Made by a program: the position numbers and the translations under genes
Shown here: positions 1 through 64,000 of the stretch, in pieces
Layout of the letters: every line of letters starts with the position of its first letter
Numbering within the stretch: position 1 is the stretch's first letter
The notes under the pieces: model-generated
What the model saw: only the letters and a program-made list of their open reading frames with translations
Told to the model about the DNA's origin: nothing
Database searches by the model: none
Assembly (NCBI GenBank): GCA_907165135.1
Contig: OU015566.1
Location: 3,472,001 to 3,536,000 of the forward strand
Reading direction: 5' to 3'
DNA length: 64,000 nucleotides
Origin: Oikopleura dioica
Taxonomy: Eukaryota > Animalia > Chordata

Positions 1-696
1 AGGTAACAGGAAAAGAAATTTGATTCACATTTTTCTGAAGCTGAACCCCTTTCTAAGGAACATCCATGAGGAAATTCTGTAAACATAAATAAATATGATG
101 TTTTCTTCTATGTTACATAAATTATGTATAGGCTTCCCGCACTATTTTCGATTTTGCAGGATCTTGTGCCAAATGACATGAAACTCAGTGAACATATGTA
201 TCAAGACACGCAAAAAAATCCTGCACTAGCAGATTTTCAAAAAGACCCAATCTTCTGACCTTTTTCGGCCAATAAATAGAGAGAAAAAAAGCACTAAAGT
301 CAATCAAATCGATTTTTAAGGGTGTTCCGACCCCTATCTTGATATTTTCAACCTCACCAGATGAAAGCTGAGCGTCTTCTCTTTCACCAGGATGTAAAAT
401 TTTTATGGTCGGAGTACTCCTTCATGATTTCACGGAGCTTCAAAGTCGAGCAAAAGTGTCAGATACGGAATTTCAAAATTTCCAACTTCCGATAGAGCTG
501 TGCTACAGACATGTTTGATAGCTAGAATTGAAGCTCGTAATGCACTGAGTTGAGTCGACCATGTTTTGACTGACCAACCGGTCATTTTCGATGAACCAGC
601 CGGTACAATTGGATTTTTGCCTCAAATATCGATTTTTGGGATCTAAAAATAAAAAAAAAATAGATTTATCACGAATTTTAATTTTGAACCGATGTT

Positions 697-935
697 GAAC
701 CGGGTGGTTGAAGCCGCGGTTTATCGCGGTTAATTTCAATTACTACATAAAACTCCTCGATATGGGTTTTTTATTGAACCGAATACTAAATCAAATCGTT
801 CTGTGATGAAATAAAAGTGAACCGTCGATTAACCGGGTGGTTAGACACGTGGTAAAACGTGGTCAAGTGCAATATATGATAAATACCCTCCGATATGGGT
901 ATTTTATTGAGCCAAACAATCAATCAAAGCGGCCA
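697..935. repeat. Two degenerate ~135-bp tandem copies, each with a short hairpin
   Basis: AACCGGGTGGTT...CGATATGGGT.TTTTATTGA.CC occurs at ~697 and ~832, with internal near-palindromes CCGCGGTTTATCGCGG and CACGTGGTAAAACGTGG. Confidence 0.4.
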
Positions 936-1403
936 AGCCTAATTATGTAGCTACAGTCCAAAATCGAGAAAGCTGTTTCTACCCTCTTAATAAAAAAAAG
1001 ATTTAAATTTTTTTTTGTTATATTTTTTCAAAAATAAGGGTGTCATCATCATAAATTTAAAAATTTAATTAAAAATTAAAAACAATTGCTCCGATAGTCA
1101 TCCTTTCTTCTTCCTGCTGAAAATCTAGCGAAAAATTGCCATTTTCTCCCTCAAAAAGTACAACCCTTTTTGAAAAGGTTATTTCGCTAGTAAAGCTCTC
1201 ATTTTTTCTCTCTTCAAAAATGTCATTCTCACGCTGAAAAAGAAAGAACGCTCCCTTATTTCTTCAGAATCGAAGCAAAAATTCTTGTCTCCAATCGCCT
1301 CTTGAAAATCTTTGGCACAATGCTCTCTTCTGTTTGAATTTCAATCGTCAATATTTTATCCGCTCATAAATCAAACGAAATCATTTTCTGTTTCATTTTT
1401 TTC

Positions 1404-3161
1404 ACGAAAGAGCATCATTTCCTGACTCGACAAAGGATCTATCAAGTAAGCCGCCGAAATCGTCCTCGTCGTCTTGGTCATTTTCTTCTTCCTCGATTCT
1501 TTCGGTGGATTCGTCGTCGTCGGAATAATTGGCGGCGAGGACGGCGGAGGAGAAGATGTCGTCGGGATCGGGGTCTGTCAGGTCTGACTCATTTCGGCTA
1601 GAATGATATGAAGTAATGTTTGGTTAGGGTTAGGATAAGGGTGAAAATACACATCAAATTTGGAACATTAATAATCAAAAGATGAAGTAGATAAAATTTT
1701 TTCTTAAAAATCAGATGGCCATCAGAAGGCCTTGGTTCATTCTAGATCTGATTAAAATCATAGCCTGTAGATTTTTGCACATAAAAAGTAGCTTCGAATG
1801 CACTCAAAGTATCATTTTAAAATGATCTCGAAAAGGAGTTTTAACAGGTTGTGTTCGATATTTCTTGTACCAATTGTACTTTTAAATCACTTCAAAATGA
1901 AAACTTGTGGGTTATGACGAAGTCTGCTATACAAACCGTTTTGGTTGTCAAATAAATAAAAAATTCTTACGTTAAAGTTTCTGCCATAGAAATTATTTCC
2001 CAAAATAAAGCAGCAAAAACTTTTCTTCCTTGATTTCCACTTCTCTGAGTTCGAGCTTTTCTTTCTGTTTTCGTAACGAAAAATTCTTTCTTCTCTTCTG
2101 AAAAATTTGTCTCCGTCAGGTGGTGGTTAACTGCTTGAACTTTGCTCGAGAGCAGCTTCTTTTTTTCTGAGCGCGGCAAGAAATACGCTGATTATCTATT
2201 GATACAGTTTTGATTATTTAGGCCCGCTTCTCTCAGTCAAGTTCTTAGCTAAACAGAAAAAGCGTTGAATAAAATGCACAAAATGAAGAATTGGAAAAAA
2301 GAAACGATAGCGGCGTCTATTTGAAAATGAAAAAGGGAGAACTATCTCATAGTTTCGATTTTATTATTTTATAATTCATATTATTTTCTGGAACCAAGCT
2401 CTTTTGTTTTATATCTGTGATCTTCAGAAGATTGGTAGTTTTTTATTGATAGTGTGGGCTTTTTATTGTCCTTTTTGAACAAGAATTCCCGCTCGATTTG
2501 ACTCAAAATCATCAAAAACTCGAGACGAAGTCCAAAAAATAATCTCAAAATTGAAAATTTTGGGATAATTTTTCAAATTTTTGCACAAAACTGGAAAACC
2601 AGAATTATTTTTAAAGAACGAATCGACAAAAAATGGTTATTTTTGACTCAAAATCAAAAGCTTACATTTTTACCTGAATTATGAATTTGTTCTTCTGAGA
2701 AGAAAAAAATCGTTATTCTGAAAATCAGTCTCTTTGTCTTTGATTCTTCAAACACGAGGCGCAGATCAGACAATGTCGGTCGTAGAATTCCCGCGTTTCA
2801 AAGCTGTTTGAACAGCACAAGCAGTTGAAATATTCAAAGTAAATAATTAACCCCCGGAAGCGTCATTCTACCATCTTAGATAGTCACTCTATTTTCTTTA
2901 TTAAAATGGTTTATTCTGCAAAAAGCTGTTTCTTGGAATCAAGCAAGCATTGCCGCTGATTTGAATCAAGATAAACTTCTGAATAATCCATTTTTTCCGG
3001 CGATCATAGAAGTCAGATGTGAAACAGCTGTTTTCTTTCATAAATTTGAGCAAAATTTTGATTTGCCATGAAATTTCATCCTCAGAAAATGTAACTTGTA
3101 ATTCCTTTTCGTATAGCCAATTGTTATCATCAAAGAGTATACAGTATACTGTATACTTCAT
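1404..3161 (-). CDS. Putative multi-exon gene with an acidic C-terminus and a possible C2H2-like motif; model unresolved
   Basis: A minus-strand exon at ~1404-1590 reads ESDLTDPDPDDIFSSAVLAANYSDDDESTERIEEEENDQDDEDDFGGLLDRSFVESGNDALS*. A segment at ~2740-2835 reads EYFNCLCCSNSFETREFYDRH. Whether these pieces belong to one gene is not established. Confidence 0.3.
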
Positions 3162-3498
3162 TCATAATTTTTCTCAAGAACTGTTTACTAAAATGAAACA
3201 TTAATTTTCTTAAGATCACAATTATTTATGAATTCTCTTTATTCTCTTTTTTTTCTTAATCTTGAATGAAAAATTATCAAATAAATCAGTAAAATATTGA
3301 GGAAAATCTGAATTATTTAATTAAAAGAAAAAATTTAGAGAATTTATTATTAATTCTTTGAAATAATGATTTACATAGCAAAACAGTCGGTGAAATACTA
3401 GCAGAGTACTTTAAAAATCGCAGTATCCAAATATTTATCGATAAATTCCGAGCCACGCCTCGGTTAAAAAAAAATCTGCAAGAAACTAGTTCGAAAAA

Positions 3499-5708
3499 AT
3501 GGGACAGCTGAAAACAGTCTGCCTCACTCTTTTTGGCGTTTTTCTTGCGCGTTTTGCTTATCAACAGTATGAGAAAACGAAGAGACTCAGAATCGATCAA
3601 AGCCCCTTGTTTTCGGAGGAGCTAGAAGGGACAGTGAAGGAATATCCGGCGAAGAAGAGGATTGAAGAAGTGGTGCCGGGCGTTTATGCAGCGATTGATT
3701 ACAGTCTCGCTTCTAGGTTTGTAACAAAGGAAGATCTATTTACTTATTCTTGAAGCCTTCTGATAGTCGATGAAAACCGCTGGTTCTTCCTTGATTCCAC
3801 CGAAAACTGCAACGTAATGGAAACAATCATCGAGGACTTTGAAAGGCTCCTCGGTCGGCCAAAAGAAGTCACTGGCATCGCACTCACTCACTTTCACCCG
3901 GACCATTGTTTTGGAACCGGATCAATTCTCGCCTTTGCCGAGTCGCTTGACCAAGAAAGGGTTCCGGACATCTGGGCGCATGAGAAATTCAAGAGCGAGA
4001 ACGAAAAGTTTATTCATTTGTCTTACCTTGGTTTTCGAAGAGCGACCAGCCAATTTGGCCACAAGTTGGAGAAAGAGAGGCAGATTAATGCGGGCATTGG
4101 GCACAGATTGACGCATAGAGATAATGAAGTCTGCTATGTCCCGTAAGTTTGAACTAAAAAATTTTTGAAAAATAATTCTGAAAAAAAATTTCTAAAAAAA
4201 AATTTCTGAAAAAAAACTTTTTGAAAAAAAAATCTGAAAAAAAATTCTGAAAAAAATTTCTGAAACAAAAATTCGACTCAAAATCGTCTCAAAAAGCCAT
4301 TTTTCAGGCCCTCAAAAACGTTCGAAAAAGAAGTTTCGATTCCCTTTGGAAAATTCACCATCACTCTTTTCCACGCTCCTGGAGAAACAGACGATCAAAT
4401 CTCCATTTTCATCCCCGAAGAAAAAGTGCTGATCCCAGCAGACAACGTCTACCCCCACTTCCCAAATCTCTACCCGATTCGCGGAGCGCCCGTTCGGTCT
4501 GTCAGACAATGGGCCAACACCGTCGCCAATTTCAGAAAGATGAAGGCAGAGCATATGGTCGGCATGCACAGTCCTGTTGTTCACGGAGCGAAAGAAATTG
4601 ATGAAATTCTAGTGACGTATCACGATGGAATGAAATTTGTCCACGATCAGACTGTCAGACTGATGGAAAATCTGTACACGATTGAGGATATTGTGGAAAT
4701 TGTCAAATTGCCGAAATTGTTGGCGGAACATCCATGGCTTGAACAGACGTACGGAAAAGTAGAATGGTGCGTAAGGGGCGTCTACTCGGCATACATTGGC
4801 TGGTTCGATGGATTGCCCAGAAATCTCCGCCCGCTGCATCCAAAAATCACTTCGAAAAAGCTCTTGAAAATCGCCGACAAAAGCAAAATCGCTGCTGAAA
4901 TTCATGAAAGCATCGAATCCGGGCTAAACTGCAAAGAACCAAATTGTGCTCATAAAAATCTCCAGTGGGCGCTAGAATTGGTCGATATCATGATTTACTC
5001 AGGTTGTCTGTTTTCTTTTTCATGATTTAAAAGACTGAAAATTTCAGAAATCGATGAAGAGGTGAAAATTCAATCCGAATCGAATTTCCACCCGAAAAAG
5101 CTGACGAAAGAAGAGTTCCTCAAAGCAAAAATCTTCATCCTCCAAGCCATCGCCGAGGTCCAATCAAATCCGACCGCAAGAAATTGGTACCTCAACGAAG
5201 CGAATATTCTAGCGACAAACAACGGTAATTCACCCTCGATTTTTTGCCCAAATTTTCAGGAAACCGGCCCTTCAAACTTTTATCAATAAAATTCTAGTGC
5301 CGACAATAACCCCTGAAGTAAGACGAACTCACATGACGAACTTGTCGGTTGACTTGATTCTTCGAAGCTTTGAAACCAGAATGAACGCCCCAAGAGCTCT
5401 TGTCGAATATGAACGAAAATGCTTCTATTTCAATATCGATGAGAAAGAATACAATTTGCTGATTCGAAATGGCGTTCTTGTCAATATCGAAGAGGTAAGA
5501 AACAAGTCGAAAATCGTCCTAAAAATTGGAGCTCTAGAAATGCGAGGAAATTCACAATGGCTTGATTGGAACTTCGGAAAAATTCAAAGATTTGTTAACC
5601 CATCCAGCCACTGCGGTCGCGAATTTGGCAAAAGGGGATTTGAAGATTCTCGGCTCAATAACCGACTTTGTTAAATTTCTTACTCTTTTCAGACCTGTTC
5701 ATAAATAA
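3499..5708 (+). CDS. Alkyl/aryl sulfatase of the SdsA1/BDS1 metallo-beta-lactamase family, with an N-terminal hydrophobic anchor and C-terminal SCP2-like domain (multi-exon)
   Basis: HxHxDH metal motif (LTHFHPDHCFG), PGETDDQ, ADNVYPHFPNLYPIRGAPVRS, GMHSP, dimerisation-region TYGKVEWCVRGVYSAYIGWFDG, and C-terminal GDLKILGSITDFVKFLTLF; GT-AG introns. Confidence 0.87.
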
Positions 5709-6171
5709 TTTTTGCCCGAAAGAAATAAAGAAAAGGGATCCGCTATTGTCTAACTGTGTTCGTTGGCGAACAGACAGGTTTGACACCCGTCAATCTGACG
5801 GGATTTGAGCCGGCGATTCATTTCAATTTCAGATTCGCCTGTTCAATACCTTCATTTTTCATTATAAATGGAATTATTCGAGGCAATCGAGACTTTTTAA
5901 TTCATTTAATGTCTCGGTTCTGTTCGGTCTGAGTAATTTATTCAATTAATAATTAATTTAGTTTGTCTGAAAATTTTCAGCGATGAGCCTATGACGAGAA
6001 TGAATCATTTGATGTAGCGCCATATTCCGAAATGCTCCTTGACGCCCTACTAAATCCCGAATAAATTAATTTAATTCAATATATAAGCGTGATTTTCTCA
6101 ATTATCTGTGCACATCAACGTATTTTTCGACAAAAAAAAAACTCTTTCAAGAAATCGAAAAACAGCTCTCA

Positions 6172-6438
6172 ATGCTTCTTAGTGTTCTTCTTCTTCCAGC
6201 CGCTTTTGGCGACAAAATTTCATTCAACAGAGGGTTGAACAACGCTAGAAAGCACCACTACCGAACGTTTTACAGCCAACTTGGTGAAGCATCGCCGGTA
6301 ATTGTTCACTGCTTCAGAAACTGCGACGAAGAAATGATGAGCTTTCTTGCCCAATTCATGAAAGTTGAGAAAGTCGACGAACCAAAAGATCTTGAAGAAA
6401 TTCCTCGTTTTTACCTGAATTATCTACGCGGTGCTTAG
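6172..6438 (+). CDS. Intronless 88-aa secreted protein or peptide precursor
   Basis: Signal-peptide-like start MLLSVLLLPAAFG, then a Cys pair (HCFRNCD), an RK dibasic site and the C-terminus RFYLNYLRGA*. Confidence 0.55.
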   Translation: MLLSVLLLPAAFGDKISFNRGLNNARKHHYRTFYSQLGEASPVIVHCFRNCDEEMMSFLAQFMKVEKVDEPKDLEEIPRFYLNYLRGA

Positions 6439-6786
6439 AATTGCAAAAATTGACCAAAAATGAATAGATTATTGACAATTTATCTTTGAATTCCAAGTCT
6501 TTTTTTTCTGACTTGTCATTGATTGACTATTAATTTTTTGGTGAAAAAGAGATTTTATACTTCTACATTTTTTATTTTTTTTGTTTTGTTTGCAGAAAAA
6601 AGATAAGGAAAAGGTGTTTGTTTGGCAAAGAAAAGTCGTTCCAGTCCGTTCAAGTCATGTGACAAAACATTTAAAAAGTTAAACGTAAAAAGTCTCGCAA
6701 ATTTAGCAAGTTTTTGTCCAAAAATCATTAAATAAATTCCAAACAAAAAAATGAGAAAAGTCAGATTTTCAAGTTTTTCAGAAATT

Positions 6787-8127
6787 TCAGAAGACATTGA
6801 TTCGTGCTTGGACAATGTGGCTTTCTGTCACTTCCATTTCCGTCTGCGCAAATCGTCGTCGCCGAATGCTGGTTGAACCGCAGGCCGTATTGAGGGTACA
6901 ATCACTTGAAGAACCGCAGATGACGACTGTGCACTCGATGTCGATCGGAATTTCGTCCTCCTGGTCAGTGAACTTGAAGGACGCGAATTTCAGTCGGGTT
7001 TTGGAAGGAGGGCTTGGTGTGAGAAAAGCGACTGTATCGTCCTCCACCACGCCATTGTCCATTATCGGGCAGTAATTGTCGATAATCATGTGAGTCTTGT
7101 CAAAGGACGTGGCAGTGCACTGTTTAACGAGCAATTCGTAGTCCGTTCCGGCATTTTCGATTTCGAATTGCAAAAATACTTCTTTCGGAATGACAAAAAC
7201 ATGAGTCGCATCGACGGGAGCATCAAAACTGACACTCCCTTCTTCGTCGTAAACACCAACGCTGACCTCGAAGTTGCCGACCTTGTCTTCGAGAACAACT
7301 CTGTGGTAGTTTTCTTTTGTAAGAATCGCCTTGTCGCCGAGAGAGAGGGTTTGCTCCGTTTTGACGATGCATTTCAAGTCGAGATCCTTAAATAATGTGA
7401 TGAATATTTTTTCTTTTTAAGGACCCCCCCCCCCGGCAGTTTTTGTCGAAAAATGAAATTTCGGAATTTTATAATTTTGACCCCGGAAATGAATTCTACG
7501 GCTCAAAAACGATTTTGAGGCTTCATTTTTTGGGGGTCTTTATAAAGCAAGTTTAACCTGAGGACGCATTAAGGACCAAAAATATGGTGTTTTTAAAAAT
7601 TTTCATTCTTCGAAAGAAAAAGCTAAGGCGGCGGGGGGGTCCTAAAGCCTGATTCTTACCAGGCCATATTTTCTTGAAATATCCCCGATGACTTTGTCCG
7701 CTCGCTCATCTGTAAAGAGACTCGTCTGAAAAACGAGTTCGGTTTTATTTGCATTTTCTGGATCAGGTAACAGCGTTGGGGCGACATGAGCGCAGTTGTC
7801 AAAGATGAAGTTGCCAGTATCGGTTCCATTGACATTTTCAACGGCGCCATTACATCTTGTATCGGGAGCTGTAGAGTTCTTGTCACCTTAATTTTCGATT
7901 ATTATCAGAGCATTGGGGATCAACGACTTACCGAGTAAAACTTTTGTTTTGTCAAGTCCGCTATTCTCAAGAAGACATTCAGGAATCGAGACTTTAAGGA
8001 TACCCCCATCGCAATTGACATAATCCGTCGTCGTATCATTCTTCAAGACATCGAAGGATTCCAACGTACAGTCAGAAGTCTGAGCGCTGATTGCTTGAAA
8101 ACCGGCGAAAAAGGAAAAAAGTTTCAT
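6787..8127 (-). CDS. Secreted zona pellucida (ZP)-domain protein
   Basis: Signal peptide MKLFSFFAGFQAISA; ZP-N cysteines (VNCDGG..VSIPECLL); ZP-C features (LLVKQCTAT, IIDNYCP, FASFKF, IDIECTVVIC); furin site RRRR followed by an EHP-like strand; no TM segment. Confidence 0.87.
7421..7642. mobile_element. Short MITE with GGACCCCCC termini in a ZP-gene intron
   Basis: TTAA|GGACCCCCCC ... GGGGGGGTCC|TAAA. The termini resemble those of the element at 13703. Confidence 0.6.
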
Positions 8128-8508
8128 CGCTGCGAAGATCACTTTGATTTTTTTTCCGGCGCAGCGCTTGAATTTATATTTTTCTGCATCATGACGCAGC
8201 GTAATTAGCTATTATTAGCGCATGCAAAATTATGTAGTGACTGATTTTCAACTGTCGAAATATCTCCGGAAGACGTTGATCTTCTGATGCAGCCGGTTGT
8301 GACGGCTTTTCTTTGATAATTATTTGGCAAGGTTCAATTAGGAAAAAAAATGCTGAGAATCCATTACGCAATAATCGCAAAAGAATTCGAAAATAACTGG
8401 CACTACGAAAAAAAAAAAGAACTCAAACAAGTCGATAAGTCGCAGCGCAAATTTGCATTCGGCAGAGTTATCAGAAGCTGGTCGCCACGCTAACATCTCA
8501 TAAGTGAA

Positions 8509-11402
8509 ATGAGAAACGTGATAAAATGGGCGATCGGCATCGGCTGTGCCTGTGCAGTTGGCTTGGCTATCGGCCTGGGGGTTGGGCTCAGCGGCGGTTC
8601 TGATGAAGCTGGTAAGTTTTAAGATATGAAAAATAAGATATTGATGATTAAATTTTTGAGATTTTCAATTTACTGTAGATAATCCTCTAATCAACATAAA
8701 AATTAAAAAAAAATAAAAATATTTAAAATTAAAAAATTTTTTTAATTAAGAATAGTTTTTTTTATTGAAAATTCAAATTCTGTTCTAGATCCTCCAATGC
8801 GCGAGGGCGGATTCAAGGTCGAAACGGAAAATGGCCCTGTTATCGGTTTCGAGTGGGACCCCAATGAGAAAATGGAAGGCGTCTGGGCAAACAAACAGCA
8901 CAATTCCGTCAGCTTCAAGGGCATTCCATACGCCCAGCCGCCCGTCGGCAACTTGCGATGGCGACATCCACGACCCGTTGAATCCTGGGAAAAGCCAATT
9001 GAAGCAAAGAACTTCCGATCTATTTGTCCACAAAAATGCCATGGTCCACCGGGAAGTTGTGACATCAGCGAAGATTGTCTGTATTTGAACGTCTATGTCG
9101 AAAAACGAACTTTGCCGAGCGCGAATGTTCGGGATGGACGAAAAGTTCCCGTTGCGATTTGGTTCCATGGTGGGGCTTTTGCTTGGGGTTCAGGAAGCTC
9201 GCCACTGTACGATGGAAAGTTCATCACGGAACGAATGGATATGGTCGTCGTTACAGTCAACTACAGACTCAGCGCTTTCGGCTTTTTGGCCCTCGAAATG
9301 AACGAAGACGAGCGAAGCCATGCGAACGTTGGCTTTGGCGATCAGCAGCTGGCCGTCGAGTGGGTCCGTCAAAACATCGAGCAGTTCGGAGGAGATAGCG
9401 AGAAAATTATGATATTTGGTCAATCTGCTGGGGGAGTGTCCACGACGCTGCATCTACTCGAGACTCCGGGCATCAACTCTGTAAACATCCACTCAAATCC
9501 ACTCGCCATTCCCGTCAAGGTCGGTCTTATCTTGGAATTTTTCATTATTTGCGCAAATCGAAATAGTTCGATTTTTTTCTGAAAATTTGTTTGTCTTGAC
9601 GTCAAAATGAATCCACTAAAAATTTTTATCAAAAATCAAGACTCTAAATAATTTCCAGGAACACTGGGAGGGACAACGGCAATTCCAGCAGTTCGCGGAG
9701 CTCGCTGGCTGCTACGATTCTGACGATCGAATGGGCTGCCTTCGAAAGATTCCAATGTACAACATCACTCACGATATCGTCCCAAATATGCCCACAATTC
9801 ATTCTCCCCGCCTTCTCCTTGCTGCGATGCCGTTTTCTCCCGTCATCGACCACGTGATCATCAAGAAGCAGCCTTACATCAAGCTCATGGAAGGCGACTA
9901 CGACCAGTCCCGGAACATCATGATTGGAAATACAGAGCATGAAACAGAAATCTTCATCCGTTCAATCTGGCCAAAAGGACCAATCAATGGTGCAACCTAC
10001 GAACTTGCAGTAAGAGCGATCATCCAGCATAACGAAACTGCTGATGCATTTTTGGAACAATATCCAGCTGCCTGCAAGGAAGACAAGCCAAGTGGGAAGT
10101 CTATTTCAGTTGAAGATTGCAAGAAGGGGCTTTGTGATGCTCTCGGCCTCGAAGGAGTTGCTTGTTCAGCTGTTGATGGCACTTTGACAACACTTTGTGA
10201 AGCAGTTAATAGTTAGAAATTTTAATAAGAAATCAGAATTCATGAAATTTTAGCGAATCTTCCTTGCATTGGCGATGATGGCCCAGATGAGCGAGATACC
10301 TTTGAAGAGCCCGGAACTGAATGGATTTTCTCTTGTCCGACCAATCAGATTCTTCAAAAAGCATCCAAGCCAACTTATCGGTAACCCTTTTCAAATAACA
10401 ACCTTTGAAAGATTCTTTAAAGGTGGCACTTTCGAGCTCCAATGATTGCAGATATCTCCCAAGTTGGTGGTTTTCAAGGAATTCCTGACACAGAATCAAG
10501 AGTTCCATCTTTCAAGTCCGCTCTTTTGGGTAAAATCGGCGGTCAGAATCGGGAAGCAGGAGCGGATGAGTATGAAAATTGCAAATATATGAGTTGCCAT
10601 GCGGCTGAGCTCAGGAAATTGATCAAAATATCGACATGGAATACGTTTTAGCTGGAATCGTTTTGATCAAATCATAAGTTACATATTCGCAATTGAGGAA
10701 CAGTTTGACTGCAAAAAATTCGATGAAATTCACGGCGACGACCAAAAATTTATCGAATGTGATGAAAATAACAATGTTTTGCCTTACGGAATGACTTCTG
10801 GTAGGTAGTATGACCTCAAAATTCGGCCAAGTATAATTTGATTTTTTATTTTTCCTAACCCTACTCTTAACCCGGGGGCTTCGCCCCCCGGGACCCCCCT
10901 GGGTAAATGTACGTAGTTCCTAACCCTAAGGCCTAACCTAGGGGGCTTCGCCCCCTTGGAACCCCCCTAACACTAACCTAAAATGAGGGTGGCCGAATTT
11001 TGAGACCATACTACGTTCTGGTAACGTATTCATTTGATGCATTTTCGAATTTTTCCTAGAAAACATGCAGCTTTTGGAGCGATTCATGAGCCGCTACTGG
11101 GCGAATTTCGCCCGAACTGGCGATCCAAATGACTCCACTGGCGCTCAATATTCCGAAGAGCAAAAAGCACAATACGAAAAAGACGGGTCTCTCCCGAAAT
11201 GGGATGCGTTTGGCAACGAGCTGACAACTCTGCATCTCGGCTACAACACAAGAACCCCTGGCTACACTGGAAATGACGATCAGGTTAGTAAATGGCCATG
11301 TTTCTGATAAATAATATTTTCTAGCTGATTGTCGAGGAGAAAAATTGGAAGAAGGATATTTGCGAATTTTGGGACTCGTTGGATATTTATGCCAATCACT
11401 GA
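8509..11402 (+). CDS. Type-B carboxylesterase (cholinesterase-like) with an N-terminal membrane anchor
   Basis: Exon 1 reads MRNVIKWAIGIGCACAVGLAIGLGVGLS. Family motifs: FKGIPYAQPPVGNLRW, SEDCLYLNV, HGGAF, GQSAGG (catalytic Ser), GNTEHE (Glu), CHAAEL (His), YWANFARTGDPN, CEFWD. Confidence 0.92.
10805..11014. mobile_element. MITE with 25-bp TIRs containing CCTAAC tracts and GGGGGC-TTC-GCCCCC hairpins
   Basis: GTAGTATGACCTCAAAATTCGGCCA at 10805 pairs with TGGCCGAATTTTGAGACCATACTAC ending at 11014 (2 mismatches). It lies in a carboxylesterase intron; a TA TSD is compatible. Confidence 0.75.
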
Positions 11403-11736
11403 TTAATAAATCTAAACTCTTCGTTATTTCTTAAATGAGTTCGTCTTAAATATCTTTCTTTTTCTTGATCTTCGAAATTGACGAAAATTTTGGGGGATAA
11501 CAAATAACGCAAAATGAGCCGTTCTTCAACTGGAGAACCGACTTTCCGTTGCTCGGGTTAATATTCTCTTATAAAGTTCAATGTTAATATTCGGCGAAAT
11601 GTCAAAATTTACGAGCACGATCTTTCCTGAAAACTCGTGTCAAGAAAACTCGTTATATACCTAAATAAATCACAATTACTTAGAGTTTTTCCTCTTTTCA
11701 TTTTTTTTATTTACAGTGCATAACAGAAGAAACTAT

Positions 11737-14700
11737 CTAAAAGTCTTCGTCCCAGCCAGAAGTCTCATCTGGCGGTTCGTCAGTTTCGGGATTGAACATA
11801 TCGAAGTTTCTAGCGTCAGATGGTCCATTGTACGGTTGTCGAATCGGAGAAATAAGAGTCCTCCCTCTTAGCGCATTCCAGTTCATTGCCGCAAGCCTGA
11901 ATTTTTTTTTTTTCAAAAATATTGTCGAATTTTTTTACCATTTTTGCTTCTTGATTTCTTCAATTCCATCTTTTCCCGCTCCAAGCCTCTCTCTCGGCGT
12001 TTTGCGACAAAGCTTCTTGATAAAATGCCTCGGCGTTCTTGAAATTCGATCGGGAAATTCAAGCGCATCAATTCCATTCAGAATATTTCGATAAATTTCG
12101 AGCTGGTTGCCGCTTTTGACGGAAAATGGCGGGCGCCCGGAGAGAATTTCGAAGATGAGACAGCCCATTGCCCAAAGATCGGCGGTGAGATCGTGACCTG
12201 TATTGAGCAGGATTTCTGGGCAGACGTACTGGAAAATGATTATTTGATGATGCTCAGTCGAAGAATGATAGTTACTTCAGGAGTACCACAGAACGTCCAG
12301 GTCTTATTCTTGTGTCCAATTTGTTTAGCAAAGCCAAAGTCAACAAGTTTCACGTATCCTTCAATTCTCGGATTGACATTGGGATTAAGCTTTCAATCCT
12401 ACCTTGGTCGTCTGTCATTAAGTTTTCGGGCTTGAGATCTCTGTAAACGATGCCCCACGAGTGCAGATAATCGATTGCTTCTAGCACGCAGCCGACGACG
12501 AATTGGGCTTGGCGCTCATTAAAAGGGCCTTTTTGTGATTTTGAAAGAAATTTGGCTAAGTTACAGTCGTAGCTAAGCTTTGACTTAATATTAATGATTG
12601 GCTTAGCCGAAGCTTAGCCTGAAAATTTTAACTCAGCTCAGTCGACCTTAGCTACATAGAAACTTGGCAAGCTTAGCTAGGCTAAGCCGAATATTCTCAT
12701 TGGCTTAGATTACTTAGCCTCTTTATTTGGGTTTTGAGTTCGAATCACTTTCCTTGATTTTGAATCATCGTCCAAACTTCTCCTCCCAGACAGGCATCCA
12801 GCAACAGGTAAACATATTTTCTGTCCCTATCGAACATCAACTGTCAAACAAAATTCCCTTCCTTAGTGCTTACCGAAATGATTGATAGCACTTGACGATA
12901 AAGTCGTTGGAGAGACGCATCAAAAGAGCTCGCTCGGCTTTTATGTGTTCTTGTTGCTCGTGCTCCACGATTCTAGAGCCGTCAAAGGGTGGAAGGAGGA
13001 GGAAAATACCTTGATTTGGTCATTCGCTTGAGGGCATAGGAGTGGTTTTCGTCGCCAACGGGGCGGACGAGCTCTACTCTTCCGAATGCACCGACTCCGA
13101 TGGTCGTAATCAGTTCCAACTCGTCCAGCTCGTATTGAGTATGGATGGAGTTTCCGAAAGAATGAAGCTTTTTGAATTTCAAAGTCAATATTAAGCCAAA
13201 GATATTCTTCTTTAACCCTATGCGTCTCGGTCAGAGCACCCCCTGTGCGGCTCGCGGGGGAATTCTTTTCCCCCGCCCATCTAGAACAATTTTATGCATT
13301 TTCTTACGCTTCTTCGGAGCGAAATGGGCCGATTTTCGTGTTTTCAGAGTCTCGGAGACAGAAAATCTTCAATTTTTGGTGTTATTCAGATGAACTAGAG
13401 ATTGTTATGTAATATATTTCATGTTCTGGAGACGAATACGCACCAGTTTTATGCTCGTTCCTTCGATTCTCTAGACAAATTACATGTTGTCGAGACAAAA
13501 AATGGTCTTTTTTCACGCTTTTTTACAATTTACTCATCGATGTAAAATACTAACATATCATTTTTACAATCTCACGAGATAGAAAATTTCATAAAGATTC
13601 TTATTCTTTTTAAATTTTTGACTTTGGGCGAAAATTGGCCGAGAAATTAGCAAAAAGGGGGCTCGGGGGAAAAAAGTTCCCCCGCGAGCCGCATACGGTT
13701 AAGGGACCCCGCCGACCGAGCTCCGCGCGCGCCTCTCGCTCTTTTCACTCTCACTCTTTAGCTGGTTTAATTTTTTCGACTATCGTGATTTTTTGTACAC
13801 AAACTAAACTTTTCATGCTCTTTCATCTGCATTTCTTTAAATTTTCATAGCTTATTGCTACGCTGAGTAAGGGCGAAAACATTGGCGCTCGATTTTAAGT
13901 GAACATAAGTACTCGAAATATTCGGATTGACACTTCGAGACTGCCCTCATTGTAAAGCCCGTGCCTTCTTTCATAAGGCTTACTTATTGAGATTTCCCGG
14001 AAGCGTTTACTTATCTGATTATCGTGGGATTAATGCGGGTTACCTAGAGCGCTCGGCGTGAAACACGGCCAGTTTACACTGTTGGCGCGGGATTCCCGCT
14101 GCGCTGATCAGAAGAACCTTCATAAACCGCTCGATTACGAGCGCTGCATAAGTTTTAATTAAATTTCAATAAGTAAGCCTTATGAAAGAAGGCACGGGCT
14201 TTTCAGTGAGGGCAGTCTCGAAGTGTCAATCCGAATATTTCGAGTACTTATGTACACTTGAAATCGAGCGCCAATGTTTTCGCCCTTACTCAGCGTAGCA
14301 ATAAGCTATGAAAATTTTAAGAAATGCAGATGAAAGAGCATAAAAAGTTTAGTTAGTATACAAAAAATTATCATAATCGAAAAAATAAATCCAGCTGAAG
14401 ATTAAGAGAGAAAAATAGCGAGAAGCGCGCGCGGAGCTCGGTCGGCGGGGTCCCTTAAGGGGGTAGAACTAGGTTTTTCGAAAATAGCCAATTCTAGACC
14501 GGCGCTCAAAGGCAGGAGAGCTTAGATTTTCGAATTCTCTCTTCGGCTGAAGATATAACAAACCTAGATCTAACAACATTTCTCTTAAAAAATTTTTTCG
14601 TCGACACATTTTTGCGGAAGAGAGCGAAACGTCAACCCATCTCTTCAAAAATTGCGATTTTAGCTCATTTGCGTCCTCAAATTTCTCGAGCCGCGTGACT

Positions 14701-17605
14701 AGCCAAATCTTTTAAATTCCATTTTAAGATAGTTCAACCCTTTTTCTCGCAACATCTAAGAGGAAATTTCCTTATCATTAGTAAAAACAGATTTTTCTTG
14801 TTTAAATTGGCTCTCGAAAATTACTTATATTCGAAAAATCTAGTTCTACCCCCTTAACTGACTCTACTAGCTCAAATTATCAATAATTAAAAATGCTTGA
14901 AAAAAGAATTCGCTGACTCTTCAATAGAGCCGCGTCAGCATGACGAGAAAGCACTAATTATTAAAACATTCAAAATCATGCACACGAAAAAACAGCACCA
15001 TAAAAGGGTCAAAATCCAAGCCAGCGAGAATCATTTCTCAAAAAAGAAATGCTTCTTTATGGCTTTTTATTTGAAGAAATCATAGAAGAAAAGCCAAAAT
15101 GTTCAAGTTATGAAAAGCCAAAAAAGATCCGACTGAAAAAATTTTTAAGAAAACTTTTTTGTCCAAAATTTTCTGAAAAAACTGTTAAAAATAAAAGTAC
15201 TTGAAATATTTTCCTGAGAAGCTTTGTGTTGAAGACTATCGACAGACATTTTTCCAGAGCTCGGATTGTTCCAGTCCTAAAAAAAGAGTCAGAACCGAAT
15301 TCATCCCCTTTTTTACCTTTTCCGCGACGTTTCCGATGAGCTTTCGGAAGGGCTCCCGATCAAGAGTATAGCAAGAAACAGCAGTGACGCAGGAAACAGT
15401 GGCAGATCGCTTATCAGTGGTTTCGCTGAGAAGAGCCATTTCACCGAAATAATTTCCTTTGCCCATTTCGCGCAAGGTCTTTTCTTCGCCTAAAAAGGTA
15501 GCGATGAAAATTGAAAATTTTCTAAGCTTAGATTGCTTAGCCAGCGGCTTAGCTCAGCGACTTCCTGGAGAAGATAAACTGAGCTTAGTTGTCGACTAAG
15601 CAAAGCTAAGCTAAATCTCAGCTTTAACTAAGCTTTGATTTTTGAATTTCGCATTGAATAACTTTGGCTAGGCAAACTTAGTCTTAATTCAGATCAGCTT
15701 AGCTAAGTTAAGCTGAGTTTTTATTTTAAGAAAAATGTCACGCTTAGGCTAGCTTTTTTCTCATCAGCTTATCGAAATCCTATTTTCTTGTTCTTCTTCA
15801 ATACTGTACCTTTATCATCAGTTATGGTTATCCTAACAGTTCCTTCTGAAATAACGTAGAAAGTGTTCCCATGCGCCCCCTGGTGAATGATCGTATCTCC
15901 TGCGGAGAACGTTTCCTCCTCCAATAAATCGACGATTTTGTGTAAATTTCGTTTTGACAGGAATTTCAGCTGCAAATACAGTCATTGAGACGGTGCTCGA
16001 GAATTTACGCACGTGGAAGCTCTCTTGATTCATTTTCTAGCTGTCAAAAAATCACCTGATCTACGGTCGACAGATATTTTAGCCGCTTGTCCAGTTCCTC
16101 TTTGCCTGAGGTTTTGATGATGTGCTGGAATACCGTTCTCGAAAGACTGAAATAAAGAAGAAATAAATTAAACAAAGGGAAATTTATGATTGGGCAGAAA
16201 GAAAAATACGAGCTTCTGATTGGCTTATTCTCGGAATTAAGACTTTTGATAAGCCAAAAACCAAAATAGATGGTTTTGATTGGCGCAGAGGCAAAAGAAA
16301 GGTTTTGATTGGCTGCCACGCAAAATCCTGGTTTCTGATTGGCTGAAAATCGTCTGCTATCGAGAAATTCCAACGATAGAAAAGGAAGCTTTTGAGTTAC
16401 AACTTCCCCCTCAGTGCAATAAATTCGTTCAAAAATTTCAACGACTTCTTCATTCTTTGAAATTTGTGCGCAGTGAATCTGTCAATTCGACTGTAACTCA
16501 CCTCCATATTCTGCATTTTTCTCTCGTAATGACGCTTGCTGTTCTTTTGCAGTGGTACAGGATCGCGAGTTCGCCAAAAACTTCTCCTTCGTTGATGACT
16601 TTTAGGATTCGGTTGTCTTTTCGGACTTCTAGGACGCCATCGGAGAGGACGTACATTGAAGATCCTTAAATTAAGGGGGTAAGCATCGTTAATTCGAATT
16701 TTTTGACCCTTAGAGTTGTCCCTTACCGAGCTCTCCTTCAGTAATAATACTTTCATTATCACTGAAGAACTGCTGCTTCATATAATCGGCCAACAAATCC
16801 AGCTGTCTGAGAGACAAGCCTTTGAGAAACAAATTCGAAGAGAGTGCATTTCTGATGAATTTCTTTTCACCCTCAGTTTTTGGACTTGTTTTTAGCTTCT
16901 CTGGAGCTTCGTTTCCGGCTGATGCTGGTTCCGCCGAGAGAGCCTTAATTTTTTATGTCAATTTTTGATCAGTTTTTTGATCAAAATCGTCTCTATTTTG
17001 AAAAATTTGTCCAAGAAAAATTTTTAAAGGGGGCTTTTGAGCATTTCAATACAGAAACAAACGCCCAAGTTTCCACCCTGAGCTACAGTAGGAAATCGCT
17101 ACTGTAGCAGTTTTCGTTTAAAGAGGTCAAACTCACGCTCATGCGGCCATACTTCCGGCAGGCTGTCTGAAACGGGCGTCATTTTGACGATTTCGGAAAC
17201 GTTAATAGTGTTATGATTTGTCAAACGGGGAGTTTTGAACTTTTACTCAGCTTCCGGGCGGAAATTTTTGATAAAATTTTTTGATGAAATTTCAATTTGA
17301 AGCCAGTTTTTCAAGAGACCCAAAAGATCTCCATTGAAAAAAGCTAGAACGCATACCTGTTTGCCCTTCTGTCCCTGGCCCTTGATGATCAAAGGCGAGT
17401 TGGCGTCGGAATCGTCATACTGGACGATTTGTGTCTCGTCATCGCTTTTCGCGTATTCGATGAGAACATCTAGGAAACCATTACCTTTCAAGCTCAAGTG
17501 CATCTTTCCAACTCACCCTGCAGCTTTTTGATCTGCTCGTTCTTTTCTTCTATGATTGCATCTTTGTCCCGGATCTCGGCCCGCAGCCGGTCGATCAGCT
17601 CCTCT
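11737..17605 (-). CDS. PRKG1: cGMP-dependent protein kinase (PKG); 5' exon not identified
   Basis: N-terminal coiled coil ([15 protein letters not shown]), autoinhibitory ALSAEP, two cNMP-binding domains (FGELA, FGEMAL), kinase motifs [27 protein letters not shown], and an AGC tail ending [12 protein letters not shown]. Confidence 0.93.
12550..12730. repeat. CTAAG/CTGAG (AGCTAAGCTTAG)-rich intronic repeat
   Basis: Dense GCTAAG/CTTAGC pentamer-based motifs in a PKG intron; the same family recurs elsewhere in the window. Confidence 0.7.
13216..13698. mobile_element. piggyBac-like non-autonomous element
   Basis: TTAA|CCCTATGCGTCTCG ... CGAGCCGCATACGG|TTAA, plus an asymmetric subterminal inverted repeat (TGCGGCTCGCGGGGGAA at ~13246 matching the right end). 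Confidence 0.72.
13703..14454. mobile_element. 752-bp palindromic foldback MITE with TTAA flanks and GG..CC termini (Kolobok-like)
   Basis: TTAA|GGGACCCCGCCGACCGAGCTCCGCGCGCG ... CGCGCGCGGAGCTCGGTCGGCGGGGTCCC|TTAA. The inverted arms run ~300 bp on each side at high identity. Confidence 0.9.
14459..14853. mobile_element. 395-bp MITE with TTAA flanks and GG..CC termini (Kolobok-like)
   Basis: TTAA|GGGGGTAGAACTAGGTTTTTCGAA ... TTCGAAAAATCTAGTTCTACCCCC|TTAA (23/24 TIR match). Confidence 0.88.
15520..15760. repeat. CTAAG/CTGAG-rich intronic repeat
   Basis: Runs such as GCAAAGCTAAGCTAAATCTCAGC and CAGCTTAGCTAAGTTAAGCTGAG in a PKG intron. Confidence 0.7.
16188..16342. repeat. ~30-bp tandem repeat with a GATTGG (CCAAT) core
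   Basis: GATTGG at 16188, 16218, 16278, 16307 and 16337, with a GATAAG variant at 16248. Confidence 0.6.
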
Positions 17606-19179
17606 AGAAAAAAAAATAAGAAATTAGCTTCAATTCTGAGTTTTTCAAAAGAAAATTTCATTGATGAAGAATAAGGGTGCCACCCTTATTTCAATGGAAA
17701 AATACTTTTTTAGGTCCAAATAATGAGATTTCATGATAAAAATTGATATTAAGGGTATCAACATCGATATAGACCTTTTCCAATAGTTTGCCAAAATCGT
17801 CGTTGACACCCTTAAAAAAGCTTTCTTTTTAAATAAATATTCAGAAATATATAACTTTGATCGTAAGAAAAGAAGCGACCGGAAAGTGTATTCAGTGCTT
17901 CCAAATTTGCTCAGCTGAAAATCGAAAATGTCAAATATTCAACTTTTTCACGCTAAAATTTCAAGTTCTTAAAACAACACTCGCTGCACAAGCACTCGGT
18001 TCTTTTTTATAAGTCCTGGCCGGAAGTCAACACTTCCCAGCTCAGAGCTTTTTTCTGGGGCAATTTTAAGGCCCGAGCAAATATTGAAAAGGAATTTCCT
18101 AGGGATTTTTTTGGGTCGTTAAATAAATTCACGGACGATCAAAAGAAAATTTTTGTCGCTCAAATCTGACTTTTGCTCAAATAATCAAAGCGTGGGTAAA
18201 CTTACTTTGCGTGTTTTGTTGGAATTGCTCAGCGGTCGATAAAGTTCTATTTTGCTCAATAATTTTATTCAAAGTTTCTATTCAAAAATCAATTTTGAGC
18301 TTTCCTTGCTTCTATAGCAGCTTGTTGTTGATGTGCTGAATTTTTGAGATCGTTTTTTTCTGGGCGTTTTCGAACGCTTCTGAAATGAACAAATTAAGAG
18401 CGACCTATGAAGATTTTTAAGGGGATAGACTTCAAAAAATAATTCATTCAAGCGGTTATTTTCTGCGTTATTAAGCATGTGTTACCCTTATTAAACGTTT
18501 TTAATAGAAGCTCATTTACTGTTATTTTTGATAAAAAAGGCTTTAAATTAAGGGTGTCACTCTTTTATTATACAAATTTAGTGTTTGTCATTAATATGAT
18601 CCGATATCTAAAGTTTTCAGGAAATCGAAAAATAATTTTTCTTAAAAAATATTCATATTTTAGTTTAAACATGGAGATAATTGTTATGACTCCCTTAAAT
18701 TTAATATTTTATCGTTTTTTCTTTATTAATACCTGAATAGTCTACTGAGTCTCTTCGTAAAATTATCTTCTCTGGCCATTTATCTTCTTAGGCACCTTTT
18801 CTCTTGGTCAGGTTATTCTTGCCCTTCGGCGAATTTTTCCTCCTTTCTCTTTCCGTTTTTTTTTAAATTTCTCTCCTTGAATAAATTTTCGATAAAAATT
18901 CACGATTGACTAGGCATGTGTTTATTTTTCTGAATAATAAATTTCTGTCCTTGGCGCGAGAAAAAAGGTCTTCTGGCGCCAATTGCAGTGCCCAAATGTT
19001 AGAGCTCTTCGAATTTGACAAAAATGACATTCGTCGTTTAAATGTGCCCAAGGATTTGTTTGCGATTAGGCACACACTCGGGGCAGAGCGCGATTAAACA
19101 TTTAAAATTTGCCGAAAAGTTACGCGCTCAGTGGCTTCTTACAATTTTTATGAGATTTAACAAATGAAATGAATCAATT

Positions 19180-19570
19180 TTTCTAAGCTTAACCGAATTA
19201 TAATTTGACTAAGCAAACTGAGCCTTAAAAACATTGATATTTTTCCCCTTCTCGGTATATTTAGATTCTTCTTTTAAGACAATAAATAAGAGGCTAAGCT
19301 AGCTTAGCTAATAAAAGAACCAAACTTTGGCTAAGCTGAGCTAAGCCTGCCTATCATATTCCTGGCTAAACTTATCGAATCAAAATTTAAAAGCAAAAGC
19401 ACTAAAAATTCAAAAAAGCTAAGCTGAGCTAAGCTTAGCAGAAGCCAAATTTAGCTTAGCGATATTTTGGCTAAGCTGAATAACTTTGATATTTTGGATA
19501 AAATGGTCAAAAAAGTGTGAGCTTAGTTTGCAAAGCATAAAAAAATCAGGCTTTGCTTAACTTAGCTCAA
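19180..19570. repeat. CTAAG/CTGAG-rich repeat
   Basis: Repeated GCTAAGCTGAGCTAAGC motifs. Confidence 0.7.
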
Positions 19571-19709
19571 ACTTTTCGAATCCTGTCTGAATCGATGGTA
19601 GAAATAAGGAGGAATTAGGAGATTTGAACAAGAAATTCTGACCTATTTCTGCTCGATAAGATAAAGCATTTATTCAACTACTATTTGGATTCGAGCTGTA
19701 TAATGAATT

Positions 19710-20130
19710 TCAGAATCCAGGTGCATGGCGGAATGTGGTCACAAAACAAACTCGCCCGAGGCTCGATAATGCATTTATCAGCGCAACGGAAGTGACCTTG
19801 AGCCCGTCAGGTGCCACCGAAATCCGAAACCAAATCAAGAAAAAAATCCATTTCTTGCCAAAAACAACGAAAAAAAATGGGCAGAACGGGTGGCGGTAAT
19901 TTTTTACGAGAAAACAGAATGACAGAAGGGATCTTGATAGCGACAGTTCTATTGGGCGCTGTGACGAGCCGGGCACTCGACTTCGAGTGTAATCGAAATC
20001 GTCGTAAATTCGTCGCACGCGCCGCCACGCCATCCAGGAGCGTCCCGACTTCAGAAGGCTTCCTTCATTTGACAGCTGCTTTCCCAGTTGCGGCTCACTT
20101 GCGTATTTACTGTTTCTTACGAAAATGAAA
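19710..20130 (-). other. Possible coding exon(s), perhaps a distal 5' exon of PKG
   Basis: Higher-GC island with an open minus frame (SEPQLGKQLSNEGSLLKSGRSW...RRIYDDFDYTRS); no recognisable domain. Confidence 0.25.
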
Positions 20131-20420
20131 AATGAATCAACGAAGAATCCTCTGTCTCTATATAGGAGCTCTTTCACGACCCTGACTCAGGATCCAAGAC
20201 AGGTCCAGAGCCAAAATACCGAGCCATAAGAAACACAATTAAAATTATCTTCTTCGAAAAATTGAAAACAAGCGAGCCCGCGAAAATCTCCTTTTTTGGA
20301 AATTTTCTTTGCTATTGAGAAAAACATCTGCATATGAAATTTAATCAAAAGCTTTGCAAAAACAAAAAGTCGAAAAGAAATTGAGAAAAAAGCTGTCAAA
20401 AAGAAAAGATACCGATTGAA

Positions 20421-22053
20421 ATGTTACGCTACGAAAAAGTCGGCTTCTTGAGCTTGTTTTTCATTGGGCTTTTTGTCGGGTTTCTTTTTTCCAGAGAGAA
20501 TGAGTTTGTTCTCATCAAAAAATCGAATGAAATAGGGCTGGGTCAATCATGATTTTTTCTTTTTTTTCATGAGAAAAAATTGCGACCCTTCCAAAGAGAG
20601 CAAAAGAGAGCATTTGAGGATCCTGTCAACGAAAGTTCAACAAGAAGATAAGCATGAGAAAAAAGAGAAGTTGCCGGAAAAATTTACTCCCAACTGTGAG
20701 GCTCTTATTCGCGTAAGTTAAAAGTTTCTTATCGGGAATGAACTCCTTATTTTTTAAATAGGAAGATGAGCATGAGCTGCTACGAATAAAGAAATACCAA
20801 TCTTCGAACAAAATCGATTCACTCAGTCTGCCAGACGGTGCAATCTCATCTTTTATTCATTCAAAAGGCTGCTCAGAATTTGTCAATTCCCGCAACTACC
20901 GCTTTTTATCTTCCAACGCTGATTTTCCCCTTGCGTACTCTTTGGTACTCCATAAAAATCCGGGTCAAGCAGAGCGACTTCTAAGAGCGATCTACTCTCC
21001 TGACAATGTCTACTGCCTTCATATCGACGCAAAGGCACCTGAAGATGTTTTTGAAGATTTCGAAGCCCTAGCAAGCTGTTTTCCGAATGTTTTCTTGGCG
21101 AAGAAACGTGAGAGCGTCTACTGGGCATCCTATGAACGACTGCAAGCTGATCTGAACTGCATTGAAGAGCTTCTTCAGGTCGGTTGTCTCATTGTTATTT
21201 TTGATAATTTAAAGTTTTAAAACAATAATTGTCAACCAATTGGTAGCATGAAGTTCAATGGAGATATTTGATCAATCTTTGCGGGAATGGCTCAAAATTC
21301 ATAATTTTTATTTATCAAATTTAGAATTCAGAAAAAAATTTAAATGAGCCAAAATAAGCGAGGATTTTCCACTGAAAAGTAACTCCGAAATCGTCAATTA
21401 TCTCAAATCCTTGTACCCAAGAAACTCGATCGAAAGCTACTCAATGTCCTTGGCTTGGAATTCCAAAAAGAAAAAGCGATACGAGAAGCATTGGGAACTG
21501 CGACAATACTACTCCGACAAATCGGAATACAGCTTGCACCCGAGAATGACGGATCAAGACAAGATCCCACCTCCCGGTGACATTGAGATATTTTCCGGAA
21601 TGGCGTACAATTTCTTCACGAGGGAGTTTATCGAATGGGCCAGGGAAGATGAAGAGGTTGGAGAATTGATCGAGTGGTCGAAAGATTCTTTTTCGCCAGA
21701 TGAGTTTATTTGGGCGACGATTTTGAGGATGAAAAATGCTCCTGGGAATGAATTTGTTGGGGTAAGTCTCTTCTATTTCCTTGTTTTTTAACTTCTTTCT
21801 AGAAGACCCCATATCTAGCTCGACTGGTTTTATGGGAGAACAACGCTAAAAATCACCGCTGCCGAGGATATTACCGCCGAGGAATTTGCGTCTTTGGAAG
21901 TGGCGATGTTGGCTGGGTATGACAACAAAATTTTGCCTTGATTGATCAGTCTTTTAGTTGCTGAAATCTCCATATTTTTTCGCAAACAAATTCGATGCAG
22001 TTGATGATTTCGCTCTGCAATGTCTTGAAGAAGAACTGAGGAAGAGGGACTGA
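20421..22053 (+). CDS. GCNT: Core-2/I-branching beta-1,6-N-acetylglucosaminyltransferase (GT14)
   Basis: Type II anchor MLRYEKVGFLSLFFIGLFVGFLF. Family motifs: FPLAYSLVLHK, RLLRAIYSPDNVYCLHIDAK, VYWASYERLQADLNC, WRYLINLCGNDFPLK, SFSPDEFIWAT, ARLVLWE, YRRGICVFG. Confidence 0.9.
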
Positions 22054-22342
22054 AATCATGGAAGAATCTCACTTTCAATTATTTTACTGAAAATAAATCT
22101 ATTACATATTTAATGTGAGAAAGTTAAATGTAGAAGCAGGATATGTACTAAGACTAAACTTTAGCTTAGCTGAAGTTTTTCTATCGCGAATGATTTTCCT
22201 GGAGAAATTCTTCAAGGATCGCGCGCTTCCAGCAGAAAAGTCCTCCGCGCCCAGATGTGCGAGTTTTCCCACGCTCTGGCTAAAAGTGAAAATGCTCTTT
22301 TCGAAATTTCTTTTTCACGCAAAATCGTCATTTTTGAAATTT

Positions 22343-22758
22343 CTAGAGAATGAACCGTGCAAATACGAAGATCCTGTCCCGATTGGCTGCACGAAGATTT
22401 GATACAAAGAATTTTGCAGTTTCGACTGTTTTGGCGAAAAAGAGAGAAATTCCGGAAGATTGGCTGCCGCTGCATTTGAGGGATGAAGCGATCTCGGCAA
22501 AACTTATTTCTACAAAGGGGGTAAGAATTATTTCGTAGAAGAAATTCAGTTATAAATAAACTTTTTATCGACAAATATGGTACTTATGGTAATTCAATAA
22601 TATAAAGTACTTTTCGTTCTTTCAAACTCTCCCATATTGATTCCAAGTTCTAGCGCGCGTTCCGCAACTTCCAGACCATCTTTGGCTGGAGCCTCGTCAT
22701 CTGCCTTGTCGTTGGAATCTACTACGGAATACAGAACTTGGTCGTTGCTTCGGCCCCA
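22343..22758 (-). CDS. Putative two-exon fragment of an uncharacterised gene
   Basis: WGRSNDQVLYSVVDSNDKADDEAPAKDGLEVAERALELGINMGEFERTK splices GT-AG in frame to ISFAEIASSLKCSG...DRIFVFARFIL*. No start codon found. Confidence 0.35.
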
Positions 22759-22930
22759 CTAGTCATTGGAGAACTTTCCGAAGAAGAAATAAAAAAGATA
22801 AAAACTGTAGAAGATAATTCTGTTGAGACGAAATGGCTTAATTTATCAACTTCTGAAGCGAGCAAAAAACAATGATGCTTTTCCTTGATATTATTTGCGA
22901 TATCGCGGTACAGTTTTTCTCGATTTTAGT

Positions 22931-25900
22931 ATGAATCGTCTTTTGCATCCGAGGACATTGACTCGGATTCAGAAGCAAAAGGTCTCCTCCGGCGGCGGTG
23001 GCGGTGGGGGAGTCAAGTTGATTCTCGGCGTCGCTGCTGGAGCTGCTGGCGGAAATTGGGTCTACAAGAATTACGTCAAAGCTCCAGAATCTAATGGTAA
23101 TTAGACTTGATGCGGATTTGAGGCGGAAACGCGGCCAAATCAAATGTCTCCTTTAACCCTCTCCTTTCAGATCAGAGCTTCTCCAAGTACATGCCAAAAG
23201 CACCAGAACTACCTCGTAAGCAACACAAAGGAACCCAGGTTCAACATTTATCAAACCAATTCGCATGCCCTTTACTTCCTCATTTATCATTTATCGTGAT
23301 TCGTCGTCGATTGCTTTCAGTTTTTTCATCTTGAATTTTGTAGCGTTTCTAAAGAACTTGGCAAAAGTTGAGTCGCCAGAAACTTCCACCCAAGCGCCAG
23401 CTCCCGAAGTTCGGGAGGCGGCGCGGGAGGAGCTTTCGTCTCAACCAAAAGAGCCTGAACCCGAACCCGAAGTCGTTTTAGCCAAAGAAGAGGAAGCCCC
23501 GGCCGCTGAAGAAATAATTGAGTCAGTTGTTATCGAAGAGACGGCAGCTGCTAGCAGTGAAAAGGTTGAGGAGAAAGAAGACCAAGTTGCTGAAGAACGA
23601 GTCGAAGAAACTGTTTCTGCTATCGAAATTGAACCATTAGGTAAGAGCAATTTATTCGATGATCGAATTTCGATCAAAGAAAGGCTCATTTATCATCGCA
23701 CTCAGTTTTCCGGAATCTTTTTTTGGATAAAGCCATAAGAAAGCTCTTTCAGAACCCTGACTTTCATAAAATCTTTAGATAACGGACGTTATCGCCTTAT
23801 CTCTCTATTTTTTAGCCGACACAACACCAGAAAACACCGAAACCCTCCCCGAAGATGCGCCCCTCGCGGAAGAAATCACTGAAGCCGTCCCTGCTGAGCC
23901 AATTGAGCCGGAAAGCCCAACAGAAAGAATCCTCAAACTCGCCCAAAATGCCTCCCGATCAACAAAAACCGCTGTCGAAGCGCTCAACTCCTCCTCTTCT
24001 TCGATCGAAAACTACATCGCGACTAAAAGCGGCTCTTCTGTCCGATGCTGCGCCTGATACAATGGCTGCTTTCTGGCTTCAAGTCACTGAAGCTGGTAAA
24101 CGAATGTCTGCAGCTGAAGCCACCGTTGAATCAGTTATTGCTCAAGCTGAATCGAACTTGGCCGAGTTGAACAATTTCGCGAAAGAGAACCCCGACTGCG
24201 TGGAACTTGTCAAGGACGAAATTGAGTCACTGAACGAGGCATTCTCCAGCGCCACAAGCAAATTGGCGACTGTTTCTGAGACGATGGCTAACTTCCGTAA
24301 AGTGGAGGATGAAATCCAAGAGTCTGTTAATGAAAGAAGAGAGAAATTCAAGGAGCTTTTTGGCCAAGAACTCAACAACGACGGTGAGTTCAAATATCGA
24401 TGAACAATAAATTATTGTTCGGCTTGCATTTGAGAAGTTCGTTGAAAATTTACCCAATAAATTCAGAAAGCGTGGATAATCTGTGCAGTACATTCAACGA
24501 CAACGATCTCAAGGGCCTTATTTTCATCGCTCAGAAACGCCTTGAATCCGTCGCTCGAGAACTCAAAGAGTTAAAGGAAGTCCAAAAAGAAGAAATAGAG
24601 AAAGCGCTGGAAATGCAGCGAGATGAGCTCAGATCCCAAGCCGAAATCGAACTCCAAAGAACCATTGAGCTGCAGGAGCAAATGCTTAAAGAGTAAGTCA
24701 TGTTTTCCTGTACGGAAAGCCTGAGTAGGGGTTTGAAAACAGCTTAATGAAAAGCTTCTTTTTGACAGGTTTCTTGTAAGCTTCTTTTGGACCCTGTCTC
24801 TGGTTTAGTTCACAGTTTGTGGAACCTAGTAGACGTCAAATTGAAGGAACTTCAATTTTTCTCTTAGCAAACGGGTTGAAATTGCAGAAGAATTGAGAGA
24901 AGAGTTCGAAAACGACCTACGAAAGCAGCTTGCTCGCCAAACCGCTGCTCATTCCACACACATCAAAGAAGAACTCGATTCGCAGGCCGAAAAACTCAGA
25001 GTTGAAGCGAACGAAACAATCCAAAAACAACTCGAAGAAAGTGAAGTTCGCTTTTTGGAAGAACTTCTTACAGGTAAAAATGCGTGAAAATAACTGTCGG
25101 AGCCAGGTTTTGTAGAGAGAAACGCGAGCATCGAATCTTTGGAGAAAAAGCAGCAAGAATACGCGGCGACTTTAGGCCAGCTTTTAGGATATGCGAATGG
25201 CGTAGAAAGCGCCTTGAATGATCGACAAAAAATTGAATTGTAAGTAAGAATTATTTGGGAGTTATATTGGCTAGACTTCGGGAGATCTGGCCTTTGCAAC
25301 CGATAAGAGAACCTGAGTCGGGGTTCTGATGGAGATAAATGATTTATCTGAGTTGTTTTTGCTTTCAGGATCCTTGACTCAGGTTACGTGCGCAGTTGAG
25401 TTGCTGAGTATTTGCTTTTTCAATCTTATCATTAGTTATCTTCCAATATTTGATTATCTTTTCAGAACTGTATCAAATCTTCAATATCTCGTCCTCTCTG
25501 TGGAAGAAATGCAATCAGCTGTAATGGAACTACCTCTCAAAGTAAGCTCTTCCCCTCCTTTTCCTCTCATCCTCCTTTTCAAGCCGCTTTCCTGTGTCAG
25601 AAAACTTGTACAAGGCATCGAAGATCAAAGTGTCCACGCAATCATCGACTCAATTCCATCAGAAGCGCTCGATTCCGGCGTTCTATCTCCCAAAGCTCTT
25701 GAAAGCACCCTACCTAGGTACTGCTTATGCCCTTTTTAACAGAAAATGATTAGTTGTTTCAGATTACTCGAGGCCGCTAAATGCCAGCACATGATCGGAA
25801 AAGATGCTCATGGACTATTTGCGCGACTGAGAAGCTCTGTAACGAATAAATTCACAAACTGGTCGAAGCCAGCTGCGATTTCTGAGAGTGACTCGGACTT

Positions 25901-26160
25901 GACACTTGATAAGGTAAAAGCGGCTTTTTGTTTTCAATTTTAACTCTTATTTTTAGCTCTTATCCGCTGCGAGCCACTACAATCGCGAGGGCGACATCGA
26001 ATCCGTCACACGAGTCCTGAACCAGCTGACTGGCGAGCCGCGAAGAATCGTGGCCGACTGGCTCAAAGAAGCCCGTCTCTCCCTAGAAGTCATGCAAGCC
26101 CTAGAAGCACTTTCAGCAGTCGCCCAAAGTCAAATTATCTCTGCCCGTTCATTCTCCTGA
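22931..26160 (+). CDS. IMMT: MICOS complex subunit MIC60 / mitofilin
   Basis: Mitochondrial presequence and TM (GVKLILGVAAGAAGGNWVY), acidic linker, coiled coil (EFENDLRKQLARQTAAHSTHI), and mitofilin C-terminus (EGDIESVTRVLNQLTGEPRRIVADWLKEARLSLEVMQA). One apparent frameshift near 24020. Confidence 0.92.
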
Positions 26161-26456
26161 AAGTTGAAAAATTCATCCTTCTTCAAACTATCTCCTTTCA
26201 AGCCATCTTTGGCCAGTTATTTATTATTTATTGACTTCGACATTCGTGAAGTTTTTCTGTTTTTCAAGTTCACAAATCCCACGTAAATAAACTCACTATA
26301 AAACACGAAAAGTAACTGTTGAAAAACGTTTGTTAATTTGAACAGAAACAAAAATGAGCAGGGTGCGCTAAGTTTTTCTTTTCAGTTTTTCGGTAGGACG
26401 AGCTTGATAAGTTTTTTCGTCCGCGTTTTCGTCCGTTTTGCTGGTGATACGGCCTA

Positions 26457-26595
26457 ATTCTTCGGGTGGATTCTAGAAAATTTGCCGAAGAATCACTGTC
26501 AATTTTATCATTAATCCTTCGGTTCAAGGCAATTCTCAATCAACCGAAGAATCAGTGTTAGTGAAAGCATCAATTCTTCGGTCTTGCCGAAGAAT
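26457..26595. promoter_or_regulatory. Homotypic cluster of CCGAAGAAT sites upstream of the Myb/SANT gene
   Basis: ATTCTTCGG at 26457 and 26573; CCGAAGAAT at 26485, 26544 and 26587; one variant at ~26515. Confidence 0.4.
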
Positions 26596-26691
26596 CACCC
26601 CATACCACGGTTTTGCTTCCGTCCGGGGACGATCTTTGGTCCTCGTCCGTCATTCGTCCGGGAAAATTAAAAATTTTGGACGAATCGAGCG

Positions 26692-27754
26692 ATGAATGTC
26701 GAAGACAAAGGACGAAAAAGAGGAAGAAAAAGATGGAACTCGGTAAGTTTTTCTGATACTAGTTTTTCTTCTTCTTCTTATGACTCATAAGTTATGATTA
26801 AATATTATTTAGGCGGAAACTCGACGATTCATCGAGACGCTTAAGGTGTACAAAGACGAAGAAAACGTCTGGGCACTTTCTAGCGCGGCGTTAAATGACG
26901 GAACGACCAATCTTCAGGCGCGAAGCCGGTACAGAGTGTTACGATCAAAAAACGACCCGCTGCTTGGAAATTTTAGGTTGTCGCCCAAGAGGAAAGGCAG
27001 AAAACCAAGAAGCAAGAGCGTGCCGGCAAAGAGAAATGGCAGAAAAGAAGATGTCGAGAAAAAGGCCCCGAAAAAAGATGATGAAAAGGAGAAAGATCTC
27101 ATCAGATCGACGGAGACTGTTGAACAGAAGAAAGCGAAACCAACCCAAAAAGAAAAACGAGATCATCTTCACCGACTTCACGAGCTCAACAGGGTCGAGA
27201 AGCAGGTAATCACACCTGTGCGAAAGCCGAAGGACTTTCGCCCAGAACCAGAAGAAGGCACCGATGAAAACCTAGAGCCATTTTCGACACCTGCGAACCA
27301 AGGCCTTTCAAATCATGCCTTTCGGACGCCACAGATGAGCGCTTTCGCGACTCCTGCTCCAAGCACGTCAGCTAGCTCTCCTACAGGTTTGTCTTATTTT
27401 AAGAGCATTTTCTATGAACAAATTTAGGCTGCCGATTTCAAACACCAAGCGTCGTTGATTTTTCCATGGAGAAAAAGTACATCGAAACGCCTACCGCGAA
27501 GATGTCTAAGAAACAAGCAGCAGATCGAGTTCGAAATGCAGAATTCATCAGAAAAGAAATGGTAAGCTTTTTTACTAGATTTCGTGGGGATTAAGTTGAT
27601 AATTTAATTTCAGGAGAAAAAGAAGCTTGAAACAGACCTTTTTGACGTCTCGGGTAAAAAGCGCCGCGAACTTATGAAAGCGACAAAAGAGCTTCCTTCC
27701 ATCCAGCAACAAGCAAGCGCGGGCGAAGACGAGCTCGACGAATATTACGATTAA
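26692..27754 (+). CDS. Single Myb/SANT-like domain protein with a Lys-rich, S/TP-rich body
   Basis: Exon 1 MNVEDKGRKRGRKRWNS splices in phase 0 to AETRRFIETLKVYKDEENVWALSSAALNDGTTNLQARSRYRVLR (W-x19/20-W-x19-Y spacing typical of SANT/Myb). Four exons, ending DELDEYYD*. Confidence 0.7.
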
Positions 27755-28161
27755 AAGTGACTCAAAGTTTGCCCAAAATGACCCTTTTCGCTGTCTTCTC
27801 AGGTCACGTGTGACGTCATTGTCTGGAGTTTTTTGGCCAAATCTAGATCACTAGAATCAGAATTTTCTGGGCTTTTTTAAGAGCCCAAAAGGGATAGGTC
27901 AATTTTTTTGCTGCAAAAAGTTTTTTAATTTCATTTGATGCTTCTTTTTTGCTTTTTACTGCCTATTTTAAGCTTTCTACCTGCCAGTGCTTCTGTATAT
28001 TGAATGAACTTCATTCAATGAAGTTTTGTTTTTTTTGAAAATAATGTTCTTGTTCCTCAAGTCTCAACTGAAGCCCGGAGTCTGAGCCCAGACTTAGGTC
28101 AAAACAACCAAAACACAAATGCTTACTCAATTGTTCAATTCTAGATTGAATAGAAAACGCC

Positions 28162-31100
28162 ATGTTTACGAGAAACTTCGACGACAGTGGAAATTTTTAC
28201 TACCAACGAGCTGGTGGAGCGCCGATGCCTCGAGGAATGCGGTCTACTTTTTCGCGCGAATTCGCCGCTTATTCTGTTATGATGATGCCTGGCAATGAAA
28301 GACCTGATGTGAACGCGGTGAGGCTCTATCAAGAGGACTTTTAATCGAGTTATTTCTAGGGAGGAAAGATCATTATGCCGCCTTCGTCGTTGGAGACGCT
28401 CTCTAGGTTGAATATTTCGTATCCGATGCTCTTCAAACTTGAGGTAAGAATAAAAGCAAGGGGACTGGAGGGGGTTAGACATGAAAATTAAAGAGCACTG
28501 CTCTTACAGCAGGATTAAGTTTTTTACTTGAACTACAAGCCAAGGTGGACTTTCAATTTAATCTGCCAGATTTACTATTGGATTTCCGGGAAAAGTTTCC
28601 ATTAGACCCCCAGGTATCATACCTTTTAGAATCGTCTTGAGCTGCTCTTTTGTTTTATGGAAGCCGATTTTTGAATTTCGGACATTTTATCGGTTTTTGT
28701 CGGTTTTAAGTCAAATTATCGGCATTTTTACGTTTTCACAATCAATATCAATAGAGAATGATAAATATTTGTTGAGAGAGTCATTTCACCGGTATTTGTC
28801 GGTTTTGACGCCGGTTTTAAGCAAAATTATCGGTTTTTCTCAGTAAATGGATCATTTTGGAAAAATTAACAATCTAACCTTGATCGGGCGCTGCGACAAG
28901 CGTTTTTGAAGGGAAGTACGCTTACGCGGCGGCGGAGTTGGACCCATTTTCGGTCCCGAAAAGTAATACTTACATCTAAATTTATAAATTCTTAAATTTG
29001 TTAGGAGCTGTTCATATTTATTTGGCAGGGTTGGATATTTTGAACTGTTAATTTTACAAAATAAAACGATGTCTTCGTTTTACGAAGATTTGAGGTAATT
29101 TTATCAATAAATAGGTAATAACTTGAACATAATATAACTTATTGAAGGTCGTGAAGGATCCAGTGAAGCGAGGAAGGCATATTACAGGTTGGGCAGGGTT
29201 TTTTCTTCTCGTTTCGTCAAAATTCTTGGACAGTGATCGGTAGTCGGCCTTTTTTGAAAAGAAGCTTTCGCTCTTCCCATTGATTGTTCTCGTCTTTGAT
29301 GAGCTTCACCAGATGATAGGATCTCGATCCAGAGATTTTTTCTGATTGTTTATCAAAGTTCGGGTCAACAACGTATTCGGAAACGTATCGTCCAACTAAA
29401 GTGTAGCCGAGACTGTCTTCTTTTTTGTGTTCCAGGGTTCCAAAATGATCTTTTCTTTCATTTTGAAGAAAATTTACGAGCTGTGATGCAGAATCAACAA
29501 CTCCAATGTTCTCCAATCGCTCTCCATCGAATCCACAGCCACCAAGATGATTGTATTGTCGGACAATATCTTGTTTGACGCATCCGTGGGAGGAGTCGAT
29601 CTCCCCTATGAAATTTTTAAAGGCTATTTATATATTTTTCAACCTTTTCCGTGCCCGGACACTGTTTTGAACCATACAATAGAGTCGTAATCGTGGGCAG
29701 GGAGGTTATTCATGAACCGTGGGAGGCAATGGAACATCTCTTTCGACCAGAATTGAGATTCTAGAATTGTGTTAACCGATATCGCTCCATATTCACAAAC
29801 CGGCTCCGTCCGATTGGACCCACAAGCATTTCTTCGGACCGACAGTTGCTCGGGCAGTTTCAAGAGCGCATTTGATCCCAGCAAGGCTGAATTGGACATC
29901 TTTTGCGACGCGTATTTCGCTGAGAAGATGGTTGTACACCTTTTTGGGGTTGTTGTTGTCGTCAACGCCATAGCTGATGACCGAAAGCATCGGATACGCG
30001 TCCCTCTTAAAGTGCATATTGGATGTTTCGACCATCTCGCGACAGGAGACTCCCATGGCTTAAGAAATATCAGAGAAAGTCCTCGTCATCTCTCAAAAAC
30101 ATCAGATATTCTGAAGTCAGAACTGTTCCAGAGGATCTGGAGGCTCTAGAATATCTTGTCGGAAGATTCTGAAGGCTAGTCAGAACTATTCCAGAAGATC
30201 CGGAGGCTCTAAAATGTCTTATCGGAAGATTCTGAAGGCTAGTCAGGACTATTCAAGAGGATCTGGAGGCTCTAGAATTTCTTATAGGAAGATTCTGAAG
30301 GCTAGTCAGGACTATTCCAGAGGATCTGGAGGCTCTAGAATGTCTTATAGGAAGATTCTGAAGGCTAGTCAGAACTATTCCAGAGGAGCTAGAGGCTCTA
30401 GAATGTCTTATCGGAAGATTCTGAAGGCTAGTCAGAACTATTCCAGAGGATTTGATAGTAATTATATTCCTATAAGACATTTGAGAGCCTCCAGATCCTC
30501 TGGAATAGTTCTGACTAGCCTTCAGAATCTTCCTATAAGACATTCTAGAGCCTCCAGCTCCTCTGGAATAGTTCTGACTAGCCTTCAGAATCTTCCTATA
30601 AGATATTCTAGAGCCTCCAGATCCTCTGGAATAGTTCTGACTAGCCTTCAGAATCTTCCTGTAAGACATTTGAGAGCCTCCAGATCCTCTGGAATAGTTC
30701 TGACTAGCCTTCAGAGTCTTCCTATAAGACATTCTAGAGTCTCAAGATTATCTGGAACATCCTTAAGAATCTTCCTGTAAGAATTTCTAGTGCCTACAGA
30801 TCTTCTAGAATAGTTCTGACCATCCTTCAGAATCTCCCTTTATTATTTACCATAGTCAGTGACGAGAAGCAGGGAATCTTTGTCAAAGGTGCAGTTGCCC
30901 AGGTGTTGCTTGCGGAAGTCCTTGGATTCTCTTGAAAGCTCGTAGTGATTGATTGTCTTCCGTTGAGCTCCTGTAGCGACAGCCCCGTTGAAGATAGTCA
31001 CAGACGACGCTGATGAACTCATCACGGGTCGCCAGTTGCATCACCAATTGTTCTCTCTTATATGGATTCTGGTTAGCATCTGTGCGCTCGATTTCAACAA

Positions 31101-33480
31101 GTTGTGCGTAGGTCACTTCTGTTTCAGGATCGATGCCGTGGAAATGATCTTCGAGTCTTGCTTTGACATGCTCGTATCCGGCTTCAGTATCCTGACAATA
31201 CTCGCAAGAATTTTCGATGCACTTCAACCGGTGGCCCGAGTTTACACATATAGACATTTCAGCAAGATCGAAGTCAGTAATGGGCTCTGTAGCCGAGAAT
31301 CTGTTGATCGCAGAAGTATAAAGCTCCATTTGAAGGTGCACTGGGCAATAGCAGTTGAGAATTGCGTTGTCATCGGCGAGGCGAAGCCATTTCGTGAAGT
31401 TTTCCTTATAGATCCGACGATAAGTGCTGATACTGGGAGGATCCGGCACTTCCTCGTTGATTTCTCGCATTTCTAGAGTTTGTTGTTTCTTTTCATCGTC
31501 ATATTTGAGAAGTAAAACCCAAAATGGCTTTTTAAGCAATCGTTTTCTTTTCATTTCTCCAGCTACTATCGCTTCGTTTCTACATCGAGTATCCAAAACC
31601 GAATTTTCTTCGAAAAAGCGGATCAAATCATCGCGAATTTCCTCATTTTTTGTCAGGGATCTGTTCTTTTTTGTTCTTGATAACCCGTCCAGTCTTTCTC
31701 CAACGTTTCGCTTTGGGTGTTTATTGAAATGATGTCCGACTTCAGAGTAGCGCATCTCTTCCAGTTTGATTTCGCGAAGGTCAACTTCATCAAAATATGC
31801 GGGAAGGTGATCTTTGATACCGCAAAATATCGCTATATTAATTTAATGTATAATAAATTTTGGTTCAAAAGTACCTTGCAGTGCACGAGTAACAATACGG
31901 GCGTTTTCGTCAGGTAAGTTGCGTAAATCTTGCTCAAAAACCGCGTTGAATGACTTTTCGGCGTTCTGTATCATCACCGGAAGCAGCTCCTCCACTTCTA
32001 CTCTTTGCTAATTGGAGGTTAATTTATAATAAATATGAATTTGCTTGTCAAAACAATCCAAAAACTGAAAAAACCGAAGAAAAAGAGAAAGATCTCGCTC
32101 AACTTTGAAAAAACCGACGAAATGCCGATAATCCCATCCCTAGAATGTTCACGGATCGCGTTTCCAACATCTTCTTCTTGTTTCACTACAAATTCTCGCT
32201 CTCTCTCTCCATTTTCCATTTTATTTTCTCTCTTTCATCGTCTTTTTCTCTTTTTCGAAGTCGTTTATAAAGCTTCTCCTCTTATTGGCAGGAAAAACTC
32301 ATATTCAGCCTTATCGAATAGTGAGTCATCAAAATATTTTTGATTGAAATTGCTAGCCAAAGAAAGAGAATTGAAATTCTCTTCGAAAAATAAGAGAAAA
32401 CCGACAATTTGAACTTCAAACCGATAAAAAACCGATAAAAAGTCCGAAATTCAACAATCGGCTTCCATAAAACAAAAGAGCAGCTCAAGACGATTCTAAA
32501 AAGGTATGATACTTGGGGGGTCTAATGGAAACTTTTCCCGGAAATCCAATAGTAAATCTGGCAGATTAAATTGAAAGTCCACCCAAGCTTTCAGAACCGA
32601 GGAAAAGAGCGACAAACACACGCTGGAGTTCTTGAATTCATCGCCGAAGAGGGAAAAGTCTATCTCCCTGGTTGGATGATGCGCAATCTTCTTCTGAACG
32701 AAGGCGACAGAATCGGTAAGATCACCACTCAAAGACCCTTCTCATCTTTTTGTAGCGATCACCTACGCTTCTCTTCCTGTAGCGTCGTACTCGAAGTTCA
32801 AGCCTCAATCTTGCGATTTTCTGGAAATTTCAAACCCAAAAGCAGTTCTGGAAAAGCACCTTCGTAGTTTTGCGTGTCTATCAAAAGGAGACATCATTTC
32901 AATAGGTACATGGCCTCATAAAGTAAGTGGAATGTATAAACGCCTTTTAGACTACATCGGACGGGAGTTTGAAGTCCAAATCGTCGAAACAAAGCCTGAA
33001 GATGCGGTTAACATCATCGAGTGCGACATGAACGTCGATTTTGAAGCGCCCGTTGGATACAAAGGTTCGTTTCCTTCCCTCTTCCCTTCAATAAGAGCAT
33101 ATTTCTAGAGCCAGAGCGAGTCCAGCCGCCAGAAGAAACCCCTGGATCGTTTGGAACGCCGGATATTCAAAAGAAACTAGTCGATTATTACGAAAAGCAA
33201 ACGAACTTTCACTCGTTCCAGGGCAAAGGAGGCCGAATCGATGGCAAGAAAAAGGGAACAAAAGGCGTCAAGGTGAGTTCGTTAATGATCTCGGCGGTTT
33301 ATTGATAATTTGCGCTAGAAAACGATCGATTTGGACAAAATCTACAAACGGGGCGTACCAAATTACGATTGGGATGGGCGAACTCTTCACTACATTCATG
33401 CCAAACCAGCGAAAAAGGCGGAAGAAGAAGCTGGCCCGAGTTTTAGCGCGTTTTCTGGGTCCGGACAAGCTCTGAGGTAG
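28162..33480 (+). CDS. UFD1: Ubiquitin fusion degradation protein 1
   Basis: [83 protein letters not shown], and [13 protein letters not shown] ~4.15 kb intron (28445-32594) contains a transposon. Confidence 0.95.
29217..32219 (-). CDS. Intron-containing DDD/E transposase (Sola-like), with one frameshift in a G run near 30985
   Basis: The spliced product reads ...CYCPVH..C....C..C....[24 protein letters not shown]...[15 protein letters not shown]...[21 protein letters not shown]. Removing GT-AG introns of ~38-42 bp at ~31840-31875, ~29765-29800 and ~29610-29645, plus a ~790-bp intron at ~30060-30850, restores these motifs. Confidence 0.82.
30106..30836. repeat. Foldback array of 63-bp tandem units (two inverted arms) inside a transposase intron
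   Basis: The unit GTCAGAACTATTCCAGAGGATCTGGAGGCTCTAGAATGTCTTATAGGAAGATTCTGAAGGCTA is repeated ~5.5x, followed by a short AT spacer at ~30450-30470, then ~6 inverted copies. Confidence 0.92.
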
Positions 33481-33788
33481 CAAAATTTTTCTCGGTTTAA
33501 AAATATCATTCTCTTCAGAACGAAAAATCAAAGCGAAATACAGCCTCATGAAATTTTTGCAGCACAAATTGACTTGTATGAAATCAGAAAAACTTCAATT
33601 CAAAACTATTTAAAAAAATTCTCTGTCACTCTTCTTAAGCCTAAAAGGACAACTGCACTGGACATCGATCTTTTTATTTTGCGGATATTCAATAAACAAT
33701 GATAAATCAGAAACTCTAAAATTTCAATAGTTTTTATTTACAATTGATTACAGTATAAATGTACAAGCGACAAGTAGCAGGAGTATTT

Positions 33789-34733
33789 TCACTGAAGCCT
33801 GACAACAGGAGCTTTTGGCAAATAATAATCGCAGTTTTCAATCCCGACTTTGTCCATTTCGCTCTCCACTGAAATCGAGCTGCTGTAGCCAGAAGTAGTT
33901 TTGTCCACAAAATGGGAATCGTAGGGGAGCGCTTTTACGTGATAAAGGTCTGTGGCTGAGTTAAAATGTCCCCAAGCAGAAGTCATTTTCTTCGAAACCG
34001 GGGCGTACTGGACTTCTGTGCGGCTATTTCTAGAGCTGGAGGACCTGGAGGATGAAGAGGTAGCATCGCCCGCTTGAAGACGAGGAAGATGATCGTAAAG
34101 ATGAGCGTTTTTTCGAGCCTGGATGATGAGAAAGTCGTCCTTGGAAGTGAAGGAAATGCAGATAAAGGCGACGATGTTGATGCCCAAAATGCAGAAAACC
34201 TCGATCAGGAGCATGGAAAAAAGCGCCGTCCCCCCGAGAGACGAGAACCAGGACGATTTTAGGAGAGTAAGCAGGCCGTAACCATCGGTAAGAGTGCCAA
34301 AGAGGGAGATGAGGAAAGTGAGGATGAAGAGAAAGACGACATTGTTGGTGGCAAAACGCTCTCCGCGGAAGCAGAATTGATCGAAATTGTTCTGAAAAAA
34401 ATGAGTTATTGAGGAAAGTTGCCGCTATTTTATGTTTATTTATAAGAAATGCTTTTTTCTTACCTGAATTCTCGCTGAAATATAGCTAAAAGTAACACAA
34501 GCCGTGCACAGAGCCATTCCACCACACCAAAGCCCTTGCCCCAAAATCGACAAGGGCAGTTTTGTTTCTTCCTCTCCCCTAACTGCTTCCAAGTTCCAGA
34601 GGCGTCCGAAGGTCTCGATTCTCGAAAAAAGGATGATGAAGACGAAGCAATGGGAGATGCAAGCTCCGATGCCAAAAATAGAGAGGAGGATTGTCAGGAG
34701 TCTGAGGGATTTGTTTGAAAGAAGATTCACCAT
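33789..34733 (-). CDS. MS4A/CD20-like four-TM protein with a Ser-rich cytoplasmic tail
   Basis: Four hydrophobic segments, including GQGLWCGGMALCTAC (MS4A-like WxG motif); two exons joined by a GT-AG intron at ~34395-34465. Confidence 0.65.
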
Positions 34734-36218
34734 CTTTGGCTTTTTTCTCTTTTTATTTTCAAATTTCAAATTGCTTTTTTTGTGTAAATTGATGGTTGTT
34801 CAACTCGGCGGTCGGTTTTATTGTCGCTCCATGGGGTCTAGCGCCCTTTTTTCCAGCTGCGTTGAGTCAAGAAAAAATAACTATCGAATTTTCAATCTAT
34901 TCCCGATTGAGATTGAAACTTCGATAATCATGTGTTCTCTGGGAAAGAATAAGGTGCATCTTGCGAGTTGAACATGTTCAGCTGCACGGGGCGGGGATCT
35001 GAAAGATTGGGGCGAGGATGAAGGTGGGAACAATTAGGCAAGATGCGGCTGGTTTCAGATGTTTTTCAGGTGGGCATGTGCAGTTTCCGGATTTTGTAAA
35101 AATGATTATTTTGTTCTGCTTAGATTCGTCTAAAATTTTGAATTTTTGACTCCTTAAATTATTAATAAGGGTTCAGAGTTTCGATAGATTTAACAATAAT
35201 TCAAATTTTTGAGGAAAATCATCACGATTCATGAGGCCTAGCCCCTAAAATAATTATTGAAGGAAACTTTATTTACCCTTACTCTTACTTAGACCTCAAC
35301 CCTTATTCAAGCCCTCACATTTCGTTAGCCATTTGGACAAGGAAAGCCCTAACCCTATTTTTTTGAAAGATATTGAGAAATTAACATTTTACGCGAAATA
35401 ATAAGGGCGTCTCTTTGTTAACATCGAGAAAAAAACCTCTTAATTCTTTAAAAGAATCTTTTCTTGGACAAATTTGATGCATAAGATCAATCTTCCGTTT
35501 AGATTATATGATTCTAGTGATTCTAAATGAGAGGAAGCAAAATTTGATTGACAGCAGCATAAATAATATTCTTGAATCACGACTGTTTGGAGTCAATTAA
35601 CCTTGACACAATTTGATGGAATCGGAAAATCATGGTCCTCGAAGCCTCATTTTTTTGCCATAAAATCAAGAATTATCGTTGTAAAATTGATCATTATCCC
35701 GATTTTTCCTTTTTCCAAAATTTTCATTCTTATTTCCATAAAAATTCGATTTTGAACTTTTTTCGCCGCGAAGGTTTATAAGGTCAGATAATCTTTTGAA
35801 AGCGAAATTACGCTTTCATCATTCGAAATTTCTATTTCTGGAACGTTTTAACGAGCGACTCGTGGCCACTTTTGAAAATTTCAAAGGCCGCCGATCGAAA
35901 CTGACGTTGTAAAATTTTTGAAGTCGAAAAAAACTGGTGATGTTCGTAAATGAGTTTCGGAAGCGTTTTATTCCAAATGTCAAGCGGACACAATTTTCTG
36001 GGCAGCGTCATGTCAAAAATGATGCGATTCGGGGGCGTTTAAAAATCATGAGTTTTCATGAAAAAGATTGAAATGGCGATATTTTCTCATGCAATATTGT
36101 TTTTTATTGAGAGCAACTTTCAAATAATAAATTATTATGAAACTTGAAAAGGTATAAACAGGCAATGCTTCTAGGCAAAAATATCAAAATAAAAATCATT
36201 GAAATTTTTTAGTTTTCT

Positions 36219-38624
36219 TCAGCTTTCGTTTTCTTTTCTTCGAGAAGAGCTTCCTGCTCGCATTCTCGCTGGTAAACGTCGTTCACATCTTCCATTGTTT
36301 GAAGCATTGGTTGTCCCTTCGTCTCTAGAAAAAGGGTTGAGGCACATTTCTTCTTTTTTCTCAAACCTGGCAATGATAATGTCGCCCATCCCGCTAGCAG
36401 CCCACAAATTCCAAAAAATGTATTGGAAAACCATGGGAAAGTGTTATCAAGTCCAAAGACGAGTGGACTGATAGCACCACCGATTCGGCCTCCCGCTGAG
36501 CTGAGACCGACGGCAGTGGCGCGGACGCACGTTGGGTTGAGCTCGGCGGTGTAGATGTAGACGATGGTGAAGGTGGCGGAGGAGCAGAATTTGCCCGCGA
36601 GAGCGAGCCATTTTGCGATTTCCAGGTAGATTTCTTTGCATTCCGCCTAAAATATGCAAAAACGAAGAGGCACATGAACTACCTTTTCGGGAAGAAAACA
36701 ATCCCCATTATGAATTTCCTCGCATCCGGACATCAAACTGAGCACCATCGCCCCAATACAAGCCAAACCACCGGCCACGAATAAAAAGCAAAGCGTTCCT
36801 CTTCTTCCAAAGCGCGAGCCGATCATGAAGGGCGATAAAAATTTTGCCACAGCATCGAAAATTCCACAAAGAGCATTGTTTACGAAGATGTTTCCAGAAA
36901 GGCTTCCAGCGTTCAAACCAAGACTTTTTAAAAATGGTCAGGAAATTCGATAGAATTTGATCTTTTTCGATAAATTTTGTCAAAATTTTGAGGCGAAAAT
37001 TAAAAACTTTGGTCGAAAAAATTGAAAATTTGGTCATTTTCGAAATTTTTCATGGTTCTTTTCGACCCTTTCCCATAGTAAACCATCGAGGTAACAAACC
37101 AATTAAAAAACATCACCACCGTCTTCCATCTCAAGTACGGATTTTTGATCAAATCCGCGATTCCAGCCTTTTCTTCTTCATTGTTCAAGGATTTCAGCTC
37201 AAATTCATTGATCCATTCATCGTCAATAGTTCCACCAGTTTTGGCGGAAATGAGTTTCAAAGTCGCCCGAGCTTCCGAATTCTTTCCTTTCGAGTAAAGC
37301 TAGAATAAGAGAGCTAGAAAGAGAAGGGGGAGGGAAGTGCTTACCCATTTGTAGGAAGAAGGAAGGTAGAAATAAAGCGGGAGGAATGGAAGACCAACTA
37401 GGACGAGTCCAATCTGAACATCGTGCCAGTTTCGGTTGTAGTAGCCGATGATTGATAAAACGACGATTCCAAGCTCAAACAGCTGCAGATGCTGGCAACC
37501 AAGGAATGTTCTAAAAAAAGGATGAAAATCTTGAAGACCAAAAAAGTGGACTTACCTCCATTTAGGCCCAACTTGTTCAATGCAATAAACATAGCTAACC
37601 ACCACACAAGCATGAGCAAAGGCTCCAGCCAAAAATCTCATCAGCGTAAAGCTAACTGGTCCATCGGCCCAGTACAGCAGCAAATTCGTAACCAAACAAA
37701 GAGAATGAGCGAGCATCAGTCCTCGCTTTCGTCCGATAATGTCCGAAATTCGACCAAATCCGAGGGCGCCAACGAGCAAGCCAAGCATGAACAGCGAGGT
37801 CGAAATGGAAGAAGCGGGGAAAAGCGATTCTTCGCAAATCCAGTCAAATCTGAAGAGCGTATTTTGTTTTGATGGATTTGAACGGAGCTAACCTCGAAAC
37901 CACAGTTTCCTGGAAAGTATTATTCGGCGAGTACACAAAGCCATTTTCGCACTTTGCGCACTTTTCCGTCTCAATCAAGTCCAAGCAGCTGGCCGGGTCA
38001 TTAAGGGCGTCGCAGTGGTCGGTCACGTTCGTCAAATCGTACACTCGGCACGGGTTTTGCGGACTTTTGGGAGTTTTCAGAAAGCAAAATTGCGGTGAAA
38101 AAGAGGGCTTTCGAAAACTTTCCTGAGAGAATCAATAAGGGCGTAGTCGGTAGAATTGATTCCTTCTGGAATGCAGCGGTATTCTTCAGGTTTTGCGTTG
38201 AGAATAACACTGGCATTTTGAACCGCGCCTTGAAAATAAGGGTATCACTCTGTTAATTATGATAAGGGCCACGTTCTATTAATTTATTTTCTTGAGCAAG
38301 ATCTTTTTTAATAAAAATTCTGGGCAAAACCAGAAAAAAGAAATGATTTTCTGGATCAGGTTTTTGATTGGTCGGTAGGCGAAATACAGAAATCTTATTG
38401 GCTACTCAAAAAACCACCTCCAATTTTTGGTTTTGTTCAAAAATTTAGACCGATGTATTAATTTTCGCGAGATTTATTTTTAATAAAATAAAATTACCTG
38501 ATAAGATGATCGTATAACTCGAAAAAAGAAGAATGCAAATCTGGTAGCCGGACAAGTGCGGTATCCGACTATAGATTTGGTCGAAGCCTTTCAGTTCCTT
38601 CTCTTTCTTCACATCTTTAGTCAT
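36219..38624 (-). CDS. SLC22 organic cation/anion transporter (MFS)
   Basis: Large first loop with Cys and FQETVVSRFDL; FGRISDIIGRKRG; YCIEQVGPKWR; LIKNPYLRWKTVVMFFNWFVTSMVYYG; SRFGRRG; ELYPTPIRSTA; LPETKG. Confidence 0.9.
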
Positions 38625-39150
38625 CAGAAAGTCCTGCGAATTTCAAAAAGTCTCTGAACGAAAAAATCTAAATTTTTGCCTCCCAAAATCAGATTTTTGG
38701 ATCTTTCTTTTTCGATTCGCGGTCGATTTTATCCAAAAAAAGAGCAGGTATTGTGATAAATCGGCAATGACAAGTTTAAACTAATTGGATCGTAAAAATG
38801 ATTTTCAGACACTAAGAGTTCACTTTTGCTTAAAAATACCGATAAGTGATCCCCCTCTTTTATTTTTCTAAAGAATTCGGGAAAAAGGGCGACAGCTGTT
38901 CTCTCTTAAATAATAATAACTGAAAGGTTGTGCATTGGTTGCTGCAAATGGACCCGTGAGAAAGAGCGATGATAGAAGCATGCTGGGCGATAAGCTTCGC
39001 ACAGACTCATGATTTAAACTGCCAAGTTCAAATGCATCTAACGTCAGTTCTCGGCTGTTAACACTATTTATGATTGAAAGTTTTTCTTCATAAAAATGAT
39101 TTTTTGTTCAAAAAACGAACCTTTTTTCTGCTTGAAAATGTCAACCTGGA

Positions 39151-40370
39151 TCACAAGAACTCTTCTTTGTCTCTCTTTGTGTTCGGTTTGTCACGTAGAG
39201 GAATTTGAAAAGTTGAAAACAAGGAATTCAAGTCTGAGCTCGATGAATTGGCACTCGTGATTTTCTAGGAAAAATAGGAGGGGCCACTAATTTGATCATA
39301 ATAAGACTGAGTTCCCGACAACCTCCGGGCTATTCAACAACTTCATTATGAATTTTATCTATCATGTCGTTGTGAATAAAAAAAAATTTGGTCAAAATTT
39401 CGACCAATCAGATCATCGCATTTTGTTGGTGGGCCAATCAGATTAACAATAAAATTGTCAAAAAATTCCAGTTTTTCGACTCGAGGCGCCAAAAAGTAGG
39501 CTTAAAAAAAGTTAAGAAAGAAGGCTCAATGTGTTCATTTTTATCCCTGAGATGGTCATTTTATACCTTGTTTGTTCTCAAACCAAATGCTTAGTCTTGT
39601 TCACCTCATAATTCCGCATAAATAAGCGTCATCTTGTGATGCATTATTTTCGAATCAAATAAAATAGAACGGACCGATGCTAGATTGCAATGTCTACTTT
39701 TGTACATCAATCAAATTTTGGGCTAGTTTTGATTACGGTAAAGACTCAGCGCTAGAATCTTCAAAGAGAAATGATTCAATTCGCTTAATTTAATCTCAAC
39801 ATTGATACGTCTCATGTTTTGACTTGCGTACTATTCTAGTTATTCGCCGCGCAAGATTTTTTGAAAAAATAGACCAATCAGAAGTGGCTAGATTTTGCTT
39901 AGCTCAATAGACTGAGCTGAGCTATCTGAGCTGAGGTCGAAATTGAGCTAGCTGAGCTGAGCTGGCTCTTTTCGAAGAACCATTGAGCTGAGCTGAGCTG
40001 GGTTTTTTTCAGAAAAATTGAGCTGAGCTGAGCTTAGCTGAGCTGACCTTCACCTCAAAATTGCTGAGCTGAGCTGAGCTGTAGTTCAGCTAGCTCAACT
40101 CAGCTAGCTCATAAAATTTGCAATTCTGCCACTTACCCAGACCCCTGCTTGGCTACGATCCTTGATTGTTGTCTCATGAAACTAGAGCCAATTATCCAAA
40201 AACACAAATACTTGAATTTATACCGTAAACTCCTGACTGGCCCAAATCGAGGTTTTGAGTTCGAGAATGCAAACTTTTCGTCTTTCCGTTTCTCCTTGCG
40301 CCAAAGGATCAAAAATATAAGAAGTCCTTTGGATTGTTTACTTTATAAACATATATGGCTTTATTTTTCA
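39151..40370 (-). CDS. Putative uncharacterised multi-exon gene; model uncertain
   Basis: Exon-like pieces FDPLAQGETERRKVCILELKTSIWASQEFT / FHETTIKDRSQAGVW (GT-AG joined) and KITSANSSSSDLNSLFSTFQIPLRDKPNTKRDKEEFL*. Confidence 0.3.
39890..40110. repeat. CTGAG-rich pentamer repeat (AGCTG)n
   Basis: GAGCTGAGCTGAGCT runs. Confidence 0.75.
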
Positions 40371-40630
40371 TAAATTGAGCCTGGTCTTAAATTCGTACTT
40401 GGAAATAAAATAAAATCGGACGACTATTTCGCACTGTCTATTTTTAACCTCCATTTGGGCTCTTTTTTGAGAAGCAAGAAAGTGATCATTTTTTAATCAT
40501 TATTTTCATATTGATTTATTTAAGATTTTTGAAGCAGTAAATAATTACTTGTTGCAGTAAATACAGTATAGCAGGCACGGCAAAGATAACACCTTATCAT
40601 GATTTTCCTTTATCATCATTTTGATGGATT

Positions 40631-41077
40631 CTAGAGCTCATAAAGCATGCTGTCGCCGACTTTCACGATCTTTGGGTTGTAGTTTTCGAAGCCTTGTACA
40701 CTCTAAAATAACAAAATAAATATTTTTATCGCTCAAAATTATATAAATAATATTTGCTCGGCATTCTCAATTGCTAATTTTGACCAATAAGAAGCCCGAA
40801 ATCGGCTTTATTTTTTATAATTAGCCAAAAATGAGCTTCTATTGGTCAAAAATTAGCATAAAAATAGTCAATTAAAGATTTAAGCGTCTCGAAAATGCCT
40901 TTAGAAATAATAAACCGTAAAAATCGATCAAAAACTCACCATTTCAAGTCTGTCGAGTTTCTCATAAGCATAATTGATGCTTTTCGAATCTAGTCCGGTC
41001 GATTTCAGGAGTCTCAGCAGCGTGATTTGCTCCTCTGTCATGCCATCTGTGGCTCTTCCTCCTTTCATCGGCATCAT
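40631..41077 (-). CDS. 69-aa protein consisting of an HNF1/HMBOX1-type N-terminal dimerisation (HNF-p1-like) region without a homeodomain
   Basis: Exon 1 MMPMKGGRATDGMTEEQITLLRLLKSTGLDSKSINYAYEKLDRLEM joins through a GTGAG..TTTTAG intron to exon 2 SVQGFENYNPKIVKVGDSMLYEL*. It resembles the HMBOX1 N-terminus as recalled (TIEQIDLLQRLRRTGM...LETLDRL). Confidence 0.6.
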
Positions 41078-41314
41078 ACTATTAAAAAGCATATTTTTTT
41101 TATCTCCAACTCTTTCTTTTTTTCGTTTTTTTTGTAGTGAATTTCTAGCAAACCCGCCGATTTTATGTCTGATTTTTCGCCAATTCTAGCGCCGCTTGCG
41201 AAACGCGATTTTACTTTGTTTCGTTTCCAAACAAGTCCAATTTTTTCTCATCTCGGCGAGTCTATTATTGGAGAACATGCTTAATTCGCGGAGCTTTGGT
41301 AAAACAAGACCATG

Positions 41315-42264
41315 TTAAACAAAGACCTCCAAATAAATAAAGATGTACGCTACAAGTAAGACGAAGATTACGAGCAAAAGGCTCAACCAAGTGCGGATTG
41401 AGTTGATTTCGCCGGTAAGGAATGATTAAACTGAACCTTTTATTCAAAATTTAAAGGAAAGTCTAGGCTAAGCTAGCTTTGCTCAGAGGAGCACTTAGCT
41501 AAGCAAAGCTGAGCTCTCTTTCTTTATACATGAGATAAGCTAGCTAAGCCAAATCAAAACTATCAAATCTGAGCTAAGCTTTGCTAAGCTAGATTTATTA
41601 TCCATCCCAAGCTCAGCTGAGTCCAGCCAATTTGGCTTAGTCAAGCTAAGATAAGTTTAAAATGAATCCGAGCTCATTTCCGTTTACGAATTATTTGTAA
41701 GCATTTCATACTCAGTAGAGCTTAGCCTTATCAAGCTTAGCGTTACTCAGCTTAGCTCACAAATTCTTTTGAAAGCTAAGTCTATTTGGCTAAGAATAGC
41801 TTAGTCCTCCAGATAAATTGAATTCTTATGTTAGCTAGAATAAGTTTGCGGCTTAGCTAGCTAAGCTCGAAATTTAACTGCTCTCATATTCAAGATGCCA
41901 GATTCAAATCATAAAAGCTAAATTTTCGGTCACTCAGAGTTTTCACCGTATTTCCGTCATTTATGTCAAAACAATTTTTCAATTCATGGAGCAATGCAAA
42001 AATAGAGAAAATGTTTTCTTGTTTTCACTCAAGTACCGAAATTATTTTGAGTAAATATGATAAGAATTGGAATGACGATATTCTGGGCCTTTAATTCTTA
42101 GGGCTACCCGGTTCATTTCCGTAGAAAAAACGTTTGTTCAAAGTACCGAGTATCAACTTAGGGATGAACTTTTTATTAGAAAGAGTAGGAAAAAGGAAAA
42201 ATTATATTTGCAGAATAATATCATCGTCCAGCATCATCGGAATCTCCTCGCTCAAGTCCTGCAT
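41315..42264 (-). CDS. Possible small tail-anchored membrane protein
   Basis: A terminal exon reads SFLTGEINSIRTWLSLLLVIFVLLVAYIFIYLEVFV*; a candidate first exon reads MQDLSEEIPMMLDDDILF. The splicing between them is unresolved. Confidence 0.3.
41460..41880. repeat. CTAAG/CTGAG-rich intronic repeat
   Basis: Repeated GCTAAGCTAGC and CTTAGC motifs. Confidence 0.7.
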
Positions 42265-43017
42265 TGTTTCGTTCAGATACGTGACTTTTTCGAGGTACAA
42301 AAAAGAATATTTTATACATTTAAAATAATTAAAAGGCCCTTATAGTCTATAAGTTTAAGATTTTTCGAGATTTTCCATAATTTATCTTTTTATTTGAAAA
42401 TATCTTCTTTTGCTCTCGGCATATTCAATTAAAAAAAATTTCAAAACTTAAGGGTATCCGAGTGATATTTTTGTTGGAAAAATGAAAATTGCGGCAGCAA
42501 AACTAATCTTACGCGAAATACTCTTCTTCTCTTCTGCTTGATTCGAGTCGAATAACGGTCATTTTTAAGTCATTTTTAGGTCATTTTAGGGTTTCACTCC
42601 GATATTCAATTTTCAAATAATTGACTTTTGAGTTCCTTAATCCTCGTTTAGAGATAGTTAATTGTTCAATAAAAAACTGGGTCATGATTATTAATTAATC
42701 CAAAATTGTCAATTTTTAATTGATAAAAAACATGGTCCAAGTTGTCTTTTAGTATTAATTTGATTATAAAACTTCCACCTAAAATTATCACTTCGTTCAC
42801 GTATACGATCACGATTTACCCTAGTTGGAACGGTTAAAAATAGACACGGCCCAGTTGCGCCGGCTCAACTCGCGAATTGCATTTGTTTAGCAGCAACAAA
42901 AGGACAAGCCATTACTTTTTTTGGTGAAATCATGCATCTCGCTTGTGTTCATCATAAATTGGCAAAATATTCTTGCGCAAGAAATGCGCTCAATCGAAGC
43001 GCATGATCATGAGTTAG

Positions 43018-45905
43018 TTAAAGAGAATAATTTAATCTCGTTCCTAAAAGCTTCTGGAGTTGCCCGAACTCGGCGCGGTAAGTTGTGTTGATCTTCCAGC
43101 AGTGGGTTAAGGCTTTGTAGACTTTTTCGGATCAAAAAAATGAATAAGGGAAAAATCAAAAAAAATTTTTATATTTTTTTAACGAAAATTTTTTCTTAAA
43201 ATTTTGACACCCTTATTTTGCCTCTTATTTTCAGATCCCGGCCTTGTCTGCTCATACTTTCCGGTCTTGGAGGAACCTGACCCCTGTCGATCGATGTCAA
43301 AATGTCATTCCAGCAGCGACAGTAGCCATAGGGAGTCTGGCCTCGAGTGAACATCTCCCAAACAGTGCAAGCGAAGGACCAGACATCGGAATTCGAAGTG
43401 AACTCCATCGCTCTCAGCGTTTCTGGAGCAAGCCAGTACATAAAGTCTAGAAAAAAAGGATGAGGAGGCAGAAATTGATCATTTTGACCAAAATTTTGGT
43501 CGAATTGAAAAATTTTTTTGCTTACCTCGGATTAATTCATCACCGAGTCGTTCGTGAATGTATTCGAATTCGCGGATACTCTTGATATACGCAATTTTCA
43601 CCTTCAAAAACCATCAAAAAATTCGCCAAAAATAAACAAAACCTGAAGATCAGGAGTCAGCATAAGCGTCAAGCATCGTAATTCTCGCATGACAATTCCG
43701 TAATCCGAGAGAACCTTCATCGCGGAAACAAGTTCTAAAAATATATCAACCAAAAACACTCGCTCTTGTAAATTACCAGTGACGAATCCAAAAACCATTC
43801 GGTAGGTGACTTTATTTTTCGGGTCCACCAAGTAGCTTAGAACTGATTGTTGGACGACGCCTTTTTCAGAGTTTCAAAATTTTATCCTGCCTTAGCAAAA
43901 CTTAGCCCTTCTAAGTATCTTCTTCTGTGTTTAGCTTAGCCAAGCTTAGGTAAACTAAGAAGAGTTTCAAAATTTATTTTTTGCTAAGCAAAACTTAGCC
44001 CTTCTTATCTTCTTCTTAACCAAGCTTAGCAAAGCTTAGCTAAGCTGAGCCTACTTTTAACTTGTCTTCTAAAGCTGGCCTTTAAGACCAGGGCTAAGCT
44101 AAGATAAGCTTAGTCTTCCTAGAAATGCGCTAAGCAGAGCTAAGCTTGCTTAGCTAGGAAAATAATCAAATATAGTCAAGTTTTTTAAAAACTCTCCTTC
44201 ATAGACATAAACAGGAATATCGTAGTCGTCCATAAAAATGTACTTGACATGGAGATATGCCCGATGGTTGATGTTTCGCGAAGCTTTGGCGCTCTGGAAC
44301 ATGCTTTTTGTCAACTAAAAAGGATGATTTTGGAGATAGAAAAGGGATGAAAAACCTTGATTCGATTCACCGGATCTCGTTTGATACGATCTCTCTCTTC
44401 GTCATTCCAAGTTAGGGACCAGAAAACCGGCTGGCCGACGAAATTGCCGGACATGATTCGAATTCTGAAAATAGGTTGAAAATTTTGAGAAGGGAAAGCT
44501 TAAATTTTACCCATAAGAAGTGTCAGAAAGTCGACAAAGTTGTTGATTTTCAATGTTCATTTTCTTCACATAAAAAAGGTCAATGTTCTTTTGTGGAATA
44601 AACTCCTCAATTCTCTTCGGCAACCTGACTTTGCCACGATTATGGACGGATCCGTAAAACGCAGCGCTGTGAGTTGCTTGTGGAGCTTTCATTTCTACGA
44701 ATTTTCGGCGGACGAAGCCTTTTACTGTCACATCCGCGATTCGCTTCAGACTTGTTCGTTCGACGAAGAAAAGGAAGAAGGTTGGGATGTACATTACTTG
44801 GAAAACAAGCAGCGTAACAGTCAAATATCCATTCATGAAGAGCCAGATGAGAATAAATTGCAGCAAAATGCAACAAGTCGACGTCGCCATCAGCGAAAAA
44901 AGATGCGAAATGACGACGATTCCTCGCTCGTGAAAACCAGTAATCGCCATTCGCTGAAAAGCCAACCAGATTGTCCCGCAAAGAACTAGAATTTCTTTTC
45001 TTGTTTCAAAAACGATCAACTTACGTCCAACATTGAGAAATTCAAGAACAACGGACGCGACGCAAAAGTAAATCAGCAAATTGCTTTCCATAACTCGGAA
45101 GAAGCCCCACTCGCCCTCGGGCGCGCAGCCATCGATGGAAGGAAATTTGCTGGTGAAACATTGCCGCGGGGCTGTGAGAGTACTGTTGCTTCCGGCGACG
45201 AGGTCAGGGATCCGGGAGAGGCAGAGGAAGACATTCAGCATTTGAACCACGTGAATAAGCAGCGCTGCAAAAATAAGGGCGTCAATAGCTTATCTTTCAA
45301 AGAATGCCGATTACCTGGTAGAATAGGGAGCAGTGCAAAGTATTTGCCCGACATTGGAATTCTGACAAGATCGATGTTGTATTTATCGATGTCTTCCGCC
45401 TGTCCTCTTCGGCACTCTTCCTCAAAATCCTTTCTTTCTTGGTCGAAGTTGTTGAAGTACGCAGAAAGCCGGATGGCGTAGCAAACTTGGAAGTAACAAA
45501 CGGGAACGAGGACCATGATGACAACGAGGAGTTTCGAGCTCGGGTAGCAGAGGCAGCCGGGGATGAGCTCGAAAAAGTCGATGAAAAAGAAGAGGCCGCC
45601 GATGACGCCGCAGGCGATGGACATGACGACCGCGCCATTGTAGGTTCTACGACTGAACTTGTCAAGAGATGAGTCAAATGAGGATTAAGGAGGGATATCG
45701 GTGAATATTTTTCTTCATCCTTTTTTCATCTCGATTCCTGAACATTTTGTCGGTTGCAAATGACCAGCGTGTATCTCTCAATCAAAACCCTCTTCATATA
45801 ATAAGGCAATTTATGCTTCCAAAAATACATCAAAAACATCAAATTCACCAACAAAAAGGGAATTATCATTGAAGCAGCTAGAAACTCCGAGCTTGTGATT
45901 TTCAT
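43018..45905 (-). CDS. Multi-pass (~7-8 TM) membrane protein fused to a C-terminal tyrosine-kinase-fold pseudokinase domain
   Basis: TM exons span 45905-44511. A 46-bp GT-AG intron (44465-44510) joins ...LSDTSYG in frame to IRIMSGNFVGQPVFW, followed by FQSAKASRNINHRAYL..VYVYE, GIVMRELRCLTLML, VKIAYI, YWLAPETL..FTSNSDVWSFACTVWEMFTRGQTPY and HCWKINTTYRAEF. The 5' start is uncertain. Confidence 0.8.
43890..44165. repeat. CTAAG-rich intronic repeat
   Basis: GCTTAGCTAAGCTGAGC motifs fill a GA-AG intron of the pseudokinase gene. Confidence 0.7.
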
Positions 45906-46319
45906 GTTGTAGCTAGAATTATTTCTCGGAGAAAAATCTTTTGGGTAGATAGAAAATACGAGCAAATTGGACAGGAAGCACTGGAATTTCGATTTATTGA
46001 TGACAAGTGGGGAAAAATTTTTACCAGGGTACTCGATCAATATCCGACTCTGAAAATAGATTAATTTCTATTTCAAAGAATATGATCGTAAGCAACAACC
46101 CTAAATACCAATTACAACATAATTTTATTTAAAAAAATCCCGAATTTCTATTTCGAAATCATCATTCTTGTCAGACCAACCGCATCGCCCCTGGGGCCAC
46201 CCCTGATGATCGATCATTTTGTTTCAAGATAAAATACATCTGCTGTTGTCTCCGGCCGGTTTTTAAGATCGGCGTATTTTTCAGTCTTGCCAACGAAGGA
46301 GAGAGAAAAGCGAAAGAAA

Positions 46320-46856
46320 ATGGCAAAAGTAAGTAATTTTAAACTAAAAATCTATCAGAAACAATAATTTTTCAATAAATATTTTCAAGACTGCGATCAT
46401 CACTGGGAGCTCTCGTGGTATTGGTGCTGCTTCAGCGATTCTGTTTGCGAAGAAAGGATTCAATGTCGTCCTCCAAGGCCGAAACAAGGAAAAACTCCAA
46501 GGAATCAAGGAAGAGTGCGAAAAAGCCGGAGCTGCAGGAGTTTTGGTCGTTGAACTGGAGCTTTCCAATCACGCTGGTTTGTTGATTTTTTGATTAAAAA
46601 TGATTATGTTAAGATCTTCCTCGATTGGTCGAGGAAACTATCGACGAATTCGGCGGGCTGGATGTCCTAGTCAACAATGCCGGCATGGGCTGCTTCGCCA
46701 ATCTGGAAGAAGTGACTGGAGAAATGATGGACTTGATTTTGGGCGTCAACGTCAAGGCGCCAATTTTGATCTCAAAAGCAGCAATGCCGCATTTAAAGAA
46801 ATCGAGAGGGGCCATTGTTAACGTCTCTTCCCTCGCGTCTCATGTTCGAAGCAACA
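46320..46856 (+). pseudogene. SDR copy A: 5' three exons only (truncated duplicate or alternative 5' cassette)
   Basis: MAK|TAIITGSSRGIGAA...LDVLVNNAG...GAIVNVSS is present, but no YxxxK exon occurs before copy B begins. Confidence 0.7.
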
Positions 46857-47092
46857 GTAAGTTACCGTATTGAACTGCCAAAAGACTATTTGGAAGATCA
46901 AGTCAGGCCTTTATAAAGCGATTTTTGGTCTTTTATGTCCTTGAATATGTCCTTGAGAACGAGGTATTTTTTGACCTCGAGTTGCTGACCTGCATCAAAT
47001 AACTGTAGTTTTTGTGTTTGCCCTTGTCATACAGACTAGTTCGCCCCGGAATTTTTCAATTTTCGGAAAAAAGATCATTTTTGCGAAGAAAA

Positions 47093-48145
47093 ATGGCTAA
47101 AACAGTGATTATTACCGGCAGTTCGAGAGGAATTGGTGCTGCGACGGCGATTTTATTCGCAAAGAAGGGATTCAATGTCGTGGTACAGGGAAGAAACAAA
47201 GAGAAATTGCAGCAAGTCAAGGAAGAATGCGACAAAGCTGGGGCGGCAGGAGTTTTGGCCATAGAAATGGAGCTTTCAAACACCCAAGGTGAATTATTTT
47301 TGATAAAAAATTGAGCTAAATTTAAGAACTATTTTAAGATCTGCCTCGATTGGTCACCGAAACAGTCGAAAAATTCGGCGGTCTTGATGTTCTCGTCAAC
47401 AATGCTGCCCTTGGAACGATCGGATGCAATCTTGAAAACACCACGGCAGAAATGATGGACGCTGTTTTGAATGTGAACATCAAGGCGCCGATTTTGATCA
47501 CTCAGTCTGCCATGCCTCATTTGAAGAAAACAAGAGGAGCGATTGTTAATGTTTCCTCGATGGTTTCGCATGTCAGGACGAATAGTTAGTTACAGCGAAT
47601 TTTCAAAGGCCTGACTTGATTTTCAAAGGAAAAAAAAGATATTTTTTTTACCGAAAAATAATATTTTTTTTTCTACTTTTATCCTTTTTTTTCAGATTTC
47701 TTCCCGTACGCAATTTCAAAAGCCGCCCTGGATCAATTCTCGTTGATTTTGTCAGGCAACTACGCCCCTGATGGAATTCGAGTAAATACAGTGCGCCCGG
47801 CCGCTGTGGCCACTGACATTTGGGAAACTTCTGGCGTTCCAAAGGAGATGCTCCCAGCGCTTGTGCAGATGGAAGCGGCAAAACAGCCATGTACTGGAAT
47901 GCTTACTGCAGAAGAAATTGCTCAGGATCAGTTTTTTTTTTGGCGAAAAACATTCATAATTGACAATCTCTGGCCCAAAATTTCGATTAAAAGTAGAAAT
48001 TTTTGGCGCGAGTTTTGAAAACTGAAGGAAGGCAATTTGGATGTGCTGCGATCCTGCTCTGCCCAGCATGACAGGCCAAAACATCACCATCCATGGCGGC
48101 CGAATCGAAGACAAACCGTGGGTCAACCCAATGGCCCCTCAATAA
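47093..48145 (+). CDS. Classical short-chain dehydrogenase/reductase (SDR), copy B
   Basis: TGSSRGIG, NNAA, VSS, YAISK, VNTVRP, and TGQNITIHGG. The last intron is GA-AG (47926-48031). Confidence 0.9.
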
Positions 48146-48359
48146 AGAATTTTTTTCCTGTAAGAAAAAAATTTTACAGTAATAAAGACTTCCATTCTTT
48201 ATTTCTTTCAGACTTTGGTTGAATTCAAGGATTCATCCTTGTTAAGTTTTTGCAAACGCAAATGTTTGCCTACGTTTAATTTCATTTGCTGAGTCTGCTT
48301 GTTTTTTTTTATTTTTGCAAACAAAAGGGAGATTAAAAGAGCGATAATAAAAATAATAA

Positions 48360-50112
48360 ATGGCAAAAGTAAGCTTTTTTGAATTAAAAATAAATTTGTC
48401 AGAGACAATTTTTTATTAAAAATATTCAAGACTGCGATCATCACTGGAAGCTCACGTGGTATTGGTGCTGCTTCAGCGATTTTATTTGCGAAGAAGGGAT
48501 TCAATGTCGTCCTCCAAGGGCGGAACAAGGAAAAACTCCAAGGAATCAAGGAAGAGTGCGAAAAAGCCGGAGCCGCGGGAGTTTTGGTCGTCGAACTTGA
48601 GCTTTCAAACCATGCTGGTTCGTTCGGGTAGTAGGGGGTTATCATTAGGGTAAATCACTAGTATTTTCCACTTTTTTTCTTGCTAAGTAGAGTAGGCATA
48701 TAAAATCTTTTTATAATCCTCAGAAGCTGAGGATCATTTTGATAATTGATAGTGGGGGGTCATCTCGTACCCTGAGGGCATTCTGGTACCCGGAAGTCCC
48801 AAAATGTGGCCAACTTCGGAAATTCGAATTTTCGAGGCCGTAGACGTCTAAAAAGCTTAGTTACGACCTCGAAAATTCGAATTTCCGAAGTTGGCCAAAT
48901 TTTGGGAATTCCGGGATACAAGAATGCCTTCAGGGTACGAGATGACTCCCGACTATCAATAGTCAAAATGATCCTCAGCTTCTTGGGATTATAAAAAGGT
49001 ATTATATCATATAATTTATATGCCTACTCTACTTAGCAAGAAAAAAGGTGGAAAATATTAGTGATTTACCCTAGTTATCATTCGAGCTGCCCCTAACCCT
49101 AAACCTAACCCAGGGGGCTACGCCCCCCCCCCCGGGACCCCACACATAAGGCCTTAACCAGGGGGCTTCGCCCCCCGGACCCCCCCTTAAGAGTTCCCAG
49201 TCCCTAACCCTAACCACTAGCTCAGATTCTAGAGATCTTGGATAGCTCGAATCATAGGCTCGATTCGAGCCGCTCGAATGATAGCCCCTCTCTTCGTCGT
49301 TCGTTCTATTGATAAACTGATTATGATTAGATCTCCCTCGAGTGGTCGACGAAACCATCGAAACATTCGGCGGCCTGGATGTTCTTGTCAACAATGCAGG
49401 AATCGGCTTCTTCACGAATCTCGAAGAAGTGACTGGAGAGATGATGGACATGGTTTTGGGAGTCAATCTCAAGGCGCCAATTTTGATTTCGAAAGCGGCG
49501 ATGCCGCATTTGAAGAAATCGAGAGGGGCCATTGTTAATGTTTCCTCCCTCGCGTCTCATATTCGAAGCAACAGTAAGAAAATTTTTTTGTTATTTTTTT
49601 TTGAATAACATTTTTGAGATTACTTGGCGTATGCGATTTCCAAGGCCGCGCTTGATCAGTTCTCGTTGATTTTGTCGGGCAACTACGCCCCCGACGGAGT
49701 TCGAGTAAATACAGTTCGCCCAGCCGCGGTGGCAACTGACATGTTAGTAACTTCGGGTGTTCCAAAGGAGATGCTTCCAGCGCTTGTCCAGATGAGTGCG
49801 GCAAAACAGCCATGTAACGGGATTCTTTCTGTGGAAGAAGTTGCTCAGGAACAGCTTTTGATACAACAAAATAGGGGTCTTAGATGATTTTTGTCCATAA
49901 AATTGCCCTTTATTTTGCAAAAAAAAGTGACAATTTTTATCTTTGATGTCGATTGAAAGAAAAAAATTTTGGGCGGGAAATTCAAAATCTGAAAACAGGC
50001 AATTTGGAAGTGCTGCGATCCTGCTCTTCCCAGCATGACAGGCCAAAACATCACCATCCACGGAGGCCGAATCGAAGACAAACCATGGGTCAACCCAATG
50101 GCTCCCCAATAG
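48360..50112 (+). CDS. Classical SDR, copy C
   Basis: Same motifs as copy B (TGSSRGIG, NNAG, YAISK). Intron 2 is expanded by nested MITEs; the last intron is GA-AG (49849-49998). Confidence 0.9.
48633..49289. mobile_element. Host MITE with CCCTAA tracts and GC hairpins, interrupted in its left TIR by the hAT-type MITE
   Basis: Removing 48646-49081 restores GGGGTTATCATTCGAGC, which is complementary to GCTCGAATGATAGCCCCT at 49272-49289. The interior holds CCTAACCCTAA and GGGGGCTTCGCCCCCC, as in the 10805 element. Confidence 0.65.
48646..49073. mobile_element. 428-bp palindromic hAT-type MITE with an 8-bp TSD
   Basis: GTTATCAT|TAGGGTAAATCACTA ... TAGTGATTTACCCTA|GTTATCAT; nearly the whole element folds back on itself. 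Confidence 0.9.
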
Positions 50113-50301
50113 AAACACCCTCATTCTGTCATTAATACTGTATTACTGTCAGTAATAAAGAATTCGTTTCGGACCTTGATGTTACGCAAGCTTTTTCGTT
50201 CACGGAGGAAAGGAGGTGTTTGCATTCAATAAAATTAACGGGAAGCAAATATCGCGAGTTAAATAAGCCGACAAGTGCGGTATTCGCACAGATCGTTAGA
50301 G

Positions 50302-51990
50302 ATGTATTTCGCGTGGATTTTGCTCATTTCTTCTTTTGAAGCTTTTCGACCCAAGCCCCGCGCTGATTGCCCGTAAGACAATTTTAACAGAAAAGATGAT
50401 AGCTCGAAATTAATTTCAAAATATAAAACGAAATTTTCAATTTAAGTCCAAATTCGATCGTAAAATTCAGGGATGAAGACCTTGCTCTTACTTGTGATTC
50501 GTATTGCTACAAGGACTTTGTCGAATGTAAGGACTCATGCTTGTCAAGTGGCTGCGAACGTGAATGTTTGGCTACGTACACCGGTATTTACTGACTCGTA
50601 AAATGCCCTTCCAAATTCTTCTTTCCATAGATTGCTATGAAGTCTGCCCTTGCTTTTCCAAGTGCCCTCTTGGCTGTGCTGACTGCGACAATTCGATATG
50701 TTCCTGTGTTTCTCCTCAAGAAAACAACAGTCTGTACAAGCAGTGCATCGACGAGGCATCGACTGAATTTACTGGATGCGTCAAAAACTGCACCGCGAGC
50801 CCGACCTGTTATGAAAATTGCTTTTCCGGTTTCATGAAAGAAAGCGAAAAATGTCCCTGTAATGCGAAGTGCGAGCTTGGCTGTCCGTGCGATGATGGAT
50901 ACAAGTGTCAACCGTTCATCACCGCTATTTGCCAGTACAGCTCGAATCATTTTGGATATGTCATGTCTGCGGATGGACATTACAAGGAAGATCGATTCTA
51001 CAACAGTCCCCAAGGAATGGCTTTTATCTTTCTAAAATTCATAATAATTTGATTTAATTGATAAAAGCTTGAACAGGAAGCTATCCATTTCTTCATCGAG
51101 CTGGACATGCTCTTCTCAACGGCCAGATGATGATTTTCGGCGGAGATCAAGACTCAAAGAAGGTGAATTAATTATTTTTTTCATCGAATTAATCAAATTA
51201 AGATCGGACGAATTGACGGCTGCGACCTCGTCGACACTGGAAAACGACTTATAAACAATTTTTACTCTTATTATGGAGCGCTTGTTACGGTCCCCGAGGT
51301 CCACGAGGAAACGATTTTGTGCGAAGGATACAATGGAAAGTCCTGCGAAAGCTTCGATGGAAGTGTTTCATTGGCCATCAGCGAGACGAAAGAACAACAT
51401 CAATACAGTTGTATGGCGCTTTACGAAAATCAGGCCTTGATTATTGCTGGAAGTTATACAAATGGAACGGAGGTTCTCAGCGTCAGGTAAGATAGTAGAT
51501 AAAATTAGCAAATTAAATAATTTTCAGTGGCTGGCAATCAGAAGCTGAACATCCAGAAGGAGATCTTTATGGGCTCTCATGCGCTTCAGTTGATGGTGGA
51601 GTTCTCACGATTGGTGGTTATAGCGGTGGCTATAAGAAAACTGTTTATTTGTTCAAGAATGAGCAATGGACTCTTGTCGGCGAATTGAAAAATGTAATTT
51701 TTAATTTTTTACAACTTTTCTATTTTCAGAATTTTTATTTTGGGTCGATGATGATGTTTGATGATTATTTTATTGCTTTTGATGGTTACGGGTACATTAA
51801 TCACGATTGAACATTTATCTTAATCAAATTAAGTGATTATCAAGTTGAACGCGCCGAATGGAATGGCACTCACGTGACATCCTCTCAAACCCTCTCTTCG
51901 CACGAAGTTGGCTGCTACCGTCCGATTGTTTTCGAATCCGACCCAGATCAATGCTCTCAGTTTTGCTCCAACGATTTCTGCTACGTCTAA
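50302..51990 (+). CDS. Secreted Cys-rich repeat plus Kelch/beta-propeller-like protein
   Basis: Signal peptide MYFAWILLISSFEA; repeats such as CPCFSKCPLGCADCDNSICSC and CPCNAKCELGCPCDDGYKC; blade-like segments (MMIFGG, ALIIAG, VLTIGG); ends VVFESDPDQCSQFCSNDFCYV*. Confidence 0.75.
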
Positions 51991-52109
51991 CTCTCTTTAT
52001 CAATAAATTCCACGACTCACTTACCAATCTCCCCTGTCGCTTAGACTTCAAGATCCAGCTCAGGCTTAAAAACGAGTTTTTTTTCGTTAGAACGTGTTCG
52101 CATTTAGCA

Positions 52110-55100
52110 ATGCCAGAAAAAGAGGAAGAAAAAAATGTGTCAGGTGGAATTCGCTCCGAAGACATTTCGATAAAAATCACGTTTTACACGAATTGAGCTG
52201 ATAAAGATGCGTTTAACTTGAATAACGCCACCTATCAGTTGGAAAGCGTTTCATTCTCCATTCAATTTGATTTCGAGTTTCACTATTTTTGATCTGAAAG
52301 ACGATCGAATTTTTTGAACCATTATGAAGTGGCTAAAGAAGAGAAAATCGACCCCCAGCGAGCTGAAAAAGTAAGAATCCTGCTTCTATCCCTCTTAAAT
52401 CGTAATTCTAGCGCTCCTTCTTGTACAAAAACATTCGATTCTGGCCTTGGCCGGACTGCTTCAACATCTACTTATGGCGAGAATGAGTCAACAGCTGGAA
52501 GAGGGTTGATAAAGTTGACCTCTGAGCTTTTCATGGCTATGGTTTCACAAAAAAAGGGCTTTCCGGATCGAGAAAAAGTAGGTGAAATCATGGAAGAGAA
52601 TATAAAACACTGGCTTTGCCGTTTGATTCCAGCGCGGAAGATGTTTGCCACAGCGCTGTTCTCAAGAAACATGCTCAAATCGTACTCAATCCAATCAAAT
52701 CGCCCCGCAAATAGAAAAATAGGCGATCTTTTCGAAAAAATTGTGAGCAAAAAAAAGTTTGACGAATTATCCGGCTCCCAACTCGAGCTGTGGGAGCTCA
52801 TTTTTGGCACCACCGGAAATATCGTCCTGGAACGAAGAATGTATCCAGAAGAGCGACCCTTGATCCATTCCGCTTTTCTCCGATCCGTCAGCGGCTACGA
52901 GCGAAAATTCGAACTGAAAGAGTCTCGCTTTATCAATGAAATCTACGCTTCGCTTCCGACGTTGATGAAGACTTCTCCGGATCTTCAGCCGTTGGAAAAG
53001 ACGATATCCGTTGCTGAGCCGGAACCGAAATCGGTCGGTCTTGACCCGGTTTCTTCGCTGCAAACGGTTTCGGAGAGAGATGAATCGTCACTTTACTCGG
53101 ACTTCGATAGTGATGAAGAGATTGAAGTTGTTGATCGAGGGACTTGGACTCTTCCAAAAGGTGAATATAAAAGCAGAAGGATAAAAAAGGTGTATCCTTG
53201 TTCATCCTCTAAATTGATGCATGTGAACCTTTGTTCATCTTTTAGGCCACGTAGCCTTTCCATGAGTCCCCGATTTTTTTAAGTTTTCGATTATTATATT
53301 TGCTGCGCTCAATTTTCATGAACAGAAAGGCCACGTGGCGAAAAGGATGAACAAGGGCTCACTTGCAAAAATTTAAGGACGAACAAGGACACCCTACTTT
53401 TATTTCAAATCAACCCCTTTGAAAACCCAAAACCAAACATTTATCCCAAGCCACGTGCGATCAAAATGTGCAGACCGAAGCATCCGATTTAGATTTGACA
53501 TTTTCATTTGGCGAAATCAAGAGCGACTCGGATCCCGACTCCGGCATGCAGGTAAATTAATCCCTCTCACTTTTTTTTTCACTCAGAGGAATTCTTCGCG
53601 GCGTTTGTTTTGAAAGTTGCGTTCCAGCGCATCAAATTCAAGCCTGCGCTGAATTGAGAATTTTTTCTGCACAATCTTAAATTAGAATTTAAAAATTTCG
53701 TTTTCTTTAGGATTCAGAGGACGATGTGAGCTTGTTTGCGAAAATTGAGAAAAAGGCGAAAAAAAAAATGACCAAAGGTAAGTCATATTTTTTCAATAAA
53801 AGAGATGCGCCTTTTTTTCTTCACAAAAAAATAACAATCTAAATAAGGGTATCACTTCGTTAAAAATTATTTTTCTAGATACCGTCTCCATCACTGGCCC
53901 AGTTATCTTTATCCTGAAAGCGCCCCAACCAACCCGAGCTTTTCTCCAACTCGAGTCCGGAAAAGACTTTACTCTTGGCTCCGGCGAATCTGCTGATGAA
54001 AAATTCGAGTCCCTGGGAAAAGAGCACTTCAAAATCTGCGGCGTGGATCTCATCAGAAGACTTGGAAACAACCAAGTTGCTGTTAATGGCGTCCAAGTTT
54101 CCTCGACCGCGGTTCTTCGTCATTCCGACATGATCACATGCGCTGGCTACAAAATGGTCTATTTGAATCCCGACTACGATCCAATCAAAGAAAACCAAAT
54201 CTGCGAAAACTCAAATACCGAATCTTGCGAAGAAGAATTCTCGAAAAACTCGAAAAACACCGCCGAAAAACCGAAAATTACCGCGAAAATGAGCGCGGCC
54301 GATACTCTTTGGCGCCGGCGACTGGAAGAAAATGCGAATAAAACGCTGGTCGAGAAGAAAGAAGTGGAGACTGAAAATCCTGATCGACCGGTGATTCCGT
54401 TGACGGATAAGGAGATTCCGGAGAAGAGCAGGGCGATTAAATATCAAAGTGGAAAGGAGTTCGATATTTTGTACGAGCTGCTAGGGGCGGATTTTGAACA
54501 ATAGAAAATAAAATTCTAAAAAAAAATTTTAAAAATTTGAAAAATTTGAAAAACCCGCCAAAAAGGCCTCCAACCAGAAGAAAACCCGGAAAAACTCAGC
54601 CCTTCGGTCATCATCAATCTCTGCCTCCTCCATAGCCAGTCCCTTCAAACCGACGAGAAGGCAATTTTCATCGAAGCAGTCAAAACCTTGTTGAAAGAAA
54701 AAGAAACAGAGCTCGTCGGAAAAATCGAAAAATTCAAAACTGAAAAAGCCGGAGAAAAAACCGAGGCCGGAGCAATCGGACAAATGATCGCTCGACTTCC
54801 AGTTCTGCAAGAGCTTTTTTACTGGTCGTCGAATTCGGCCGAAATCTCGATTTTCTGGAAACGAGCGCTGTCGCTTCCAGAATCAGAGATTCTTCCCTTG
54901 ACGAATATGACCACGAGATTGGTTCAGAAGTGCGTCTCGCTGGCTTGCGACACGATGGTCAATCATATAGAAGAATTGCTGACAAAGAGTCCTTTTGAAA
55001 TGAGTGTTCCTTATGGAGTCATTAGCGTTCTAGCAAAGGGTTGAAAATGCAATTTTGAAGAAACCATAATTTTATATTTTTGAGATTTTGGCTTGAATTT

Positions 55101-56523
55101 TTATGAAATTGAATCGAGTGCATTATTTTCCAAACAGAACAATTTAAAGCTTACTCATTATTTTCGGGCCCTAGCTGGGCTTTTTTCTCAAAATCATCCC
55201 AACTCATTTCAACCCTCTTCTTCCAGATGGAACATACACCGCGATGACCGACACAAAACTGCCAAAAAGCCTCATCAAAAGCGCATTTAGATATCTTTTC
55301 ACAAGAGTGGTAAATCTGCTGATGGATCTGCTCACTGAAAACCCCTCGTATTCCAAACTCGAGTGGTCTCTTGGCGTTCGCCTTCGCGGCAATCTCGACA
55401 ACTTGGCGAAATGGGCCTCGTCCAAAGGGTTCGAATCAGAGTTTCAAAAAGCGAATACGAAAGTTTCCGAAGCGGCGGACTTGGTCGCTACACCTAGGGG
55501 ACAGCTAGGCCAAATTTGCTCGGCGGTGCAGTTGAGGAGAAGATATCCGAACTTGGGGGCTGGACAGATGGCCAAGATTCTCGCGAGATTGAATGATACG
55601 GACACGGAATTCGTCAAACCGATTGCGCAGGTAAAAATTTTCTGCATTTTTTCGGAAAAAACTCATCTTTAGGAGCTGAACGAATTGGCCTCCACACCAA
55701 TCAGTCGATTCGGTTCAACATTGAAAAACGATTCAAAAGCTCAAAAAATCTCGCTCTCTCCTCACGACAAGCCGCAAATCATGACTCTCCTCGACTCCGA
55801 CGAAATTCAGAGCTTCATAAACATCATCACTTACAAATTTGGGCCACCAAGAGCCGCTTGTTCCGAAGGAGTGACGAAAAAGAAACGAATGCGAGCGAAA
55901 ACGCCAAAGATTGAAATTCCAGTCTTTGAAGGGGGAGAAGAAGAAAGAGTTTCGATTAGAGTGGAGAGCGAGAATCAGAAACTAGGGTTGACGCTGACGT
56001 GTGGGCTCGATACGTTGTTGAAGAAAAAGGGGGTGTTTGTCAGATCGTTGGTTGAAAATGGAGCGGCGGAGAAAGCGGGAATGAAGATTGGGGATAGAAT
56101 TTTGAATGTGAATTACAGGGTAAGTCGGATTTGATGAATTTCAAAGTGATACCCTTAATTTTCTTGCTGAAAACGATTATTTTGATTATTTGGGAAAAGA
56201 TGCTCTTTCTTTGAGCTCAAATATTGGTGTATCGTTTGTGTGTATGTTGATGAAAATGTTTTCTAAATCAACGAGGTACAACTTTAGGTATAAATTGCTC
56301 CATTCTCGAAAATATCAATTTGAGTTTAAAAGTGAATATTTATGGTGTTCTTTTTTCTTTCTTCGTTTTTATTCTTTTTCAGGACATCGAGAATATGGAG
56401 TACTCCAGTGCGATAAAAGTCATCAGAGACTCTGGAAAGACGCTAAATTTGACGATTTCGCGGCAAGTCGAAGCTGTTAATCGCGAAAAACTGGCGGAAT
56501 TTATTCTCAATGACCTTATTTAA
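52110..56523 (+). CDS. RADIL/afadin-like FHA + Dilute + PDZ protein
   Basis: FHA-like IFLDTVSITGPVI...VAVNGVQVSSTAVLRHSDMITCAG; Dilute-like WSLGVRLRGNLDNLAKW..ADLVATPRGQL; C-terminal PDZ KLGLTL..VFVRSLVENGAAEKAGMKIGDRILNVN. No RA domain was recognised. Confidence 0.75.
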
Positions 56524-56738
56524 ACCCTTTTCATAGGAAGCTTCTGTAAATAAATTTTTCATATTCAACAAAAACGAGTTTTTTCCCAAGCGCTGAAAAA
56601 TTGCTGAATCGTCAACGACAGACGAGAAGTAGAGTGAATCTTCTCGTGCGCTTGTCAGATGGTGTCAAATTAAACCATTCAAAAGCAGGTAGAGCAGAAG
56701 AAAATAGGAGTTTGGAATAAGAGAGAGAGAGAGAAAAA

Positions 56739-57161
56739 ATGACGTACTCTATGATTTTTCTTTTCGTTTTTGTGATATTTGTCTGGCAAGTTCAAGGAAA
56801 AGGGCAGAAATCATGATTCATTATGGATGTTTTTGGAACTTTGTTTTCCTGGATCGGCGATTGGCCTACTGGTCGAATGGGTAAATTTTATTGGTCCGAT
56901 TTTTTTCGCTAAAAATCGTCGATTCTTGCCGCCTCCCAAGTTTTAGACCAATCAGATTTGTGCATTCGGCAGGTAGGCCAATCAGATTTCATAAAAAATA
57001 TGTGGAAAACTCGAAAAATACAGTAAAAGCCCTCTAAAGCTGGTGTGATGTCAATGTACTACCTCCTTGGCGATTCTGACAGCGAGAAGAAGGCTGATTT
57101 CATCAAATCTTTTGTCAATGAACTTTCGACCGTACGAAACCCTCGCGAACCTTATTATTGA
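56739..57161 (+). CDS. Small two-exon secreted protein with an in-frame TGA at codon 26
   Basis: MTYSMIFLFVFVIFVWQVQGKGQKS-TGA(56814)-FIMDVFGTLFSWIGDWPTGRM joins by a GT-AG intron to AGVMSMYYLLGDSDSEKKADFIKSFVNELSTVRNPREPYY*. Confidence 0.5.
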
Positions 57162-57381
57162 TTCCCTGTAATAAAGAAAGAAATGACCTGTTTAAAAATA
57201 TATCTCAGAAAAGTCACTTCTTTGATTTCAAACAGAAGTGTGGTAATTTGTATAGCAGATTTGTAAAAGATTATTTATGCACGCTGATGAATAGGTTTCG
57301 TCATTCAACCTCTCGGCGCGTGAATAAAGAAAGGGTATAAATTGAGCCAGACGAGGCAAATACCAATCAGTACTACAGATA

Positions 57382-58028
57382 ATGAGGGTTTCGGTAATAC
57401 TATTCAGTCTTCTGATCGCAGTTTCATCTGCTCATGTAAAAAGGTAGATACTTCATTTTTCTCGAAAATGATTACAAAGTGACACCCTTAATTGATTGCC
57501 AATTCGGTTTTTCCTATTGTAACTTTCTATCTTCTTGGATTATAAAATCGTTCAGATTTCCGAATTACAAGCAGAATAAACAGCGTCAGTACATGGTTCT
57601 CGTCCGACGCGGAAATTTCTACCTCAGACCGCTTGGAAAAGATCCTGATGGTCAAAAATCATCAATGATCATTCTGAAATAAACCCACCAGTCTTCAGCA
57701 TTGAATACAGTCGTTGTTGTATCGAGAAAGAAAGGTTTGGTCATTCAACCTTTCAGACGGAAAGATTCGGTTCGTTAATTATGAACAAAAAGGTTCATAA
57801 AAGGATAAGTTCAGCTTTAACCCGAAAGACTCAAGAGCTGAATATTTGTTGAAAAATGAGATTTTTGCTTGTTATCTTCTTCTTCGGTTCAATTTCCAAT
57901 GCTTTTATGAAAATATTCCCGAATTACATGAAGGGTAACAATTTCAACCCCAACGGACATTTCTTCTTCAGGACAATCGGCAAAGAACCCGGAAGTGGAA
58001 AATCAACGATGAATATTTTGAAATAGAG
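57382..58028 (+). CDS. Putative small secreted protein; 3' exons unresolved
   Basis: Signal exon MRVSVILFSLLIAVSSAHVKR splices in phase 2 to FPNYKQNKQRQYMVLVRRGNFYLRPLGKDPD. Confidence 0.45.
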
Positions 58029-58242
58029 TCGTTCAAAATTTTTTCTTCAATAAAGTACCAAGCATCTTACCATGTATTTTCATTGAAGTTTTCATCGAAC
58101 ATTTGAGTCGAATTGCATCATATCAAGAAATTTTCTAGAAGAATCTTCCCGCGCGCGTTTATTGGCCGCGTCGATTTTGCTTTCCATCGACCCGAGTAAA
58201 AACTCAAAATCTCCAAAAATAAAGAGACAAAAAATAAGAGAA

Positions 58243-58471
58243 ATGCTCGCTAAAAACATCACCAACATTTCAAAAATCGCAGTTCGTCAGGCTTCCAACG
58301 GCAAGAAAGTCGGCACCACTGTAAGTTCCAAAAAAAAAAATTAAATGTAAAATTTGATGATCGTGAATACTCATGGCGAAATTTTAGGTGGCTGGTTTGG
58401 CCGGTGTCAGTTTTGCTGCTTATGCTTTCCTTTGCCCTCACTCCTTCCTCAATGCTGGCAAAGAAAATTGA
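58243..58471 (+). CDS. ~54-aa mitochondrial single-TM microprotein (COX8-like?)
   Basis: MLAKNITNISKIAVRQASNGKKVGTT|VAGLAGVSFAAYAFLCPHSFLNAGKEN*: a basic presequence with RQAS, one TM segment, and a canonical GTAAGT..TTAG intron. Confidence 0.6.
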
Positions 58472-58875
58472 TGATGAAGATGATTGTACTGTAATTTTGC
58501 CTCGAAAATGATGTAACAAAAGCTTACGAATAAATTTCAATTTCACACTGTCATTTTCGGTTTTATTTAAAAATCCCGAAAGTGGATCGCTCCGAGCCTA
58601 CCCCGGGCACGTTTTGGTAAGGGTGGTCACGTTATTCGAGTCGGATTGGGAGGAACCCCGCCTCCTCTTCGAATCGCGTCCAATCGAAAGTAGCGCAGTG
58701 CCACCAAGAGGGGGCGATTTCGCGGTGTAGGGTGGCTAAAGAGAAAAATAGAGAGAAAGCTTCTTTACCCTAAATAAGGATCTCCACGTCAACTTGATGC
58801 AGAATAAGGGTAGGGCCTTGATAGTAAAATATCAGAAAGAATTCAAAAATAGAAGATATCTTGAAAAATTTCTAG

Positions 58876-61049
58876 CGCTAGAAAGCCGTGGCTGGAGATG
58901 CATCGAGCTAGAAGACGGCTCCCGTCATCTCCACTTTTCGAGCCCTTCAGTCGGCCTTGGCGATGTTGGAGAATTAATCGAGTACGACCGCGGTGGAGAA
59001 ATTCATCGAGGAACTCTGGTTGCCACTTCGGAGATGGGAGTCACTTCGATCGATCTTTTCAATGACATTTTGGTGTGCGAAGAAGACTTGGGAGTGTTGC
59101 TCAAGAATCAGGGGATTTCACCGTTGCCCAGTAAAGCAGGGTTATTGATTCAGGCATATCTAGTCTTCGCCCGAGAAGCTCAAGTCGACGTCTTTGATCC
59201 CATCAACATCTACCCCAAATCCGACCAGCCGCTTGAAGAAACCATCATCATCGACAACACGGAATCGATCTGCTTCGAAGACCACAAAGTCGAAACCGCA
59301 AGTCCAGTAAGAAGACCTCCGAGAAGAGCGCAAATCCAAGCGCAAGAAATAACGATTGACCAGGATACGTTTGACTCGCTCGATGATGATCAGAATTACG
59401 AGCCAATTGAAGATATGGATGATGATCAAGAACAAGAATACAGGCCGCCGAAGAAATCTGTCAAGGAAAGGGATGAAAAAATTAAAAACAATCATTGTTG
59501 TTATTTTTTGATACCCCTCTTTGAAGACCGAAAAAGACTCGCGAAAGAAAGCCGAGAAAACAAAAAAGCCAAAACCGACCGGAAACGATAGTCTCACCTT
59601 CGCAGAAAAAATGGTCGCCATCCGCCAAGCCTGCATTCACTGCGGCGGGAATCCCGAAACTCTTTCTTCCTGGGATCAGCGATCGTACGAAACGACCATG
59701 TCGAAACATCTCTTCGAAGAACACCAGATAAAGGATGAAATTTACCAGGAAGACGAGTATCATGAAAAATTGAACGAAAACTACCCCGAAAATCCGGAAA
59801 AACGAGAAGTGGATGGGGTCAAGATGAACAAATGCCCAAAATGCCCGGCTATGCTGAAGCGAGACATCGACTACAGGAAGCATCTTCAATGGCACGATCT
59901 CCTCGATCGGTCGGGAAAACTGCAGCAAGGAGAACTCTACCCTTGCATCCACTGCCCTGCGTTTTTCGAATCAGTTGGCTCGCATAGAACTCACGAGGAT
60001 CAAGTTCATCCATTTATAAAATTCAAGTGCAGAGCTTGTGACAAGTCTTTTTCGACAAGACAAAATGTAAAAATCAAATTATATCAGACCCAAATGTAAA
60101 TATTCTACCTTATATCTTGATGAACCTCGATTGTCTTTTTTATGTAATTCTAGAGGGGCCAGCATTGGAGTTTGATGCATCGAATCGACGCCTGCGAAAC
60201 CTGCGAATTCTGCGGAAAGGTCTTCAACAACAATCGCCAGCTAAGAGAGCATATCCGAAGCCATGACGAGTCGAAATCCTGCACTTGCGAACTTTGCGGC
60301 AAGGCTTTCAAGGTAATATTTTCTCTTCCTCAATTTCATTACTCTCTCTAGAATCCGTACGCGCTGAAAAAGCACATGCGGTGGCATCAAGACGCAACGA
60401 TCAAATGCGAAATTTGCGACGATAAGTTCGTGTACTCCGACGCGCTGGAAACGCATTTGGTTCGCGTTCACAACAAGCCGAGAAAATTCACCTGCGAGTT
60501 CTGCGGCACTCAGTTTATTCATCAAAAGCATTGGAGAAGACACTTGAACAAGCACAACGCCAGTCCGGATAAAGTGTATCCAACGCAGACGATCAGGAGG
60601 GGTTACACGAAGAGCTCGAATAAATACTGGGAGGACAAAAAGGTACAGTTAAACAAAAGAGCATCTCAAGATTTGGCTCTTTATTGGTCAAATTTTCATG
60701 TTTTTATATTATAAAACTGTACTAATTTTCCTCTTCCTAGCTTTATCCAGGCCTGAATTTGTTGAAACGAAATCAGAACAAGAAAATCAGCCCGAAGACC
60801 AACCAAGAAATCGTTGTTGCCACTTCTCAGTCGCTCCAGCAAGTCGTCAGTCAAGAGCAAATTGTGCACTTCAAAAATGGGCAGCCCATTGCTACGACTT
60901 GGCGAACCATTCCTGTTCAAGGCAAATCTTATTCATTTTGCCCGTTTTTTATTTGGTTTTTAGGTGGAGGAAGTCCTGTTCAAGTCAATCAAGTTTTTCC
61001 TGTCGACGGGCAAATTGGGCCATTTTCTGTTCAGCAAAATAATCAGTGA
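58876..61049 (+). CDS. C2H2 zinc-finger protein; 5' end uncertain
   Basis: Tandem CxxC...HxxxH fingers (CPKCPAMLKRDIDYRKHLQWH, CIHCPAFFESVGSHRTHEDQVH, CEICDDKFVYSDALETHLVRVH, CEFCGTQFIHQKHWRRHLNKH), with an acidic linker upstream. Confidence 0.88.
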
Positions 61050-61087
61050 TTCGTTCTTTTTCGGAAAATAAAAAGGTTTTGTTTCAG

Positions 61088-61577
61088 ATGTTGTTGTTTA
61101 CCTATGGAACTTTGAAAAGAAACTTTCCAAATCACCAGATGCTCCTTTCCGTCGGAGCGGAATTTATCTCTGAAGCTAGGACCCAGGAGGTATTTTATCG
61201 TAATAAAAACGCCGTCAATTCTGCTTCTCTAGAAATATGGGCTAGTTATTGGAACAGACTTCAATATTCCTGCTCTGTTTTTCGACCCAGAAGCAAAGAA
61301 AGTCCAAGGCGAGCTCTACTCCGTCTCAGATTATAAAATAGACGATGTCGATGCGCTAGAAGGCCATCCAGTTGTTTATACAAGGAAAACAATGAAAATT
61401 TGTTATGAAGAGAAAACTGTCGAAGCATTTGTTTATGTCATCGAAGATCCTCATGAGAAACTTTTGGCGAAAATGAGACTTGAGGAGTACAAAATTGAAG
61501 ATACAGAAAAGTATATTCCACCTTCAAAAAGATTCCCAGGTGGGGTTACTTTTTTATATGCGGATTTACTCTTTTGA
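61088..61577 (+). CDS. GGACT: Gamma-glutamylamine cyclotransferase (AIG2-like)
   Basis: LFTYGTLKRNFPNH, VQGELYSV, DALEGHPVVYTR, AFVY; one intron. Confidence 0.88.
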
Positions 61578-61809
61578 TAGAAATAAAAGATGTCGAAGAA
61601 AAAAGAAAACTTTTATCTGCTCAGTTCAAATCTCAATAAACTCTAACCGAACATGCAAATCAATTTTCGAAAAACCGCAGAAAAATTAGAAATGAAATCA
61701 AAATTGATCAAATATTCAATATTGGGCGTGGTCTCATTACTTCCTGAAGTTTTTCGATCCACTCTTTCCATTTTCGAAAATCGAAAAGAGCAAAAAGAGA
61801 AGAGAAAAT

Positions 61810-62931
61810 ATGGGAAAAGGAAAAGTGGGGATTGTGGGGTCCGGATTGGTAGGAAAATCCTGGGCGATGATTTTTGCTTCGGCTGGGTACAATGTCACGA
61901 TGTATGACATCAACAATGAAGCTGTTCAAAATGCACTCGGTAAAGCCTTCTTATCAAATTTTTCGTTATCATTTTTCAGTCGATATCGAGGCTCAACTCT
62001 TGGCTCTAGAAAAATCTCAGCTTCTTCGAGGATCCCTTTCGCCAAAAGAGCAAAAAGACCTCATCACCGGAACCACTTCCCTCGAGGAATGCATCAAAGA
62101 CGCGTTTTTCATCCAAAGCGCGATTCCAGAAAACCCCGATTTGAAGAAAAAGGTCTTCAAGAACATCGCTGAATTGGTGGAAAAAGATGATGTTATCATT
62201 TCTTCTTCAACTTCTTGTTTGATGCCAGATATAATTTTCAGCGACAGCGCTAGAAAAAGCCAGTCGATCATTTGCCACCCGGTCAATCCTCCTTATTACG
62301 CTCCGATGGTCGAGATTATTCCTCACGATGAAACTACACAGGTCAGAAAACTGGGTCCGAAGCCCGATTACATTTGATTTCAGGATATCAGAAAACGTAC
62401 TCGAGAAATCATGGCCGAAGTTGGTCAAAAACCCGTCCTCCTGAATCGAGCCATTGATGGCTTTGCCCTGAATAGAATCCAGTACTCCGTGATCAACGAA
62501 AGCTGGAGACTCGTTCAGGATGGAATCATGTCTCCTGAAGATGTCGATACTGTTCTTACAGGTTTCTTTCTCTGAAAAAATTTTGGTGTTAAAATTTTTG
62601 ATCAGCCGGTCTTGGAATGAGATACGCAACAATTGGACCTTTCGAGACAATTCATCTCAATGCCGAAGGAGTCAGGTAACCAAATCAGGCTCTAGAAACG
62701 AATAAATCACGGTTTTCAAGGGAGTACATGGAGAAATTCGCGAGTTCAATAAAACGAGTCTCTGCCACTTTTGGCCCGACCCCTGATTACAGTGGAGAAG
62801 CGCTGGAAAAAATCTGCGACATGATTGAGGCGAAAATTCCGCTCGACCAAATGGCAAAACGAAGGGCAAGAAGAGACAAACTTCTCGCCGGAATGGCGAA
62901 ACTGCTCAAAGAACTTGATTCTGAAGAATAA
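61810..62931 (+). CDS. CRYL1: Lambda-crystallin homolog / L-gulonate 3-dehydrogenase
   Basis: VGIVGSGLVGKSWAMIFASAGYNVTMYDI, FIQSAIPENPDLKKKVF, SSSTSCLMP, HPVNPPYYAPMVEIIP, GFALNRIQYS, GPFETIHLNAEG. Confidence 0.93.
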
Positions 62932-63099
62932 AATTTCAAAAAAAAAAATGCAAAATGAATGAATTTCGAAAACATCGGTTCCAAAAAGATTGCAGCAGTC
63001 TCTAGAACTTGATTTACTTTTTACTTGTTATGCAACCATTACTATCAGTTTCAGTTTTTAAAGAAAAAGAACGCCCCGCACCCTCAAAAAACGGGGAAA

Positions 63100-63560
63100 A
63101 TGCAGGGTGTGCGCCCAAATTGGAACCAAGAAATTCCACAGTATTGGTTAGACAAAGGAATGGATGCAGAAACTATTGAAAAATGGTACATTGTCGTCAG
63201 AATCAGTAAGTTTGTCGAAGAAAAGATAAGACAAATGCCTTTTAGTTGCACTTTGCTTAATTGCGATTTCGGTTTTCAATTATGTTTTCACATGGTGGAT
63301 TCGAAAGAACCTCTCTCCTCTGAAGAAAATCGGAGATGAACCCCTAACAAGAATCGAAAGATATGCTCAAGCTTGTAAGCTTGGCCAAGAACCTGCGATG
63401 AATTTCATCTCTTCCACCCTTATAACGAACGATAGAGTTTACATTATTCTTCGGATGATTCTCGCCCTTTGGTCATTATTTTTGACAGCTGCTGCTCCTG
63501 AAGGCTTGCGGACGCCATTTTTTGCTACGTATTATCCAACTGGTACAGTTTTTTTCTTCT
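63100..63560 (+). CDS. 5' part of a membrane protein, possibly rolling-stone-like; probably continues beyond the window
   Basis: MQGVRPNWNQEIPQYWLDKG.. exons, then DRVYIILRMILALWSLFLTAAAPEGLRTPFFATYYPT before a GT donor at ~63542. Confidence 0.45.
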
Positions 63561-64000
63561 TTTGTGGACCCTATTTTTGTGGACATTTTCTTCATTTTAA
63601 GGGGTTTTCGTGGGACACTTTTGCAAGGATAATGTTCCACTTTTGTGGACATTTGTCCAGCCGAAAAAAATTAAGAGGAAAAAATAGGGTGATTTTTTCA
63701 AAAATTAGAATTTTTTTGATAAGAAATCAATGGCTTTTACTGTTTAATTGACCAAAAATGGTAAAAAAAAGGCAAAAAAATGCGTTTCGATGATGAAATT
63801 TGCCAATTTTCGAAGAAAAATTTATCGAAGAAAAAATTTTAAGCCCCTATGGCGGGACATTTTTTGGAATACTGTTGCCCACTTTTGTGGACATTTTTAT
63901 GAAAATTTGGGACAAAAAATTTCCACAAAAAAGGAAAATAACTGTATATTTTTTGAATGTTTTTTTTAAAAATATTTAGCGACAATCATCACAATCTACG

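Follow-up and report, generated by a model that had tools for sequence, protein, structure and literature searches.

Which kind of transposon interrupts the UFD1 gene of Oikopleura dioica OKI2018_I69, when its transposase and its insertion footprint resemble different groups? Cut-and-paste superfamilies are defined jointly by these two features. The original prediction, made on a 64,000-nt stretch of contig OU015566.1 (positions 3,472,001 to 3,536,000; hereafter the window), had described a near-intact, Sola-like transposon at this locus. We find that the element spans 4040 bp (28544-32583) between long TIRs, the left (28544-28720, plus strand) starting with GGTGGAC and the right (32403-32583, minus strand) ending with GTCCACC at 32583. 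The ~180-bp near-identical repeats reported for it are present: 177 nt of the left arm are matched by the right at 94% identity, and two 75-nt TIR blocks are mutually complementary at 96-97%. CAA lies on both flanks, as reported (28541-28543, preceded by C at 28540, and 32584-32586, followed by G at 32587). The plus-strand exons upstream (28360-28443) and downstream (32595-32708) of the insertion match Pfam UFD1_N1 at profile positions 22-49 (E 4e-10) and 51-87 (E 1e-14), which confirms insertion within UFD1; the element occupies an intron, its right end lies 11 nt from the acceptor, and past that end CAA and GCTTTCAG lead into the UFD1 exon.

The transposase gene lies on the minus strand and contains four GT-AG introns. 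Exon A (31875-32007) ends in TRALQ; how far it extends on its 5' side, and whether another exon (possible ATG at 32219) precedes it, is uncertain. After an intron of 42 nt (31833-31874), read from the sequence, exon B/C (30851-31832) runs from a Cys/His-rich N-terminal region to the predicted first catalytic Asp (LLLVTDY), directly followed by a phase 1 intron of 792 nt (30059-30850) that consists almost entirely of a hairpin satellite. Exon D (29801-30058; AMGVSCRE...WVQSDGA) carries the predicted second catalytic Asp, and an intron of 40 nt (29761-29800), missing in the L031/L033 lineage, separates it from exon E (29644-29760; ESQFW...SGHGKG), which we placed from the sequence and a public gene model, as we did the following intron of 38 nt (29606-29643). 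Exon F (29220-29605) carries the predicted third catalytic Asp. Removal of the introns restores TDY-AMGVS, SDGA-ESQF and GHGKG-EID, so the proposal that host-sized introns account for most of the apparent frameshifts holds, and public models use three of the four: CAG5103760.1 (P0002), the spliced model of the window copy, uses the last two, and the paralogue model P0003 splices at TDY-AMGVS.

The coding sequence is nevertheless more damaged than the single break near 30985 that had been foreseen. The frameshift is there, in or beside a G run (30979-30987), where the relatives L030, L031 and L033 are uninterrupted; comparison with L030 reveals two more indels, a 1-nt gap in an A run at ~29250-29256 and a 2-nt gap at ~29199-29205, which shift the frame. 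A premature stop caused by the 1-nt gap (29217-29219) ends exon F and removes the conserved C-terminal Cys/His motif, of which an out-of-frame remnant (..CPRIL..CPTC..SSLHWI..; 29139-29216, minus strand) containing the 2-nt gap extends to the ancestral stop at 29139-29141. All three coding indels fall in or beside homopolymer runs, in a Nanopore assembly. Because there are three indels instead of one, and a premature stop, the window copy as assembled is not near-intact in coding terms.

The suggestion that this lineage had acquired spliceosomal introns was correct as to their presence; recent acquisition is ruled out, since the position and phase of the intron after the first Asp, found in both P0003 and P0008, are identical in a lineage only ~28% identical. 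The satellite inside this old intron consists of a 63-bp tandem array of 5.3 copies (30115-30451) and a second of 6.1 copies in inverse orientation (30467-30839), which form the two arms of a palindrome. It is ~90% conserved between lineages with saturated synonymous sites, far above the exons, and this conservation is unexplained; the 63-bp unit is no more similar to the TIRs than shuffled sequences are.

To the footprint we brought 16 complete genomic copies, five transposase-coding or once-coding and the rest MITEs. A perfect 3-bp TSD is found in 15 of them and the form TNA likewise in 15, within a palindromic target C-TNA-G whose preceding C is present in 16/16 copies, the first TSD position being T in 15/16, the third A in 16/16 and the following G present in 15/16. 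No copy has the 4-bp or TTAA footprint that the original prediction had named as evidence against itself (0/16), and its claim of a 3-bp TSD outside the Sola rules extends from one insertion to the set. The 20 ends examined all conserve GG and TT(T/C)(C/A)AATTTAAT, with positions 3-7 varying. Read from these sequences, the TSD may be 3 bp (TNA) or, equally compatibly, 5 bp (CTNAG) with GTGG termini.

The genome holds six transposase loci and about a dozen MITEs of ~340-620 bp in three subfamilies, with TIRs of 155-340 bp across the family. Recent activity, which had been proposed for the window element, is shown for the MITE derivatives only, which are mutually 97-99% alike; the window copy is single and broken. 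The transposase protein is shown to be under purifying selection (window versus L030, pN 0.13-0.14, pS 0.72-0.74). Relatives are scarce. Profile searching across 1.84 billion representatives returned 21 matches; the top ones that we inspected proved to be O. dioica proteins or marine-metagenome fragments with hhhD(Y/F)AM, SDGA..FW and GHGKG.ID; a JGI metagenome scan added a single 1.5-kb contig. No Pfam entry matched any exon or the full-length relatives P0008, P0003, P0009, P0011 and P0013. Word-index protein searches, whether started from the family alignment, the P0008 core or exon B/C of L030, returned only self-matches. Searching PDB sequences with the family profile gave only chance-level DNA polymerase beta (E 0.4-1), and scans of 185,579 prokaryotic genomes and IMG/VR found no relatives. 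An ESM Atlas query with one exon and an Rfam search of the region returned nothing. The contig of the Norwegian O. dioica copy ends inside the element, and those of the TARA relatives are too short to include element ends.

The three Asp motifs are invariant across the aligned family members that reach them, and the third acidic residue is Asp in each member that extends that far. In the AlphaFold model of P0003, whose mean pLDDT of 61 is middling, the core has the topology b1-b2-b3-a1-b4-a2-b5-a3, with D146 and D231 at the ends of b1 and b4, respectively, and D277 at the beginning of the helix after b5. Among solved folds, the closest are PIWI, RNase H, integrases, a terminase nuclease and Mos1, generic matches with Z of 8.5-5.9, within the chance-level range; Foldseek E-values start from 2e-3. 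The core is thus predicted to be RNase H-like with an Asp-Asp-Asp triad, and catalysis would be carried out by these three Asp residues.

Motifs and spacing of this kind recall Sola2. The window protein (TDYAMG...ETSNMHF, QSDGAESQFWS, GHGKGEID; D(85)D(45)D) follows the motif order and Asp spacing of the printed Sola2_DFa-2 (MDFKEN...ELSQNFY, WSDGAKHFKS, YHGKSDVD; D(87)D(43)D) and Sola2_PPa-1 in a comparison made by eye only (PMC3627910, Additional file 3), and the original reading of SDGA and HGKG..D as Sola-type motifs stands on that footing. Sola2 elements, like this family, are cut-and-paste transposons that carry TIRs and encode one transposase with a DDD triad (predicted here), and the two share hhhhD(F/Y)..., (S/C)D(G/N)A..F and HGK(S/G)xxD, a cysteine motif of CxxC type that precedes the core, and freedom from any Pfam domain. 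They differ in the first motif (DFKEN in Sola2, D(Y/F)AMG here), in TIR length (12-22 bp in dictyostelid Sola2, 155-340 bp with GG ends here) and in target: Sola is defined by 4-bp TSDs (PMC10741241; PMC3627910), AT-rich AWWT in known Sola2 elements (PMC3627910), while this family has a 3-bp TNA TSD (or 5-bp CTNAG), 15/16 copies showing a perfect 3-bp TSD in C-TNA-G. The odd-length TNA footprint and the GG termini distinguish the family from all three described Sola groups, by their descriptions. In the word and profile searches run, similarity was too low to reach any named Sola protein. We infer from the motifs that the enzyme may be a divergent Sola relative whose closest comparator would be Sola2. 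Because a Sola-like enzyme is joined here to a footprint like that of another transposon group, the element probably belongs to a known kind of transposon, as a branch not yet described. On balance, we consider it reasonably probable that it represents a low-copy O. dioica cut-and-paste DNA transposon family related distantly to Sola, with a window copy that is defective as assembled.

The alternative that survives best is a wholly separate, undescribed DDD superfamily whose likeness to Sola2 reflects generic RNase H-like traits. The searches above speak for it, with no Pfam, PDB-sequence or word-search tie to anything named, only those 21 matches, and no prokaryotic or IMG/VR kin, as does a footprint unlike Sola. 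However, three motif blocks, including SDGA and HGK(S/G)xxD, align with Sola2 at near-identical spacing, and the three Sola groups treated by Bao and colleagues in 2009 are reportedly extremely divergent from one another, so that we regard a separate superfamily as unlikely. Also rather unlikely, as we see it, is a more elaborate proposal in which the family would be a fourth, undescribed Sola group or a sister superfamily, with an odd-length C-TNA-G target and an ancient intron after the first Asp in which a selectively maintained hairpin satellite acts as a built-in regulator, for example a small RNA source or a protein-binding array limiting copy number.

Zator elements would account for the 3-bp TSD, and they too are rare. 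Bao and colleagues reportedly described them in 2009 as DDE transposons related to Tc1/mariner-like bacterial enzymes. They lack a Pfam domain (PMC5751038), as this family does; however, a DDE enzyme with Tc1/mariner-like bacterial kin (PMC4455052) differs by description from the DDD, Sola2-like motifs found here, and we find a Zator identity quite improbable. A PIF/Harbinger-type element with a transposase diverged past recognition would explain the footprint, since Harbinger elements classically combine a TNA TSD in a C-TNA-G palindrome with ends that start with GG (PMC12477816; PMC10741241); the 3-bp TNA/TWA TSD of that superfamily and its MITE derivatives are likewise found here. It is the enzyme that speaks against membership: no exon or full-length relative matches DDE_Tnp_4 or Plant_tran at E<=1, the transposase being unrelated by Pfam, and the predicted triad ends in an Asp, within HGKGxID, instead of the Glu motif of the PIF DDE triad. 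PIF/Harbinger elements also carry a Myb-like second ORF and TIRs of 14-50 bp, whereas the ORF lists and a six-frame reading of 28544-32583 contain no second conserved ORF, Myb/SANT-like or other, and the TIRs here reach 155-340 bp, which leaves this identity very improbable. We give almost no credence to an ordinary Sola member with a misread 4-bp TSD (CTNA or TNAG), in which the near-invariant flanking C and G make 4-bp strings repeat on both sides, because that reading sets the two TIRs one base out of register in all 16 copies, and it is opposed as well by the odd-length palindromic target and by the AT-rich AWWT targets of known Sola2.

Three further candidates were rejected. piggyBac resembles the family in its DDD triad and strict short palindromic target, but it uses a 4-bp TTAA target and a quite different Asp spacing, and its Pfam domain DDE_Tnp_1_7 matches neither the exons nor the full-length relatives. 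CACTA/CMC is set aside by termini that begin with GG, not CACTA, and by the lack of a Pfam match, whether to the Transposase_21/TNP2-type enzyme of that group or to any other entry; the metagenome fragment P0016 gives a sub-threshold DUF4216 score (20.6 bits against a 30.6-bit cut-off). DUF7869 (PF25273) clusters are nearest to P0008 in the ESM Atlas (feature score 0.93); despite this, membership fails, as hmmscan of P0008 and its relatives gives nothing at E<=1 and a six-frame genome search gives no match at the element loci.

Under the favored reading, a divergent relative of Sola, a single gene with at least four spliceosomal introns would encode a transposase of ~650-700 residues whose RNase H-like core bears a DDD triad. 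We propose that this protein binds the family-wide TTTCAATTTAAT block at positions 8-19 of each long TIR (28551-28562 in the left arm of the window copy), a putative binding site, and cleaves at the invariant GG ends. Insertion into the palindromic C-TNA-G with a presumed 3-nt stagger would then duplicate TNA, and the short ~340-620 bp derivatives would be mobilized in trans.

If a DDD enzyme resembling Sola does leave a TNA footprint of the Harbinger kind, then both target choice and stagger can change inside a superfamily or converge between superfamilies. The family would add a group to the rare and poorly sampled Sola superfamily, and it is experimentally tractable because the exons are fully open in at least two copies. 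In the genome paper of O. dioica (Okinawa), 44% of repeats are unclassified (PMC8008620), and the family classifies part of these. The intronic hairpin satellite, in turn, offers a concrete candidate for transposon self-regulation.

The element (window 28544-32583, 4040 bp) begins with GGTGGAC and ends with GTCCACC. Its ends contain two 75-nt blocks with 96-97% complementarity, and the left 177 nt, used as a genome query, recover the right arm of the element at 94% identity; CAA stands on its left flank and CAA on its right. Both bordering exons hit Pfam UFD1_N1, at positions 22-49 and 51-87 of the profile, which locates the element in a UFD1 intron. The long near-identical terminal inverted repeats (TIRs), CAA/CAA flanks and host gene of the original prediction are confirmed. 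This intron, 108 nt before the insertion, has grown to 4151 nt (window 28444-32594). The right end of the element lies 11 nt from the UFD1 acceptor (CAA plus GCTTTCAG); any branch point must now be in the transposon's right end.

The OKI2018_I69 genome (64.28 Mb, 19 contigs) was assembled from Nanopore reads with Canu, followed by polishing with Racon and Pilon; its heterozygosity is 3.6%, its median intron measures 49 nt, its gene models were made by AUGUSTUS with RNA-seq hints, and 44% of its repeats are unclassified (PMC8008620). The genome holds six transposase loci, the window copy included: L030 (C3:2.40 Mb) shows 75-81% amino-acid identity, L031 (C2:5.25 Mb), L033 (C4:7.87 Mb) and L032 (C2:3.93 Mb) have a common range of 44-59%, and a 5'-truncated copy at C3:2.63-2.645 Mb has an insertion of ~12 kb inside. 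In this last copy (L071 + L072, C3:2630471-2645689), a third relative of the window lineage, the element's 5' half is missing. The insertion splits its exon F region and holds a stretch that resembles retrotransposon pol (P0005 residues 833-1206, 22% identity). In the protein model P0005 (1560 aa), a pol polyprotein of Ty3/gypsy type is joined to 75 residues from transposase exon D that match the C3:2.63 Mb copy at 94%; the gene model is probably chimeric, spanning the nested insertion. Short non-autonomous derivatives (MITEs) form one subfamily of five copies (344-350 bp, 97-99% alike, 91.5% like the window TIR) and another of four to five copies (92-99% alike), besides one L031-related copy and one of 621 bp.

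Sixteen copies with both ends were available for the footprint. A perfect 3-bp duplication, as originally claimed, is present in 15 of 16; it reads TNA in 15 of 16, the exception being the CAA of the window copy. The base 5' of it is C in every copy and the base 3' of it is G in 15, which together describe an odd palindrome, C-TNA-G, as the target. A 4-bp duplication is rejected, since the inverted repeats then fall out of register. Given a G at the element's start and a C at its end, a 5-bp CTNAG duplication bounded by GTGG termini can be parsed from the identical strings; this and the 3-bp TNA duplication would both fit the footprint, and sequence alone does not tell them apart. All 20 ends examined read GG, five variable bases, then TT(T/C)(C/A)AATTTAAT. 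Positions 3-7 may differ between the two ends of one element, as at the L033 and L032 termini (GGCGCGG vs GGTGGAG; GGTCCGG vs GGCAGGG). With GG and the next 12-nt block fixed, the very tip seems free to vary.

The transposase gene lies on the minus strand and contains four GT-AG introns of 42, 792, 40 and 38 nt, whose removal restores TDY-AMGVS, SDGA-ESQF and GHGKG-EID. These junctions had been read from the genomic sequence and recur in public models: P0002 (CAG5103760.1, 'Oidioi.mRNA.OKI2018_I69.chr1.g923.t1'), the model of the window copy, splices SDGA-ESQF and GHGKG-EID, and P0003, that of the C4:7.87 Mb paralogue, splices TDY-AMGVS. The gene of P0008 (CBY14293.1, Norwegian O. dioica) shares the intron that follows the first Asp, at identical position and phase (G-CN, Ala codon), and there it measures 42 nt; because P0008 is only ~28% identical, this intron is old. 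The 40-nt intron at SDGA-ESQF (window 29761-29800) is shared by the window and L030 lineage; L031 (4290-4300) and L033 (4828-4838) lack it and have uninterrupted coding sequence there. The P0008 gene carries an intron 5 nt from the site and none at GHGKG-EID. The differences at SDGA-ESQF are intron loss, gain or sliding within the transposon family.

Protein searches of the window gene were run exon by exon, with the database entries P0002, P0003 and P0008 used where continuous proteins were needed. Neither the window exons nor their relatives matched Pfam, and a word-index protein search returned self-matches only. An exon D+E profile run against 1.84 billion representatives found 21 proteins, and the best of those, when looked up, were O. 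dioica models or unnamed marine-metagenome fragments, TARA Oceans included. Common to the relatives are a Cys cluster and the motifs hhhhD(Y/F)AM, ETQxxHF, SDGAxxFW and sGHGKGxID. In the ESM Atlas, P0008 falls nearest to eukaryotic clusters with Pfam DUF7869; membership was rejected, since the DUF7869 HMM gives no match. An AlphaFold2 model of P0003 (18-row alignment, mean pLDDT 61, core 60-92) has an RNase H-like order of elements in which D146 ends b1, D231 ends b4 and D277 starts the next helix. Foldseek and VIA-align matched this model to RNase H-like folds only (Z 8.5-5.9, best E 2e-3), namely PIWI, RNase H, retroviral integrases, terminase nucleases and Mos1/Metnase, generic support for a predicted RNase H-like core, with no close solved relative among the matches.

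Comparison by eye with the bona fide Sola2 transposases printed by Bao & Jurka 2013 (Additional file 3, PMC3627910) reveals similar motifs and spacing. Sola2_DFa-2 reads ...VIVLMDFKENIALG..EELSQNFY....ILGMVIY, ...FFWSDGAKHFKS, ...WQFSAQYHGKSDVDRHF, with spacing D(87)D(43)D (PMC3627910); the window protein reads ...LLLVTDYAMGVS..ETSNMHF....MLSVISY, ...WVQSDGAESQFWS, then the third Asp block, with spacing D(85)D(45)D. Sola elements are described as having DDD enzymes, duplicating 4 bp and carrying TIRs of 11-1124 bp (PMC10741241), the duplications of Sola2 being AT-rich AWWT (PMC3627910). PIF/Harbinger elements combine TNA/TWA duplications with a DDE enzyme and a Myb-like protein from a second ORF (PMC10741241; PMC12477816). 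The O. dioica family pairs a Sola-like DDD enzyme with a PIF/Harbinger-like TNA footprint. Because the copies do not carry the 4-bp duplication for which they were tested, and because the sequence likeness was judged by eye, we file the family as Sola-like and not as a member of Sola2.

Every exon piece is open in L030 and L031; L033 has one frameshift, and exons D and E are missing from L032. In the window copy the frame shifts at 30979-30987, where 2 nt are missing by comparison with L030, L031 and L033, all open at that point; a 1-nt gap at ~29250-29256 and a 2-nt gap at ~29199-29205 lead to a stop at 29217-29219 that removes the conserved Cys/His tail. The single remaining break that had been proposed, an extra G near 30985, is therefore replaced by three indels, all in or beside homopolymer runs, so that assembly error is possible. 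Between the window copy and L030, pN is 0.13-0.14 and pS 0.72-0.74; the protein has evolved under strong purifying selection, its silent sites meanwhile becoming saturated. The suggestion of recent activity stands in part: the copies of the young MITE subfamily are alike enough (97-99%) to argue that the family was active not long ago, but the window copy, broken as assembled, lacks a near-identical sibling.

The intron of 792 nt that follows the first Asp (window 30059-30850) is nearly filled by two mutually inverted arrays of a 63-bp unit (30115-30451 and 30467-30839); its RNA is predicted to fold into a hairpin of ~340 bp (-553 kcal/mol, z -53). All lineages of the family in this genome (window, L030, L031, L032, L033 and C3:2630471-2631213) carry the unit in that intron, and it is absent from the rest of the genome. 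Between the window copy and L031, L033 and L032, the satellite is 82-89% identical over 337 nt, with consensus units higher (to ~98%), whereas the exons are just 58-75% identical with saturated silent sites and the TIRs 66-72%. L030, the closest lineage, carries a diverged 32/64-bp version, the L031 array is mostly in single orientation, and in the P0008 lineage the intron is there but holds no array. Selection on the sequence would explain this conservation; concerted evolution between dispersed arrays would explain it too. In a TARA Oceans relative (L035:2966-3274), the ORF ends at a GTGAGT donor following EIDSS, directly before a palindrome with 139-nt arms that are 83% complementary; this looks like an intronic hairpin too, but in a different intron. 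On the Norwegian contig FN653271.1, a 52-bp unit is repeated in tandem over ~2 kb (L034:3058-5068), ~1 kb upstream of the CBY14293.1 gene; the contig ends within the element to which that gene belongs.

The collected copies document a TIR-bounded element with MITE derivatives, a fixed footprint, and a conserved DDD protein under selection. We propose that the transposase would bind the conserved block at TIR positions 8-19, a putative binding site, cleave at the terminal GG, and join the ends to C-TNA-G with a 3-nt stagger; the MITEs may be moved in trans by this enzyme. The reading of the family as a new Sola-like lineage is, in the main, upheld, with its apparent kinship to Sola resting on comparison by eye.

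Follow-up and report, generated by a model that had tools for sequence, protein, structure and literature searches.

Oikopleura dioica carries a gene in which a seven-transmembrane (7TM) domain and a tyrosine kinase (TK)-type pseudokinase are almost certainly encoded as one protein. It is a real, conserved and expressed fusion gene, and we consider it, with a probability of about 0.6, to encode an orphan 7TM receptor of GPCR-like fold in which the tethered pseudokinase would act as a scaffold. A 7TM fusion with a dead kinase appears to be undescribed so far in a chordate. On a more tentative reading, the family would form a receptor class of its own, combining GPCR-type sensing and PTK7/RYK-type non-catalytic kinase signaling in one chain.

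Gene structure and transcripts

The gene is located on the minus strand of the window, a 64,000-nucleotide stretch of chromosome 1 (chr1) from the Okinawa assembly (contig OU015566.1). Its neighborhood is a tandem cluster of short-chain dehydrogenases, head to head with the gene. It corresponds to Oidioi.mRNA.OKI2018_I69.chr1.g928 (CAG5103770.1; here P0014), a nameless public prediction consisting of a single 653-aa model, the genomic locus of which (L007) is identical to positions 39202-48797 of the window. Three-frame reading and scripted splicing, refined with RNA reads, orthologues and P0014, gave a corrected model of 12 exons (45905 to 42202) that encodes 689 aa in one unbroken open reading frame. 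From residue 37 onward it is the same as P0014 letter for letter. The public model is without the first transmembrane helix (TM1) because it starts at a downstream Met; this helix is kept in orthologues of other populations (L016, L018). The start Met of the corrected model is provisional: a possible in-frame upstream exon near 46049-46025, with zero read cover, would add about ten residues.

The introns are 39-121 bp in size, apart from two of 336 and 759 bp. GA donors were found in three of them and a GC donor in one; such donors are usual in O. dioica. Exon 1 (45738..45905) encodes TM1 (45884-45822) and the basic first cytoplasmic loop, and is conserved in L016 and L018. Intron 1 (45658..45737, 80 bp, GA-AG) was seen in RNA reads (X6) and in a contig (X7) and is absent from L016 and L018. 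A version of intron 1 with a GT donor at 45788 was dropped, since reads and orthologues favor the GA donor at 45737. Exon 2 (45315..45657) includes TM2, outer loop 1 with a Cys, TM3 with a conserved Arg at its end, the acidic inner loop 2 and the start of TM4. Intron 2 (45265-45314) is confirmed by L016 and L018, both of which are without it. The remainder of TM4, outer loop 2 (with an N-glycosylation sequon and two Cys) and the start of TM5 are encoded by exon 3 (45025..45264). Intron 3 (44986..45024, 39 bp, GT-AG) is in frame and stop-free, and is left out of P0014; two X6 reads join 44983 to 45025 with 2 letters between, and the 13 residues that the intron would encode are absent from relatives. 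Exon 4 (44511..44985) covers the end of TM5, TM6, TM7 (44824-44762), a basic helix 8, a conserved linker and the first strand (beta1) of the kinase with the equivalent of its glycine loop.

The membrane exon is connected to the rest of the kinase by intron 4 (44465..44510, 46 bp, GT-AG), which is present as initially annotated and joins S-Y-G in frame to I-R-I-M-S-G. Exon 5 (44356..44464) encodes beta2-beta3, where V-F-W-S (44427-44416) replaces the VAVK lysine, and exon 6 (44197..44314) encodes alphaC (Ser for Glu) and beta4-beta5; the junction of these two exons is without read cover and has the same layout in orthologue L012. Intron 6 (43861..44196, 336 bp, GA-AG) is filled with repeats, is supported by four reads and is absent from L012. 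It is followed by exon 7 (43777..43860; hinge, alphaD and the start of alphaE), exon 8 (43643..43734; alphaE and the catalytic loop, with M-R-E...T for H-R-D...N at 43690-43667) and exon 9 (43526..43601; Y-I-K in place of DFG, and the activation segment). Exon 10 (43243..43446) carries W-L-A-P-E, S-D-V-W-S-F and alphaF to alphaG, and matches PK_Tyr_Ser-Thr by itself (Pfam, E 5e-16); it ends in the GC donor, and its GC-AG junction with exon 11 is crossed by 13 reads. Exon 11 (43044..43121) encodes alphaH (C-W) and the subdomain XI Arg. The gene had been thought to end at 43018; instead, a 759-bp GA-AG intron (intron 11, 42285-43043), identified from P0014, the reading frame and L012, leads to exon 12 (42202..42284). 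This last exon, taken from P0014 and located outside the read-covered stretch, encodes a conserved acidic tail with the end L-Q-I-stop and is kept in relatives (L012, member B; see below).

Expression was assessed in four O. dioica RNA runs aligned at 80% likeness; the reads represent a divergent population, are nearly all <90% identical and give a depth of 1-9. The exact gene sequence was not found in any indexed RNA run. In the orthologue, joints or loose ends of reads support 8 of the 11 introns (1, 3, 4, 6, 7, 8, 9, and 10), while introns 5 and 11 are based on the reading frame, P0014 and L012. The check across 44510-44465 proposed with the initial annotation was positive: five X6 reads of the divergent orthologue span the junction and translate to G-I-R-I-M-S-G-N-F, agreeing with the spliced model at 23/30 bases versus 9/30 for the unspliced continuation. 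Reads at 45571-45605 were discarded, as they stem from another transcript that matches by chance over 35 bases.

Gene family and membrane domain

Four member types of the family were distinguished. Member A comprises g928 and its orthologues; members B, C, and D are present on marine metagenome contigs, which we infer to be from larvaceans. Member B belongs to a compact genome and shares about 31% identity with A over the membrane part and 45% over the kinase; since it occurs alongside A in three samples, it is probably an O. dioica paralogue. The genome of member C is AT-rich and has longer introns. Member D is a kinase fragment, and its membrane part was not recovered.

The initial annotation listed seven to eight hydrophobic segments. 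Seven of them stand; the eighth was an artefact of the missed 39-bp intron 3, and removal of this intron reduced eight hydropathy peaks to exactly seven. Based on the pattern of hydropathy, charge, Cys and sequons, TM1-TM7 and their alternating loops follow a GPCR-like arrangement, N-out and C-in, which would place the kinase in the cytoplasm. Eight Lys/Arg are located in loop 1 and two Cys in loop 2; the long loop 3 is charged, and loop 4 (outer loop 2) has the only loop sequon together with two Cys; inner loop 3 is very short. After the last helix there is a basic amphipathic stretch, which forms a short helix (helix 8) in the fold model. In members A and B a Cys before TM3 is followed 26 residues later by the Arg, near the Cys-to-Arg spacing of 25 along TM3 of class A GPCRs. 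Members A, B, and C have in common E-x-x-N in TM5, an inner loop with G-(F/Y)-x-(E/Q)-(R/K), and a Pro in TM7 followed by E-R-T-x-x-K-R. The DRY and NPxxY motifs are absent, and the resemblance to class A motifs is limited to the Arg at the end of TM3 and the Pro in TM7. No Lys for retinal was found in TM7 of members A, B, and C.

The Pfam search suggested for the spliced protein returned the kinase; in this search of the whole protein the membrane part matched no family, no ectodomain domain came up, and the membrane part searched by itself was likewise blank. The queries for sequence and fold searches were single exons or P0014. A profile search of the PDB gave no solved structure for the membrane part, and neither search linked the membrane domain by sequence to any GPCR family. 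A single-sequence search of the membrane exon against 1.84 billion representatives gave five matches, all of them members of the family, and single-sequence search of full-length candidates found no 7TM homologues beyond it. Word-indexed searches with the membrane exon, and with residues 1-400, yielded only O. dioica-type fragments, a blank that is weak given the length and word limits of these searches.

Structure comparisons gave weak matches to 7TM folds. The Atlas model of P0014 aligned with olfactory/7tm_1 clusters at a TM-score of 0.54-0.55 over 224 residues. A fold model built from 13 sequences, without TM1, was weak (pLDDT 50, pTM 0.47). Microbial rhodopsins headed its VIA list (Z 9-11, up to 10.9) and GPCR rows followed at Z 7.7-8.8, with TAS2R14, Ste2, 5-HT2C, and CB1 at 8.5-8.8; helical bundles commonly give Z values below 13. 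Most of the VIA alignments start only at helix 2 of the target, which fits a query without TM1. Foldseek with the same model ranked GPCRs first, none at E <= 0.001 (E > 0.8), and the Atlas search with it had zero 7TM matches. AlphaFold run on the single sequence of the entire protein gave a pLDDT of 40, and this model was set aside. TMEM117 (PF15113, eight helices) was also rejected: its feature score of 0.76 came from the exon with the retained intron, and the protein has seven helices and no match to Pfam in this part. From these models a GPCR-type bundle of seven helices is predicted as likely, not proven, and its family cannot be named.

Kinase domain

The full TK fold first noticed across the downstream exons was recovered in the spliced protein, which matched PK_Tyr_Ser-Thr at E 2e-32 and 113 bits (cut-off 23), with Pkinase at 47.5. 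The best PDB relatives of the kinase domain are EGFR, RON, the Src family, MET, and Eph. The catalytic motifs are degenerate, as had been annotated for the VAIK lysine (VFWS) and for HRD (M-R-E); DFG had been read as A-Y-I and is, in register, Y-I-K (Asp to Tyr). The glycine loop is without two of its glycines, both the beta3 Lys and the alphaC Glu are replaced by Ser, and the catalytic-loop Asn is replaced by Thr. Of the structural elements, W-x-A-P-E, D-V-W, and the subdomain XI Arg have been preserved. Absence of the beta3 Lys and the Asp to Tyr change in DFG are shared by members A, B, and C, and x-R-E together with Asn to Thr/Ser by A to D. Judged by these residues, the domain is a predicted TK-type pseudokinase in which every catalytic residue has been lost.

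In a comparison with the orthologue of another population, the kinase was 96% identical with a dN/dS of about 0.009, and the 7TM part 92% identical with 0.036; the ratios are rough, because synonymous sites are near saturation and the matching was seed-based. They exclude a decaying pseudogene and indicate strong purifying selection on the kinase domain, with a dN/dS of about 0.01. A dead kinase that ranks with the most constrained regions of its protein would show that such a fusion can be of use through docking and allostery, not phosphorylation.

In a kinase tree the family formed one clade (100/100) with a long stem, and members A and C were placed together (95/91). No sampled TK family (EGFR, TAM, JAK, ROS) was sister to this clade in the sample of 20 search hits, which had no PTK7, RYK, ROR, or sponge and choanoflagellate GPCR-TKs. 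The search with the kinase domain returned only ordinary TKs; its top match, P0020, is a tandem kinase that has no membrane domain.

Known systems, alternatives and proposed function

The gene was initially put forward as a candidate for an undescribed system, which was overstated: fusions of 7TM domains with kinases, including TKs, have been published (PMC12716839), and the gene itself had been predicted as the 653-aa model. GPCR-TKL/K and GPCR-TK proteins are found in choanoflagellates and GPCR-TKs also in sponges; 7TM-kinase fusions are cited for oomycetes and amoebozoans as well, such fusions arose repeatedly, and none has been functionally characterized (PMC12716839). The metazoans surveyed include Ciona and Branchiostoma, Oikopleura was not sampled, and the word "pseudokinase" is absent from that paper (PMC12716839). 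GPCR-TKs and GPCR-TKL/K (acanthoecids, oomycetes, amoebozoans) have the same N-terminal 7TM and C-terminal TK or kinase as g928, and their 7TM parts are outside classical families (PMC12716839). The g928 family differs from GPCR-TKs in its occurrence in a chordate and in a kinase that is dead family-wide, and single-sequence searches found no link between the 7TM parts. GPCR-PIPKs of Dictyostelium, oomycetes, and choanoflagellates likewise combine a 7TM with a built-in C-terminal kinase-type domain; however, their kinase is of the lipid (PIP) type and their linker has the motif LR(x)9GI (PMC12716839), whereas g928 has a protein tyrosine pseudokinase. No description of the gene was found in literature on Oikopleura with pseudokinase, GPCR, or seven-transmembrane, a search whose coverage excludes most subscription journals. 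The 7TM-kinase architecture is not new; its chordate occurrence, the dead kinase and the unassigned 7TM family seem to be. A conserved, expressed Oikopleura family would extend this architecture to chordates. Since Oikopleura is a laboratory animal with knockdown, in situ and single-cell data, the role of a 7TM-kinase fusion would become testable in it.

PTK7, RYK, ROR1/2, EphA10, EphB6, and HER3 are single-pass receptors with folded ectodomains. They share with g928 a cytoplasmic TK-type pseudokinase conserved without catalysis; with seven helices and no ectodomain, g928 is not a member of this group. Class A and other GPCR-fold proteins (7tm_1, TAS2R, Ste2; GPR137/TOM1/PRRT3) resemble g928 in their seven helices, N-out/C-in orientation, Cys in the first two outer loops, Arg at the cytoplasmic end of TM3, TM7 Pro, and helix 8, the structural matches being weak. 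Unlike them, g928 has no Pfam match in its 7TM part and no DRY or NPxxY; its inner loop 3 is very short, and a kinase fold is fused to it.

The membrane protein and the kinase fragment could be two operon genes joined through a false intron, the downstream message being trans-spliced at 44465 and starting at a Met ten bases on. Operons exist in O. dioica, an ATG is located directly past the 44465 acceptor, and an in-frame stop is reached at 44507 if intron 4 is kept. This reading fails because five reads are spliced across the junction, because in member B a single uninterrupted exon runs from TM4 through TM7 and the linker into the kinase N-lobe, with no intron at the position of intron 4, and because the first strand and glycine-loop equivalent of the kinase are upstream of intron 4, inside the membrane exon; moreover, member C has an intron at the same codon. 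The initial annotation had itself named separate operon transcripts as the outcome that would speak against a fusion, and with reads that splice through and an intronless member B we give this outcome almost no weight. It is also highly improbable that the kinase retains an atypical low activity or nucleotide binding, with Arg-Glu standing in for Arg-Asp and with basic residues that have been relocated, and that the protein is a true 7TM-kinase. Some predicted pseudokinases have proved active, all four members have an invariant x-R-E and the C-lobe is highly conserved; however, the beta3 Lys, alphaC Glu, catalytic Asp, Mg-binding Asn, DFG Asp, and two glycine-loop glycines have been lost together, and the position of the DFG Asp is a Tyr in A, B, and C.

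The chief rival, which we hold to be rather unlikely, accepts the fusion and considers its 7TM part a non-receptor, such as a trafficking chaperone, lipid-handling enzyme or channel (TMEM87/GOST, AdipoR, or GPR137/TOM1-type), with a regulatory or scaffolding pseudokinase. The nearest neighbors by features are GPR137_N, TOM1/THH1, PRRT3, and UCP031277 clusters (0.79-0.83, a lead only), AdipoR2, TMEM87A, rhodopsin pumps, and pannexins have similar VIA Z, and the classical GPCR motifs are absent. However, the conserved outer-loop Cys, the long glycosylated outer loop 2, the Arg at the end of TM3, and the TM7 Pro followed by basic helix 8 fit a receptor layout, and the retinal Lys is missing from TM7 in all three members with a known membrane part. 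With respect to origin, we think it most probable that the fusion is a larvacean one, separate from the GPCR-TKs of sponges and choanoflagellates. The gene might instead be a degenerate descendant of GPCR-TKs, inherited vertically or by transfer; the rapid evolution of larvacean proteins could hide such homology. The order of domains, 7TM then TK, is indeed identical; however, the other metazoans tested, including Ciona and Branchiostoma, are without GPCR-TKs, and the 7TM parts of GPCR-TKs are unrelated even to each other (PMC12716839). The membrane-exon search returned only the family itself, and we consider such descent improbable.

We favor the reading that g928 is an orphan 7TM receptor to which a pseudokinase scaffold is tethered. 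The polytopic receptor of the initial annotation is retained as a single GPCR-sized chain, unlike the single-pass pseudokinases; its receptor role is a prediction only. PTK7, RYK, ROR, and HER3 signal without catalysis and serve as the model for the scaffold; by analogy with these and with EphA10 and EphB6, a scaffold or allosteric role of the g928 pseudokinase is likely. A small ligand or peptide may bind the outer loops, of which loop 2 would be disulfide-stabilized and glycosylated, and the helix bundle would shift upon binding. The pseudokinase, with normal ATP/Mg binding lost, could then act as a conformational switch and docking platform, held beside the inner face by helix 8 and the conserved linker. 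The switch would expose or hide the inner face of the receptor, and the partners recruited may include an active kinase, an adaptor, or a PDZ protein bound by the conserved acidic tail. It is conceivable, although we propose this only tentatively, that larvaceans independently built chordate 7TM receptors with no recognizable 7TM relatives, which signal via the attached pseudokinase instead of G proteins or use it to gate them. The acidic tail is shared by members A and B, and its L-Q-I terminus is possibly a PDZ-binding end.

Intron turnover and splice donors

Comparison of the seven-pass pseudokinase gene (g928, CAG5103770.1; minus strand) with orthologous loci from other populations (L016:300-900, L018:90-690 and L012:60-104) indicates that Oikopleura dioica populations differ by fast intron turnover in this gene. 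Introns 1 (45658-45737), 2 (45265-45314) and 6 of the window gene are absent from other lineages, which carry private introns before residue 7, near residue 198 and near residue 339. Non-GT donors were found in four of the 11 introns, namely GA at window positions 45737, 44196 and 43043 and GC at 43242; RNA reads of the orthologue support three of these four introns.

Intron 6 (43861-44196) is filled by GCTAAG/CTTAGC repeats, in which a stretch of 90 bp is duplicated and there are short inverted arms. Because orthologue L012 has no intron at the same place, intron 6 looks like a recent gain of a repeat-bearing intron. A motif related to this repeat was also detected at window position 41573.

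Conserved features of the family

An acidic C-terminal tail (E-I-P...D-D...L-Q-I-stop) is kept in both member A, the window gene (42205-42284), and member B, its probable paralogue (L008:2211-2286); outside the tail the two are 31-45% identical. The tail is a possible docking motif, of PDZ or other type. A fourth, more divergent member, D (L015:397-1068), is known here from its kinase part alone and retains the alphaC Glu.

Neighbouring genes and an unrelated tandem kinase

A tandem cluster of nearly identical short-chain dehydrogenase (adh_short) genes, with at least three copies, lies at 46330-50135 (plus strand), arranged head-to-head with the seven-pass gene at a distance of about 400 bp. 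Two of these copies seem to have been combined into a single 403-aa model in the public annotation. The gene adjoining member B (L001:4388-5233; P0078, P0079) encodes a signal peptide, a long Pro/Gly/Thr-rich stretch and a Cys-rich C-terminal domain, and its putative secreted product resembles a house (oikosin-like) protein. The top match of the kinase search, P0020 (L009:329-2170, a Logan contig), is an unrelated protein that carries a tandem pair of complete tyrosine-kinase domains, followed by the beginning of another.
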